From positions 224,001 to 288,000 of the forward strand of contig CAWDOY010000003.1 in NCBI GenBank assembly GCA_963803975.1: a stretch of 64,000 nucleotides of DNA, in the 5' to 3' direction. The stretch is from an uncultured delta proteobacterium (GTDB taxonomy: Bacteria; Desulfobacterota; WTBG01; CAIYCZ01). The position numbers and the translations under genes are program-made. Position 1 is the stretch's first letter. Every line of letters starts with the position of its first letter. Shown here piece by piece: positions 1-64,000 of the stretch. Below the pieces are notes generated by a model. The model was given only the letters and a program-made list of their open reading frames with translations. It searched no databases and was not told the DNA's origin.

Positions 1-367
1 TAAGCCTGCAGGGTATTCTATTTATTAAGTATTCACTTTCTCCTGATCTATAGAGCCTCCTGGTGACCATGATTTCCTGCACGTGAACCTCTGCAGAATG
101 GCCATTTTCATTGCTCAGTATGAGTGAAACTTCAGCCATGCCCATAGGCTTCCTGGATTCACTGCCATTGAAAATCAGATCCTCCATGAGTTTGCCCCTC
201 AGGTTGCGTGCATTCTGCTCACCCATAATCCATCTGAATGCATCTATGATATTGCTTTTGCCACAGCCATTGGGGCCTACCAGGGCAGTTATCCCCGGTT
301 GAAAGCTCAGCTTCACTCTATCTACAAAAGTTTTGAAACCTGCTATCTCAAGTGCTTTAACTTGCAT
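1..367 (-). CDS. smc: Chromosome segregation protein SMC, N-terminal part (runs off window)
   Basis: Manual translation (absent from ORF track): MQVKALEIAGFKTF...ALVGPNGCGKSNIIDAFRWIMGEQNARNLRGKLMEDLIFNGSESRKP...RRLYRSGESEYLIN; Walker A and SMC head motifs. Confidence 0.96.
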   Translation of the reverse strand, partial: MQVKALEIAGFKTFVDRVKLSFQPGITALVGPNGCGKSNIIDAFRWIMGEQNARNLRGKLMEDLIFNGSESRKPMGMAEVSLILSNENGHSAEVHVQEIMVTRRLYRSGESEYLINRIPCRL

Positions 368-467
368 TGGTTTCCCTCACCCCTCTTGATAATTTTTCAT
401 AGTAGTTAGAGTTGATTGTTTGCATTGGTAAAATCTATCAAAGAAAAGTTTTCATGTAAAGGGAAAA

Positions 468-516
468 ATACTATAACAGGTATATTTATATATATAGGGG
501 CACTATATATTGTGCT
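468..516. promoter_or_regulatory. NrdR-box-like site(s) upstream of smc
   Basis: gCACTATATATTGTGc at 500-515 fits consensus acaCwAtATaTwGtg; a weak copy (ataCTATAACAGGta) starts 32 bp away. Confidence 0.5.
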
Positions 517-599
517 ATATATGGAATATTAAAGATACTGCGGGGGGAGCAATCAGGATGCTGTAAGAAAGAAGGAGCATTGCACGAAAAATGATACCT

Positions 600-1905
600 T
601 TATTTCAGGTGTTGATCTAACATCTCGACAAGATGCAGCACTTGCGTATCTTTTCCTTTTTGATAAACCCCGTCCATAAACTGCAGCATACACCCCATGC
701 AGCCGGTCACCAGTATTTTTGCCTGTGAATTTTCCAATGACGTTAATTTTTTTTCAAGAATTTTCAGGGACAGGTCATAGTGAGCAATATTAAAACTGCC
801 TCCCATGCCGCAGCAGGTGCCGGCATTCTCCATCTCTACAAACTCAAACGCGGGCAGAGACCGTAAAAGCTCACGGGGCGGTTTTGAAATCCCCTGACTC
901 CGGTGCAGATGGCAGGGATCATGATAGGTAACCAGTATTTTTTTATCCATCAGGGCCAGGAGTTTCTGAACCGGGCTGCTCCAATACCTTGAGCCTGTTT
1001 ATAAGGAAATCAGAAATATCTATGATTTTACTGCTGAAAGCTGCAACCTTATCCTGAATATCCTTACCCGCATTTTCAAACAGCATGGGATAGTATTTCT
1101 TCAAAGCAGCACCGCAGGAGGCACAGGTAGTGACAATGTGGTCAACATGTTCTCCGGAGAATGCTTCAATATTCTGCAGCGCCATCTTCCGCGAAGATTC
1201 CCAGTCCCCCGATCCAAAGGCCATGAGGCCGCAGCAGACCTGCTGCCGGGGGACGGTTAGGGTAACGCCGTATTTGTTTAGAATGTGGGCTGCTGCAGAG
1301 CCTACGCGGGGAAAAATATATTTTGTTGCACAGCCGACAAAATAAGCCGCACGCATGGTTTCCTGTGCTGCAGGTATCACCGGAGGATACAGTTCCATGA
1401 AATTTTTTTTCGGCAGGGCAGGGATGAACCTTTTTTTATCTAAAAGGGGAAAGGGAAATCTGAGCCTGAGGCCGCTATATTTTGGAATTTTCTTAAATAA
1501 AAAGCCCTGCACCAGCGAGCCTGCCTTCAGCAAAGCGGGCAGAAAACGCACACTGCTTAAAAGATAGCGAAAGATAAGTTTTTTCGGCAGCGGCAGCCCT
1601 TGTTGCGCGCAGAGCTCTTTTCGCGCTGTAAGAAAAATCTTTTCCGTCTTAACCTGATTGGGGCAGCCTTCGCCGCAGGTATTACAGACCAGGCACTGCG
1701 AAAGAATCTGACCGAGCCGTTTGGATGCGCTGATATCGCCCCCGGCAAAAGACTCTATAAGGGCAAGCTTTCCTCTCGAAGAGTTCTGTTCTAAAAAAGT
1801 TTCCGGATACAGCGGGCAGTTTAAAAGGCACGTGCCGCATTTAGCGCAGCGCGCTGCCTCATCCTTCAGTTCCTGCAGTTCATTCATGTATTCATTCCAG
1901 GACAA
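600..1905 (-). CDS. glcF: (Fe-S)-binding protein, GlcF-like, with two CCG domains; frameshift near 945
   Basis: CAKCGTCLLNCP and CLVCNTCGEGCP ferredoxin motifs; VCCG, YHDPCHL and TCCGMGG CCG motifs across two overlapping ORFs. Confidence 0.85.
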
Positions 1906-3286
1906 TCTTATTGGGATTCAAAATGTTGTTAGGGTCAAAGGCCTTCTTGATTCTTTTAATAATCTCAATGCCCGCGGCTCCAACTTCCATGTGGAGATAC
2001 GGGGCCTTGGCAATGCCTATGCCATGCTCTCCTGATATGGTTCCGCCATAGGCAACGGTGGCGCGGAATATCTCAGACACTGCCTGCTCGGCACGTTCCA
2101 GCTCGCCATGATCAGCGCGGTTGATCATGAAATTGGTGTGGATGTTACCATCACCGGCATGACCGAAATTCACATTTATCAGGTTATATTTCTTGGCGAT
2201 CTCCCTGATGGTTCTGATTATGTCCGGCACCCGGCTGCGGGGCACGGTAATGTCCTCGTTAATTTTATGGGGATTCAGCTTGAGAAGCGATGCTGAAATG
2301 GAACGCCTGACCTTCCACAGCTCATCCGCCTCTTGAGCAGTCTGTGCGATTTTGACTGTTTCAGCACCGCCCTGCATGCAGATGGCTTCAATTTTATGTG
2401 CATACTTGTCCACTACTTCGCTGTCGCCATCAACCTCGATGATAAGCAGTGCTTCTGCATGTACGGGAAGCCCTGCATGCAAATAATCTTCAACACAGCG
2501 GATTGCCGCCTGGTCAACAAATTCAAGGGTTGAAGGGATGATTTTTGCCTTGATAATCGCAGAAACCGTTTTTGCAGCCGCGTCCATGGAGGGAAAAATT
2601 GCCTGCATGGTTCTTCGTGCCTCAGGCAGCGGCAGCAGTTTCAGATAGATTCTGGTTATGACGCCCAGCGTCCCCTCAGATCCTACCAGAAAACTGGTAA
2701 GGTCATAGCCGGCAACACTCTTCATGGTTTTAGCGCCGGTCTTAACGATGTCACCACTGGGCAGGACCACTTCGAGCCCCAGAACATAGTCTTTGGTAAC
2801 ACCGTATTTTACGCAGCGCGGGCCTCCGGCGCATTCAGCGACATTGCCTCCAAGGGTAGAGAACTTGAGGCTTGCCGGATCCGGCGGGTAAAACAGGCCG
2901 AGTTTTTCAACGGCGTTTTGCAGCTCAGCGGTGATAACACCGGGCTCTACCTCTGCAACCAGGTTATCCGTATCAATGGCTATAATGTTGTTCATCCGCG
3001 TGAGGGAGAGTACCAGCCCTCCTTTGACCGGCACCGAGCCGCCGGTGAACCCGGACCCGGACCCGCGCGGAATGACCGGAAAGAGATGTTGGTTTGCCAG
3101 CCTGAGCAGTTCGGAAACCTGACCGGCAGTCCGGGCAAAAGCGACTGCCTCGGGAAGACATTTCTGATTCAACGCATCGTAGGAAAAACAGATGAGATCC
3201 TCAGTCTGGGTAAAAACTTCACCCTGAACGATATTTTTTATATCCTGTAATACTGCCGGTGTTATTTTGTTGTATGTCATCATCAA
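1892..3286 (-). CDS. glcD: FAD-linked oxidase, GlcD / D-lactate dehydrogenase family
   Basis: PRGSGSGFTGG, YPPDPAS, GHAGDGNIH, ISGEHGIG, DPNNILNP motifs. Confidence 0.92.
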   Translation of the reverse strand: MMMTYNKITPAVLQDIKNIVQGEVFTQTEDLICFSYDALNQKCLPEAVAFARTAGQVSELLRLANQHLFPVIPRGSGSGFTGGSVPVKGGLVLSLTRMNNIIAIDTDNLVAEVEPGVITAELQNAVEKLGLFYPPDPASLKFSTLGGNVAECAGGPRCVKYGVTKDYVLGLEVVLPSGDIVKTGAKTMKSVAGYDLTSFLVGSEGTLGVITRIYLKLLPLPEARRTMQAIFPSMDAAAKTVSAIIKAKIIPSTLEFVDQAAIRCVEDYLHAGLPVHAEALLIIEVDGDSEVVDKYAHKIEAICMQGGAETVKIAQTAQEADELWKVRRSISASLLKLNPHKINEDITVPRSRVPDIIRTIREIAKKYNLINVNFGHAGDGNIHTNFMINRADHGELERAEQAVSEIFRATVAYGGTISGEHGIGIAKAPYLHMEVGAAGIEIIKRIKKAFDPNNILNPNKIVLE

Positions 3287-3449
3287 CCTGCCTTCTCAAT
3301 ATGGTACAATTACCTGGAGCTCGCTTCCCATAAGATTTATGCTATAGAAATAACATTTTAGTATTTACATGGCAAAGTATTTCTGTACAATAGGGGTAAC
3401 AGCAGTCTAAACGGCAGTTGCAATAACCACAGCAGGGAGGGGAGATACC

Positions 3450-4285
3450 ATGATAAAAAGCATTCTCATACCAACCGATGGTTCTGTTAACAGTAATACA
3501 GCACGGGACTGCGGCCTCCATCTGGCCGAACAGTTCGGGGCTGAACTTACCGGGCTCAATGTAATTGACATCAGGGCGCTGGAGGGACCATTCTTTAGTG
3601 ATATCTCAGGGTCCCTCGGGTTTATTCCCTATCAAAACTACCTTCCCAATTATCAGCGCGTTCTTGAAGAGCGCGCTGAGGTAATCCTGGAAGAGTTTAA
3701 AAAAATGTGCTCGGAGAAGGGTGCCCAGGTCAAAACCAGACGGCTGACCGGTATCATCTCCAATATTATAGCTGAAGAAGCAAAAAAGGTTGACCTGGTC
3801 ATCATGGCACAGCGCGGCGAGCATGCACAATGGTCATCGGGCCTGCTGGGATCAACCACAGAATCGGTCGTTCGTAAGTCGCCGCGGCCTGTTATGGTTA
3901 CGCCCCTGAAATTCCGGCCGATGCATAATGTTCTCAGTGCCTATGACGGCAGCAGCGAGTCGAATAAAGCGCTGAAGCTTGCATGCGAATTTGTCCACGC
4001 TATAAAGGGCGCGCTTACGGTACTCGTGGCGGTCACAACGAGGAGAGATGCCGGGAAATCACCGCAGAAGCTGAGGAATTCATCCGGCCCTATCATCTGA
4101 GTGCAACAGCCGCATGGGTGCTGGGTGAGGCGCACGAGGAAATTCTCAAACATGCCGAGCAGAACAATATTGATCTCATTGTTATGGGAGCTTTCGGCCA
4201 CAGCCGGGTACGAGAGCTCCTCCTGGGGGGTACTACTGCATATATCCTGAGAAAAGCTCAGATTCCGGTATTATTGCATCGTTAA
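3450..4285 (+). CDS. Tandem-domain universal stress protein (frameshift near 4040)
   Basis: ILIPTDGS, LLGSTTESVV, AYDGS, DLIVMGAFGHSR...LLGGTT. Confidence 0.88.
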
Positions 4286-4601
4286 TAGAGAGAGGAGGCT
4301 CCTCACGGGTGCTGAGCCAAGGGGCGGCACTGTATGTAACACGCCTAGCAGCAGCAGGTACATCACGTCCAGGCTGCTGTGTGGCAGCGTCGTATAAAAG
4401 CTCGCTTCCTTTATTCTTCCCCGTTACCATTGTCATACTACTGCACCCTGGCAAACGCACTATCCATTGCCATTTTTATTACACAATAACGAGACCGGCA
4501 GGCAGCTATTTTTTTACTTTACAACCCGTCATTTATACATAATAGTGTCTCACTTACCTGCGCTTGCATTTATATAATACTTCTACTGATAAGGAGCATG
4601 C

Positions 4602-5693
4602 ATGAATAAATATTTCTCGCGGAAGGCAAAAATAAATCCTGACCCCATTGCCCGGGAAATCACTGTGGCAGACCTGGTTGATAAAACATTTCTTGCCTAT
4701 AATGCGGGGCGGCTGCGCGAGGCCTGCCGGCTTTTCACTGATAAAATGATCAAGGAAGACGTGCTCGTCGGCATGAGCATAACCGGTGCGCTTACCCCTG
4801 CCGGGCTCGGCATATCGTGCCTCATCCCGCTGATGAAAAACGGCCTGATTGACTGGATCGTGAGCACCGGGGCAAACCTGTATCATGACCTGCATTTCAG
4901 CCTTGGCAAATCACTCTACCGGGGGTCTCCCCATTGTAATGATACGGTTTTGAGACAGGAGAAGATCGTGCGCATTTATGATATTCTCTTTGATTACGAT
5001 ATTCTCATGTCAACCGACACCTTCATTCGCACCGTGCTTGCAGCGCCTGAGTTTCAGAAAAAGATGAGTTCAGCAGAGCTGCACTATCTGCTGGGCAAAT
5101 ACAGCGCTGCGCGGGAGCGGAAACTCGGGCTTAAAGACCGGAGCATCCTGTCAGCAGCCTACACTAATAAAATCCCCATCTATACATCATCACCGGGTGA
5201 CAGCGGGATAGGCATGAATATAGCAGCGCTTTCGCTTATGGGCAGCGCGCTCAGCATTGATATGAGCCGTGATGTTAATGAAACAGCTGCATTAGTGTAT
5301 GACATTAAAAAGCGCCGCGGCAAAAGCGCCGTGATTATGCTGGGCGGCGGCTCGCCGAAAAATTTTATCCTGCAAACAGAGCCGCATATTCAGGAGATTT
5401 TAAACCTCAATGAAACAGGGCATGACTACTTTATTCAGATAACTGACGCCCGGCCGGACACCGGAGGACTTTCCGGCGCAACGCCGAACGAAGCAGTTAC
5501 CTGGGGCAAGATCAATCCGGGTTCACTTCCCGATACCGTGGTGGTGTATGCTGATACCACGATTGCGCTTCCCGTCATAACCGCATACGCCCTGGAGCGC
5601 GGCAGAAAACGGAAGCACAAAAAGCTCTATGACCGCAGGGATGAACTGCTGGCATCCATGAAACGTGATGCACAAGACAAAGCTAAAAAATGA
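4602..5693 (+). CDS. Deoxyhypusine synthase-like protein (probable homospermidine biosynthesis)
   Basis: GALTPAG, STGANLYHD, GGGSPKNF, TDARPDTGGLSGATPNEAVTWGK (catalytic Lys motif). Confidence 0.9.
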   Translation: MNKYFSRKAKINPDPIAREITVADLVDKTFLAYNAGRLREACRLFTDKMIKEDVLVGMSITGALTPAGLGISCLIPLMKNGLIDWIVSTGANLYHDLHFSLGKSLYRGSPHCNDTVLRQEKIVRIYDILFDYDILMSTDTFIRTVLAAPEFQKKMSSAELHYLLGKYSAARERKLGLKDRSILSAAYTNKIPIYTSSPGDSGIGMNIAALSLMGSALSIDMSRDVNETAALVYDIKKRRGKSAVIMLGGGSPKNFILQTEPHIQEILNLNETGHDYFIQITDARPDTGGLSGATPNEAVTWGKINPGSLPDTVVVYADTTIALPVITAYALERGRKRKHKKLYDRRDELLASMKRDAQDKAKK

Positions 5694-6508
5694 ATAACCT
5701 CAAGAGTGACTATGCAATAGGTATTTTTGATTCAGGAATCGGCGGACTGACGGTGCTGCGGGCGGTTAAGAGGCTGCTGCCGCAGGAGCACATCATGTAT
5801 CTGGGAGACACCGCGCGGGTCCCCTATGGCACGCGCTCGGCTCAAACTGTTTTAAAATACTCCATTGCCAATACTGATTTTCTGCTCAGACAGAATATCA
5901 AACTGCTGGTTATTGCCTGTAATACGGCATCTGCAGTAGCTACGGATGCGCTGCGGGAGCGCTATGCTATCCCGATTATTGAGGTTATAACTCCCGGCGC
6001 ACGCGGGGCGGTCAGGTCAACCCGTTCCCGGAAGGTTGGTATCATCGGCACGGAAACAACAATAAAAAGCGGGGCCTATCAGAAAGCCATACAAGCTTTA
6101 AACCCGCAGATTGAAGTTTTCACCCGGCCCTGCCCGTTATTTGTGCCGCTTGCAGAAGAGGGCTGGTGCGACCCGCAGGATGAGATTGTCCGTTTAACCG
6201 CGCTGCGCTACCTCGAAGAGCTGCAGGGCCACGGCATCGATACGCTGGTGCTCGGATGCACGCACTATCCGCTGCTGAAAGGGGTAATTCAAAAGGTGAT
6301 GGGAGACCCTGTTACCCTCATAGATTCGGCAGAGGAGACAGCACGCGAGGTTGAGAAACTCCTTGAAGAAAACGGGCTGCTGCAGGCACCTACGGGTACA
6401 GGAACCTGTTCGTTCTTTGTTACTGATATTCCGCACCGCTTTATTGAAACCGGAAAATTATTTCTGGGAAAAGAAATAGAGACTGTTCAATTAATTGATA
6501 TTCTGTAA
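5690..6508 (+). CDS. murI: Glutamate racemase
   Basis: FDSGIGGLTV, DTARVPYG, IACNTAS, LGCTHYP. Confidence 0.97.
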   Translation: MNNLKSDYAIGIFDSGIGGLTVLRAVKRLLPQEHIMYLGDTARVPYGTRSAQTVLKYSIANTDFLLRQNIKLLVIACNTASAVATDALRERYAIPIIEVITPGARGAVRSTRSRKVGIIGTETTIKSGAYQKAIQALNPQIEVFTRPCPLFVPLAEEGWCDPQDEIVRLTALRYLEELQGHGIDTLVLGCTHYPLLKGVIQKVMGDPVTLIDSAEETAREVEKLLEENGLLQAPTGTGTCSFFVTDIPHRFIETGKLFLGKEIETVQLIDIL

Positions 6509-6513
6509 TAGTA

Positions 6514-6810
6514 GAGCAATTGCAAAAGTATTCAAGAAAAGGGATTGCTTCGCTTCCTAAGAAACTTCCGTTCATGCACAATTCAAAAACATTGTGCAGG
6601 TGGTTCATGCATGCAATGACACCCCCCTGTTTCCCCCCTTGCCAAGGGGGGATGTAAGAGGGGTCTCCCGAGACTTGTTTCTTTCATGAACAACCCCGAA
6701 GCGCAGCGCCGGGGTCAGATGCTCTGCAATGACAAATGGCTTATTTGCTGTCATTGCGAGGAGTGCAGCGACGAAGCAATCTTATAAAATATTATTTTTG
6801 CAATTGGCTC
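6514..6810. repeat. Nested palindromic REP/MITE-like element
   Basis: Terminal inverted repeat GAGC(C)AATTGCAAAA...TTTTGCAATTGGCTC; inner IRs GATTGCTTCG/CGAAGCAATC and GCAATGACA/TGTCATTGC; C/G hairpin CCCCCCTTGCCAAGGGGGG. Confidence 0.7.
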
Positions 6811-6861
6811 AGTAGAAAAATAAATTCATGACCGGCTGCAGGAACAGGTATAGGCAGTAGT

Positions 6862-7449
6862 ATGGCAGAGGCAAAGCATAAAGAGAAAAAGCAGAAACAA
6901 AACAAACAGGGCGCTATGTTCTGGCCCGTTGTAATCATCTGCTGTGTAGCTATGGCTGCTGCAGCGCTCTATTTCTATAATAAAGAGCTGGTCGGCAAAA
7001 CCCGTTCCCTGTTCATGGACCAGTCGGGCACCTGGAATGCAACGCTCTATTTTGGTGATGAACGCGCTGATTTTCTTATAACGGAGTTTCGCCGGCTTAC
7101 CACCTCAGCTGATCCGGAAGAAAAGGCAAAAGCCCTGGTCAACGAGCTTATCCGGGGTCCGACAGCCCGGGGGGTGCGGACTTTGCCAAAGCAGACAAGG
7201 CTTATCGGGATAAAAACAGGAGATGACGGTTTATTGAGCATAAATTTCGGGTCGGAAATGGTTCAGTACCACCCGGGAGGAAGCACCGCAGAACTTCTTA
7301 CCGTATATGCCATTGTTAATACAATCACGGCAAATATACCGGAAGTAATAAAAGTTCAGCTGCTGTTTGATGGTATTGCGATAGAGACTATTGCAGGCCA
7401 CATTGATTGCAGCAACCCGATTTACCCAAAACGGGAACTGGTTCATTAA
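6862..7449 (+). CDS. GerMN domain membrane-anchored protein
   Basis: N-terminal TM, LYF, ELIRGP, GGSTAELLTVYAIVNT, VQLLFDG..ETIAGHID. Confidence 0.85.
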   Translation: MAEAKHKEKKQKQNKQGAMFWPVVIICCVAMAAAALYFYNKELVGKTRSLFMDQSGTWNATLYFGDERADFLITEFRRLTTSADPEEKAKALVNELIRGPTARGVRTLPKQTRLIGIKTGDDGLLSINFGSEMVQYHPGGSTAELLTVYAIVNTITANIPEVIKVQLLFDGIAIETIAGHIDCSNPIYPKRELVH

Positions 7450-7489
7450 ATTAACATAACACGCTTGCTCGCGCGTACACACAACAGGT

Positions 7490-9531
<2,042 letters not shown>

Positions 9532-9640
9532 TAATCGTGACCGGTTTTAATACGTTATTATTTTATGTGGCTTTATAAAATCGATGGCAGAGGGATGGGG
9601 TGAGGGTGCAAACAAGTAATTACAGAATTCCAGTATATTA

Positions 9641-9678
9641 TTGCCCCGCTTAATCCCCTTCGCCAGGGGCGGGACAAA
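9641..9678. repeat. Short C/G hairpin (REP-like)
   Basis: CCCCTTCGCCAGGGG core resembling the hairpin at ~6633-6651. Confidence 0.35.
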
Positions 9679-9739
9679 CTGACTTTTTACGGTTATCATT
9701 ACTATGTGAGTACCTTATTATCAAAGAGAGGAGAATTGA

Positions 9740-9958
9740 ATGAAAGAAAAAGTACAGGAAGTTCTGGATAGAATCCGGCCCGCGCTGCAGGCCGACGGTG
9801 GCAATATTGAACTGATTGACATTGTTGACGGCGTGGTGAAAGTGAAGCTGCTGGGGGCATGTCAAGGGTGCATGGGGGCACAGATGACCCTGAAGATGGG
9901 CGTTGAGAAAGTTCTTAAAGAAGCAATCCCTGAAGTAAAATGCGTGGAGGCTGTTTAA
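9740..9958 (+). CDS. NifU family (Nfu) Fe-S carrier
   Basis: IRPALQADGG, GACQGC, TLKMGVEK. Confidence 0.92.
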   Translation: MKEKVQEVLDRIRPALQADGGNIELIDIVDGVVKVKLLGACQGCMGAQMTLKMGVEKVLKEAIPEVKCVEAV

Positions 9959-9966
9959 TTATACGG

Positions 9967-10432
9967 TTACTGCCCTGACGCTTCCGCTTGTTTATCGTGT
10001 GCGGCAAAATAATCCTCAAGAATCTGCTTATGATCAAACACCAGGGGCTGAGGAAGAGAGTCCCTGGTGAATACCCGCGCATCAGAGGCGTCGTCACCGC
10101 CAGCGGGAACGCCGTGCGCTGCGGCACAAAATACCGTCGATATGGTATGAAACCGTGGGTCGCGGGCAGGATCAGAATAGGAATGAAGCTGGCCTTTCAG
10201 GATAACGTCAAGAGCAGTTTCTTCCTTTGCCTCTCTGACCGCAGCATTGTTCAAGCGTTTCTCCGTAATCTACAAAACCCCCCGGCAAGGCCCATCCGAG
10301 CGGGGGGTTTTTTCTCTTTATTAAAACAATCCCGTTGCCTTCAACCTCAATAATGATATCAACGGTAACCTGAGGACTTTTATATTCTTCAAATTCCCGC
10401 GAGCAATACGGACATATTTTACTAACCTTCAT
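9967..10432 (-). CDS. NUDIX hydrolase (frameshift near 10250)
   Basis: [15 protein letters not shown] + [11 protein letters not shown]udix box across two frames; [11 protein letters not shown]. Confidence 0.88.
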
Positions 10433-10536
10433 GATTGCGCCTCCGCCTGATTCACATATCCCTTGACGGCCATACTACTGGCTGATAATATCCGTCCAAA
10501 CAGTACCATGTCAACCGTCATTTGTGGTGAGTTGTA

Positions 10537-10737
10537 GTGCGTATGGCATATTTTCTCAGTGTCTTAGGGTTGGCTCTTATTATTGAAGGGCTTCCTTATT
10601 TTGCGTTCCCCGAAAGAATGAAATCACTGCTTGAAAAACTGCCCGCATTTCCCGCCCGGTTTCTCAGAGTATTTGGTGTAGCAGCAATCAGTGTCGGGCT
10701 CTTATTAATTTATATCTCTCAGAACTATCTGCGATGA
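10537..10737 (+). CDS. DUF2065 family small membrane protein
   Basis: GLALIIEGLPYFAFPERMK...LRVFG. Confidence 0.82.
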   Translation: MRMAYFLSVLGLALIIEGLPYFAFPERMKSLLEKLPAFPARFLRVFGVAAISVGLLLIYISQNYLR

Positions 10738-10753
10738 AACGAGCTCAATACCA

Positions 10754-11910
10754 TGTCACGTCTCATCAGCATTGTTAATGGAACTATAATAATTTTGTTT
10801 TTGTTCTGTTGCCCTGACAGCGGCTGGCCATGCCGGGAAATACCCGGAAACAATCAGGCTGCTTATCGGCACGTATGGTAAAACTTTCTCAGTCGCCGGG
10901 AGCCGGATAAAACTTACATGCCTTGATACCGGCGCCAGACCGGTTTACTGTTCCGGCAATACCCTGTCAGTGAAGCGAAATAAAAAATGGTATAGAAATA
11001 AACAGGGAGCATTTCACCGGGCAGCACTTCAGGCTGGATTCACCCGGACACTGCGCTGACAATTGACGGAACCAGCTATGGCGGAACGGTCATTATTGAT
11101 TGCAGCAGCAAAAAAGAGATGCTGCTCATCAACGAGATAGACCTTGAACAGTATCTTGAAGGCCTCATCAGCATCGAGCTGTCTCCCCGCTGGGAGCTGA
11201 CTGCCATGAAAGTCCAGGCAGTTGTTGCCCGAACCTATGCACTCTATCAGAAAGCAAACAATAGTAATAATCCCTACCACCTCACAACCTCTGTCCTCCA
11301 TCAGCTCTACCGGGGCATTGAACACGCGACCGGGAAAACCAGGCAGGCAGTGAAAGAAACCAGGGGAGAAGTGCTGACCTATAACGGGCTGCCCATCATG
11401 GCAGTCTATCACAGCTGCTGCGGCGGAAGAACTGAAGATGCGGAGAATGTCTGGAACACGGATAAAGACCGGCCCTATTTAAAGGGGGTATTCTGCGGCG
11501 CATGCACGGGGTATGATAAATATTTCTGGAAGCTCACGGTTCCCCGCGGAACATTCTATCAAAAAATCAGTCAGGCCGGATACGCCGGGGATACGGAAGT
11601 GGAATCGTTAGGCATCAACAGGAGAAGCAGCACTAACCGGGTGCTTGAAATAACCATCCAGGGAAGAAGTGGCGGCAAAGCTATTCCGTGTAATGAGTTT
11701 CGTTCACTCTTTGGCTTCTCAGAAATGCGCAGCACCAATTTCATTATCAGGGAAACGGAAGACGGCTACCTCAACTTTTTAGGCATCGGTAATGGCCATG
11801 GAGTCGGCATGTGCCAGTGGGGAGCGCGCTTTCGTGCGCTGCGGGGAGAAACGTACCAGAATATCCTCCGCCACTATTATCCCGGCACGAAACTGGAGAG
11901 ATGGTACTGA
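10754..11910 (+). CDS. SpoIID/LytB domain protein (lytic transglycosylase-like; N-terminus frameshifted)
   Basis: INEIDLEQYL, KVQAVVARTYA, YHSCCGGRT, GNGHGVGMCQWGA, ILRHYYPG; hydrophobic start at 10754 is in another frame. Confidence 0.88.
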
Positions 11911-11924
11911 GACCGGATGGTTCT

Positions 11925-13283
11925 TCATGCGGTTATTCTGCATTCCAGTTTCAGTTTTTCAAGATCATGCAATGAAAATCTTTCCCACTGACAGGGTAGC
12001 AGACTGTTATTGTGAAACAGCGGCTCATCTGCTATGGGAAAGGATGATGCGGCAACTGCCCGGTCCCATAACGCAGTGCCCGGAATAGGGGAGTATTCTG
12101 CAATGATGGGCTTTAATCCCACTGCTTTTACCAGTTGAATGGTATCAGAAATCTCACGGGCCTCCTGTTCCGGAAGCCCGGCAAGTATATAGACGCCAAC
12201 CTCACGGGAAGTAAAACCCGCCATCCGGAGAAAGCCTGCTGTATTTATAAATTCTTCTGTTACTACTTTTCCTCCGGTCAGCTTCTGCCTGTTTGTGTCA
12301 GCGGTTTCAAGACCAAGCCTGATTGTTTTGCAGCCTGATTTCATCATCAGGTCTGCAATCTCCTGCGTAAAATACCTGATGTGCAGGCCATTGGGAAAAT
12401 GGAGCCTGATGGGTAAATTTCTTTTTATCAGCTCCTTTAAGAGAGGCAGAGCATGCGCTCCGGGGTCAAACATGAATGCATCATCGTAAAACGCAAAATC
12501 TGTAACGCCTTCATGCTGTGCCCAATGTTCAATCTCATCTGCAACTTTCAGGGGGGTTCTGCGGCTAAAACCGTTACATAGCAGGGAAGATGCGCAGTAG
12601 GTACAGCTGAACGGGCACCCTCTGGCTGTCATTATGGGCAGCGCAGCTTTTGATGACAGCAGTTCATACGCAGGGTAGGGGAGGCTGTCAGGATTATATA
12701 TATCAGGCAGGGCTGCAATTTCTTTGCGCGTGAGTTCTGCTACGATACGAAGAACTTCTGATTCTCCGGGACCGCGCACCACGATATCAGCACCTGATAA
12801 CTTCCGGGCATGCTCATGACAAATGGTTGCATAAACTCCTCCCAAAACAACCGGCACGTCAGGATAGCGCGCTTTTACACGGTTAATAACTTCAAACACG
12901 CCCGGATAACAGTAGGTCATCATGGAGGTTACGAGCACTGCCTGCGGTTTTGGCAGAGAAGAGACGCTATCTTCGAATATCTCGGGCGTTATGCCATAGC
13001 GTTTATAGCGTTTATTGATGATGGATTTTAATGCATCAGGTTTTGATACCTGCTGATTATAAAAGCGGCCCCTGCCGGTATCCTGCCGTGCAAGTATTTT
13101 AGTTCCAAACAGCTCATGCATGCGAGGATGGTTTGGGTCCAGGCAATCAATGAAATGAACGCCAAAACCATTAGATTTCAGAAGTGCTGCAATATACAAA
13201 AGACCCAGCGGCTTTGACCACAGGTCATAGGCGGCAAAATCATAGATCCAGGGATTAATTAATAAAATGAATGGCGTGCTCAC
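11925..13283 (-). CDS. B12-binding domain radical SAM protein
   Basis: INPWIYDFAAYD, PLGLLY, LGGVYAT, RGCPFSCTYCAS. Confidence 0.9.
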   Translation of the reverse strand: MSTPFILLINPWIYDFAAYDLWSKPLGLLYIAALLKSNGFGVHFIDCLDPNHPRMHELFGTKILARQDTGRGRFYNQQVSKPDALKSIINKRYKRYGITPEIFEDSVSSLPKPQAVLVTSMMTYCYPGVFEVINRVKARYPDVPVVLGGVYATICHEHARKLSGADIVVRGPGESEVLRIVAELTRKEIAALPDIYNPDSLPYPAYELLSSKAALPIMTARGCPFSCTYCASSLLCNGFSRRTPLKVADEIEHWAQHEGVTDFAFYDDAFMFDPGAHALPLLKELIKRNLPIRLHFPNGLHIRYFTQEIADLMMKSGCKTIRLGLETADTNRQKLTGGKVVTEEFINTAGFLRMAGFTSREVGVYILAGLPEQEAREISDTIQLVKAVGLKPIIAEYSPIPGTALWDRAVAASSFPIADEPLFHNNSLLPCQWERFSLHDLEKLKLECRITA

Positions 13284-13437
13284 GGCGTTTAGGTTTAAGG
13301 CCAGTTTATTTCAGATTCAGGATGTGCTAAATAATAAATTTCCTCATTTACATAAGACTGATTAATTCTTGTTTCTTATCATAACTAATGCTAATTTAAC
13401 AACGAATGAAAATATTGTTTAATCATGTAATTATTAT

Positions 13438-14398
13438 ATGAACATATTAGTTTTAGGCGCAGGTGCAATCGGCTCGGTATTCGGGGGATTTCTTGCCAAA
13501 GCAGGGTCACCATGTGTGTCTCATAGCCCGGCATTCACACCTTGAAGCTATTAAAGAAAGAGGTCTTTTGATAGAAGGCATATGGGGAGAGCACGTAGTA
13601 GACAACTATAGCGGGGTATGAAAGTTTATCTGCTGTTAAGGAAAAAGAGAATCATAAGCTTTGACGTGATCCTTTTGACGGTAAAATCCTATGATACAGA
13701 GCCAATGCTTAAGGCATTGACTGCTTGCTTTCCTGACCCGCCGCCCATTGTCTCGCTGCAGAACGGACTGGGGAATATTGAGAACATAGAAACATATGCC
13801 GGAAGAGAAAAAACTATCGGCGGGCGGGTAATTTTTGGCGTGGAGTTTATAGAGCCCGGAAGAGTCAAGGTGACCGTATCAGCAGATAAAACCATGCTTG
13901 GCGGCCTGCCCGGAGGAATTGAAAGGGCGTTTGTTGAGAACTTTGCTCAGATGCTGACTGCTGCCGGTATACCGGCGGAGGCGACGGATTCGATAGAAAA
14001 ATATATTTGGGGCAAGGTTCTGTATAACTGCGCGTTGAACGGCCTTGCCACGGTTATGAAGGTGCATTACGGTGCATTGCTTGCGCATGAGGGGTCCCGG
14101 GAAATCATGCGTCAGATAGTTGACGGAGATATTCACGGTCATCAGGGCTAAGTCCATTGAACTCGACTGGAAGACCCCTGATGAATACACCGAGCAGCTG
14201 TTCTCAAAACTCATACCGCTTACCTTTGACCACCATCCTTCAATGCTGCAGGATATACTGCGGCATAAAAGAACTGAGATAGATGCCCTCAACGGGGCAG
14301 TAGTACAAAAGGGCATGGAAAGGGACATTGACCTGCCCTATAACTGGGCAATAACAAAGCTTATAAAAGCACGGGAAGCGCTGAACTGCCAGCCATGA
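13438..14398 (+). CDS. panE: 2-dehydropantoate 2-reductase (several frameshifts)
   Basis: MNILVLGAGAIGS read manually from 13438; TVKSYD, SLQNGLGN, WGKVLYN, SMLQDI..RTEIDALNG. Confidence 0.88.
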
Positions 14399-14407
14399 GC
14401 AACGCAC

Positions 14408-15308
14408 ATGAAACAAAAGTCTGATGAGCTTTTAGACCGCTTCTATAATTATCTGGCCGTAGAACGGAGGCTGTGCGGCAAACACCCTGGAATCATATGG
14501 CAGAGATCTTAAAAAATATTTAGTTTTTCTTGAATCAAAAAGCGCCAGGACCGTTATCACCAGCACCCGCCATGACCTGCTTTCATTTCTAAATCACGAA
14601 AAAAAACACGGACTTTCTTCCCGCTCTCGAGCGCGGGCACTCTCATGCATAAAAACATTTTTTAAGTTTCTGGTTCAGGATGGCATACTGAAAAGAAACC
14701 CAATGCAGGATGTGGAAACCCCGCGGCTGGAAAAGAAGCTTCCCAATGTCTTGAGTTTAGCAGAAGTTGAAGCACTGATTAATGCGCCTGACACGAAAAC
14801 AGGGCTTGGATTAAGAGACCGTGCACTCTTTGAGCTGTTATATGCCGCCGGACTCAGGGTTTCTGAACTAATGTCTCTTACGGTTAATGCTCTTAATGTC
14901 GAAGCTGGTTTTATACTCGTCATGGGCAAGGGCTCAAAAGAGCGGGTCATTCCGGTCGGAGAAGAAGCTCTGAAATGGATAAAACAGTATGTGCTGGAAG
15001 CACGGCAAAAAATATTGCGCAACAGAACAAGCCGGTATCTCTTTACTAACCGCTCCGGGGCACGGATGAGCAGGCAGGGATTCTGGAAGCTGATAAAAAA
15101 ATATTGCTTGAAAATCGGCATTGTAAGGAAAATATCGCCACACACAGTGCGGCACTCATTTGCCAGCCATCTGCTTGCAGGCGGAGCCGATCTTCGCTCA
15201 GTACAAACAATGCTCGGGCATGAGGATATCTCAACCACACAAATTTACACCCACGTTGAAAAGGAACGGCTTAAAACCATACATGATAAATACCATCCAC
15301 GGGGGTAG
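14408..15308 (+). CDS. xerD: Site-specific tyrosine recombinase XerD (frameshift near 14480)
   Basis: YLAVERR N-terminus; RDRALFELLYAAGLRVSEL, GKGSKER, HTVRHSFASH, LGHEDISTTQIYTHV, HPRG. Confidence 0.95.
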
Positions 15309-15317
15309 TGTATAAAT

Positions 15318-15614
15318 TAAGGTTAAGGTTTAAGGTTTGGAGTTTAAGGTTCAAGGTTTAAATAATAATCTGGAACTCAAGAAATCAGGAAAATAATGTT
15401 TTAACCTTTGTGAGTTCCTGCCAGCGATGAGCTCAGTCGAATCGAGTTTCAAATTCAATCTTCTTTGTTTCTTTTTTAGTCTTTGCGGTTACCATTGGTT
15501 CCAGCTTGTACGGGTTCGATTAGCAGGCTGATAGAATATTTGCGCAAGTCAAATATCAAGGGAATAAAGTATAAATAACCTGTAAAATTAAACATTAAAC
15601 ACGAAACCTTAAAC
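15318..15614. repeat. Intergenic repeat cluster: inverted degenerate heptamer arrays enclosing a dispersed 24-bp repeat
   Basis: (AAGGTTT)-like units at 15319-15360, (AAACCTT)-like units at 15590-15614; 15493-15516 is a 22/24 reverse-complement match to 25354-25377. Confidence 0.55.
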
Positions 15615-15624
15615 TTTTTATTTA

Positions 15625-18252
15625 ATGGAAGTTATTACAACGCACATCAATGCTGATTTTGACGGCCTGGCATCTATGCTTGCAGCCAAGAAGCTGTATC
15701 CTGACGCGGTGCTTGCATTTCCGGGTGGTCAGGAAAAAAATCTTCGGGATTTTTTTCTGCGCTCAACCATGTATCTATTTCAGACTGAAAAAGTTAAAAA
15801 CATTCCGCTCAATAAGATACGGCGGCTGATCCTGGTAGACATCCGGCAGCCGCACCGCATCGGAAAATTTGCCGCGCTCTGCAACCGGGACGATGTCGAA
15901 GTTCATATCTATGACCATCATCCTGCTTCTCCGGAGGATATAACCGGAGCAGTAGAAAAGATAAAGCCGGTCGGTGCCACCTCAACCATACATGTGCCAG
16001 ATTCTACAGGAAAGGGGCATTGATATCACCCCTGATGAGGCGACTGTTCTCATGCTGGGTATATATGAGGACACGGGAAACCTTACCTTTGCCTCCACCA
16101 CTGCGGAAGATTTCCAGGCAGCCGCGTACCTCCTTGCTAAAGGTGCCAGACTCAACATGGTGTCTGATTTGATTACCCGGGAGCTCACTGCAGACCAGGT
16201 TTCGCTGCTCAATCAGCTGGTGGAAAATGCGACAATCAGGAATATTAACGGTATCCAGGTGATGTTTGCTACCGCATCATACAGCAGCTATGTGGGGGAA
16301 TTCTCGGTACTGGTCCATAGATTAAAAGATATGCAGAATGCCAATGTGCTGTTTGCTATTGCCAATATGGATGACAGAATCTACCTGGTAGCCAGAAGCC
16401 GCATTCCTGAAGTCAATGCCGGGGAGTTGTATCTGAATTCGGCGGGGGAGGGCATCCGACGGCAGCTGCAGCAACCATACACAACATGACCCTGTCCCAG
16501 GTGGAACAGAAACTGCTGGAAGTGCTGCATAGCAAAATCAAACCGGTGAAGACAGCAAGGGATTTTATGGCTTCACCGGTAAAGGTCATTGCGGCAGATG
16601 AAACAGTGCAGAAAGCCGGCGAGCTGCTGACACGATATAATATAAACGTGCTTCCTGTCGTGGACAGAGAGAAACTGGTGGGTCTCATTTCGCGGCAGAT
16701 CGTTGAAAAGGCATCTTTTCACGGATTAAAACAGGTATCGGTGAGTGATTTCATGACCACTGAATTTATTACGGTTGCGCCGCATACGCAGCTTTCCGCC
16801 ATTCAGCGCGCTATCATAGAGAACAATCAGCGTTTTCTTCCGGTGGTCAAAGGACGAACACTCGTTGGCGCTATCACCCGCACCGATCTGCTGCGGGTGC
16901 TCCATGTTGATGTCAGCCCTGACAGCCTTGAGATTGAACCATCGGCACACCCTTCACGGAAACGGATTATCAACGCCAGTTTACGGGAGCGGCTGACAAA
17001 ACCGCTGGTAGCACTTTTAAAAGATATTGGCCGGGTAGCCGACGATCTGGGATATAATGTGTATGCAGTGGGGGGCTTTGTGCGGGATGTTTTTCTCCGG
17101 TTTGAAAATTATGATATTGATATAGTGGTGGAAGGTGACGGTATCAAATTTGCCCGTGCCTTTGCAGCCGCACGCCATGGTAAGTTGAAAGAGCATAAAA
17201 GATTCGGCACTGCAGTTTTGCAGCTCCCCGAAGGGCTGAAAATTGATGTTGCATCAGCGCGGCTTGAGTACTATGAGCATCCGGCTGCTCAACCGCAGGT
17301 TGAGTGGAGCTCTATTAAACTTGATCTGTATAGAAGGGATTTCACCATCAATACGCTTGCTATCCAGCTTAATCAGTCTTCATGGGGCAGCCTCATCGAT
17401 TTTTTCGGCGCCAGCCGTGATATAAAGGAAAAGTTTATCCGTATTCTTCACAACCTGAGCTTTGTTGAAGACCCTACACGGATATTTCGCGCACTGCGTT
17501 TTGAGCAGCGATTTTCATTCCGCCTGAGCAAGCTTACCAGAAGCCTGATAGAAAATGCCATTAAGATGGACTTTTTGAAGAACCTGAGCGGCAAGCGTAT
17601 AGATACCGAGCTGCAGCTTATATTAAAGGAGGAAAAGGCGCTTTCCATTATACGGCGCATGGCGGAATTCGGGTTGCTTACCTATATTCACCCGGCAATT
17701 CAATATACGGCAGGAATGAAAGCCCTGCTCAAAAACTGCAAAGATGTATGGTCCTGGTTTAAACTGCTCTTTCTTGACGATACGTGCGAGCAGTGGCTGG
17801 TCTACTTTATCGGGCTTATTGACCAGCTGACCATCGCTGAAACAGAGTCCCTGTGCACGTCTTTCCATATACATAAAAATGAAGCGGGGAAAATAATGAG
17901 CGCAAAAACTCAGGGGCTTGAGGTATTGAACTGGATGCTCACCAAACGCTCATTTAAAAACAGCGAACTGTATCGACATCTCAATGGCCTGCCGGTTGAG
18001 GTATGCCTCTACCTGATGGCAAAAACAAATCAGCAGGCGGTTAAAAAGGCTGTTTCCCTCTATTTTACTCATTTGCAGAATTGCACCATACACGTAACCG
18101 GAGATGATCTCATCCGCATGGGAATAAAACCGGGAAAGATCTATACGCAGATACTGGATGATCTGCATAATGCCGTCCTTGATGAAAAAGTAGCGGGCAG
18201 AAAGAATGAGCTTGAATATATCAGAAAAAAATTCACCAAAGAGGTCGCATAA
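15625..18252 (+). CDS. DHH/DHHA1-CBS-tRNA nucleotidyltransferase (CCA- or A-adding type; two frameshifts)
   Basis: HINADFDG, YDHH, IYEDTG, CBS pair, VGGFVRD, DIDIVVEG, DLYRRDFTIN, SFVEDPTRIFRA. Confidence 0.9.
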
Positions 18253-18365
18253 CAGCGCTTTTTTGCTGAAGACAAAAGCATCCCTTTACTTTAGGATACG
18301 TTTGTATTAATAAAGATAACCTTTCCCAATGCATCTGCCATAAAGTTACAAACAGCATTAATATT

Positions 18366-19139
18366 ATGACCTACAAGGTAAAATTGGAAATATTTGAGGG
18401 TCCTCTCGATCTGCTGCTCTATCTTATAAGAAAGAATGAGATAGATATCTACGATATTCATATTATTACCATAACGCAGCAGTACCTGGAATATCTTGAC
18501 CTGATGAAGGCTCTCAACCTTGAAATTGCTGGAGAATTTCTGGTCATGGCGGCGACGCTTATGCATATCAAGTCAAGGTCCCTGCTGCCCAACCAGGACG
18601 ATGAAAGCGCTGAAGAGCAGGGGCCTGATCCCCTTGAGGAACTGCGCCGGCAGCTTATTGAATATCAGCAATACCGGGATGCCGCCCTCGTACTCAAAGA
18701 TAAAGAGATCCTTGAAAAAGATGTTTTCACCAGGAGCTATTTTGAAGAACGGAACTTAAAACTGGGCGACAGCGCTGAGCTGGGTGATCTCAGCCTTTTT
18801 GATCTGTTAAGCGCGCTGAAGACCGTCCTTAATAAAACCGGTAACAGCGAATCGCTCATGCAGTTGACTGCTGAGCAGATATCGGTAAAGGACAAGATTG
18901 CCTGGATTCTGGAAACGCTTAAGGATAAAAAATCGCTGACATTTGATTCCCTGTTCAAAGATCTGTGCAGCAAGATTGAGATTGTCAGCACCTTTCTTGC
19001 GCTGCTTGAATTAATACGCCTGCAGGCAGTAAAGGTATTACAGCAAACACTGTTCGGCACCATCCATATATATTCGATTGATGCCGGGGCTGATAACAGT
19101 GAAGCACTGGCAGCCACAGTCGATGAATCATACAGCTAA
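18366..19139 (+). CDS. scpA: Segregation and condensation protein A
   Basis: FEGPLDLLLYLI, EFLVMAATL, FLALLEL. Confidence 0.96.
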   Translation: MTYKVKLEIFEGPLDLLLYLIRKNEIDIYDIHIITITQQYLEYLDLMKALNLEIAGEFLVMAATLMHIKSRSLLPNQDDESAEEQGPDPLEELRRQLIEYQQYRDAALVLKDKEILEKDVFTRSYFEERNLKLGDSAELGDLSLFDLLSALKTVLNKTGNSESLMQLTAEQISVKDKIAWILETLKDKKSLTFDSLFKDLCSKIEIVSTFLALLELIRLQAVKVLQQTLFGTIHIYSIDAGADNSEALAATVDESYS

Positions 19140-19211
19140 GTCTTCGATTTATAAATTCGATGACGAATTTTAAATCAGTGAGTTGGAATTTGATTTTTAG
19201 CAAGGAGCACC

Positions 19212-19958
19212 ATGGATAGAACGGAGCTTAAACCGATAATAGAAGCCCTCATTTTTGCATCTGATACGCCCTTGACCGTTGAAAAGATCAAGCAGATTCT
19301 GGAGAACGTTACTAAAAAAGAGATTGATGAGACAATTGAAGAATTACAAAAGGAATACCAGGAGCAGAACCGCGGCTTCCAGATGAAAGAAGTGGCTAAT
19401 GGCTATCAGCTGCGCACCCAGACCGCCTTTTCCCCGTGGCTGAAAAGGCTTAAAAAGACAAAACCATTCCGCCTGACCCAGCCAACGCTTGAGTCCCTGG
19501 CAATTATTGCCTACCGGCAGCCGATTACCAGAATGGAGGTTGAGAAAATAAGAGGCGTTGACACCGGCGGCGTACTGAAAACATTACTGGATAAAAAGCT
19601 GATCAGTATTGTCGGTAAAAAAGATGTTCCGGGGAAACCATTCCTGTTCGCTACAACAAAAACATTCCTTGAGGTGTTCGGGCTTGAAAATCTTGCCAGC
19701 CTGCCAACCTTGAAAGATATTGATGATCTGGATACTGCTCATCTGCCGACACTGGTGCGGGAGTCAAACCTGAATGAAATAGATGAGGTCTTTCTGCCGG
19801 AGACTGATGATGCAGAGGAAGGGCAGGGTACCGGTGAGCCTGAGCCACGGATTGAAGATGATAAGCCGTCATTGCCTGTAGCCAATGACGAATCAGATCC
19901 TAAACTGCCGGAAGATGAGGAAGATGATCACACCTCATGCTGTGGACGGATGACCTGA
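19212..19958 (+). CDS. scpB: Segregation and condensation protein B with acidic C-terminal tail
   Basis: IEALIFAS, LESLAIIAYRQPITR, IRGVD, FLEVFGLENL. Confidence 0.96.
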   Translation: MDRTELKPIIEALIFASDTPLTVEKIKQILENVTKKEIDETIEELQKEYQEQNRGFQMKEVANGYQLRTQTAFSPWLKRLKKTKPFRLTQPTLESLAIIAYRQPITRMEVEKIRGVDTGGVLKTLLDKKLISIVGKKDVPGKPFLFATTKTFLEVFGLENLASLPTLKDIDDLDTAHLPTLVRESNLNEIDEVFLPETDDAEEGQGTGEPEPRIEDDKPSLPVANDESDPKLPEDEEDDHTSCCGRMT

Positions 19959-20692
19959 TGAAAATACGTCTGCAAAAAATATTGTCACAGGCCGGGATTG
20001 CGTCACGCAGAAAGGCAGAGGAACTGATTCAGGAAGGGGCAATCCGCGTTAACGGTGTGGTGGTAAAGGAGATGGGCACAAAAGCAGATCCTCTGCGTGA
20101 CTGCATTGAAGTAGCAGGAAAGGTAATCCCGGAGCCTCAAAAAAAAGTCTATGTCATGTTACATAAGCCAAAGGGCTACGTAACAACGCTCCGCGATCCT
20201 GAAGGCCGGCCCACGGTTATTGATCTGGTTAATACCATAACGGAGCGGCTCTACCCGGTAGGGCGGCTTGATTATGATACGGAAGGACTGCTGGTACTCA
20301 CTAATGACGGTGACTGTGCCCAGGCGCTGCAGCATCCGCGCCACAATGTCGCACGCACCTATCTGGTTAAAGTACGGGGGCGGGCTCCTGAAACAGTATT
20401 GAGCCGGCTGCAAAGGGGGATTACTATTGATGGGGTTAAGACCGGCAAGGCCCGGATCACTGTTCACCGGGTATTAGGAAAAAACTCCTGGCTGCAGATG
20501 GCAATCTGGGAGGGGAAAAACCGCCAGATAAAAAATATGTTTGCAGCGGTAGGGTATCCGGTTATGAGAATCCTGAGAATTGGCTTCGGGCCGCTGCAAC
20601 TTGACCAGAATCTGGAGCCGGGCGAATACCGGAATTTACGTAAAGATGAAATAAAGCTTCTCATGAAGCTTATGGAACCATCTCCAGATTGA
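19958..20692 (+). CDS. rluB: Pseudouridine synthase RluB/RsuA family
   Basis: S4 domain RLQKILSQAGIASRRKAE; PVGRLDYDTEGLL; EGKNRQIK. Confidence 0.9.
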   Translation: MKIRLQKILSQAGIASRRKAEELIQEGAIRVNGVVVKEMGTKADPLRDCIEVAGKVIPEPQKKVYVMLHKPKGYVTTLRDPEGRPTVIDLVNTITERLYPVGRLDYDTEGLLVLTNDGDCAQALQHPRHNVARTYLVKVRGRAPETVLSRLQRGITIDGVKTGKARITVHRVLGKNSWLQMAIWEGKNRQIKNMFAAVGYPVMRILRIGFGPLQLDQNLEPGEYRNLRKDEIKLLMKLMEPSPD

Positions 20693-22060
20693 GATAGTAC
20701 CCGTACGGCCCCCGTTGAATGAGAACCAGAATAGTTTCCCGCTGCGCATTGCGGGCTATGTTCTTCTTAAAATCTTCCATGTTCTTAATCTCGTTTTCAT
20801 TTATCTGCAGCATGATGTCTCCGGGTTTCAGACCCCGCTGCTCAGCCTGTCCATTATCCTGCGTACTTTTAATGACTACTCCCTGGTCGGCATAAAGACC
20901 GTATTTTTTCGCGACAGCAGCATTATTTTCCATGACCGCTATCCCCAGCACCTTCCAGCATACCTCATCAACCAGAGAGACAGGAAAAGCTATGGCCTTG
21001 ATGGCATACTCTTTCTGGCTACTGTCTCTGAAGACGGACAGTGCAATGGTATTATCTGCTGTGTAGGAATAGAGCATGGTGGCGAACGATTCCTTTGATT
21101 TGACCGGCTGTTGGTCAATGGCAGTAATGATATCACCGCGTCTTGAGTCCCGCTTGATAAGCAGGGCTCGCAGGAAGGACGGTTGTTATCATGACGCCAT
21201 GTTTACCCGGATAGCTGAACTGCTGAGCAATCTTTCTACTCAAATTCTGTACATATATGCCCAGCCACGGGGAGCGGACTTCTCCATAGCGCAGCAAATC
21301 GTTTATAATTCGCTTAGCGGTATTTACCGGGATGGCAAAGCCAATTCCCTGTGCTTCTCCATATATCGCCGTATTAATACCGATCAGCTCGCCTTTAATA
21401 TTCAGTAACGGGCCGCCGCTGTTGCCGGGATTAATGGAAGCATCAGTTTGAATAAAATTTTCATACCGTTCGTCGTCCTTTTTTATTGAGCGGTGAAGAG
21501 CGCTTACAACACCGGTGGTCACGGTATTAGAAAGTCCAAAGGGGTTGCCGATTGCAATGACGGTTTCACCGATCAGCAAGTTGTCGGAATCTCCGATTTT
21601 AACGCAAGGAAAAGGCTGGTTTGATTTTATCTTCAGGATTGCCAAATCGGATTTAGGATCTGAGCCGATTAAAAGGGCGTCATATTCTTTTTCATCCAGT
21701 GTCGCAACCTTGATGGTTGAGGAATTCTGAACTACATGCCAGTTTGTTATAAGGTAACCATTTTCGTCTATGATCACGCCCGAGCCCAGGCTGGTCCTGA
21801 ATTGATTTGTTCTCATACCGCGGTTCTGTAAAATCATCAAAAAACCTGTCGAAGTAGGGGTCTCCGGTATAACCGGTGAATGGGTTAACTCTCTCTTTTA
21901 CTTTTTCATAGGTGCTTACGTTTACCACAGCAGCTTTTGTTTCCTGGACAGCTTTCACCACCGGGGTTATTCTGATATCTTCACCATAAACACTGCCACA
22001 CGAAAAAATGAGCGCAAGTATAGCGAATAGGGCACCATAGAACCTGAAACTTGATTTCAT
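20670..22060 (-). CDS. HtrA/Do family serine protease with PDZ domains (two frameshifts)
   Basis: Signal peptide, SLGSGVII, TNWHVV, QTDASINPGNSGGPL, PDZ segments over three ORFs. Confidence 0.9.
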
Positions 22061-22271
22061 GTCAGAAAGCACCTTAGCAATAGCAATTAGTTAACATAAT
22101 ATATATTATCAGACATTATATAAAAACACTATGAACTGGAAACCTTCAGAGCATTTCTCATGTATTCGCTCAGCAAACGAAAAGAAAGCCCTTTCACATG
22201 CCTCTCATAAAGCTCTGAGGTAAAAGATATAACCACTTGAATTAAATTATTAGATAAATGCAGATAAACTA

Positions 22272-22308
22272 AAGGCACGGCTTTATATTATCAGATGTGC
22301 CGTGCCTT
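22272..22308. terminator. Hairpin downstream of ABC substrate-binding gene
   Basis: AAGGCACGGC...GCCGTGCCTT inverted repeat. Confidence 0.55.
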
Positions 22309-22331
22309 ATAGTTTAAAATATTTATAGCTG

Positions 22332-23480
22332 TTAATCAATCAATTTCCACTTACCGTCCTTCACGGTAATCATAACCATTGAATCAACACCCAGACCACA
22401 GTGGTCGGTTGGAGACATATTATAAATGCCGCTTATGCTCACAAAGCCCTTCGTATTCTCAATACCATCGCGCACTTTCTCTGGCAGTGTGCTGCCTGAT
22501 TTTTTCATGGCATTTACCACCAGCATGATGGCATCCCAGGCATAACCTGAGTGCGTGCTGACCTTGCCGTATTTTTTTACATTCTCATACTCATTTACAA
22601 ATTCCTGAATTAATTTTTTCTGCGGATCAGTGTCGGAAAGCTGATCAGGTACCATCAATTTAGTGGAAGGCATCATGGTTCCTTCTGCAGCACTGCCGGC
22701 GAGCTCAAGATATTTCGGATCAGGAAGACCATGGCACTGAATAAGGGGTATCTTGAAATCAAGCTGCTTGACATTTTTTGCTACAATAGAGCCTGGCGGC
22801 CCTATGGTCCAGCAGATCAGGGCCTGCGCGTCAGCTCCCTTAAGCTTGGTGAGCTGTACCGTCATGTCTGAATCAGTAATATCAAATTTCTCCTGAGCGA
22901 CTATCGTGATGCCGTATTTCTCAGAAAGCGCTTTTAATGATTTTTCACCTTCTTCGCCAAATTTGTCAGATGCAGTGATAAGAGCAACCTTTTTTATGCC
23001 CTGTTTCTGCAGATACTGATACACCTTTTCAACAGCTGTTATTGTTTTTTGCGGCGACTTAAATACCCATTTTCGGACCGGGTTAACCGGGGGAGTGCCG
23101 CCAACACAGGCAACAGTAGGAATACCGGCCTTGTCAACAATGTTTAAGATAGCCATTGCGCTTTCAGTCCTGGTCGGGCCAATAAGAGCAACAACCTTCT
23201 CTTTTTCAATTAACCGTTTCGCCTGCAGGGCAGCCTTGCCGGCATCACTTTCAGAATCGCCGAAGACCAGCAGTATCGGGCTGCCGTTGACCCCGCCTTC
23301 TTTATTGATCCTTTCAACAGCCATCTCTGCAACATGCTTAGACGGTGTTCCAATGTGTCCTGCCGGCCCTGACAGATCAAACAGGCAGCCGATCTTTATG
23401 GGTTCAGCAGCATTTGCATAGCCACCTACAGTAATTATAGATAGCGCAATAAGCAGTACAATAAATCCCCTCATCTTCAT
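22332..23480 (-). CDS. Branched-chain amino acid-type ABC substrate-binding protein
   Basis: Signal peptide, IKIGCLFDLSGP, INKEGGVNG, AWDA; Peripla_BP_6-like. Confidence 0.9.
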   Translation of the reverse strand: MKMRGFIVLLIALSIITVGGYANAAEPIKIGCLFDLSGPAGHIGTPSKHVAEMAVERINKEGGVNGSPILLVFGDSESDAGKAALQAKRLIEKEKVVALIGPTRTESAMAILNIVDKAGIPTVACVGGTPPVNPVRKWVFKSPQKTITAVEKVYQYLQKQGIKKVALITASDKFGEEGEKSLKALSEKYGITIVAQEKFDITDSDMTVQLTKLKGADAQALICWTIGPPGSIVAKNVKQLDFKIPLIQCHGLPDPKYLELAGSAAEGTMMPSTKLMVPDQLSDTDPQKKLIQEFVNEYENVKKYGKVSTHSGYAWDAIMLVVNAMKKSGSTLPEKVRDGIENTKGFVSISGIYNMSPTDHCGLGVDSMVMITVKDGKWKLID

Positions 23481-23574
23481 AATTCCCTCCCCTGGTGTGT
23501 TACATTGAGAGAAGGGCAAAGTACCGTGATTAATTAATGCATACGGTACCCCGCCCTGCCCTGTTTATTTTACG

Positions 23575-24507
23575 TTAAAAATGAAGGACCAGGTCCGCAG
23601 TGTAGCGGTCATCCATTAATCCGTCATTCGGGTTAGTTAGAGGTAATTCATAGGCAAAGCCAAAATCCAGATTTTTAAAAACACCTGCCTGCTCAAATAT
23701 CCGGTAGCGGAAGCCGGCTGCCATGGTAACAAAATTGCGGTGATCAAGGCCATGCTGTCGATCCCAGGTTGATGACATCGCCGCCCTCAAATTTGGCAAT
23801 GCTTGCTACCAGTTCTTCCCTGCCAGCCTGCCGCGCGACACAGAAATGGTTCAGCTCAATGAGCGGAAAGAACCGCGGCGTGAGCGCATAGCTGACATGG
23901 TAGCTCTGATAAATTTCCATGCTTTCCTGTTTTGCATTAAACGGGATAATCATCCCCAGGGTTCCCATAAACTGCCATTTATCATAGCCTTTAAGAAACG
24001 TTACGGACGGGGCTGCGTTACCATCTCCATTGCCCTGAAAGACATCTCTGGCTGCCCTGTGAAAATTCAAAGAGCATTTTTCCTGAAACGATAAATTCTT
24101 CCTGCGGGCAATAATACAGGGCATACTTAAACCCGGCAGCTATGTCTCCCCAGCCGCTGGCATGCCCAAGAGTATGTTCTGGCTTGAAATCAATATACCC
24201 GTCTTTAGCAGCAATAAGTGAAAACTTCTCGTTAAACGCGTAGGTTGCTCTGACAGCCGTCAAATTTAAATGCCCGTTAAGAGGGACCCGTCCCAGCTTG
24301 GTGCTGATCCGTTTCGGCAAGGTTCTGATAGCCGTTTACTACATGAACATAGGACCTGTTCTGCGCCTCATCAAAATAGACTGGATTGGTAACCGGTTTA
24401 ATAAAGCGGGCAAACGGGTCTTCAGCGGCGGTGCAGATTCCGCTGGAGAACACAATGGCAGTTATTGTAAGCAGTAATATCGGTAATTTCAGTAGCATTC
24501 CTTTCAT
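23575..24507 (-). CDS. Hypothetical exported protein, possibly outer-membrane beta-barrel (about three frameshifts)
   Basis: Four overlapping ORFs join: signal peptide, PVTNPVYFDE, KDGYIDF, GWGDIAAGFKY, alternating strands, C-terminal ...DLVLHF. Confidence 0.6.
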
Positions 24508-24606
24508 TCGTACCCCTTTCTTTGTTGATTAGCTCATGACAATAGGTTTTAGTTTAAACTGTGCATTACTGGCTGTTATCACCTCCCTGCGCTTATAAAT
24601 TTCAAA

Positions 24607-25329
24607 TCATAGACCCCGGGTCTTTCCCAGATAGGCTCTTTGAATCTCCTTGTTTTCAAGCAGCTCCTCGCGTGAACCCTGAAGCACTATTTTGCCCGTT
24701 TCCAGAACGTAGCCGCGATCGGCGATAGAAAGCGCCATTTTAGCGTTCTGCTCCACCAGCAGAATAGTGGTCCCCTTCTCTCTCAGCTTTTCAATCTTAT
24801 TGAATATCTCTTTTACCATCAGCGGCGACAGGCCCATAGATGGTTCATCGAGCAGAAGCAGCTGCGGTGCTGCCATGAGAGCCCGCCCGATGGCAAGCAT
24901 CTGCTGCTCTCCGCCGCTTAAGGTACCTGCCATCTGATTTTTTCTGTCCTTGAGGGCCGGGAATAGATCAAAAATATCATGCAGGTCTTCCTGAAACTCC
25001 GTATCCGCTCGCATAATGCGCTGATATGCGCCAAGCAGTAAATTGTCCATAACCGAAAGCGTGCCGAAGATCTGCCGTCCCTCAGGCACCAGTGAGATAC
25101 CGTGTGCTACAATTTTTGAAGGCTGCCAGGAAGCTATTTTTTTGCCGCGAAACAGTATGGCACCTGTTTTTTCAGGCAGCAAACCCAATATGGTTTTAAG
25201 CAGGGTTGTTTTCCCAGCGCCGTTGGCGCCAATTAATACGACAATCTCCTGTTCTTTAACATGCAGCGAGACATTTTTAAGCGCCTGGATGTGGCCGTAA
25301 AATGTGTTAATATTTATAATACGAATCAC
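24607..25329 (-). CDS. livF: ABC ATP-binding protein, LivF-like
   Basis: GANGAGKTT, VPEGRQIF, LSGGEQQMLAIGR, DEPSMGL. Confidence 0.92.
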   Translation of the reverse strand: MIRIININTFYGHIQALKNVSLHVKEQEIVVLIGANGAGKTTLLKTILGLLPEKTGAILFRGKKIASWQPSKIVAHGISLVPEGRQIFGTLSVMDNLLLGAYQRIMRADTEFQEDLHDIFDLFPALKDRKNQMAGTLSGGEQQMLAIGRALMAAPQLLLLDEPSMGLSPLMVKEIFNKIEKLREKGTTILLVEQNAKMALSIADRGYVLETGKIVLQGSREELLENKEIQRAYLGKTRGL

Positions 25330-25388
25330 GATATTTCAACTAAAATATAACGTAACCCGGACAAGCCGGAACCAATGTTAAGAGACTA

Positions 25389-26150
25389 TTAACATTCTTC
25401 ACCCAGATAAGCGCCAATAACATTCTTATTGGTCTGAATAGCAAGCGGGCAGCCTTCAGCTATTTTGTTCCCCTGGTCAATGACGATGATGTTTTCCGAG
25501 ATTTCCATGACCAGTTCCATATCGTGCTCTATGATGACAATGGTTATGCCCTGCTGCTGCAGTTTTAAAATAAGCGTTGCCAGCTCTGCAGTCTCATGCG
25601 CGTTAAGCCCTGCTGCCGGTTCATCAAGCAGCAGAATTTCCGGGTCTCCGGCAAGGGCCCGGGCGATCTCCAGCAGCCGCTGCTGGCCAAAAGGCAGGTT
25701 CCCGGCCATTTCAGGCGCCCGTTTCTCAAGCCCCACCAGCTGCAGCACTGCCATTGATGTTTCGCTGATAGCAGCCTCTTCTTTTTTAAATGCTTTAGTT
25801 CGAAACGCTGCACCGAATATCTCGGTGCGGCCTTTTTTATGGCTCCCCACCTTTACATTGTCCAGTACGGTCATATTGTCAAACAGATTCACGTTCTGAA
25901 AGGTCCTGACCATGCCCCGCGCCGCGATAGCATGCGGCTTGAGCCCGAATATCGGCTCATTTTTGAAGATTATCTGCCCTTCATCAGCTTTGAGTACGCC
26001 GCTGATCAGATTAAAGGTGGTAGTCTTGCCGGCACCATTCGGCCCGATGATGGCTGCAATTTCGTTTTTCTTAACCTCAAAGGAGAGGTCATTAACGGCA
26101 ACAATGCCGTCAAACTTTTTCAGTAAATGTTTGACAACCAGAAACGGCAT
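25389..26150 (-). CDS. livG: ABC ATP-binding protein, LivG-like
   Basis: GPNGAGKTT, RTFQN, LEIARAL, DEPAAGL, EHDM, AYLG. Confidence 0.92.
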   Translation of the reverse strand: MPFLVVKHLLKKFDGIVAVNDLSFEVKKNEIAAIIGPNGAGKTTTFNLISGVLKADEGQIIFKNEPIFGLKPHAIAARGMVRTFQNVNLFDNMTVLDNVKVGSHKKGRTEIFGAAFRTKAFKKEEAAISETSMAVLQLVGLEKRAPEMAGNLPFGQQRLLEIARALAGDPEILLLDEPAAGLNAHETAELATLILKLQQQGITIVIIEHDMELVMEISENIIVIDQGNKIAEGCPLAIQTNKNVIGAYLGEEC

Positions 26151-26238
26151 ACGGTTACTTTTTCTCTGACATGAACGGTAACCTGAGCGTGAAGTAAACG
26201 TTTGCAGTGTTTGTCTTCAGCGACCGGCAGCACGCCAC

Positions 26239-27234
26239 TCAGACAACCGGCGCATTGCGCTCTTTTATGATGAGGTGTGAAAGGGCCTGCTTAATCTTCT
26301 GCGACTGGGTAAAAATCATTACCAGAATAAGGATAATCCCGTACAGTGCCATTTCGAGGTCCGAGGTATTGAGGCTGGGAGAAAAAGAACCAAGAACTCT
26401 CAGCAGCTCAGGCAAAACAGCCAGGCTCACAGCGCCTAACAGCGCTCCCCACATGGTATGCATGCCGCCAACCACCACCATGGTGACTAACTTTATTGAA
26501 AAAACAAAATGACATACATCGTCCGGGTTAACATAAAAAAGCGGTGAGGAATGGGCATACAAATACCCGGCAAACCCTGCATATACCGCACTGAGGACAA
26601 ATGTCTTGAGTTTGCAGCGATAGGTGTTGACACCAAGAACATTGGTCACCACCTCGCTCTTATGAATTGCCAGCAGCGCCCGGCCAAAACGGGAATTGAC
26701 CAGGTTATTACTCAATATGAAAATTATGAAGGTGAGCGCCCATATGAAATAGTATTGCGTAATATCATTATCAGTAACCAGCCCCAAAAAGTTGAGCGGG
26801 GGTATGTTCGGGATGCCGCCCGGGCCACCCGTGATATCAAAAGGATTGGCCCTGAGAATTGCATGGATGATGAGCCCGATGCCGAGCGTTGCCATGGCAA
26901 GATAGTGCTCTTTTAGTTTCAGGGTTGGTATGCCAATAAGAAAGGCGAGCCCCCCTGAAACCATAATAGCCGGCACCAAAGAGAGCAGCGGGGAGATGCT
27001 GAACTGTGTTGTCAATATTGCAGAGGTGTACGCACCGGCTGCAAAAAATGCGGCATGACCAAGTGAGATCTGCCCCGCATAGCCCATAAGCAGGTTGAGA
27101 CCTATGACCGCGATGGCATAGATGCCTGCTATAGACAGAATTGCAAGATAGTAGGAGAGCTCATTCTTAAAAAAGAACGGCAGTATTATTATTACCGCAA
27201 GCAGCACGGTGTAGCGAATGGCCTGAGATTTCAT
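26239..27234 (-). CDS. livM: ABC permease, LivM-like
   Basis: GYAGQISLGHAAFF, YLAMATL, TGGPGGI, MVVVGG. Confidence 0.9.
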   Translation of the reverse strand: MKSQAIRYTVLLAVIIILPFFFKNELSYYLAILSIAGIYAIAVIGLNLLMGYAGQISLGHAAFFAAGAYTSAILTTQFSISPLLSLVPAIMVSGGLAFLIGIPTLKLKEHYLAMATLGIGLIIHAILRANPFDITGGPGGIPNIPPLNFLGLVTDNDITQYYFIWALTFIIFILSNNLVNSRFGRALLAIHKSEVVTNVLGVNTYRCKLKTFVLSAVYAGFAGYLYAHSSPLFYVNPDDVCHFVFSIKLVTMVVVGGMHTMWGALLGAVSLAVLPELLRVLGSFSPSLNTSDLEMALYGIILILVMIFTQSQKIKQALSHLIIKERNAPVV

Positions 27235-27248
27235 AGCGAACAGTATCT

Positions 27249-28112
27249 TTATCCTCTGCCAATAATTCCCTGGGGCCGCAGATAGAGAACGATAAGGAGA
27301 ATGGAGAAGGCAATGGCGTCTTTGTATCCGGAAAAGACAATATTGCCGAATGTTTCCAGAAGCCCGAGGCTTATGCCGCCGAGTATGGCGCCCGGGCCGC
27401 TTCCCAGCCCTCCCAAAATAACTGCACAGAACCCTTTAAGGCCCAGTTCTGTTCCCCGGTTCCATGAAATCTGCGTTGTCGGTGTAACCATGATGCCTGC
27501 AACCGCCCCCATAAGTGCGCTCAGCCCGAAAGACAGCAAAGACATCCGGTCCACATCAATACCTACAATATGGGCTGCCTCTCTGTTTATGGAACAGGCG
27601 CGCATGGCCTTTCCCATCACCGTGCGGCGAAAAAAAATGGACAGACAGATCATGATAATGCAGGCCACGCCCATGATCCAGAGGCTCTGCACGGAAAGGG
27701 TGGCAGTAGATATTTTAATATAATCAGGCCCGGGAAATGACTGAAAGGTAAAGCTGTCTTTGGTGACAAAGGCGGCGCACGCTTTTATGAAAATTGAAAC
27801 CCCGATGGTAATAATGATGAGGGTAACAATATTTGCGTCTTTCACCGGCCTGATGGCGATGCGCTCGATGAGCAATCCTATGATTACAACCAGCCCGATG
27901 CTGATCAGTGCTCCGATGGGAAGCGGCAGATGATAGATGTTGCAGCAGGCTGCCATGAACATCCCGCCCAGCATGAGAAATTCGCCCTGGGCGAAGTTTA
28001 TTATGCCGGTGGTGTTATAGATGATATTATAACCGAGCGCCACGAGGGCATAGATGCTGCCGATAGTCAGTCCGCTCAGGATATACTGTACGATGGTATC
28101 AGATAGAGACAT
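27249..28112 (-). CDS. livH: ABC permease, LivH-like
   Basis: GSIYALVALG, INFAQGEF, GKAMRA, ILGGLG, RPQGI. Confidence 0.9.
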   Translation of the reverse strand: MSLSDTIVQYILSGLTIGSIYALVALGYNIIYNTTGIINFAQGEFLMLGGMFMAACCNIYHLPLPIGALISIGLVVIIGLLIERIAIRPVKDANIVTLIIITIGVSIFIKACAAFVTKDSFTFQSFPGPDYIKISTATLSVQSLWIMGVACIIMICLSIFFRRTVMGKAMRACSINREAAHIVGIDVDRMSLLSFGLSALMGAVAGIMVTPTTQISWNRGTELGLKGFCAVILGGLGSGPGAILGGISLGLLETFGNIVFSGYKDAIAFSILLIVLYLRPQGIIGRG

Positions 28113-28314
28113 GGTACATAGCTCTTTAACTTTACGGGGCCTTCACCGGCATAACCGCTGTCTGAGAGCCAAAGGATATAACACTTTGATACTGGCAAAG
28201 CAATGATAAATGAAATTTTTGGATATTGATTATTTGCCGCATTTGTATTATGATGCGCTAATTTTGTTGACTGGAAATATAACAATACCCTGTTCCTATT
28301 CTCCGCACAAAGCC

Positions 28315-30150
28315 ATGAGCGACACAAGCAGATACCGCGTATTACTGGGCAACGAAGCAATTGCCCGGGCAATTATTGAAAGCGGCTGTACGGTTTCCAC
28401 CTCCTATCCCGGAACCCCTGCATCTGAAATCCTCGAGTCCATTGCCCGGTTCCGGGATGAGGAAAACCTGAAAATCCATGTTGAGTGGTCGGTGAATGAA
28501 AAAGCCGCCTTTGAGGTTGCCCTCTCCCACAGCTACATGGGCGGCAGGGCTTCGGTTTCCATGAAACAGGTAGGTCTTAACGTAGCATCCGACTCTCTGA
28601 TGAGTGCGGCATACACCGGGACTATGGGCGGGTTTCTTATCATTGCAGCTGATGATCCCGGCCCCCACAGCTCTCAAACCGAACAGGACAGCAGAATGCT
28701 GGCCATGCTGGCAAAGGTGCCGGTGCTTGACCCGATTTCACCCGAGAATGCCATGGAACTGGTTGCACTGGGTTATCAGCTTTCGGAAAAATACAGCGTA
28801 CCGGTTATGCTCCGGCCCACCACCCGCATCTGCCACGCGCGGCAGAAGGTTTCAATCGGCGCTATAGAAAACCTTAAGCGCAAATCAAAATTCTCACGCG
28901 ATCCTAACCGCTGGGCAGCAACGCCCCGCTTCAGGTTGAAACTGCACCGGGAACTTAATGAGAAGCTGGCTGTTATCAGCGCCGAAAAAGCGTTACTCCC
29001 CAAAAGTCATCTTAAGAACCCTTCCTCCTGTAAGCACTGTATAATTTCTTCAGGGGTAGCATACGCGTATCTGTATGATATCCTCGCCGACCTGAATCTG
29101 CTTGAAGAAGTTTCCCTGTACCAGGTGCCCATGCCCTACCCCCTTTCTCTGAAAGCCCTGAACCCCGTTCTTGACCGGTTTGAAAACATTCTCGTAATCG
29201 AGGAGTCATACCCGGTCATAGAGATGCAGATAGGAAACTATAAGAAAGTCCTGGGACGGGTGAATGGCCCGGTGCCGCAGCAGGGTGAGATAACTCCTGA
29301 TGTATTATTTCCCCTGGTAAATAACTTTTTAAAGCGTCCGCACAAATCGCTCAAAATAATGAAAGAAGGGGGGCAGCGGCCAACCCTTTGCCCGGGCTGC
29401 GGTCACCGGGCGGCATTTTTTGCCATTAAAAAAGCCCTGCCCAAAGCCCTGTATCCCAGCGATATCGGCTGCTACACCCTTGGGATCAACCTTGACGCCG
29501 TCGACACCTGCCTGTGCATGGGCGCTTCGATAAACCAGGCTGCTGGTTTCTATCATTCGTTTCATATCAGCGGCAGCGAAAGCAGGTCCATCATTGCCAC
29601 TATCGGCGATTCGACTTTCATTCACTCGGGCATTACCGCCCTTATTAATTCAGTCTATAACCAGGCACGGTTTATTCTCGTAATCCTTGATAACAGCACG
29701 ACCGCTATGACCGGCAATCAGCCGACCGCGGCAACCGGCATGCTGCCTGACCGCTCACCGGGCACAAGCATCGATCTCGAGGTAATGGTGCGCGGCTGCG
29801 GGGTAGAGTTCATCAGGGTCATTGATCCGTATGAGGTGCTTGACTTTATTGTCCTGCTCAAGGAAGCGGAGCAGTATACCCGGGCAGTAGACGGCGGCAT
29901 AGCCGTCATTATCGCACGCCATGACTGTCTCATGAACAGGGATAAACTGCAGCCCCCGGAGCGGCATCCCCTGGTTGTATCAGCGGAATGTACCGGATGC
30001 CAGTACTGCATCATTAATTTTGAATGTCCTGCGCTGCAGTATGAACCAGGCAAAAAGAAGGTGGTTATTGACAGTGCGCTCTGTACCGGCTGCGCAGTAT
30101 GCCTTCACGTATGTCCGGTGAATGCAATAAAGACTAAAGGAAAAAAATGA
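28315..30150 (+). CDS. iorA: Indolepyruvate:ferredoxin oxidoreductase alpha subunit
   Basis: GNEAIAR, YPGTPASEI, NEKAAFE, DDPGPHSSQTEQD, LCPGCGHR, DIGCY, GDSTF, C-terminal ferredoxin. Confidence 0.94.
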   Translation: MSDTSRYRVLLGNEAIARAIIESGCTVSTSYPGTPASEILESIARFRDEENLKIHVEWSVNEKAAFEVALSHSYMGGRASVSMKQVGLNVASDSLMSAAYTGTMGGFLIIAADDPGPHSSQTEQDSRMLAMLAKVPVLDPISPENAMELVALGYQLSEKYSVPVMLRPTTRICHARQKVSIGAIENLKRKSKFSRDPNRWAATPRFRLKLHRELNEKLAVISAEKALLPKSHLKNPSSCKHCIISSGVAYAYLYDILADLNLLEEVSLYQVPMPYPLSLKALNPVLDRFENILVIEESYPVIEMQIGNYKKVLGRVNGPVPQQGEITPDVLFPLVNNFLKRPHKSLKIMKEGGQRPTLCPGCGHRAAFFAIKKALPKALYPSDIGCYTLGINLDAVDTCLCMGASINQAAGFYHSFHISGSESRSIIATIGDSTFIHSGITALINSVYNQARFILVILDNSTTAMTGNQPTAATGMLPDRSPGTSIDLEVMVRGCGVEFIRVIDPYEVLDFIVLLKEAEQYTRAVDGGIAVIIARHDCLMNRDKLQPPERHPLVVSAECTGCQYCIINFECPALQYEPGKKKVVIDSALCTGCAVCLHVCPVNAIKTKGKK

Positions 30151-30701
30151 AAGCTAAAAAATCTCTGCAGACGCAGATACTTATTTGCGGACTGGGCGGC
30201 CAGGGGGTCTTGTTTTTAACGCGCCTCATCAATGAGGCAGCAGTCCTTATGGGAGAAGACGTCATTTCTTCAGAAACACACGGCATGGCTATGAGAGGCG
30301 GGTCAGTGGTCTCCTATGTCCGCATCGGCAATTATAAATCACCCCTCATCAGGGCCGGCCAGGCTGATATCATTCTTTCGCTGGCAGAGCAGGAACTGGC
30401 ACTATATGCACATCTTCTGAAACAGAACTGCCAGATCTATGTTAATATGCCGCGCGGGAAAAAGTTCAATTCTATTCATGCCACCCGCATAGCAGAGGGG
30501 CTGGGGGCCCCGGTAATTACCAATCTGGTGCTCCTGGGATTTGCCGCGGCGCATGCGGGATTCCCTATAGACTATAACCTGCTCAAAAAAGTCCTGAAAA
30601 ATATCAGTCCGCCACGGGTCCTGGAGATTAACACCAGGGCACTGGAGGAAGGATTTAATGCCGCCCGAAACAGCCAGGGCAGCACTGCTCCTGGCTCATG
30701 A
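30147..30701 (+). CDS. iorB: Indolepyruvate oxidoreductase beta subunit
   Basis: GLGGQG, SETHGMAMRGGSV. Confidence 0.9.
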   Translation: MKAKKSLQTQILICGLGGQGVLFLTRLINEAAVLMGEDVISSETHGMAMRGGSVVSYVRIGNYKSPLIRAGQADIILSLAEQELALYAHLLKQNCQIYVNMPRGKKFNSIHATRIAEGLGAPVITNLVLLGFAAAHAGFPIDYNLLKKVLKNISPPRVLEINTRALEEGFNAARNSQGSTAPGS

Positions 30702-30754
30702 TTTCTGATACTGCTTCGCTACAACCGCTAACTGTGAGAGAAAGGTAAGACACC

Positions 30755-32027
30755 ATGTTTCAGCCAGAATTTGAGTCGATGCCCCGGCCAGAGCTGCGGA
30801 AACTTCAATTGCAGCGTCTTAAGGCAACACTGGACCGTATTACCGCGCACAATCCCTTCTATGCGGAGAAGCTTACCGGACTCTCATCCCGGGATATCAC
30901 CGCTCTTGAAGATATTCAGAAATTCCCCCTGATGACCAAAGATGATCTGCGCGTTGGCTATCCGTATAAATACGCGTGCGCTGATCAGCGGGAGTTCATG
31001 CGCATGCATATGAGTTCCGGCACCACCGGCACCCCGATCATAAACCCCTATACGCCGCACGATATCAGGCAGTGGGGAAACATCATGGCGCGCTGCTACG
31101 CAGCGGCAGGTATCGGCGAGCAGCGATGTAATACAGATTACCCCGTCATTCGGGCTTTTTAACGGCGGTTTTGGATTTCACTATGGTGCGGAGACGCTGA
31201 AGGCAATGATTATACCGATCGGCGCAGGCCGGACTCTGCTGCAGCTGCAGTTTATCAAAGACTTTAACGTCACTGCCATAACAGCAATTGCGTCCTACCC
31301 GCTGCGGCTGACCGAGGTGGCAAAAAAAGAGAATTTTGATTTCAGATCAACAAAACTCCGTGTCGGCATATTTGGCGCAGAGGTGTGGAGCGATGAGATG
31401 CGCAAACGCATCGAGGATGAGATGGGCATTGAGACCTTTGATATAATCGGCATGACCGAGACCGGCGGTGTCGGCCTCGGTATTGATTGCAAAGCGCACA
31501 GCGGCATCCACGTCTGGGAGGATGATTATTTAGTTGAGATAATTAATCCGGAAACCGGCGAGGTGCTTGGCGAGGGACAGGAAGGCGAAATGGTTGTGAC
31601 CACGCTGAACCGTGAGGGACTGCCGCTTATACGCTACCGGACGCGGGATGTCACCTCAGTCATAACTACCGGGAAATGCATTTGCGGCAGGACCTCGCTG
31701 CGCGTCAACCGGCTCAAAGGCAGAAATGATGATATGCTTAAAATAAAGGGCGTCAATTTTTATCCCCAGCAGCTTGAAAGCACCCTCATGAAGCACGCGG
31801 AAATCGGGAATCACTACCAGATAGTTCTTGAGAAGACCAAGGGCCGGGACACCATGACGGTTATGATTGAAACTAAGGCAGAAGTGAACTCCAACCTGTC
31901 AAAGGAAATTGATACTGAAATCTATGACCGGCTCGGGTTTCATGTGGACAAACTTGATTTTCTGCCTGAAGGAACGCTGCCTCGAACCCCCGGTAAAGCA
32001 GTCCGGGTGGTAGACAAGCGCAGCTGA
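30755..32027 (+). CDS. paaK: Phenylacetate-CoA ligase family protein (frameshift near 31120)
   Basis: SSGTTGTP, FGAEVWS, PLIRYRTRD, GRNDDMLKIKGVN, KAVRVVD. Confidence 0.88.
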
Positions 32028-32067
32028 ACGGGTAATACGCTATTTAAATTTATGATAAAAGGTCTGA

Positions 32068-32106
32068 AATAGCTTTGCTAACTATCTGGCAAAGCTATTT
32101 CTTTTC
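32068..32106 (+). terminator. Intrinsic terminator after paaK
   Basis: AATAGCTTTGC...GCAAAGCTATT followed by T-rich run. Confidence 0.6.
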
Positions 32107-32196
32107 TTGTCTTCCGCAGAACATTTTTATTCTTGCACTCTTGGGCATTTGTTGTATATTGAGCGCCACATTAAAAATGCGGGTTGAAATTCTACC

Positions 32197-33075
32197 ATGT
32201 ATCAGGAACACTTTTTTTTACCTTTTAATTTTTGCGGGCTAAACGAAGAACAATCAGCATGGGAAAATGCACGGACCGTTATTATCCCGGTTCCCTATGA
32301 TTTGACCACAACGTATATGCCTGGCACCCGCCTGGGGCCGCATGCTATTATCAAGGCATCAACCCAGCTGGAGCTCTTTGATGAAGAGCTGGGGAAAGAG
32401 CCGGCAGCGATCGGTATTCATACGCTGCCGGAGATTGAGGTGCTTACCTCAGGGCCGGCTGAAATGATAGACCGGGTTGAATCAGTTGCCGCGCGTGTGG
32501 CAGGCTCCGGCAAATTCCCAATCATGCTGGGCGGCGAGCACAGTATCAGCTTGGGCATGGTACGGGCACTTAAAAATGATCATCCTGACATGGGCGTGCT
32601 GCAGCTTGACGCTCATGCAGACCTGCGTGATAGTTATCAGGGGTCACGGTTCAATCACGCCTGCGTTGCCCGGCGCATGCAGGAACTGTGTCCGCTCATT
32701 CAGGCAGGCATTAGAAGCATCACCGCGGATGAATGGTCTTTTCTTAATAACTCCCCGGTGACATCCTTTTTCGCCCGTAACATGCACGCACGGGATGAAT
32801 GGCTGCCAAAGCTTATTGAAAAGCTGCCGCAAAAAATATATATTACCATTGATCTGGATGTGTTTGATCCTTCGCAGATGCCCTCGGTGGGAACACCGGA
32901 GCCGGGAGGAATGAACTGGTATGACGTGCTGCATCTGCTGCGTGCGGTAGCTGCACAGCGAAAGATTCTCGGGTTTGATATCGTTGAATTGTGCCCGCAG
33001 CCGGCAAATCCGGGACCTGATTTTTTAGCTGCCAAGCTGTGCTACAAGCTTTTGGGATATATTCATTGCCCATAA
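32197..33075 (+). CDS. speB: Agmatinase
   Basis: GGEHS, DAHADLRD, DLDVFDPS, GTPEPGG. Confidence 0.94.
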   Translation: MYQEHFFLPFNFCGLNEEQSAWENARTVIIPVPYDLTTTYMPGTRLGPHAIIKASTQLELFDEELGKEPAAIGIHTLPEIEVLTSGPAEMIDRVESVAARVAGSGKFPIMLGGEHSISLGMVRALKNDHPDMGVLQLDAHADLRDSYQGSRFNHACVARRMQELCPLIQAGIRSITADEWSFLNNSPVTSFFARNMHARDEWLPKLIEKLPQKIYITIDLDVFDPSQMPSVGTPEPGGMNWYDVLHLLRAVAAQRKILGFDIVELCPQPANPGPDFLAAKLCYKLLGYIHCP

Positions 33076-33101
33076 TTTTTAAATCATGAAAGGAGTCAGC
33101 A

Positions 33102-33647
33102 GTGGAGCTGGTACCCAAAAAAGTATTTTTTACCAAAGGAGCCGGTATACACCGGGATGAGCTTCGTTCCTTTGAGCTTGCGCTTCGTGATGCAGGCATC
33201 GAGAAACAGAACCTGGTATATGTATCAAGCATCTTCCCTCCCGGGTGTAAAATCATCCCTAAATCCCAGGGGCTGACCAAACTGCTGCCCGGCTCCATTA
33301 CCTATACGGTTATGAGCAGGTGCGCCAGCAATGAGCCCCGGCGGCTGATTGCCGCATCTGTGGGGTGCGCAGTGCCGACAGACAAGAAATGCTACGGCTA
33401 CCTGTCTGAGTATCACGCCTTCGGCGTTACCGACAAGCAGGCTGGTGATTATGCTGAAGACCTTGCAGCCGCTATGCTTGCGTCAACCCTTGGTCTGGAG
33501 TTTGACGAGGATAAAAGCTGGGACGAAAACAAGGAAGTGTACCACTTAAGCAATAAAGTTGTCCGGTGCCTCAACATTACCCAGTCTGCAATTGTCACCA
33601 AGAACGGCTACACCACCGTCCTTGCAGCCGCGGTGTTTTTGTTTTAA
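33102..33647 (+). CDS. pdaD: Pyruvoyl-dependent arginine decarboxylase
   Basis: SFELALRDAGI, NLVYVSSIFP (Ser-Ser cleavage site), GYLSEYH. Confidence 0.93.
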   Translation: MELVPKKVFFTKGAGIHRDELRSFELALRDAGIEKQNLVYVSSIFPPGCKIIPKSQGLTKLLPGSITYTVMSRCASNEPRRLIAASVGCAVPTDKKCYGYLSEYHAFGVTDKQAGDYAEDLAAAMLASTLGLEFDEDKSWDENKEVYHLSNKVVRCLNITQSAIVTKNGYTTVLAAAVFLF

Positions 33648-33714
33648 CGGTACGCTTTCATGTTTACCATTACCCGGCGTTAACCATTTCACCTTATTTT
33701 TATTGGAGGAACTG

Positions 33715-35154
33715 ATGAAAAAATTATTTACGCTCCTGTGTCTGAGCCTGCTCTGCACTGTTATCCTGTTACCCCTGTCCGGCTACACCTCACGCCTTGG
33801 TGCTGAAAGCACGCCGGCAAAGACCATAATCCTCCCCAGCTTTACCGAACTTGCAAAAAAACTGACCCCGGTCGCCGTTAATATCAGCACCTCGAAGATT
33901 GTTAAAGGGAGAAAATCCATGCGGCGGTTTGAACCGCCTGCAGGTGGCGAAGGGGATCCCTTTGGCGAAGATTTTTTCAAACATTTTTTCGGCGACATGC
34001 CGCAGCGCGATTACAAGCAGCAGAGCCTTGGCTCTGGATTTATTATTGATAAAGAAGGCCACATCCTTACTAATAATCATGTGGTGGCAGGCGCCGATGC
34101 AATCAAGGTTAAGCTTGCCAATGAAAAGGAGTTCGACGCAAAGATCATCGGCCGGGATGAAAAAACCGATATTGCGCTGATCAAAATAACCAATGCGCCC
34201 AATGACCTGCCGGTTGCAGTACTGGGAGATTCTGATACGCTTGAGGTCGGTGAATGGGTCATGGCTATCGGCAATCCATTTGGCCTGCAGGAAACGGTTA
34301 CCGTCGGGGTGGTGAGTGCTAAATCAAGGGCAATAGGTGCCGGTCCCTATGACGACTTTATTCAGACTGATGCATCCATTAATCCCGGAAACAGCGGCGG
34401 CCCGCTTTTTAATCTTAACGCGGAAGTAGTGGGTATTAATACCGCAATCTATTCACCCAGCGGCGGCAATATCGGCATTGGTTTTGCCTCGCCCATTAAC
34501 ATGGCAAAGAAAATTGTTAAACAGCTCAAGGATAAAGGCAAAGTCACCAGGGGCTGGCTCGGCGTCATAGTGCAGGAGGTCACCCCTGAACTGGCCAAAT
34601 CCTTTGGTATCAAGGAAGGAAAAGGAGCTCTGGTCGGGGATGCGGAAAAAGGCGGGCCGGCAGATGTGGCCGGCATCAAACAGGGCGATGTGATTATCTC
34701 GTTTGACGGAAAAGCAATAACAAAGATGGCTGACCTTCCCCTCATGGTTGCTGAAACAGCAGTGGGTAAACAGGTAACGGTAAAAATTATACGGGAAGGA
34801 AGTGAAAAAATCTATACGGTAAAGATCGGTGAACTCAAAGACAAAGAAGCCTCTGCAACTGCTGAAGAGGGAGAGTCAAATCTCGGGCTGTCTGTGGATG
34901 AAATAACGCCTGAAACAGCACGCCGCTATGGCCTGTCTGAAGAGGACGGCATCCTGGTCATGCAGGTTGAGCCGGGCAGCCCTGCTGATGAAGCTGGCAT
35001 GAAACGGGGAGATATCATTAAGGAGGTTAACCGGAAGAAGGTTAAAACCATAGCCCAGTTCCAGAAATCAATTGAAAAAAGAAAATCCGGTGAAAGCATA
35101 CTGATGCTGATTAAAAGGGGACGAAATTCTCTCTTTCTTACGGTCAAACCTTAA
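33715..35154 (+). CDS. degQ: DegQ/DegP serine endoprotease
   Basis: GGAGG RBS before MKKLF; SLGSGFII, TNNHVV, QTDASINPGNSGGPL, two PDZ domains. Confidence 0.92.
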   Translation: MKKLFTLLCLSLLCTVILLPLSGYTSRLGAESTPAKTIILPSFTELAKKLTPVAVNISTSKIVKGRKSMRRFEPPAGGEGDPFGEDFFKHFFGDMPQRDYKQQSLGSGFIIDKEGHILTNNHVVAGADAIKVKLANEKEFDAKIIGRDEKTDIALIKITNAPNDLPVAVLGDSDTLEVGEWVMAIGNPFGLQETVTVGVVSAKSRAIGAGPYDDFIQTDASINPGNSGGPLFNLNAEVVGINTAIYSPSGGNIGIGFASPINMAKKIVKQLKDKGKVTRGWLGVIVQEVTPELAKSFGIKEGKGALVGDAEKGGPADVAGIKQGDVIISFDGKAITKMADLPLMVAETAVGKQVTVKIIREGSEKIYTVKIGELKDKEASATAEEGESNLGLSVDEITPETARRYGLSEEDGILVMQVEPGSPADEAGMKRGDIIKEVNRKKVKTIAQFQKSIEKRKSGESILMLIKRGRNSLFLTVKP

Positions 35155-35187
35155 GTGGTACACGCGGTAACACGGCCGCAACCATAG

Positions 35188-36504
<1,317 letters not shown>

Positions 36505-37183
36505 ATGGACTTTTTGAGAGACCAGTTTAAGAATAGAGAAAGGCAGCGTGAACGAATCCAGATGGTTGAAGAGCAGCTGAAAGCACGGGGCATCTCTGAT
36601 CCAAAAGTGCTGGCTGCCATGGAAACCGTCCCCCGTGAAATGTGTGTGCCTGAAGAGTACCTTGATTCCGCGTACAAGGATGGGCCGCTTCCTATCGGCG
36701 AAGGGCAGACGATTTCCCAGCCGTACATGGTAGCGCTCATGACCCAGTGCCTCGAGTTGACCGGCACGGAACGGGTACTTGAAATCGGCACCGGTTCCGG
36801 CTATCAGATGGCAGTGCTGCTTGAAATTACACCGCAGGTCTACTCCATTGAGCGACTGCCGGCATTAGCCCACCGGGCACGGGAAAATTTGAAAACACGC
36901 GGCTATGATAACCTGCATATAAAAATCGCCGATGGTACCTGCGGGTGGCCAGAGGAAGCCCCCTTCGACGGCATTATTGTTACTGCCGGCGCACATGAAA
37001 TTCCCGCTGACTCTTAAGGAGCAGCTTGCCGACGGCGGTCGGCTGGTAATCCCCGTGGGGCCTCGTTATTCCCAGTCATTGTACCGGGTGACCCGGAGAG
37101 GGAAACAGTACCTGGAAGAGGAGTTTACGGCCTGTGTCTTTGTTCCGCTGATTGGCCGTTATGGGTGGAAAGAAGACAGCTAA
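36505..37183 (+). CDS. pcm: Protein-L-isoaspartate O-methyltransferase (frameshift near 37005)
   Basis: [47 protein letters not shown]. Confidence 0.94.
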
Positions 37184-37265
37184 AATTAATATTCCAATAC
37201 ATCAGGATTCTTTTCTCAGTGCTGGATTTACTGAGCAGCACATCAACGTAGGCAGAGGACCAGCT

Positions 37266-38478
37266 ATGGAAAAACATCCCTTCGCAGAGCTCGTTACTGA
37301 TGGTACCACCAAGATTGTTTTTCTAATTATGGATGGACTGGGAGGCGTGCAGATAAAAGAAAAAGGCGGCACAGAGCTTCAGGTTGCTAAAACTCCCAAC
37401 CTCGATCAGCTTGCCAGTGAATCAATCTGCGGCCTGCTTGATCCGATCAGCCCCGGCATCAGCCCGGGCAGCGGCCCGGCCCACTTTGGCCTGTTCGGCT
37501 ATGACCCCGTCGCGTTCAGCATTGGCCGCGGCATACTTGAGGCCGCAGGCATTGATTTTCCGCTCACCGCCAATGATGTCGTGGCGCGGATCAATTTCTG
37601 CACGGTTGATAAAAACGGCATTATAACCGACCGCCGCGCCGGCCGCATAGATACGCAGGATAACATCAGGATTTGCGAAAAAGTTGAAAAAAATATTAAG
37701 AAGCACCCGCGTCTTGATGAAGTCCTCGTGAAACCGGTAAAGGAGCACCGTGCCGTAGTCGTATTGCGCGGCCGGGACCTGCACGGTGATATTGAGGACA
37801 CTGATCCGCAGAAAACCGGCTTAAAACCGCTTCCCCCTAAAGCGGTGAATAAGGAATCAGAGGAGGCAGCAGGCATTGCAGCTGATTTTCTTGATCAGGT
37901 TTCCCGCATCCTCTCTGATGAGCCAAAAGCCAACATGATGCTGCTCCGGGGTTTTGCCAAGCACCGGAAATATTCCTCAATGCTTGAGCGCTACAAGCTT
38001 AACGCGGTGGCAATTGCAGCATACCCCATGTATAAGGGAATCGCCCGGCTCCTGGGGATGGAGGTGCTTGACAACATCACCGGCATTGCCGAGGAATTTA
38101 CCGCGCTAAAGAATAACTTTTTAAAGTATGACTTCTTTTTCATCCATATAAAGCCGACCGATTCGCGCGGTGAAGACGGCGATTTTGATGCCAAGGTGAA
38201 GGCCATAGAGGAGGTGGACAGCTACATACCGCAGGTGCTCGGACTGAAACCCGATGTGCTGGTGGTCACCGGCGATCACTCCACCCCTGCCCTGCTTAAA
38301 GGTCACAGCTGGCATCCGGTGCCGGTGCTGCTGTACTCTGACTGCTGCCGATTTGACGCGGTGACAGAAGTTTGATGAAATAAGCTGCATCCAGGGCGGC
38401 ATTGGCCGCATGGATTCAGTTCATCTCATCTGGCTTGCTCTGGCCAATGCAAACAGGCTGGCAAAATTCGGGGCATAA
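37266..38478 (+). CDS. apgM: 2,3-bisphosphoglycerate-independent phosphoglycerate mutase, ApgM type (frameshift near 38370)
   Basis: MDGLGG, TPNLD, PGSGPAH, TGDHSTP, HSWHPVP; ends LAKFGA* at 38478. Confidence 0.9.
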
Positions 38479-38512
38479 TAATAAAAGCCTCTGGTTTACG
38501 GCGTATTGTTAA

Positions 38513-40542
<2,030 letters not shown>

Positions 40543-40724
40543 CTTATATATGCTTCTCATCCTTCATGCATCACGTCTTCGCGCATCCGCAGCCTGCTGT
40601 TAAAACCTTTCTCTTGATAAAAAGAATCATTTTCCGCATAATTTAACTGTCCATTGGCTTAATGATTTCTCTTCAATTATCCGAAATAAAGGATACTTGA
40701 TATGTAAAATTACGGCATCAGCGC

Positions 40725-42656
40725 ATGTATAAAGACTTCTATCACATGAAAATTGAGCCGTTCGGCACCCTGCCCTCTCCTGATATTTATTTTGCATCAG
40801 AAACACATCAGGGAGCATGGGATTACCTTGTCGAAGGGCTGGAATCAGATGAGCCGTCTTTACTGGTGACCGGCGCGCATGGTACCGGTAAATCTTTGCT
40901 GAGCCTGAGACTTGTTAAGGAGCTTACACAACAAAACTCTCTTCCGTTTGTCTATAACCCTGTTCCGAACTGCGATTACCGGCTTATTTTAAAAGATGTG
41001 GCACGCCGTCTTGATATCACCGTACCATCTGATGATGAAGCGCTGATCCAATACGCGATATATAAATATTTCCTTGAATCTGCAAGCAGAACCAGTTGTT
41101 ATTTAATCTTTGATGCTGTTCAGGATTTGGACGCGTCAACGCTGGTAAAAATATTTAATTTTACCAATTTTAATCATAATGCTTTTTTTCCCTTCCGTCT
41201 GGTACTGTTCGGACAACCTGCAGTTCTTGAAATGCTCATGTCGCTGCATCGCGATACTATTAATTACTATCAGTATCGCCACTACTTTTTAACCCCGCTG
41301 GGCAAGAATGAAACAAAAGAATATATCTATTACCGGCTGCTTACAGCGGATGCGCCGGGCATCCCTGTTTTTACTGATGAAGCGGTGCAAAAAATATATT
41401 CCTGCAGCCGCGGCATTCCCCTGCTGGTAAATAGTATCTGCGCCGCATGCCTTAGACTGGGCGCTGCTCAAGAGCTTAAAATAATTGACGGCACCATCGT
41501 TACCAGGGCCAGCGGTCAAGACCGGGAAATAAACCGAACGCCGCAAAAGACTGATTTCACGGAAAAGATGCGCGGTGGCGTATCAACAGCCGCAGAAGAA
41601 CCTGTTGTTCCAGAAACAAAGGTCTCTGCTGAAAAAGATACCACTGCGCATGCCGTGCCAGCATTGAGCAGTACCCGTTTGTCAGCCGCGCTGCTTATCA
41701 TCATCATTGTCGCAGCGCTCTGCGCAAGCCTGCTTATGCGGCGGGATATCGCTACGGTTTTCAAGGGTTCTCAAGAAAAAACAGCGACAAAAGAATTTGG
41801 CGCTTCATCCAAAACGACATCTACCAGCAATCATGCCAGTATACAAAAAGCTGAAAAGAATCCTGTAACCATTCCGGCGCAACAAACACGCGAAGCAGCC
41901 GGAGAAAAAGCTCCGGCTGGCAGCGCGCCAGCGGAACTCAAACCCGCTGCTTCAGACAAGCCCGCCATGTCCACGGTGCCAATGAAGGCCGCTGTTACTG
42001 CCAGCTTTAATACCAGCTCGATCAAGACGGTAACCAGCACTGCAGCAGCCGGAGAAAAAGCTCCGGCTGGCAGCGCGCCAGCGGAACTCAAACCCGCTGC
42101 TTCAGACAAGCCCGCCATGTCCACGGTGCCAATGAAGGCCGCTGTTACTGCCAGCTTTAATACCAGTTCGCTCAAGACAATAACCGTCACCGCAGTTGAG
42201 ACCAGGACTGCGAAATATCCCTATGCGCTTCAATTGGCTTGTTACAACTCTGAGGAGGTAGCGAGGGAGGAAACGCTGCCTTTTAAGCGGTTAGGTCTGG
42301 TGCCTTTCATAGTAAAGAGTTTTTCGCAAAGAACTGGCGAGACCCTGTGGGTTATATACACCGGTTACTATGAGACCGCAGAAAAAGCTGAACGCGATAA
42401 ACAAAAATACCAACTGCGTGATGCAATTGCAGCACGGACGCCCTACGCGGTTTTGATTGGCACGTTCGCAGCAGCGGAAGAAATGTCAGCAACGGTGAGG
42501 TATCTTGAACAGCTTGGATATTATCCGTACGCAATACCTGACGGACTCAACACGCTGAGCCTTTTTGCCGGTGCATTTTCAACCAGGTCGGGTGCTGAGA
42601 AGTTGCAACTCCAGCTTCAGGCAGACGGCATTAAAAGCCAGGTAGTGCTGCGGTAA
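40725..42656 (+). CDS. ExeA-like AAA domain, TM, low-complexity linker and two SPOR-like domains
   Basis: MYKDFYHMKIEPF, GAHGTGKS, LFGQP, SRGIPLLVNSIC; central TM; YALQLACY...WVIYTGYY and FAGAFSTR SPOR-like repeats. Confidence 0.8.
   Translation: MYKDFYHMKIEPFGTLPSPDIYFASETHQGAWDYLVEGLESDEPSLLVTGAHGTGKSLLSLRLVKELTQQNSLPFVYNPVPNCDYRLILKDVARRLDITVPSDDEALIQYAIYKYFLESASRTSCYLIFDAVQDLDASTLVKIFNFTNFNHNAFFPFRLVLFGQPAVLEMLMSLHRDTINYYQYRHYFLTPLGKNETKEYIYYRLLTADAPGIPVFTDEAVQKIYSCSRGIPLLVNSICAACLRLGAAQELKIIDGTIVTRASGQDREINRTPQKTDFTEKMRGGVSTAAEEPVVPETKVSAEKDTTAHAVPALSSTRLSAALLIIIIVAALCASLLMRRDIATVFKGSQEKTATKEFGASSKTTSTSNHASIQKAEKNPVTIPAQQTREAAGEKAPAGSAPAELKPAASDKPAMSTVPMKAAVTASFNTSSIKTVTSTAAAGEKAPAGSAPAELKPAASDKPAMSTVPMKAAVTASFNTSSLKTITVTAVETRTAKYPYALQLACYNSEEVAREETLPFKRLGLVPFIVKSFSQRTGETLWVIYTGYYETAEKAERDKQKYQLRDAIAARTPYAVLIGTFAAAEEMSATVRYLEQLGYYPYAIPDGLNTLSLFAGAFSTRSGAEKLQLQLQADGIKSQVVLR
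41894..42185 (+). repeat. 150-bp in-frame tandem duplication (50 aa)
   Basis: 41894-42016 identical to 42044-42166, degenerate for ~20 bp beyond. Confidence 0.95.
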
Positions 42657-42689
42657 CTAATTAAACCATCATTATTATAGTTATAGCGA

Positions 42690-42728
42690 GGCATGAGAGA
42701 CGATACCGCTTCTTCTCTCATGCCTTTA
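42690..42728. terminator. Hairpin between convergent genes
   Basis: GGCATGAGAGA...TCTCTCATGCC then T-rich sequence. Confidence 0.6.
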
Positions 42729-42818
42729 TTATTTATAATAATATTTTCATTTGTTTTCTAACCGCTATCCTGCTGATTCAGAAATATTCCATTGGTTATT
42801 CCCATATCAATCAACGGA

Positions 42819-43621
42819 TCAACGGGTCAATTTAAAGCTGAATGAAATTGCTTCCACCGGGCAATCAGTGCAGCGCAGGCAGCGTATGCACTGTGAGGTA
42901 GCTCCGCCGTCTTCGAAAACTTTTATGGAAACCGGACAATTTTTATGGCATTTGCTGCATTTTATGCACTTATCCTTATCCACGGCAACCCTGAGAAAAC
43001 TTATCCTGTTAAAGAGCGAATAGATTGCGCCCAGCGGGCAGGTGGTGCGGCAGAAAGGCCGTTTGCTTACAATCATCCAGGCAAGAAAAACAAAAAGAAT
43101 AATGCACTTTATGATAAAGATTGTTCCCGCAAATTGACGGAGATCCGCATTATATAATAAATGCGGTATGCCTGCCTCCAGCGTCCCTACCGGGCAGAGC
43201 TTGGAAAACCACGGTTCCTTGGTAAAATACGGGATGATAAATGACCAGGAGGATGAGGGTGACATATCGCCCGGAATATAAAAAAGAAGGGATATTCAGC
43301 TTAGGCGCTTTTATCTTGTACATCATATCCTGCAGCAGGCCGAACGGGCAGCCCCAGCCGCAGATGATTCTGCCGCCGACAGCCCCGATCGCACCCAGGA
43401 AACCGAGTGTATACAGCGAAAGATGATACACTCCGTAGGCGGTAGAAAAATTGCAGTATGCCGAGGGGGCAGGCAAAGATTGCCGACGGGCATGAGTAGC
43501 AGTTAAAGCCGGGACAGTTTAAAGCTTTAAGATTGCCCTGGTAAATGGTGCCGATGATGAAACCATAGATATATGAATTATAGAGAAGCGTGGACAGTAT
43601 TTGAGAAATTCTCTGTTTCAT
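42819..43621 (-). CDS. 4Fe-4S binding membrane polyferredoxin (two frameshifts)
   Basis: CPGFNCYSCP..ACP, CGWGCPFGLLQD, LCPVGTLEAG, RPFCRTTCPLG, CIKCSKCHKNCP. Confidence 0.88.
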
Positions 43622-43639
43622 GAGAGCTGCGTCGTGTTT

Positions 43640-43786
43640 TCAGCCGATGCCGATGCATGACAGGCATATGCGAATTGCCTGATCAAAAACTTGTGACGGC
43701 TCCCGCAGGAGCACACCGGCAATGATGGATACGACAGCGAGGAGAAATATTATTTTGGGACTGTGTCTAACAATGAATCTTAACAC
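43640..43786 (-). CDS. Small membrane protein with C-terminal CXXC (CD1871A-like), 48 aa
   Basis: Manual translation from GTG: MLRFIVRHSPKIIFLLAVVSIIAGVLLREPSQVFDQAIRICLSCIGIG*, directly upstream of the polyferredoxin. Confidence 0.85.
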   Translation of the reverse strand: MLRFIVRHSPKIIFLLAVVSIIAGVLLREPSQVFDQAIRICLSCIGIG

Positions 43787-43977
43787 AGGGCAGTCCTTTC
43801 AAAATTCATATGCTATAATAACTTTTTTAATGTATAAAGTATTACTGCGTAAAAGTCAAACGACACTCTGGCCGTTCATCTATTAAATATTTTATCTGCC
43901 CTTGCTTTTTAAAAGGGTGAGACTGTCTTTTTTTAAAAAAGCGTTAATTGAGGAAACGTTAATTTGCAGGAGCGCTC

Positions 43978-45474
43978 ATGATAAGAAAATATTTTACAGC
44001 ATCCACCATTCTGTTTTCCTTATTATTGGTATTTCCCAATGCCCATTCTTTCACTCTTGGCTCACGGGTGCACGAATACACCCTGCGTAACGGCTTAAAG
44101 GTACTTCTGCTGGAGCGGCATCAATCCCCCACCATATCTTTCTATCTTCGTTTTAAGGCCGGCTCCGTAGATGAGGTGAGCGGTAAAACCGGGACTGCCC
44201 ACCTCCTTGAGCACATGCTTTTCAAAGGAACCAGGACTCTCGGAACAACTGATTATCGCGCAGAGCGTAAACTCCTTGAGCAGATTGACCGGGTCGGTGA
44301 GCGGCTTGATGCTGAACTGCGACGCACCAATGCCCGGCCGGAACAGGCTGCCGCTCTGAAAAAAGAGCTTGCACAGCTCCAGCAGGAGCACCGGAAACTT
44401 GTGGTTAAGGATGAAATTGACAGTATCTATTCCCGTAATGGAGCTGTCGGGCTGAATGCGTCAACCGGAAACGATATCACGACCTATGAAGTGAGCCTTC
44501 CGGCGAATAAAATCGAGCTGTGGGCACGCATTGATTCAGACCGGCTGGCAAATCCGGTGTTCCGTGAATTTTATTCAGAGCGCGATGTCGTTCTGGAAGA
44601 GCTCCGGCAGAGCTACGAATCAAACCCCGCGCGCATCCTGATGGCGCAATTTTTATCTGCAGCTTTTATGGTCCATCCCTACCGTGTTCCCATTATCGGG
44701 TGGAAATCTGACGTCCAGTCTCTCAGCAAACAGGACATCGAGACTTTCTTCACCACCCACTATGCTCCCAACAATGCGGTGCTTGCGGTGGTGGGCGATA
44801 TGCGGACAGAGGATACCTTGAAGATTATAGACCGCTATTTTGGCAGCATTCCATCACGGGAGATTCCAGCTCAGGTTATAAGCACCGAGCCCGCTCAGAT
44901 CGGCGAGCGTCGCATCGAAGTGCTGCTTGATGCTGAGCCGCAGGTGCTCATTGGCTATCATAAGCCGACCATACCGTCTTTTGAAGATTATGTTTTTGAT
45001 GTTATAGACGCGCTGCTTTCCAGCGGCAGGACATCACGGTTATATCAGTCGCTTATTGTAAAGAACAAAATTGCAACCAGCGTCGCCGCTGTAAACGGAT
45101 TGCCGGGAGCGCGGTACCCAAACCTGTTTTTCATCCAGGCGGTGCCCCGGCCGCCGCATACCTGCAAGGAAGTAGCTGCCGCGATATACGCGGAGATAGA
45201 GCGTCTCAAGCGTGAGCCAGTATCACAGCACGAACTGCAAAAAATAAAAAACCAGCTCCAGGCAGACTTTATCAGGGGGCTGAAATCAAATGAGGGCCTT
45301 GCCAGCCAGCTATCTTACTTTCAAAGTATCTGCAATAACTGGAGATATATTGAACAGCAGGCTGACGTGATTAATAAAATAACGCCGCAGGATATACAAC
45401 GCTCAGCGCAGCAGTATCTTGATGAACGCAACAGAACCGTTGCCGAGCTGGTGAAAAAGACCGGCGACAAATAA
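43978..45474 (+). CDS. M16 (pitrilysin) family zinc peptidase, catalytic subunit
   Basis: Signal peptide, AHLLEHMLFKGT (HXXEH), NAST, ERDVVLEE. Confidence 0.93.
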   Translation: MIRKYFTASTILFSLLLVFPNAHSFTLGSRVHEYTLRNGLKVLLLERHQSPTISFYLRFKAGSVDEVSGKTGTAHLLEHMLFKGTRTLGTTDYRAERKLLEQIDRVGERLDAELRRTNARPEQAAALKKELAQLQQEHRKLVVKDEIDSIYSRNGAVGLNASTGNDITTYEVSLPANKIELWARIDSDRLANPVFREFYSERDVVLEELRQSYESNPARILMAQFLSAAFMVHPYRVPIIGWKSDVQSLSKQDIETFFTTHYAPNNAVLAVVGDMRTEDTLKIIDRYFGSIPSREIPAQVISTEPAQIGERRIEVLLDAEPQVLIGYHKPTIPSFEDYVFDVIDALLSSGRTSRLYQSLIVKNKIATSVAAVNGLPGARYPNLFFIQAVPRPPHTCKEVAAAIYAEIERLKREPVSQHELQKIKNQLQADFIRGLKSNEGLASQLSYFQSICNNWRYIEQQADVINKITPQDIQRSAQQYLDERNRTVAELVKKTGDK

Positions 45475-46920
45475 TGTTTCCCGGAGAATTATATGGTTAA
45501 TAAAAATGCCTGTTTCTATTGCGCAATCATACTATCTTTCATGTTCTGTTCCTGTTCCCGAATTAACGGAACAGCGCCTGCTGCGCCCTGAAGCGATTCC
45601 CGGCAGACCCCTGCACTACAAATTCCACAGCCTGAGCGCGTGGTATTAGACAATGGCATGGTGCTGTATCTCCTTGAAGATCATGAAATCCCCCTTATCG
45701 AAATGACAGCGCTGATACGCACCGGTGCAGTCTATGACCCTCCTGACCGGGCAGGTCTGGCAGCAATAACCGGGGAGGTTATGAGAACCGGCGGCACCAG
45801 CGCCATGACCCCGCAGGCACTGGATGAAAGGCTTGAGTTTATGGATGCGGTCATTACGGTTTCCCTGGAATCAGAATCAGGCGACGCATCGCTCTCAGTT
45901 CTCAAGAAGGAGTTTGATCCGGCACTTGATATTTTCTCCCAGATTCTTTTACATCCAATATTTGCTCCTGATCGCATAACGATTGCCAAAGAGCAGAAAA
46001 TATCAGCGCTGCGCCAGACTGATGATAACCCGCAGAGCCTTGCGTTCCGGAAGTTTAAAAAGCTTCTGTATAAAAATAATCCGCTGGGTAATCTGCCAAC
46101 CATTGGCTCAATTAAGGCCATCAGGCGCGAAGACCTCATTACATTTCATAAGGCCTTTTTTAGCCCGGACCGCATTATCCTGGGAGTCTCCGGTGATTTT
46201 TCATCCCCAGAGATGATTGATAAAATAAAACAGAAGTTTGCCGGCTGGAAACCATCTCCGCATGCCCTTCCCAATATTCCAAAGCCGCAGGATAGTACAG
46301 CTCAGCCAATGTTTTATCTGCAGAAAGATGTCCCCCAGGCTACCATTATCCTTGGGCACCTGGCTCCTTCAAAGGCCAGCCCTGATTATTATGCATTTGA
46401 AGTGCTGAACTATATGCTGGGAGGAGGCGGCTTTTCCTCACGCCTCACATCGGAAATTCGCTCAAACCGCGGTCTCGCTTACAGCGTTGGCAGCTTTTAT
46501 CGGGCCGCTGTTGATTACGGGGTGTTCGGCGCCTACTGCATGACCAAATCTTCATCAACCCACAAGGCGCTTTCGCTTATGATTGATATTATAAACAGGA
46601 TGAAAGACACCACGCTCAATGGTGAGCTTGAACAGGCCAGGGAATCACTGATAAACAGTTTTGTCTTTTCCTACAGCTCAAGCGCACAGATTATAAGCCA
46701 GCAGATGCTCCGCGAATACGAGCATCTGCCGCCTGATTTTATCGAACAGTTTCCCGCCAGGATAAGTGCGGTGAGCCTAAAGGACCTGCAGCGTGTTGCC
46801 GGACGGTATCTGCATCCCTTACAGTCTGTGATACTGGTTGTTGGCGATGCAAATAAATTTGATGTGCCGTTGAACAAATGGGGCCCAATGCAGCAAGTTT
46901 TTTCGGATCTGCAAAATTAA
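45474..46920 (+). CDS. M16 family peptidase, non-catalytic partner (5' frameshift)
   Basis: LDNGMVLYLLEDHEIP, LGGGGFSSRL..EIRSNRGLAY; no HXXEH. Confidence 0.88.
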
Positions 46921-46986
46921 GCGTTGCATGGAATAAGCCATTATGCCATTATTGTAAAATTAATTTAAACGCCATCAGATTCTCCT

Positions 46987-48724
46987 ATGCATGTACGTAA
47001 ACGAGTATTTTCCATACTGATTCTTTTTATGATTTCAGCGGGCGCCTGTACCCTGCCGGCAAAAAAGACCATGCCGGGTCCCGGAATAAAACCGCCGGAG
47101 AAGCTTAAGGAGCTGCAGAAGGTTCCTCCGCCTGACCTTTATTATCACATCATTCTTGGTGAACTGTACCAGGCGGAACGCGACTGGCCCCAGGCTATTG
47201 AGGAATTTAAATCAGCCCTCCTGTACGATGTTGAATCTCCCTATCTTCTGGTTCAGATAGGAAGCCTGTACCTGATACAGAATAATGTGGACGAGGCAAT
47301 CAAATGGTGCGAAAAAGCGATTGCCCGAGATCCCCAGTATCTGGAAGCTCACCTGCTGCTGGCTAATATCTACTCTAGCAAAAACAATACCGCCCAGGCG
47401 ATAAGGGAATATGAGACCATTATCTCTATCGATCCCGACCAGCAGGAAGCCTATCTGTATCTGGGTGCGCTCTATGCAGGGGCCAATGAACATGACAAGG
47501 CGATAGCCACACTGCAGAAGCTGCTTGCAGTCAACCCCGATTCGGTTATGGGCTATTTCTACCTGGGTAATATCTACCTGGACGTGAAGCGCTTCAGGGA
47601 CGCTGAGCAAAGCTATGCGAAGGCACTCCTCCTGCACCCCAATTTTGAATCAGCACTGGTTAATCTGGGCGTTGTGTATGAGGCGGAAAATAATTTTACC
47701 CCGGGCCATCGAGAGCTACCGGAGAATTCTTGAGATGCATCCACAGAACCATCAGGTACGCGGCCGCCTTGCGTATCTGCTGGTCATGGTAAAAGACCTG
47801 CAGGGTGCTTTGCAGCAGTATGAATATTTAAAAAGGGAACTCGGCGACGAGCGCGGAGATATTGCAATCAAAATCGGACTCATCTGCGTTGAGCAGAAAA
47901 AATGGCAAAAAGCAGAAAATGAATTTTTAGAAGTGCTTAAAAAAAACCCTGAGAACTATAGTGCACAGTATTATCTGGGCAGTGTTTACGAGGAGATGGA
48001 TAGACGTGCCGATGCCCAGGCTTTGTTTCGCAAAATTCCATCCGATTCAGAGCTGTTCCCGCAGGCACAGATTCACCTCGGGTATCTCTATGAGAAGGCC
48101 GGAGACAAAGACGCTTCCAAAAAAATAATCCGGGATGCTTTGAAAATAAAAACAACTGAGCTGAGCCTGTACCGGTTTCTTGCCTCCCTGTATGAAAAGG
48201 AAAAAAATTATCAGGAGGCAATTGCGGTACTCAACCAGGCACTGACCATAGATCCCAAAGATGAAGAGATACTGTTTTATCTTGGCGTCCTGTATGACAA
48301 GGCAGCTCTGTTTGAAGAAAGTATTAAAACCATGAAACGCGTTCTTGCGGTAAACCCGCAGAACGCTGACGCGCTCAATTATATCGGCTATACGTACGCG
48401 GATAAGGGAATGGATCTGGATGAGGCGGAAAACCTTATAAAGAAGGCGCTGGCGCTGAAGCCGAATGACGGGTACATAACAGACAGCCTGGGATGGGTTT
48501 ATTTTAAAAAGGGAAAATATGACAAGGCCCTGAAAGAGCTGGAAAAGGCTTTCGCGTTGTCACCGCAGGATCCGGTAATATGCGAACATTTGGGGGATGT
48601 CTATCTGAAAAATAACCAGCCGGGGAAAGCCATGGAACTGTATGAGAAGTCCCTGAAGTTGGACCCGACAAAAGAAGATGTAAAGAAAAAGCTTGAAGAA
48701 ATAAAGAGGAATGCAAAAAAGTAG
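46987..48724 (+). CDS. TPR-repeat lipoprotein (frameshift near 47700)
   Basis: Lipobox-like SAGAC; many TPRs; ALNYIGYTYAD, YITDSLGWVYF, EHLGDVY. Confidence 0.88.
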
Positions 48725-49580
48725 CAATGATAAAAATATGCTCACTACTGCGGTTCACCGGCGGCGCGTTCTCATAGCCCTGACGTTTCTTATGGGGGTC
48801 TTGAGCGGTTGCGCTGCTCTGCGGACTCCACCATCCCGCGAAATCCCTCCGTTACCAGAACCACGGGTGTTCCTGCAGAACATACTAAAAGAGTATGCTG
48901 CACGAGAATATTTCTCGGCACTGTCCCGAATGAAGATAGCCTCTCCCCGTGGTGCCTTGAGCTTGAAAGGTGCTGTGGTTGTCCGTAGCCCCTCCTGCCT
49001 CAGAGTTGAGATGTTTGCCTTTCTGAACCAGCTTGCTTTCCTTTTTGCAACTGATAGCGCAACCATGAGCGTTTACCTTCCTGCACATAATGCAATCTAT
49101 ACCGGGAAAGCGGCAAATGAGCATCTGGCATTCCTGTACGGCAGTGACCTGCCTCTGCAGGATGCAATAACGCTGTTCCTGGGCTATCCCCATCTGTCAC
49201 CCTATGATGCCTCACGGGTTACCTGGCAGTATGATAATGGCTGTTATCTGTTTGAGCTGCGGTCTGACGGCGGATACCGTCAGCAGGTCTGGGTTGATCC
49301 AATACTCAATAAAATTATAAAATATATGCTCTATGATGCAGCGGGCAGGGCTCAGTATGAATTCTTGTTCAAGGATTTCAGACCAGCGGGCACACACACG
49401 GTCCCTTTTACCATTGACCTCATGTTTCACCAGTCACAAACCCATATTATAATCTCCTATTCAGACATAGACAGTGCTCTTCCTCCGGAGGCCGGGCTCT
49501 TCACGCTCATTCCTCCGGTTCAGACCAGGAGGCTTCCGCTTGAGGAATTATCGCGGTCCTTCATCATCAAGGCTGATTAA
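48711..49580 (+). CDS. Lipoprotein, LolB/DUF4292-like
   Basis: LSGC lipobox; beta-rich body; follows the TPR gene. Confidence 0.55.
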   Translation: MQKSSNDKNMLTTAVHRRRVLIALTFLMGVLSGCAALRTPPSREIPPLPEPRVFLQNILKEYAAREYFSALSRMKIASPRGALSLKGAVVVRSPSCLRVEMFAFLNQLAFLFATDSATMSVYLPAHNAIYTGKAANEHLAFLYGSDLPLQDAITLFLGYPHLSPYDASRVTWQYDNGCYLFELRSDGGYRQQVWVDPILNKIIKYMLYDAAGRAQYEFLFKDFRPAGTHTVPFTIDLMFHQSQTHIIISYSDIDSALPPEAGLFTLIPPVQTRRLPLEELSRSFIIKAD

Positions 49581-49672
49581 AGGGAAGACAACCTTTTTCC
49601 TTGATAATTTTCAATGAACATTGTATGTAACAATCAAACTATCAATTCATTTCACTCGTATCCGTACCGGCT

Positions 49673-50047
49673 ATGGCGAACGAAAAAATCCTCCTGGTTG
49701 ATGATGAAGAAAACCTCCTCATGCTCTACAAACAGGAGCTGCTTGACGAGGGCTATCAGGTCGTTACTGCCGGCGATGCACGGGAGGGAATTGAGAAAAT
49801 AAAGAGCGAAGAACTTGATGTAGTAATTATGGATATCAGGATGCCGGCCATGGACGGCCTCGAAGCTATCGGAAAAATCCTTGGTCTGAAAAAAGATATT
49901 CCTATTATTTTGAATACAGCCTATTCTACTTATAAAGAAGACTTTATGAGCTGGGCTGCTGATGCCTACGTGGTGAAGTCCTCTGATCTTACCCAGCTTA
50001 AAACCACCATTCGCGTCGTACTCGACAAGAAAAAATCACCTTCATGA
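49673..50047 (+). CDS. Single-domain response regulator
   Basis: ILLVDDE, MDIRMPAMDG, TAY, YVVKS. Confidence 0.93.
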   Translation: MANEKILLVDDEENLLMLYKQELLDEGYQVVTAGDAREGIEKIKSEELDVVIMDIRMPAMDGLEAIGKILGLKKDIPIILNTAYSTYKEDFMSWAADAYVVKSSDLTQLKTTIRVVLDKKKSPS

Positions 50048-51261
50048 AAAAAGTCTTAGCCATGGTGCTGGCCGGTGGCAGAGGCGAGCGCCTTTACCCG
50101 CTGACACGCGATCGGGCAAAACCTGCAGTGCCGTTTGCCGCGCTATACCGGATCATTGACTTCACGCTCAGCAACTGCGTAAATTCCGGGATACGCAGGA
50201 TCTATATTCTCACCCAGTATAAATCCCTTTCCCTTGACCGCCACATCCAGATGGGCTGGAACATCCTCAGCATGCGCATGGGTGAATTTATTAATGTCAT
50301 ACCGGCCCAGCAGCGCATCAACGAAAGCTGGTATCAGGGCACTGCCGATGCCATTTTCCAGAACATCTACACCCTGCAGCAGGAACGCCCGGACCTGGTG
50401 CTGGTGCTGTCAGGCGACCATGTATATAAAATGGATTACCGGGCTTTGATTGAGCAGCACCTTAAAAAAAAGGCTGACCTTACCTTTGCGACCATTGCAA
50501 TGGATAAAAAATACTGCAGGGAATTCGGCGTAGTGCAGATTGATAAGGATTCCCGGGTGATCGGTTTTCAGGAAAAGCCGGAAGTGCCCAACACCCTGCC
50601 GGATAACCCTGATGCAATCCTCATCAACCTGGGGGTCTATGTTTTTAGTACCGAGATACTGGTCAAGCGGCTTATTGATAATGCTAAGAATAAAGATACC
50701 GAACACGACTTCGGCAAAAATATTATCCCCCAGATGATAGCAAAAGACCGGGTGTTTGCCTTTCCCTTTATTGATACCAAAACCGGGCAGCCCGGCTACT
50801 GGAGAGACGTGGGCACCCTGGATGCCTATTGGGAGGCAAGCATGGACATGCTGACATCCCATCCCAGCGTTGATATTTATGATGCTGACTGGCCGATACT
50901 TACTGATGAGGAAATAAGCGCGCCGGCCAAAATCGAGGGGTTCAGGGAAAAGGACGGCATCATGTACGGAAGCGTATTCAATTCAATAATTTCGCAGGGA
51001 TGTATCGTACGCTCCGGACATGTGTCAGAGTCCATTCTCTCACCCAATGTGACGGTTGATGAATATGCCACAATAAAAAATGCCATACTGATGAATGATG
51101 TGCAGGTGGGAAAGAACTGTCGTATCAAGCGGACTATTGTTGATAAAGGCGTCCGCTTTCCGCAGGGAACAGAAGTCGGTTACCATCCTGAAAATGATAA
51201 AAAGAGGTTTACCGTAACCGATTCCGGTATTGTCGTCATTGGCAAGGGGGCTGCATTTTAG
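50044..51261 (+). CDS. glgC: Glucose-1-phosphate adenylyltransferase
   Basis: LAGGRGERLYPLT, RAKPAVPF, WYQGTADA, SGDHVYKMDY, DFGKNIIP, YWRDVGT. Confidence 0.96.
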   Translation: MKKVLAMVLAGGRGERLYPLTRDRAKPAVPFAALYRIIDFTLSNCVNSGIRRIYILTQYKSLSLDRHIQMGWNILSMRMGEFINVIPAQQRINESWYQGTADAIFQNIYTLQQERPDLVLVLSGDHVYKMDYRALIEQHLKKKADLTFATIAMDKKYCREFGVVQIDKDSRVIGFQEKPEVPNTLPDNPDAILINLGVYVFSTEILVKRLIDNAKNKDTEHDFGKNIIPQMIAKDRVFAFPFIDTKTGQPGYWRDVGTLDAYWEASMDMLTSHPSVDIYDADWPILTDEEISAPAKIEGFREKDGIMYGSVFNSIISQGCIVRSGHVSESILSPNVTVDEYATIKNAILMNDVQVGKNCRIKRTIVDKGVRFPQGTEVGYHPENDKKRFTVTDSGIVVIGKGAAF

Positions 51262-51280
51262 TGCAGCCCCGGCCCTGCCT

Positions 51281-52054
51281 TTAACTTCCTGCCAATTTCT
51301 TTTCTGCCATCTCAGCAAGCTTTATAAAAGGTTTAAACAGGTCAATAGGTATCGGGAAGATGGTGGTTGAATTCTTTTCCGCTGACACCTCGGTCAGGGT
51401 CTGCAGATACCGGAGCTGGAGCGCTATGGGCTTATCAGCGATTATATCAGCAGCCTGTCCCAGCTTTACCGCAGCCTGGAATTCACCTTCTGCATGAATG
51501 ACCTTGGCGCGCCGATCCCTCTCAGCTTCAGCCTGCTTTGCCATGGCCCGTTTCATTTCATCCGGGAGGTCAATGTGCTTTACTTCCACATTGGTGACCT
51601 TTATGCCCCAGGGGTCGGTTTGCTTATCAAGAATTTCCTGGAGGCGGATATTAATCTGCTCCCGATCTGCCAGAAGCTCATCCAGCTCTGCCTGGCCGCA
51701 TACACTGCGCAGCGTTGTCTGTGCAAGCTGTGATGTGGCATAGAGAAAGTTTTCCACCTCCACCACTGCTTTGTTGGGCTCCATAACACGGAAGTACAGA
51801 ACCGCGTTCACCTTGACTGAGACATTATCCCGGGTAATGACATCCTGCGACGGCACATCAAGCGTTACCAGCCTGAGGCTTATCTTCTGCAATTTATCAA
51901 TAATAGGGATGAGGATAATCAGGCCAGGCCCTTTGCTGCCGATGAGGCGCCCAAGTCTGAAGATAACCCCGCGCTCGTATTCATTCAGTATCCTGATGGC
52001 GCTGGCAAGAAACATTATCGCGAAAAGAATAAGTGCTGGCACAAATAGGCTCAT
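51281..52054 (-). CDS. Slipin/stomatin (SPFH) protein
   Basis: [44 protein letters not shown]. Confidence 0.94.
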
Positions 52055-52134
52055 AGTATTTCCTCCTTTTTTTAAGATTGGTTTTGTTAAAACATACTCC
52101 TTTTTTTCATAAAACCTTTGACCGTACCTTGCGA

Positions 52135-53458
52135 TTATTCTTTGCTGACCTTTTCAACTTCGACCATCATATTTTTAACTTTGACAACCCGCACCTCGCT
52201 GCCTTTTTCAATCAAAACTGTGCTGTGCGCGTTCCAGTATTCACCGTGAACAAATATTTTTCCTTCCTGAAATATATCAGTGCAGGCTGTGCCCACCATA
52301 TTTACCAGCCCCTCATAGCCGGTAGCAGGCTGCCTGCGCTGGGCTTTTATCGTCAGCCCGACAATGGTGAGAAAAAAGGCTGAGGTCAGAATAATTGAAG
52401 GCACCATGACATTCCATGATATCCTTAAATACGGCACTGATGACTGAAAGAGCATCAGAGAGCCCAGGGTTAACGCAATGATGCCGCCTATTGAAAGCAC
52501 CCCGTAGCTGGCAATCTTTATCTCCGCAATAAACATGATAACCGCAAGCAGGATTAACAGAATCCCCGCATAATTTGCCGAAAGGGTCTGCATGGAATAG
52601 AAGGAAAGTATCAGAGATATGCCGCCGATAACGCCCGGCAGTATGACGCCCGGGTTTGACAGCTCAAAATAGAGCCCGGCCAGCCCGATGAGAAGCAGTA
52701 TATAGGCAATGTTCGGGTCGCTCACGGTATTGAGGATGAGGTCGCGGATACTCATCTTTTTAAAATGTATTTCCGCGGTTTGCACCTCAAGCTTGCGGTC
52801 TGCCTGCTGCTGTTTCGACCGTCCTGCCGTCAATAGTAGAGATGAGGGTTTTCAGGTCTGGCGCAATCAAGTCTATGACCTTGTTTTTCAAAGCCTCTTG
52901 TTCGCTCAGGGAAACACTCTCCCGGACGGCCTTGATTGCCCATTCCTTATTCCGGTTGCGCTTGATTGCGATGCCCTCAACATAAGCGGCAGCGTCGTTT
53001 ACTACTTTTTCAGCCATATCCTTGCCCATCTCCCCTGCCCCGATGCTCACCGGGTGGGCCGCGCCGATATTGGTGCTGGGCGCCATGGCTGCAATATGTG
53101 CGGCCAGGGTGATGATGGCTCCCGCAGATGCAGCACGGGCTCCGCTGGGGGCAACATAGACAATGACGGGAACCCGGGAGGCGAATATCTTCTTAATAAT
53201 CGAGCGCATTGACAGGTCAAGACCGCCGGGCGTGTCCATCTGCACTATGAGGCACTCAGCAGACCCGCTTTCAGCTTCGTCTATGCTTTTAATAAAATAT
53301 TCGGCAGTAACGGGATTAATCGGGCCGTCTATATCAATGACATCAATCTGTTTGCCGTAGGCGCACGGCAGCAGGAAAACAAGCGTAGCGCATATGCCTG
53401 TGAATGCACAGTGCCATCTGGTATATTTCATAGTTGAATAGCTGCGGTGGGTAATCAT
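52135..53458 (-). CDS. nfeD: NfeD membrane-bound serine protease (frameshift near 52795)
   Basis: [40 protein letters not shown]. Confidence 0.92.
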
Positions 53459-53605
53459 GTTAGTTGCTGCTTCAAATTATACTATTCTCTTATCATTTCC
53501 AACAGGTGCTTTCAACATAAACTTCCAATAAAAATCTTGACTTCTTTTCAATTGTAGAATAAATTGGCAGACGCTTAACAGCTGCGTATCGTAAACTTGT
53601 ATGGC

Positions 53606-53681
<76 letters not shown>

Positions 53682-53795
53682 TTTTTTTATTCCCGGCATC
53701 TGCGTTTCTATGCTCAAGCTTCCGGCTCCGCGCTATCGGCCGCTCAACTGACTGCGGCGCGCCAGGGAAAAGAGACTGAACAGGCAAATATACGC

Positions 53796-53827
53796 ACAAC
53801 CCCGCTTCACTGAAGCGGGGTTTGTTA
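53796..53827 (+). terminator. Strong hairpin between tRNA-Phe and purA
   Basis: AACCCCGCTTCA-C-TGAAGCGGGGTT followed by TGTT. Confidence 0.6.
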
Positions 53828-53870
53828 TGCAGATATTTTTACAGCACAGCAGAGGAAGAAAATACAGACC

Positions 53871-55163
53871 ATGTCCAATGTCGTGATAATCGGCGCCCAG
53901 TGGGGTGATGAAGGAAAAGGTAAAATTGTTGACATCCTGGCCCTCGATGCAGACATCATTGTCCGTTTCCAGGGCGGCCCTAATGCCGGCCACACCGTGG
54001 TGGTGGGCGATGAAAAAATAATTCTCCACCAGATTCCCTCAGGTATTCTCCACCAGGGAAAAACCTGCGTGATCGGCAATGGTGTGGTGCTTGATATCGA
54101 AACCCTTATGGCTGAGATGCAGGAAGTAAAGTCACGGGGGTATTTTCCGGACGACGCGGCGCTGCTTATCAGTGAAGAAACAAATCTTATCATGCCCTAT
54201 CACAAGCGCATCGATGTTGCCCGTGAATCTCTCAAGGGGAAAGACAAAATCGGCACCACCGGCAGAGGCATCGGCCCTGCCTATGAGGATAAAGCAGCGC
54301 GCCGCGGTATCAGGGTGGTGGATATTTTTGATGATGAGGCGCTGCGCTATAAAATAAAATCAAACCTTGAAGAGAAAAACTGGTATTTGCGTGAATACCT
54401 GAAAGAAACAACCTTCGATGCTGAAGAGATAATCAGTCTGATTACCGGGTATCGCTCAGGCATTAAACAGTATGTTGCCAACACCTCCCTGTTTCTGAGC
54501 AACGCTTTGAAACAGGGTAAAAAAGTCCTCTTTGAAGGTGCGCAGGGTTCAATGCTTGATGTTGATCATGGCACCTATCCCTTTGTTACCTCGTCAAATA
54601 CGGTTGCCGGTCAGGCAGCCATAGGCAGCGGCGTCGGGCCTAACTGTCTTGATACCATTATCGGCATCTCTAAGGCCTATACAACCAGGGTTGGCAGCGG
54701 CCCCTTCCCTACCGAGCTTAACGATGAGATGGGCAGTTATCTCCGTGAGCAGGGCGGTGAGTACGGTGCCACAACCGGCCGTCCGCGGCGCTGCGGCTGG
54801 TTTGATTCAGTGGTTGCCCGTCATTCCATACGGGTAAACGGCATGACCAGTTTTGCCCTGACCAAGCTTGATGTGCTGAGCGGACTGAAGACCATAAAGG
54901 TTTGCACGGGATACAGGTACAAAAATTCACTTGTAACTGAAATGCCGGCAAACTTTAATGTGCTGGAAAACTGTGAGCCGGTTTATGATGAAGTGCCCGG
55001 ATGGAGCGAGAATATCAGCACGATAAAAAAGGTGGCGGATTTACCGAAGGCAGCACAGGATTACATCAGGTACATAGAAAAACAGACTGAAATACCTGTG
55101 ACCATCCTTTCACTCGGTCATCGCCGCAATGAGGCAATAATACTGAAAAATCCGTTTCATTAA
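53871..55163 (+). CDS. purA: Adenylosuccinate synthetase
   Basis: QWGDEGKGK, GGPNAGHT, GTTGRGIGPAY, EGAQG, GATTGRPRRCGW. Confidence 0.99.
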   Translation: MSNVVIIGAQWGDEGKGKIVDILALDADIIVRFQGGPNAGHTVVVGDEKIILHQIPSGILHQGKTCVIGNGVVLDIETLMAEMQEVKSRGYFPDDAALLISEETNLIMPYHKRIDVARESLKGKDKIGTTGRGIGPAYEDKAARRGIRVVDIFDDEALRYKIKSNLEEKNWYLREYLKETTFDAEEIISLITGYRSGIKQYVANTSLFLSNALKQGKKVLFEGAQGSMLDVDHGTYPFVTSSNTVAGQAAIGSGVGPNCLDTIIGISKAYTTRVGSGPFPTELNDEMGSYLREQGGEYGATTGRPRRCGWFDSVVARHSIRVNGMTSFALTKLDVLSGLKTIKVCTGYRYKNSLVTEMPANFNVLENCEPVYDEVPGWSENISTIKKVADLPKAAQDYIRYIEKQTEIPVTILSLGHRRNEAIILKNPFH

Positions 55164-55249
55164 TCTCAGTATTTATCTCCCGCTGATAAATTACTGTTTG
55201 TAAATTAGTAAAACTTTTGCAATAATTAAAACTGACAATTAAATACAGT

Positions 55250-55325
<76 letters not shown>

Positions 55326-55335
55326 AATAACAAAG

Positions 55336-55379
55336 AAAAATAGACTATTTAGACGCTAACCTAAATAGTCTATTTTTTT
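55336..55379 (+). terminator. Terminator after tRNA-Lys
   Basis: TAGACTATTTAG-8nt-CTAAATAGTCTA plus T run. Confidence 0.75.
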
Positions 55380-55744
55380 ACTAAATCTCCTGCTACCGCC
55401 CTGCTACCGATTTTTAAAATAAAAAAGCCCTATAGTTTGTTCTATAGAGCTTTGAATTTTATGCTGAGGCTTTCTAAATTGCCCTGTATTGCGCCCTAAT
55501 CTCTACCCCCTACCCTTTTGCCCCTCTGAAAAAAGATATAGGCTAATTTTGTGAGCCCTTCTTGAGTATCCTACGAAGCTGTCTCTTTGTATTTAATATA
55601 CTCTAATTGATATAAATTCTTGCCAAGATTACAATTGTACATATCCAGCTTCAGTGAGAATAATATATACAAAATAATATATGAAGGGGAACCAATGATT
55701 CGAATAACTAAAGGGGTACAACTACATAATAAAGATTAAAACAG

Positions 55745-55781
55745 AACCTCCACCAGCAAGTAATTACTGTGGAGGTTTTTT
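55745..55781 (+). terminator. Terminator-like hairpin just upstream of LRR gene RBS
   Basis: AACCTCCAC...GTGGAGGTTTTTT about 12 nt before GAGGAGG. Confidence 0.55.
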
Positions 55782-55805
55782 AGTCTTTGCAACGAGGAGG
55801 GTAAA

Positions 55806-57080
55806 ATGAAAAGTAAAAAGTTCAAACTATCGGCAATAGTATTTTACTCAGTCATTATAGCGTTAGCCTTGGGTTTACCCAATATGGCTTTTGCCCTGCA
55901 ATCGGGAGATTTTACATATACGGAATCAGGCGGCACTATAACAATCACCGGATATACCGGTACTGGCGGAACTGTTGTAATCCCAGCTGCCATAGACGGC
56001 AAGCCGGTGGTAGGCATTGGGCTATTATGCGTTTTATTATATGCACGCGGTTTGACCAGCGTGACCATCCCCGACAGCGTTACGAGCATTGGGGAATATG
56101 CGTTTGCTGGTTGCACCGGTTTGACCAGCGTGACCATCGGAAACAGCGTTACGAGCATTGGGATTAGTGCGTTTCATGATTGCACCGGTTTGACCAGCGT
56201 GACCATCCCAAACAGCGTTACGAGCATTGGGTATTGTGCGTTTTATGGTTGCAACGGTTTGACCAGCGTGACCATCGGAAACAGCGTTACGAGCATTGGG
56301 ATTGTGCGTTTTATGGTTGCACCGGTTTGACCAGCGTGACCATCCCCGACAGCGTTACGAGCATTGGGATATGCGTTTTGACTGCAGCGGTTTGACCAGC
56401 GTGACCATCCCAAACAGCGTTACGAGCATTGGGGATTAGTGCGTTTGCTAGTTGCACCGGTTTGACCAGCGTGACCATCCCCAACAGCGTTACGAGCATT
56501 GGGGATGAGGCGTTTTATGGTTGCAGCGGTTTGACCAGCGTGACCATCCCCGACAGCGTTACGAGCATTGGGGCTAATGCGTTTTATGGTTGCAGCGGTT
56601 TGACCAGCGTGACCATCGGAAACAGCGTTACGAGCATTGGGTGGTTAGGCGTTTTATAATGCAACAGTTTGACCAGCGTGATCATTCCACAACAGCGTTA
56701 CGAGTATTGGGGATTGGCGTTTTACTGGTTGCACCAGTTTGACCAGCGCATATTTTTATGGAAATGCGCCTTCGATGGGGCGGGATGTTTTTTATGGCTG
56801 CGCAAGTAATTTTACCGTTTGCTATACTGCCGGAAGCACAGGGTTTACAACTCCTACGTGGTGCCAGTAAGCAGTATTTGCTATCCGGCAGCGGTGTGTG
56901 ACGACCAACCGCCATAACTCTTTCAACGTTTACTGCAAAGCCCAGTAATAGTGAAGTTACTCTTGCATGGTCAACAGAGTCTGAACTCGACAACGCTGGT
57001 TTCAACCTCTATCCGCTCAGAATCTGAGAATGGACAATATGACAAAATTAACGCTTCACTGATTACGGCACAAGGCTATT
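55806..57080 (+). CDS. Secreted BspA/LRR_5-type leucine-rich repeat protein; frame broken repeatedly in this sequence
   Basis: GAGGAGG RBS, signal peptide, N-cap [20 protein letters not shown], ~11 repeats CxGLTSVTI(P/G)(D/N)SVTSIGxxAFxx, C-cap AYFYGNAP, then a truncated [15 protein letters not shown] domain. Confidence 0.85.
56016..56748 (+). repeat. Tandem array of ~11 x 69-bp coding repeats
   Basis: Framework GGTTTGACCAGCGTGACCATC-N6-AGCGTTACGAGCATTGGG-N6-GCGTTT-N6-TGC-aNc. Confidence 0.97.
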
Positions 57081-57084
57081 TAAT

Positions 57085-58610
57085 TAATAAAAGACAACTC
57101 AGATGGCAGTGGTGGCGGGATTTACTGCGGGGGTTCCTCAACTCCCACAATCACCAACTGTACCATCTCGGAAAACTACACTAGTCGTTTCGGTGGCGGG
57201 TTTAACGGCTCTTCTTCCTCAACTCAAGTAATAAGAAACAGTATCCTTTGGGGCAATACTGCAGAATTTGGGGGGGCTGAAATTTATCCCGACAACTCTT
57301 CTGCCATTATTGTCACCTACTCTGATATTGAAGGGGAATGGACGGGAATTGGGAATATTAATGCTGACCCGCTATTTGTTGACTCTGCTAATGGTAATTA
57401 TCATTTACAAGCATTATCCCCCTGCATTGATTCGGGAACAAGCAGTGGCGCTCCTTCTACTGATATAGAAGGTGCCTCCAGACCGCGAGGTGCTGGATGT
57501 GATATGGGCGCCTATGAGGTGCAAGCACCATTATTGGTAGGCACCGGTAAGCCGTACAATACAATTCAGTCTGCCATTGATGCTGCGATAGATGGTGACA
57601 CGGTTTTGGTCTACGATGGCATTTATGTTGAGAATATCAATTTCCTCGGCAAAGCAATTACGGTCAAATCAGTAAACGGGGCAGTAAGTACTATAATAGA
57701 CGGTAACCAAAGCGGCAGCGTGGTGACCTTCAATAGTGGCGAGGGTTTAGGGTCGGTTATTGACGGATTTACCATCACCAATGGAAAAGGCTATACGAGT
57801 GGGGGTAATGGTGGCGGGATTTATTGTAACAATAGTTCGCCAACAATAACCAATTGCACCATATCATCGAATAGAGCTGCTGAAGGTGGAGGGATTGGTT
57901 GTCGATCCTCCTCTCCAAGGGTAACTTACTGCACTTTATCAAAAAACCGCAACGATATTACTTGTTGCGCAGGGGGCGCTTTTTACGGGGATGTAAACTC
58001 ATACCCCACCATAACCAACTGCACTTTAGAAGGGAATATGGCAGAATCTTATGGTAATGCGATTTATTCCTACAACCTTGACATGAGTAACTGCATCATA
58101 ATAAATAATGAACCTCTCGATGGTTCGCGTGGTTCAGGAATCTATTGCTTTTCATCACAAATAACAAATTGCCTCATATCTGGGAATTATGGGACTTCTA
58201 TTAGAGCTGTTAACTCGGAAATAAGCAACTGCATTATAACAGGCCCCAGGCAGCAATCTGGTTGGTTTAATATTCCGATATTCGGCGGGATTTCTTCTGC
58301 TAATTCGCATATAACCAACTGCACTATAACAGGCCACAGCGGTCTTGACAATGGCGGGATTTTTTGCAGCGACGAGCCTGACCTTCCTTCAACTACGATA
58401 ATTAATTGCGTCATATCCGGGAATCGGGCTGTGTCGTCAGCCGGATATAGTGGTGGGATTGTTTGCTTAAACTCATCGCCGATTATAATCAATAGCATAA
58501 TCTGGGGTAATACAGCCACCGATTTAAGTACCAAGGAGATTTACCTTTATGGCACTTCTACTGCCAATATCAGCTACTCAGATATTGACCAAGATGGGTT
58601 TGACTTTTAA
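57085..58610 (+). pseudogene. Right-handed parallel beta-helix surface protein, truncated at both ends
   Basis: GGGIYC/ITNCTIS repeats, GNINADPLF...SPCIDSG...DMGAYE module, then YNTIQSAIDAA..GDTVLVYDGIYVENINFLGK; no own start or signal; stop supplied by the att copy. Confidence 0.7.
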
Positions 58611-58649
58611 TCCGTAGGTCGTGGGTTCGACCCCCGCGCGGCTCACCAA
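58602..58649 (+). repeat. att site: exact copy of the tRNA-Lys 3' part
   Basis: GACTTTTAATCCGTAGGTCGTGGGTTCGACCCCCGCGCGGCTCACCAA identical to 55279-55326. Confidence 0.97.
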
Positions 58650-58656
58650 TAAAATC

Positions 58657-58692
58657 AAGCACTTAGCCAATTATCGGTTAAGTGCTTTTTTT
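58657..58692 (+). terminator. Terminator after the att copy
   Basis: AAGCACTTAGCC-7nt-GGTTAAGTGCTT plus T run. Confidence 0.7.
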
Positions 58693-58710
58693 GTCTCCGC
58701 AGCATCAGTT

Positions 58711-58860
58711 TCAACCCCCAATGTCACCACTTTTTTTAAATATTGCATTTTGCAGCTTCAAAGGAGCCTCAGAATTTACGTCTTTCATCAAATGCCCGTA
58801 AACATCCATGGTGATATTAATTGAGGCATGTCCCATTTGCCCCTGAATTAATTTCGGCTT
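58711..58860 (-). pseudogene. Tyrosine integrase C-terminal remnant
   Basis: Manual translation KPKLIQGQMGHASINITMDVYGHLMKD...* (box II His and catalytic Tyr); in-frame TAG immediately upstream. Confidence 0.85.
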
Positions 58861-58873
58861 CTAAATTCATGAA

Positions 58874-59389
58874 TTAATAAAACTCAATGTCCGAACCATC
58901 TTGTTTGGCAAAACCATGCCGTATAAGAATTGGTCCAACGTAACTTGCCAAAGCTGTTTGTGTTACATGCCCTTGCAGCCATGCACCAACACTGTTTTCC
59001 GGGGCCATATCTTTAGCTGTGCCTATGGGAACTCTTTTTCCCCTGAAGTGATTTATTAAATGCCTGTAATGGTCAACGCAGATGTTGTACGTATATTTAC
59101 CATCCTTACCGTAATAAATTTTTGTACCTTCTGTAAGAGGATTTCCCTCATATTTAAATTCGCTTTTGCCTTTCCACGTTCTTAATGTTGGCATTTTATT
59201 TTCCTCCTTATTAAAATCACTCTCGATTCTCGATAATAGTATTTTTGCCGTTTTGCTTGGCCTTCTTTCACCTCTTTCCCATTGCAGTATGGTAATTTTG
59301 GACACCCCTGCCATTTCTCCGAGTGCCTTCTGAATAAGACCATTGCTTATTCTAAAATCTTTTATCTGCTCTGAAGTCCATTCTTTCAT
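58874..59389 (-). CDS. XRE-type HTH domain fused in frame to a 106-aa unknown domain
   Basis: IKDFR...LIQKALGEMAGVSKITILQWERGERRPS HTH; internal AAGGAGG RBS before ATG at 59194. Confidence 0.75.
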   Translation of the reverse strand: MKEWTSEQIKDFRISNGLIQKALGEMAGVSKITILQWERGERRPSKTAKILLSRIESDFNKEENKMPTLRTWKGKSEFKYEGNPLTEGTKIYYGKDGKYTYNICVDHYRHLINHFRGKRVPIGTAKDMAPENSVGAWLQGHVTQTALASYVGPILIRHGFAKQDGSDIEFY

Positions 59390-59398
59390 AGTATTTTT

Positions 59399-59427
59399 AA
59401 AGTATAACATTGTTATATTGTTGTCAA
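59399..59427 (-). promoter_or_regulatory. Sigma70-like promoter with overlapping palindromic operator
   Basis: Minus strand TTGACA...TGT-TATACT; perfect IR TATAACA-T-TGTTATA at 59403-59417. Confidence 0.65.
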
Positions 59428-59559
59428 TATATATTTACTGCACACTTTTTTCATTATCGCAACCTTACCGCAGCATTACCTTTTTGTTATCATCATATCA
59501 TCTGCTTGCACCCGTGGCATAATGCTATATAATGTGATTCATATTAACCCCAGTTTTCA

Positions 59560-59599
59560 CCCTCGACGGTTCCCCCCTCCTCCGTCGGGGGTTTTTTTT
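59560..59599 (+). terminator. Intrinsic terminator with C-rich loop
   Basis: CCCTCGACGG-TTCCCCCCTCCT-CCGTCGGGGG plus T8. Confidence 0.7.
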
Positions 59600-60274
59600 A
59601 TCTGCTGCCCTTACTTCTCACGCCTCAATAAATGTGTCATAGTAATAATAAAGATATATATCAATTGCCCCCGGACTGAAGGCATATGTCGAGGAACGGT
59701 TAATTACCCATTCCAAGTCATACCCCCTCTCCGAGGGTATTTTTTTATAGTAACGTCTTGTTGTCTCATCAGCGGTGATTTTTTACTTTGATTCCTTAGT
59801 AGGTTGGTTGCCTGTCTATCGCCCAAAATGCACCCCTAAACTGCCTTCTGTTGAGCCAGCCTGAAGGATATGGGGTCAGGCTTGACATAGTTGAGAAAAA
59901 ATCAGGATAACGCCTTTTAAACGCTCCTATCGCCCTTCACATAAAAACACCAAATTTAAGCCTATCAATAATTCCTTTTCAATCCTGGGCAAAATATTGC
60001 ATGATTCAGATTCAAGAACTTGCAAGTTATGTTTCATTTTTAAAGACAGAAGGCAGAAAACAAGATATTGTGGTTACTGAAAAACCGGCTGAAGATAGAT
60101 ATAACAAACTTCATCAAAGCACTATTTGGTATTTAGGACTGGTCCTGATTTATTAATTTTGATTATTATATTGCCGCACAGCCTTTCTGCGCGGACAAGA
60201 AAATATTAAAAGTGTTTTACCCGTATAAAATGGATGTCGTATCAATATCTTAACAAGGATGGTCAGATCATATC

Positions 60275-60799
60275 ATGGGTCAAGACGATAGTGTAGAAAC
60301 CTGGGCACTTGCTGATGGCACGAAGCTAACGATGCGCCATATCGCACCTACCGATGCCGCCAGAGAGCAAGCGTTCGTACATGGACTTTCACCTCAGTCC
60401 CGCTATCTCCGTTTTCATGGTACGATCAAAGATCTTAGCAAGAAAGACTTAAAGAGGTTTACCGAACCCGATTCGCGAAACGAGGTTGCCCTGATTGTCC
60501 TGCGCAGTGGAGAAACAGGTGAAGAAGAAATCGGAGCTGCACGATACGTTATCGATTCGGATCGGGCGAACTGTGAGTTTGCCATTGTCGTTGCGGACGC
60601 GTGGCAAAAGCGGGGTATTGGGACGAGACTGATGAATGCGTTGATAAGTCACCTTCAGGTAAGTGGGGTAAAACAAATCTCCGGCTCCGTACTTACAAGC
60701 AACTCGGCCATGCGCAAGTTCATAAAGCAGATGGGCTTTGTAGAAACTAATATCCCTGATGATCCTTCAACCCTGTTGGTCATAAAACATCTGGATTAG
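60275..60799 (+). CDS. GNAT N-acetyltransferase (stand-alone Pat-like domain)
   Basis: LSPQSRYLRF, IGAARY, CEFAIVVADAWQKRGIGTRLM, NSAM..MGF. Confidence 0.88.
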   Translation: MGQDDSVETWALADGTKLTMRHIAPTDAAREQAFVHGLSPQSRYLRFHGTIKDLSKKDLKRFTEPDSRNEVALIVLRSGETGEEEIGAARYVIDSDRANCEFAIVVADAWQKRGIGTRLMNALISHLQVSGVKQISGSVLTSNSAMRKFIKQMGFVETNIPDDPSTLLVIKHLD

Positions 60800-60906
60800 C
60801 AGCCTCAGTGATACGTCCTCGGCGGACAGTGCCCTGAGGGCAAAGAGATATTTCCCGGAAATCCTGTTGCAAGCAGAATCACCCTCACAACTGAAGGAGA
60901 ACGCAC

Positions 60907-61569
60907 ATGGGTAATATATTTTTTGCGATTTACTGCCTGCTCTACATCTTTCTCATAGCATATGCGTATCGCTTAAAAGCGGCACAGGACCTCCAGCACA
61001 CGCTGCTGCTGATCCTTATGACTGGCCTGCTGTATGACAACTTCATCAGCTTCACCGGGTTTTTGGTTGGTGAGGGAGCTTTGTTAAAAGGGCTGAACAT
61101 TGTCCGCTATGTCCTTCACGCCTTTGCCACGCCGCTGCTGTGCTATATAGTTTTTACAATAGCCCGGAAAATGGGAGTGAAAATATTTCAGAACAGAGTG
61201 TTTGAGGCAGCAGTATGGCTGCTGGTTGCCGGGTTTATGCTGCTGGGATATTGGCACGAACTTGCTTCCATGGATTTTGTCCCGAAGATCAGGTGGGGTG
61301 TCTTGAACTACGTACACGCGGTATCGTCACCGCCGCTGGCGGCAATATTAATAAATGTCTTTGTCATGATTTGCGCCATCTTAATCTGGAGGGCGACCCG
61401 CTGGCCGGTTTTGTTTATCACCAGCCTTCTCATGTTTATCTTCGCGGCCATCCCTATGAGGAATGCGCCGCCCGTACTGGGGAATGCCGGAGAAATTATT
61501 TTCATGTATGGTTTTGTGCTGGCGGAGAAGAAGCTGGCTGGAATGCGAAGACAGTGGTTGAGCGTTTGA
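60907..61569 (+). CDS. Hypothetical multi-pass membrane protein
   Basis: GAAGGAG RBS; about seven hydrophobic segments. Confidence 0.7.
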   Translation: MGNIFFAIYCLLYIFLIAYAYRLKAAQDLQHTLLLILMTGLLYDNFISFTGFLVGEGALLKGLNIVRYVLHAFATPLLCYIVFTIARKMGVKIFQNRVFEAAVWLLVAGFMLLGYWHELASMDFVPKIRWGVLNYVHAVSSPPLAAILINVFVMICAILIWRATRWPVLFITSLLMFIFAAIPMRNAPPVLGNAGEIIFMYGFVLAEKKLAGMRRQWLSV

Positions 61570-61754
61570 AATAATATTTTCAGATGAAGTCATCAATGAA
61601 TTTAATCTATTAAACTACTCTCGCTGCTAATACAAAGTCTGCAGTTTTTTTCCTTTAATACTCACCACAAGATGTTGATTTTTGTCCTCTGCTTCTGTCC
61701 ACTTTCCTTTGAACCGCTACAAACTCCTCAACTAAGTACCAATTTAATTGTTTT

Positions 61755-61802
61755 AATCCATATATAGTATTTATACTTGACATGACCCACTATATACTGT
61801 AT
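61755..61802. promoter_or_regulatory. Tandem NrdR-box-like sites flanking a TTGACA
   Basis: atcCATATATAGta (core 61758-61767) and ccaCTATATACTGta (core 61790-61799), 32 bp apart; TTGACA at 61777-61782. Confidence 0.45.
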
Positions 61803-61870
61803 TTCGGACTTCAGTTACTATACACTTGTTTTTCCCCCTTTAACCCCATTGGCTTGAAACAAACAAGAGA

Positions 61871-62641
61871 ATGGATAGAAGAAAGTTTTTATATAATAGC
61901 GTCTCTTTTTTATTGGGAAGCCTCTTTGGGTTCAACAGCTTCACAAAAGCCTTTGCCAGCAGCAACTCCTTCGCAAAACCCGCCATCGCCCTTATCATCG
62001 ATGACATAGGCCCGAATATTTATAAAGCACGGCAATTTCTGGAATTAAATATTCCGCTAACCTTTTCAATCCTGCCGCTCTATCCTCACTCAGAAGAGCT
62101 TGCTTTTGAAGCGCATGACGCAGGCCACGATATCATGCTTCATCAGCCCATGGAGCCATATGCTTCTGAAGCCAATCCCGGGCCGGGAGCGCTGTATGTA
62201 GGAGACGGCCTGCATAAGATTTTCCGCGTGCTGGAGGAAAATCTTTCCGCTGTTCCGTTTGCCATAGGTCTTAATAATCACATGGGCTCGCGGTTTACCG
62301 CTTGCCAGCGGGAAATACGGGAGACCCTTGAGCTTATTAAACAAAAAGGACTGTTCTTTGTGGATAGCCGGACTTCCCCCGACTCGAAAGGCTATAATAT
62401 TGCAAAACAGCTGCAGATGCCTGCTGCCTGCAGAAACATTTTTCTGGATAATGAACTGAATGAGCTGGCCATTCTTTATCAATTAAACAAGCTTGCGGAT
62501 CACGCTAATAAATATGGTCATGCGATCGGCATCGGGCATCCTTTCCCTGAGACAGCCAGGGCCATACGACTTTTTCTTAGCGTCCTTAAAAATTCCAATA
62601 TAACGCTGGTGCACATATCTGATCTGTTATTTCCTGCCTGA
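61871..62641 (+). CDS. Divergent polysaccharide deacetylase family protein with Tat-like signal
   Basis: DRRKFL; IIDDIG, LHQPMEP, NNHMGS, FVDSRT, AIGIGHP. Confidence 0.9.
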   Translation: MDRRKFLYNSVSFLLGSLFGFNSFTKAFASSNSFAKPAIALIIDDIGPNIYKARQFLELNIPLTFSILPLYPHSEELAFEAHDAGHDIMLHQPMEPYASEANPGPGALYVGDGLHKIFRVLEENLSAVPFAIGLNNHMGSRFTACQREIRETLELIKQKGLFFVDSRTSPDSKGYNIAKQLQMPAACRNIFLDNELNELAILYQLNKLADHANKYGHAIGIGHPFPETARAIRLFLSVLKNSNITLVHISDLLFPA

Positions 62642-62693
62642 TGCCTGTGCAAATCCCCTTTTGCGGATATGAACCTTATCTATCCATAGGATT

Positions 62694-64000
62694 CTACTTT
62701 ATTAACCCGCTTTTTGCTAATGCTGGCACTATATCTTCAAGATCAAGGTCTATAAGTTTATTTCGGGTGGGAAGTCCTGTTTCCACATCCCAGCCGCGGG
62801 CCGCGTAATAATCATCCATTACTTTTTTGAACGTTTCTCTGCTTACTGTTTCACCCTTACGGCTGAAAAGCTCACCATTCTTCCCGGGCAGGACAAGATC
62901 AGCATTGAACAGCCCGACGGGCGGGTCCTGTTCATGCAGGGGGGTGGTAAAATTAAATTCCTCAAGAACATCATCAACACGGCCGCGCCGGCCCTCTCGC
63001 AGGTATAGTGCACGGCACAGGTTTGCGCTTCGCTCGCCTGACCGGAGGAAAGCTCGTTCATCCATATCCAGACCGGTCATTGCAGAAAAAAGCCGGGCTT
63101 CAAGCTCCGGATCGCCGACCCCTGTTTCCGTGTTGGCGGTAAAGTCAATCGGCCAGAACCAGTCGCATAAAACCATGTTTTCAAGCGCATATGCGCGGTT
63201 CTGCATCAGTACGGCAGCTGCTCCCTTGTAATCAGGTGAGTCAAATTCTGCCGCGCGTTCATCTCCCCAGAATGTTTTCGCCATGTTGCGAAGCTTTTCT
63301 GTTGTTAAAAAGCCCATCATTCCTTCTGTTCCCATCCATATCATCCATTTGACCATGGGAAAGCTTACCCGGTGAAGCTGAGTTATGGGGTAAACAGGTT
63401 CGGTGGCATATATGGGCGCATTTAATATAAAAAGACGGGGATTGTAATAATCTGCATCAAAGCCGGTTTTTGTTACCAGTCCGTCTAACAGCTTTTCTAC
63501 GCCAAGCTCTTTTGTTGCCCGGCGGCTGCCTTCTGCCAGCAGGTCGCCGACTCCCTTGCGGCTGATGATAAGCGCAGAAAGGTTTTCTATCCATTCGGGA
63601 GTTCCCAGCAGATCAAGTTCTAATCCTGTTGCCTGCGGGTCGACCAGTCCAAGTCTGATTGCTTCGGGGAGCCAGGAAAGCATAAAGCGCAGATCAAGCA
63701 CGCACAGCCCATCCCGGTTTGCAACCTGTGTGGCATGAAAGGTTGTTTCTGCCATTCTGCCGGTTTTTGCCATTTCTTCCTTGTAGTAAAAATACGCTGA
63801 GACACACGGCTTTCGAATGCCGTGCTCGCCGCCCTTGCTTTCATACAAGCCCCGGCGGCAGATGCCGGGACATGCGTAGCAGGGAATATCTTTTATCTTT
63901 TCAATATCTTCAAGGTTCAGCTCGTTCCAGAACCGCCCTGATTCTTCGCCGCTCCATAAAGCTGTTATATCCTTACGCACCTGTTTAAATGCTTCCGGCC
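62694..64000 (-). CDS. Aldehyde ferredoxin oxidoreductase family, C-terminal part (start outside window)
   Basis: CYACPGIC, RKGVGDLLAEGS, LCDW, DDYYAARGWD..TGLPT. Confidence 0.85.
   Translation of the reverse strand, partial: PEAFKQVRKDITALWSGEESGRFWNELNLEDIEKIKDIPCYACPGICRRGLYESKGGEHGIRKPCVSAYFYYKEEMAKTGRMAETTFHATQVANRDGLCVLDLRFMLSWLPEAIRLGLVDPQATGLELDLLGTPEWIENLSALIISRKGVGDLLAEGSRRATKELGVEKLLDGLVTKTGFDADYYNPRLFILNAPIYATEPVYPITQLHRVSFPMVKWMIWMGTEGMMGFLTTEKLRNMAKTFWGDERAAEFDSPDYKGAAAVLMQNRAYALENMVLCDWFWPIDFTANTETGVGDPELEARLFSAMTGLDMDERAFLRSGERSANLCRALYLREGRRGRVDDVLEEFNFTTPLHEQDPPVGLFNADLVLPGKNGELFSRKGETVSRETFKKVMDDYYAARGWDVETGLPTRNKLIDLDLEDIVPALAKSGLIK

Follow-up and report, generated by a model that had tools for sequence, protein, structure and literature searches.

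The closest known system to the locus described here is the set of LRR loci of Flavobacterium psychrophilum. These loci are reported to encode proteins with a signal peptide, 2-14 LRRs with hypervariable positions, and a conserved C-terminal module; the number and sequence of the repeats vary from strain to strain, fragments of broken genes are fused, and recombination is proposed, with no mobilome gene needed (Altae-Tran et al. 2020, PMC10392669). A second precedent is from fungi. The WD40 repeats of the HNWD genes (het-d/het-e) are homogenised both inside single genes and from gene to gene, each repeat has four residues under diversifying selection, and recombination reshuffles the repeats (Paoletti et al. 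2007, PMC1805685). The VLRs of jawless vertebrates combine an LRR scaffold with constant and variable positions (PMC3900441).

We analyzed a stretch of 64,000 nucleotides of DNA (the window) from the genome of an uncultured delta proteobacterium (G000). It contains a gene with 11 BspA-type LRRs, which have a constant framework and a few narrow variable slots. We consider it probable that the LRRs belong to a predicted secreted surface protein, that ordinary recombination between repeats keeps the framework uniform, that selection acts on four to six loop codons, and that the frameshifts are consensus errors where the reads disagree. The array would then be another case of a strategy already known, in which repeats are homogenised and selection acts on a small number of residues.

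Like the F. psychrophilum loci, the array has hypervariable positions within conserved repeats. Those loci are described as having up to 19 genes each and a type IX secretion signal, whereas G000 has one LRR gene, on an apparent tRNA island remnant; the C-terminal domain and the lineage are also different. By its evolutionary pattern, the array works like the HNWD repeats, although the latter are parts of intracellular eukaryotic NLR sensors with a WD40 fold and a known role in allorecognition, and here we have a bacterial LRR protein that is predicted to be secreted. The 23-residue repeat, the caps, the fold, and the predicted secretion signal are those of the BspA/TpLRR class (PF13306 LRR_5; 6MLX, 4GT6, 4FS7), but the very high DNA identity between units and the C-terminal domain without a Pfam match are not. 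Our literature searches on such LRR genes did not find this lineage named.

The repeat array

Tandem Repeats Finder places the array at 56014-56748 (period 69, 10.7 copies, score 1006). The LRR_5 score is 95.2 bits, as compared to Pfam's curated cut-off of 27.7, so the protein belongs to the BspA/LRR_5 family. By Pfam profile search, this is the sole LRR_5 locus in G000, and searches of the rest of the 4.25-Mb, 98% complete genome with exact motifs, blastn (word 7), and tblastn found no other copy of the framework. The features of the gene and its surroundings are listed in Table 1.

Table 1. Features of the LRR gene and of the block that contains it (window coordinates).
Feature	Position	Strand	Evidence
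tRNA-Lys(TTT), likely integration site	55250..55325	+	ARAGORN
attL-like left copy of a 48-bp direct repeat (3' part of the tRNA, from the anticodon loop)	55279..55326	+	100% over 48 bp vs 58602-58649
Two 10-bp direct repeats	55389..55409	+	Sequence
Predicted signal peptide, 30 aa	55806..55895	+	tblastn, 30/30 vs start of non-LRR paralogue on contig C45
LRR domain, N-terminal cap	55896..56015	+	Alignment conservation; model of a relative
11 BspA/LRR_5 units of 69 nt, constant framework, 12 slot indels	56016..56748	+	Repeat finding, Pfam, unit parse
Slots of the wrong length	56022-28, 56035-41, 56045-48, 56301-05, 56369-72, 56379-82, 56434-40, 56642-48, 56655-59, 56687-93, 56712-16, 56723-29	+	Unit parse
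C-terminal cap and linker, frame breaks near 56866 and 56902	56749..56904	+	Frames; alignment to intact homologues
First ~55 aa of the ~107-aa C-terminal domain, no Pfam match, ends abruptly at ~57075	56905..57075	+	Homologue covers query 1-55 of 107
Beta-helix (pectin-lyase-like) frame, 507 aa	57087..58610	+	Pfam Beta_helix, 72 bits
attR-like right copy of the 48-bp repeat	58602..58649	+	100% match to left copy

A first-pass annotation of this DNA had described ~11 near-identical units with variable slots, and our parse into units returned its slot-1 and slot-2 strings exactly. The variable codons of each unit are 15-16 and 19-20, and to a lesser extent 7-8, 22, and 23. Across the 11 units, the framework has 6 substitutions and no indels in 509 nt; the slots, which comprise 225 of the array's 734 nt, have 12 indels (7 insertions and 5 deletions). 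Given this share of the array, the chance that all 12 would fall in slots is ~0.31^12. Eight of the 12 touch a run of 3-4 G or T at the edge of a slot, so their exact placement is ambiguous and it was the parse that put them in the slots. Three of the events, all of them insertions that cancel out, are in the first unit and two are in the last, both of which are anchored by unique flanks; the unit before last has three. The observation of the first-pass annotation is confirmed for the array (12/12, with the eight ambiguous at the edge); the gene has three more breaks in the 325 nt after the array: the two in Table 1 and one near 57011, which also appears as a gap relative to homologues.

The framework identity of this array (0.972) is the highest of 34 rows, some of which are overlapping loci, and the next is 0.950. 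Also, many foreign LRR contigs map here. Both would be expected if the uniformity of the framework were itself due in part to consensus polishing with out-of-register or foreign reads. We think this is unlikely: framework identity also reaches 0.93-0.95 in metagenome arrays whose slots vary just as much, so polishing is not needed to explain the pattern, and the last two units retain private framework variants.

Another coding repeat in the window (41894-42185; 150 nt, 1.9 copies, 97% alike) has no indels.

The gene and its island

The LRR gene starts at 55806, and its truncated C-terminal domain abuts the beta-helix frame. That frame is 1.5 kb without breaks; it lacks a start of its own past the junction, and its 3' end is truncated at the tRNA repeat. 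A related contig of run X1 continues with different letters past 58599 (in our reading of its orientation). Together, these gene stumps make up a 3.3-kb block beside the tRNA-Lys (55279-58649). We did not find an integrase among the ORFs and frames of the block. The pair of 10-bp repeats, which we take to be candidate arm sites of an integrase, lies near its left end. The DNA of G001, which is from the same genus, matches at 97% identity as far as the tRNA. There, the whole tRNA leads directly into the sequence found here after the right repeat; the block is missing at this tRNA. (Farther downstream, G001 loses synteny with the window.) We infer that the LRR gene arrived on a tRNA-Lys island and that the block is the remnant of this island, which later lost its integrase.

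The last gene of the block ends exactly at the anticodon-loop crossover. A cut at this crossover suggests that an integrase acted on a secondary site. Directly after the tRNA repeat, in low-GC DNA, there is a small HTH gene (XRE/MqsA-like; 58874-59410, - strand), which may be part of an older island.

Another gene in G000 (C45:21300-22700) has the same 30-aa signal peptide, a 5' region that is 93% identical over 125 bp, and the same C-terminal domain, with another payload (by eye, it resembles Lcl_C). About 35 copies of the ~107-aa C-terminal domain are spread across G000, at the ends of many secreted proteins with unrelated payloads. As judged from these sequences, the signal peptide and the C-terminal domain define a modular family of secreted proteins whose payloads can be exchanged, and we predict that the LRR gene's product is a secreted surface protein. 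The C-terminal domain could be an anchoring or sorting module. In the Atlas, it resembles unnamed clusters from Chloroflexota and other groups, as well as a domain of proteins that bear a type IX secretion tail.

Among the metagenome loci, L035-L037 comprise a tRNA-Pro, a resolvase, an LRR gene, an integrase, and two further LRR genes within 14 kb, which is a multi-LRR island. We considered a link to tRNAs as a rule for the family and rejected it: in the sequence around 60 LRR loci, most of which are short, a tRNA is present at 5.

Indels and the consensus

Frame-breaking indels are common across the assembly. Among 101 orthologues of ORFs from G003 and G001, 31 are frame-broken in G000. At the nucleotide level, comparison to G001 gave 48 frame-breaking indels in 38.3 kb, affecting 20 of 34 genes, or 1.25 per kb (38 insertions and 10 deletions). 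The reverse test on G003 found no frame-breaking indels in 79 kb. As with many genes in this assembly, two others in the window, which from their sequences we take to be a TPR gene (46987-48724) and an NfeD-like gene (52135-53458), are each spread over two frames.

The slots exceed even this background. From the genome-wide rate, we expect 0.28 indels in the slots and observed 12 (~40-fold); for the framework, we expect 0.6 and observed none. Because of this excess, the reads probably disagree at the slots, as the first-pass annotation had proposed. It had also named a polishing artefact as an alternative, and given the genome-wide background, this is the likeliest source of the indels.

The arrays of relatives point the same way. 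Units whose length is not a multiple of three account for 2 of 270 units from metagenome contigs, 0 of 33 from seven other genomes, and 7 of 36 from three genomes with few contigs, so the indels track the type of assembly. Two of these three have frameshifts in the background as well (8 in 24 kb for G013 and 2 in 20 kb for G015); G014 has indels in its array yet no frame changes in 12 kb of background. Contigs of relatives show letters that restore the length at 56297, 56439-40, 56715, and 56725 (which indicates the norm for the family only). Overall, the slot indels are likely to be consensus errors of the assembly. This is also a warning: a noisy consensus gathers indels at the variable codons of repeats, and these can be mistaken for a hypermutation system.

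Although 8 of the 12 events touch edge runs, we do not accept homopolymer error as the main cause, let alone the sole one, because the background is not of the homopolymer type: only 1 of 23 background indels (in a smaller set) is in a run of 3 or more. Several of the slot indels had also been read as merged alleles. For the genome-wide indels, merged synonymous alleles looked convincing by eye, but the proportions that fit (20/29 and 14/18, p = 0.23 for the latter) did not beat the null of 67%. What stands for the background is an error dominated by insertions, and for the slots merged alleles are an interpretation and not an observation.

Several causes of disagreement among reads would fit: alleles from a mixture of strains, differing numbers of units, or foreign LRR reads. 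As a special case of our preferred explanation, the sampled population may carry many slot alleles, whether standing or still arising, that the consensus garbled. We regard this as quite possible, while leaning somewhat against it. The ~40-fold excess favors it, as do the events in the first and last units, which are tied to unique flanks, and the slot differences between two natural alleles (L055 and L058, discussed below). Differences in unit count would give the same result, however, and so could foreign reads: among contigs of relatives from four public runs, the summed depth is 40-1025 on the array versus 0-6 on the beta-helix part. The near-identical locus pairs described below also speak against it. 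We searched public runs for the reads of the source sample, and none of these runs contain the stretch (the best shares 0.19 of its words).

Alternatively, the gene might be a true pseudogene in a decaying island, with the indels as genuine mutations. This would account for the C-terminal domain that ends at ~57075 and is fused to a gene fragment, for the second gene being truncated at the tRNA repeat, for the block without an integrase, and for the three breaks past the array. But decay gives no reason for all 12 indels to spare the framework, or for the framework to have just 6 substitutions; those insertions that fall in the first unit offset one another; no break interrupts the 1.5-kb frame at 57087-58610; and indels occur at 1.25 per kb throughout the assembly. 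We consider it improbable as an explanation of the array. Because half of the C-terminal domain is lost and the gene lies among gene stumps, some of the frame breaks may nevertheless be real decay.

Variable slots in relatives

Among 41 genomes that we searched, LRR_5 is present in 14, including all 3 others from the family and 10 of 17 from a sister family; none of the 20 beyond these have it. Relatives carry tandem pairs of LRR genes and up to 51 LRR_5 matches. We gathered metagenome loci with a 19-nt framework motif, which gave 73 stretches, with many arrays among the matches listed. (Two of the stretches are from viral_contigs. Loci L028-L030, L043, L068, and L069 contain a very long array, with over 40 LRR motifs and its own uniform framework, that is identical or nearly so in three records.)

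A constant framework with variable slots is the pattern across the family. Pooling 286 distinct in-frame units of relatives, we found an entropy of 3.2-3.6 bits at codons 15, 16, 19, and 20 and of about 2 bits at codons 8, 22, and 23; the remaining codons have 0.03-1.4 bits. We then compared units within 43 arrays from short-read-style loci (208 units, 547 pairs), leaving out duplicates, genomes with few contigs, and several unrelated or very long arrays. pN was 0.59 in the slots and 0.07 in the framework, and framework pS was 0.33. Even in the 45 pairs whose frameworks differ at no more than one site, pN in the slots was still 0.49. Amino-acid change at the slots exceeds the synonymous clock, which is the excess that diversifying selection gives. 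In each repeat, four to six loop codons are probably changing under diversifying selection.

As a guide to the fold, we modeled an intact relative, L058, rather than the window's own broken protein. The model has pLDDT > 90 over the repeats and is a TpLRR-type solenoid (best match 6MLX, E 2e-12, rmsd 2.4 A). The first-pass annotation had suggested mapping the slots onto a structure; in this model they lie off the main strand, in the loop that follows the short second strand.

How the units change

That repeats are shuffled through the constant framework was another of the first-pass proposals, and this appears to be so in relatives. The evidence comes from one orthologous pair, L055 and L058, which are from different metagenome records and have 1 difference in 502 C-terminal coding bases. 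In the array that they share, 4 of 235 bases differ (Fisher p = 0.038), all of them non-synonymous and at codons 15, 19, and 23. The two also differ by one unit: unit 2 of L055 consists of the head of L058's unit 3 and the tail of its unit 4, with the crossover inside the framework. These differences, in one clean pair, are what unequal recombination plus selection predicts. A caveat is that assembly from short reads can lose or invent repeats of this kind (PMC12222747).

Close strains of F. psychrophilum differ in repeat number and sequence; here, this one pair differs and six do not. Each of those six locus pairs joins different records, and identity along the full length is 99.9-100% (perhaps because they are re-assemblies of one sample). 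Rapid, programmed change is thus not apparent. Two more pairs were left uncounted because the register is uncertain at contig ends: L033/L090, with 8 differences in 17 nt at the slots of one unit, and L084/L097.

The data give no sign of slot-by-slot conversion: in 21 arrays of 5-12 units each, which give little power, none showed a strict four-gamete pattern between multi-base slot alleles.

We propose that unequal crossing-over or gene conversion within the framework would homogenise the units, by RecA or slippage and with no dedicated enzyme. Diversifying selection at the slots could be driven by a changing binding partner, or by a phage that uses the protein as its receptor.

Tests for a dedicated generator

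Adenine-directed mutagenesis by a diversity-generating retroelement (DGR), or a similar templated process, had been raised because of the NNT codons. The slot codons do resemble those of DGR targets. In the slots, 94% of Tyr codons are TAT, 93% of Asp codons are GAT, and 94% of Asn codons are AAT, versus 51-59% for the genome's usage, and codon positions 1-2 vary the most. Also, Lcl_C genes adjoin several of the arrays, and Lcl_C is a fold that DGRs target.

The components of a DGR are missing, however. G000, at 98% complete, has no DGR-type RT: its 3 RVT_1 matches are two group II intron RTs (C50:613-1149 and C47:24463-24871, both broken over frames). The 3 matches to Avd score 25-28 bits against a cut-off of 80, and the best of these, which is the one that we checked, belongs to the 23S_rRNA_IVP family. 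Searches of G000 by exact motifs, blastn (word 7), and tblastn identified no template repeat or second copy of a unit. The DNA itself does not fit either. None of 83 framework adenines are changed; slot changes involve bases other than adenine (TGG, GAG, and the CCC/GGA switch); and framework serines are AGY, never TCN. Furthermore, we found no RT in the array-rich genomes G013, G014, and G018 (completeness 79-90%), and the same T bias is seen in the slots of G013 (69/77) and G014 (21/27). Rewriting of the slots by a DGR is therefore very improbable and largely refuted. Framework third positions are about as conserved as the T of the slots (Leu TTG 82%, Cys TGC 89%), and the T-ending codons fit a recent common background on which positions 1-2 have changed rapidly.

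A programmed generator like that of the VLRs is not supported either. Silent cassettes or LRR paralogues, which the annotation had considered, are absent from G000 in motif, blastn, tblastn, and Pfam searches. Near the arrays of relatives, we examined 144 of the 177 neighboring ORFs listed and found no RT or other dedicated enzyme; three integrase ORFs, one resolvase, and four transposases are present, with no constant position. The six near-identical pairs also argue against such a generator. Unlike VLRs, then, this LRR gene has no cassette library, deaminase, or other dedicated enzyme in our searches. And the family's variable codons, as placed by the model, are in loops, while VLR variation sits on the concave sheet. 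By all indications in the DNA, the window's gene is neither a DGR target nor a VLR-type system.

Framework codons across families

For nine framework codons, all of which lie outside the search anchor, we asked how often the exact codon is shared when the residue is the same, using the window's five in-register units. The loci had been selected for similarity of their DNA, and the pairs are not independent; with these limits, sharing is 0.77-0.79 with units of G003, G013, and G014, as compared to 0.44-0.48 for ordinary orthologues. For G015, the values are 0.53 and 0.43. For the same-genus G001, with two units, they are reversed: 0.56 for the framework and 0.86 for ordinary orthologues. Since framework codons match those of other families more than ordinary genes do, this suggests that LRR DNA moves horizontally between families, which fits the island setting.

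A broader and more tentative proposal, which we consider rather unlikely, is a community-wide pool of LRR units. One DNA framework, synonymous sites included, would be common to several families; islands would carry units and whole genes from gene to gene, genome to genome, and family to family; and populations would hold mixtures of slot alleles that act as an enzyme-free repertoire of variable receptors, with the garbled slots as its footprint. If so, bacterial families would have a natural library of LRR binders in common, and the diversity of slots seen in single long reads could serve as a direct measure of receptor-like variation in uncultured populations.

Seven named records have the same framework pattern: four stretches from uncultured deltaproteobacterial/Thermodesulfobacteriota MAGs, two from Oscillospiraceae, and one from Verrucomicrobia.
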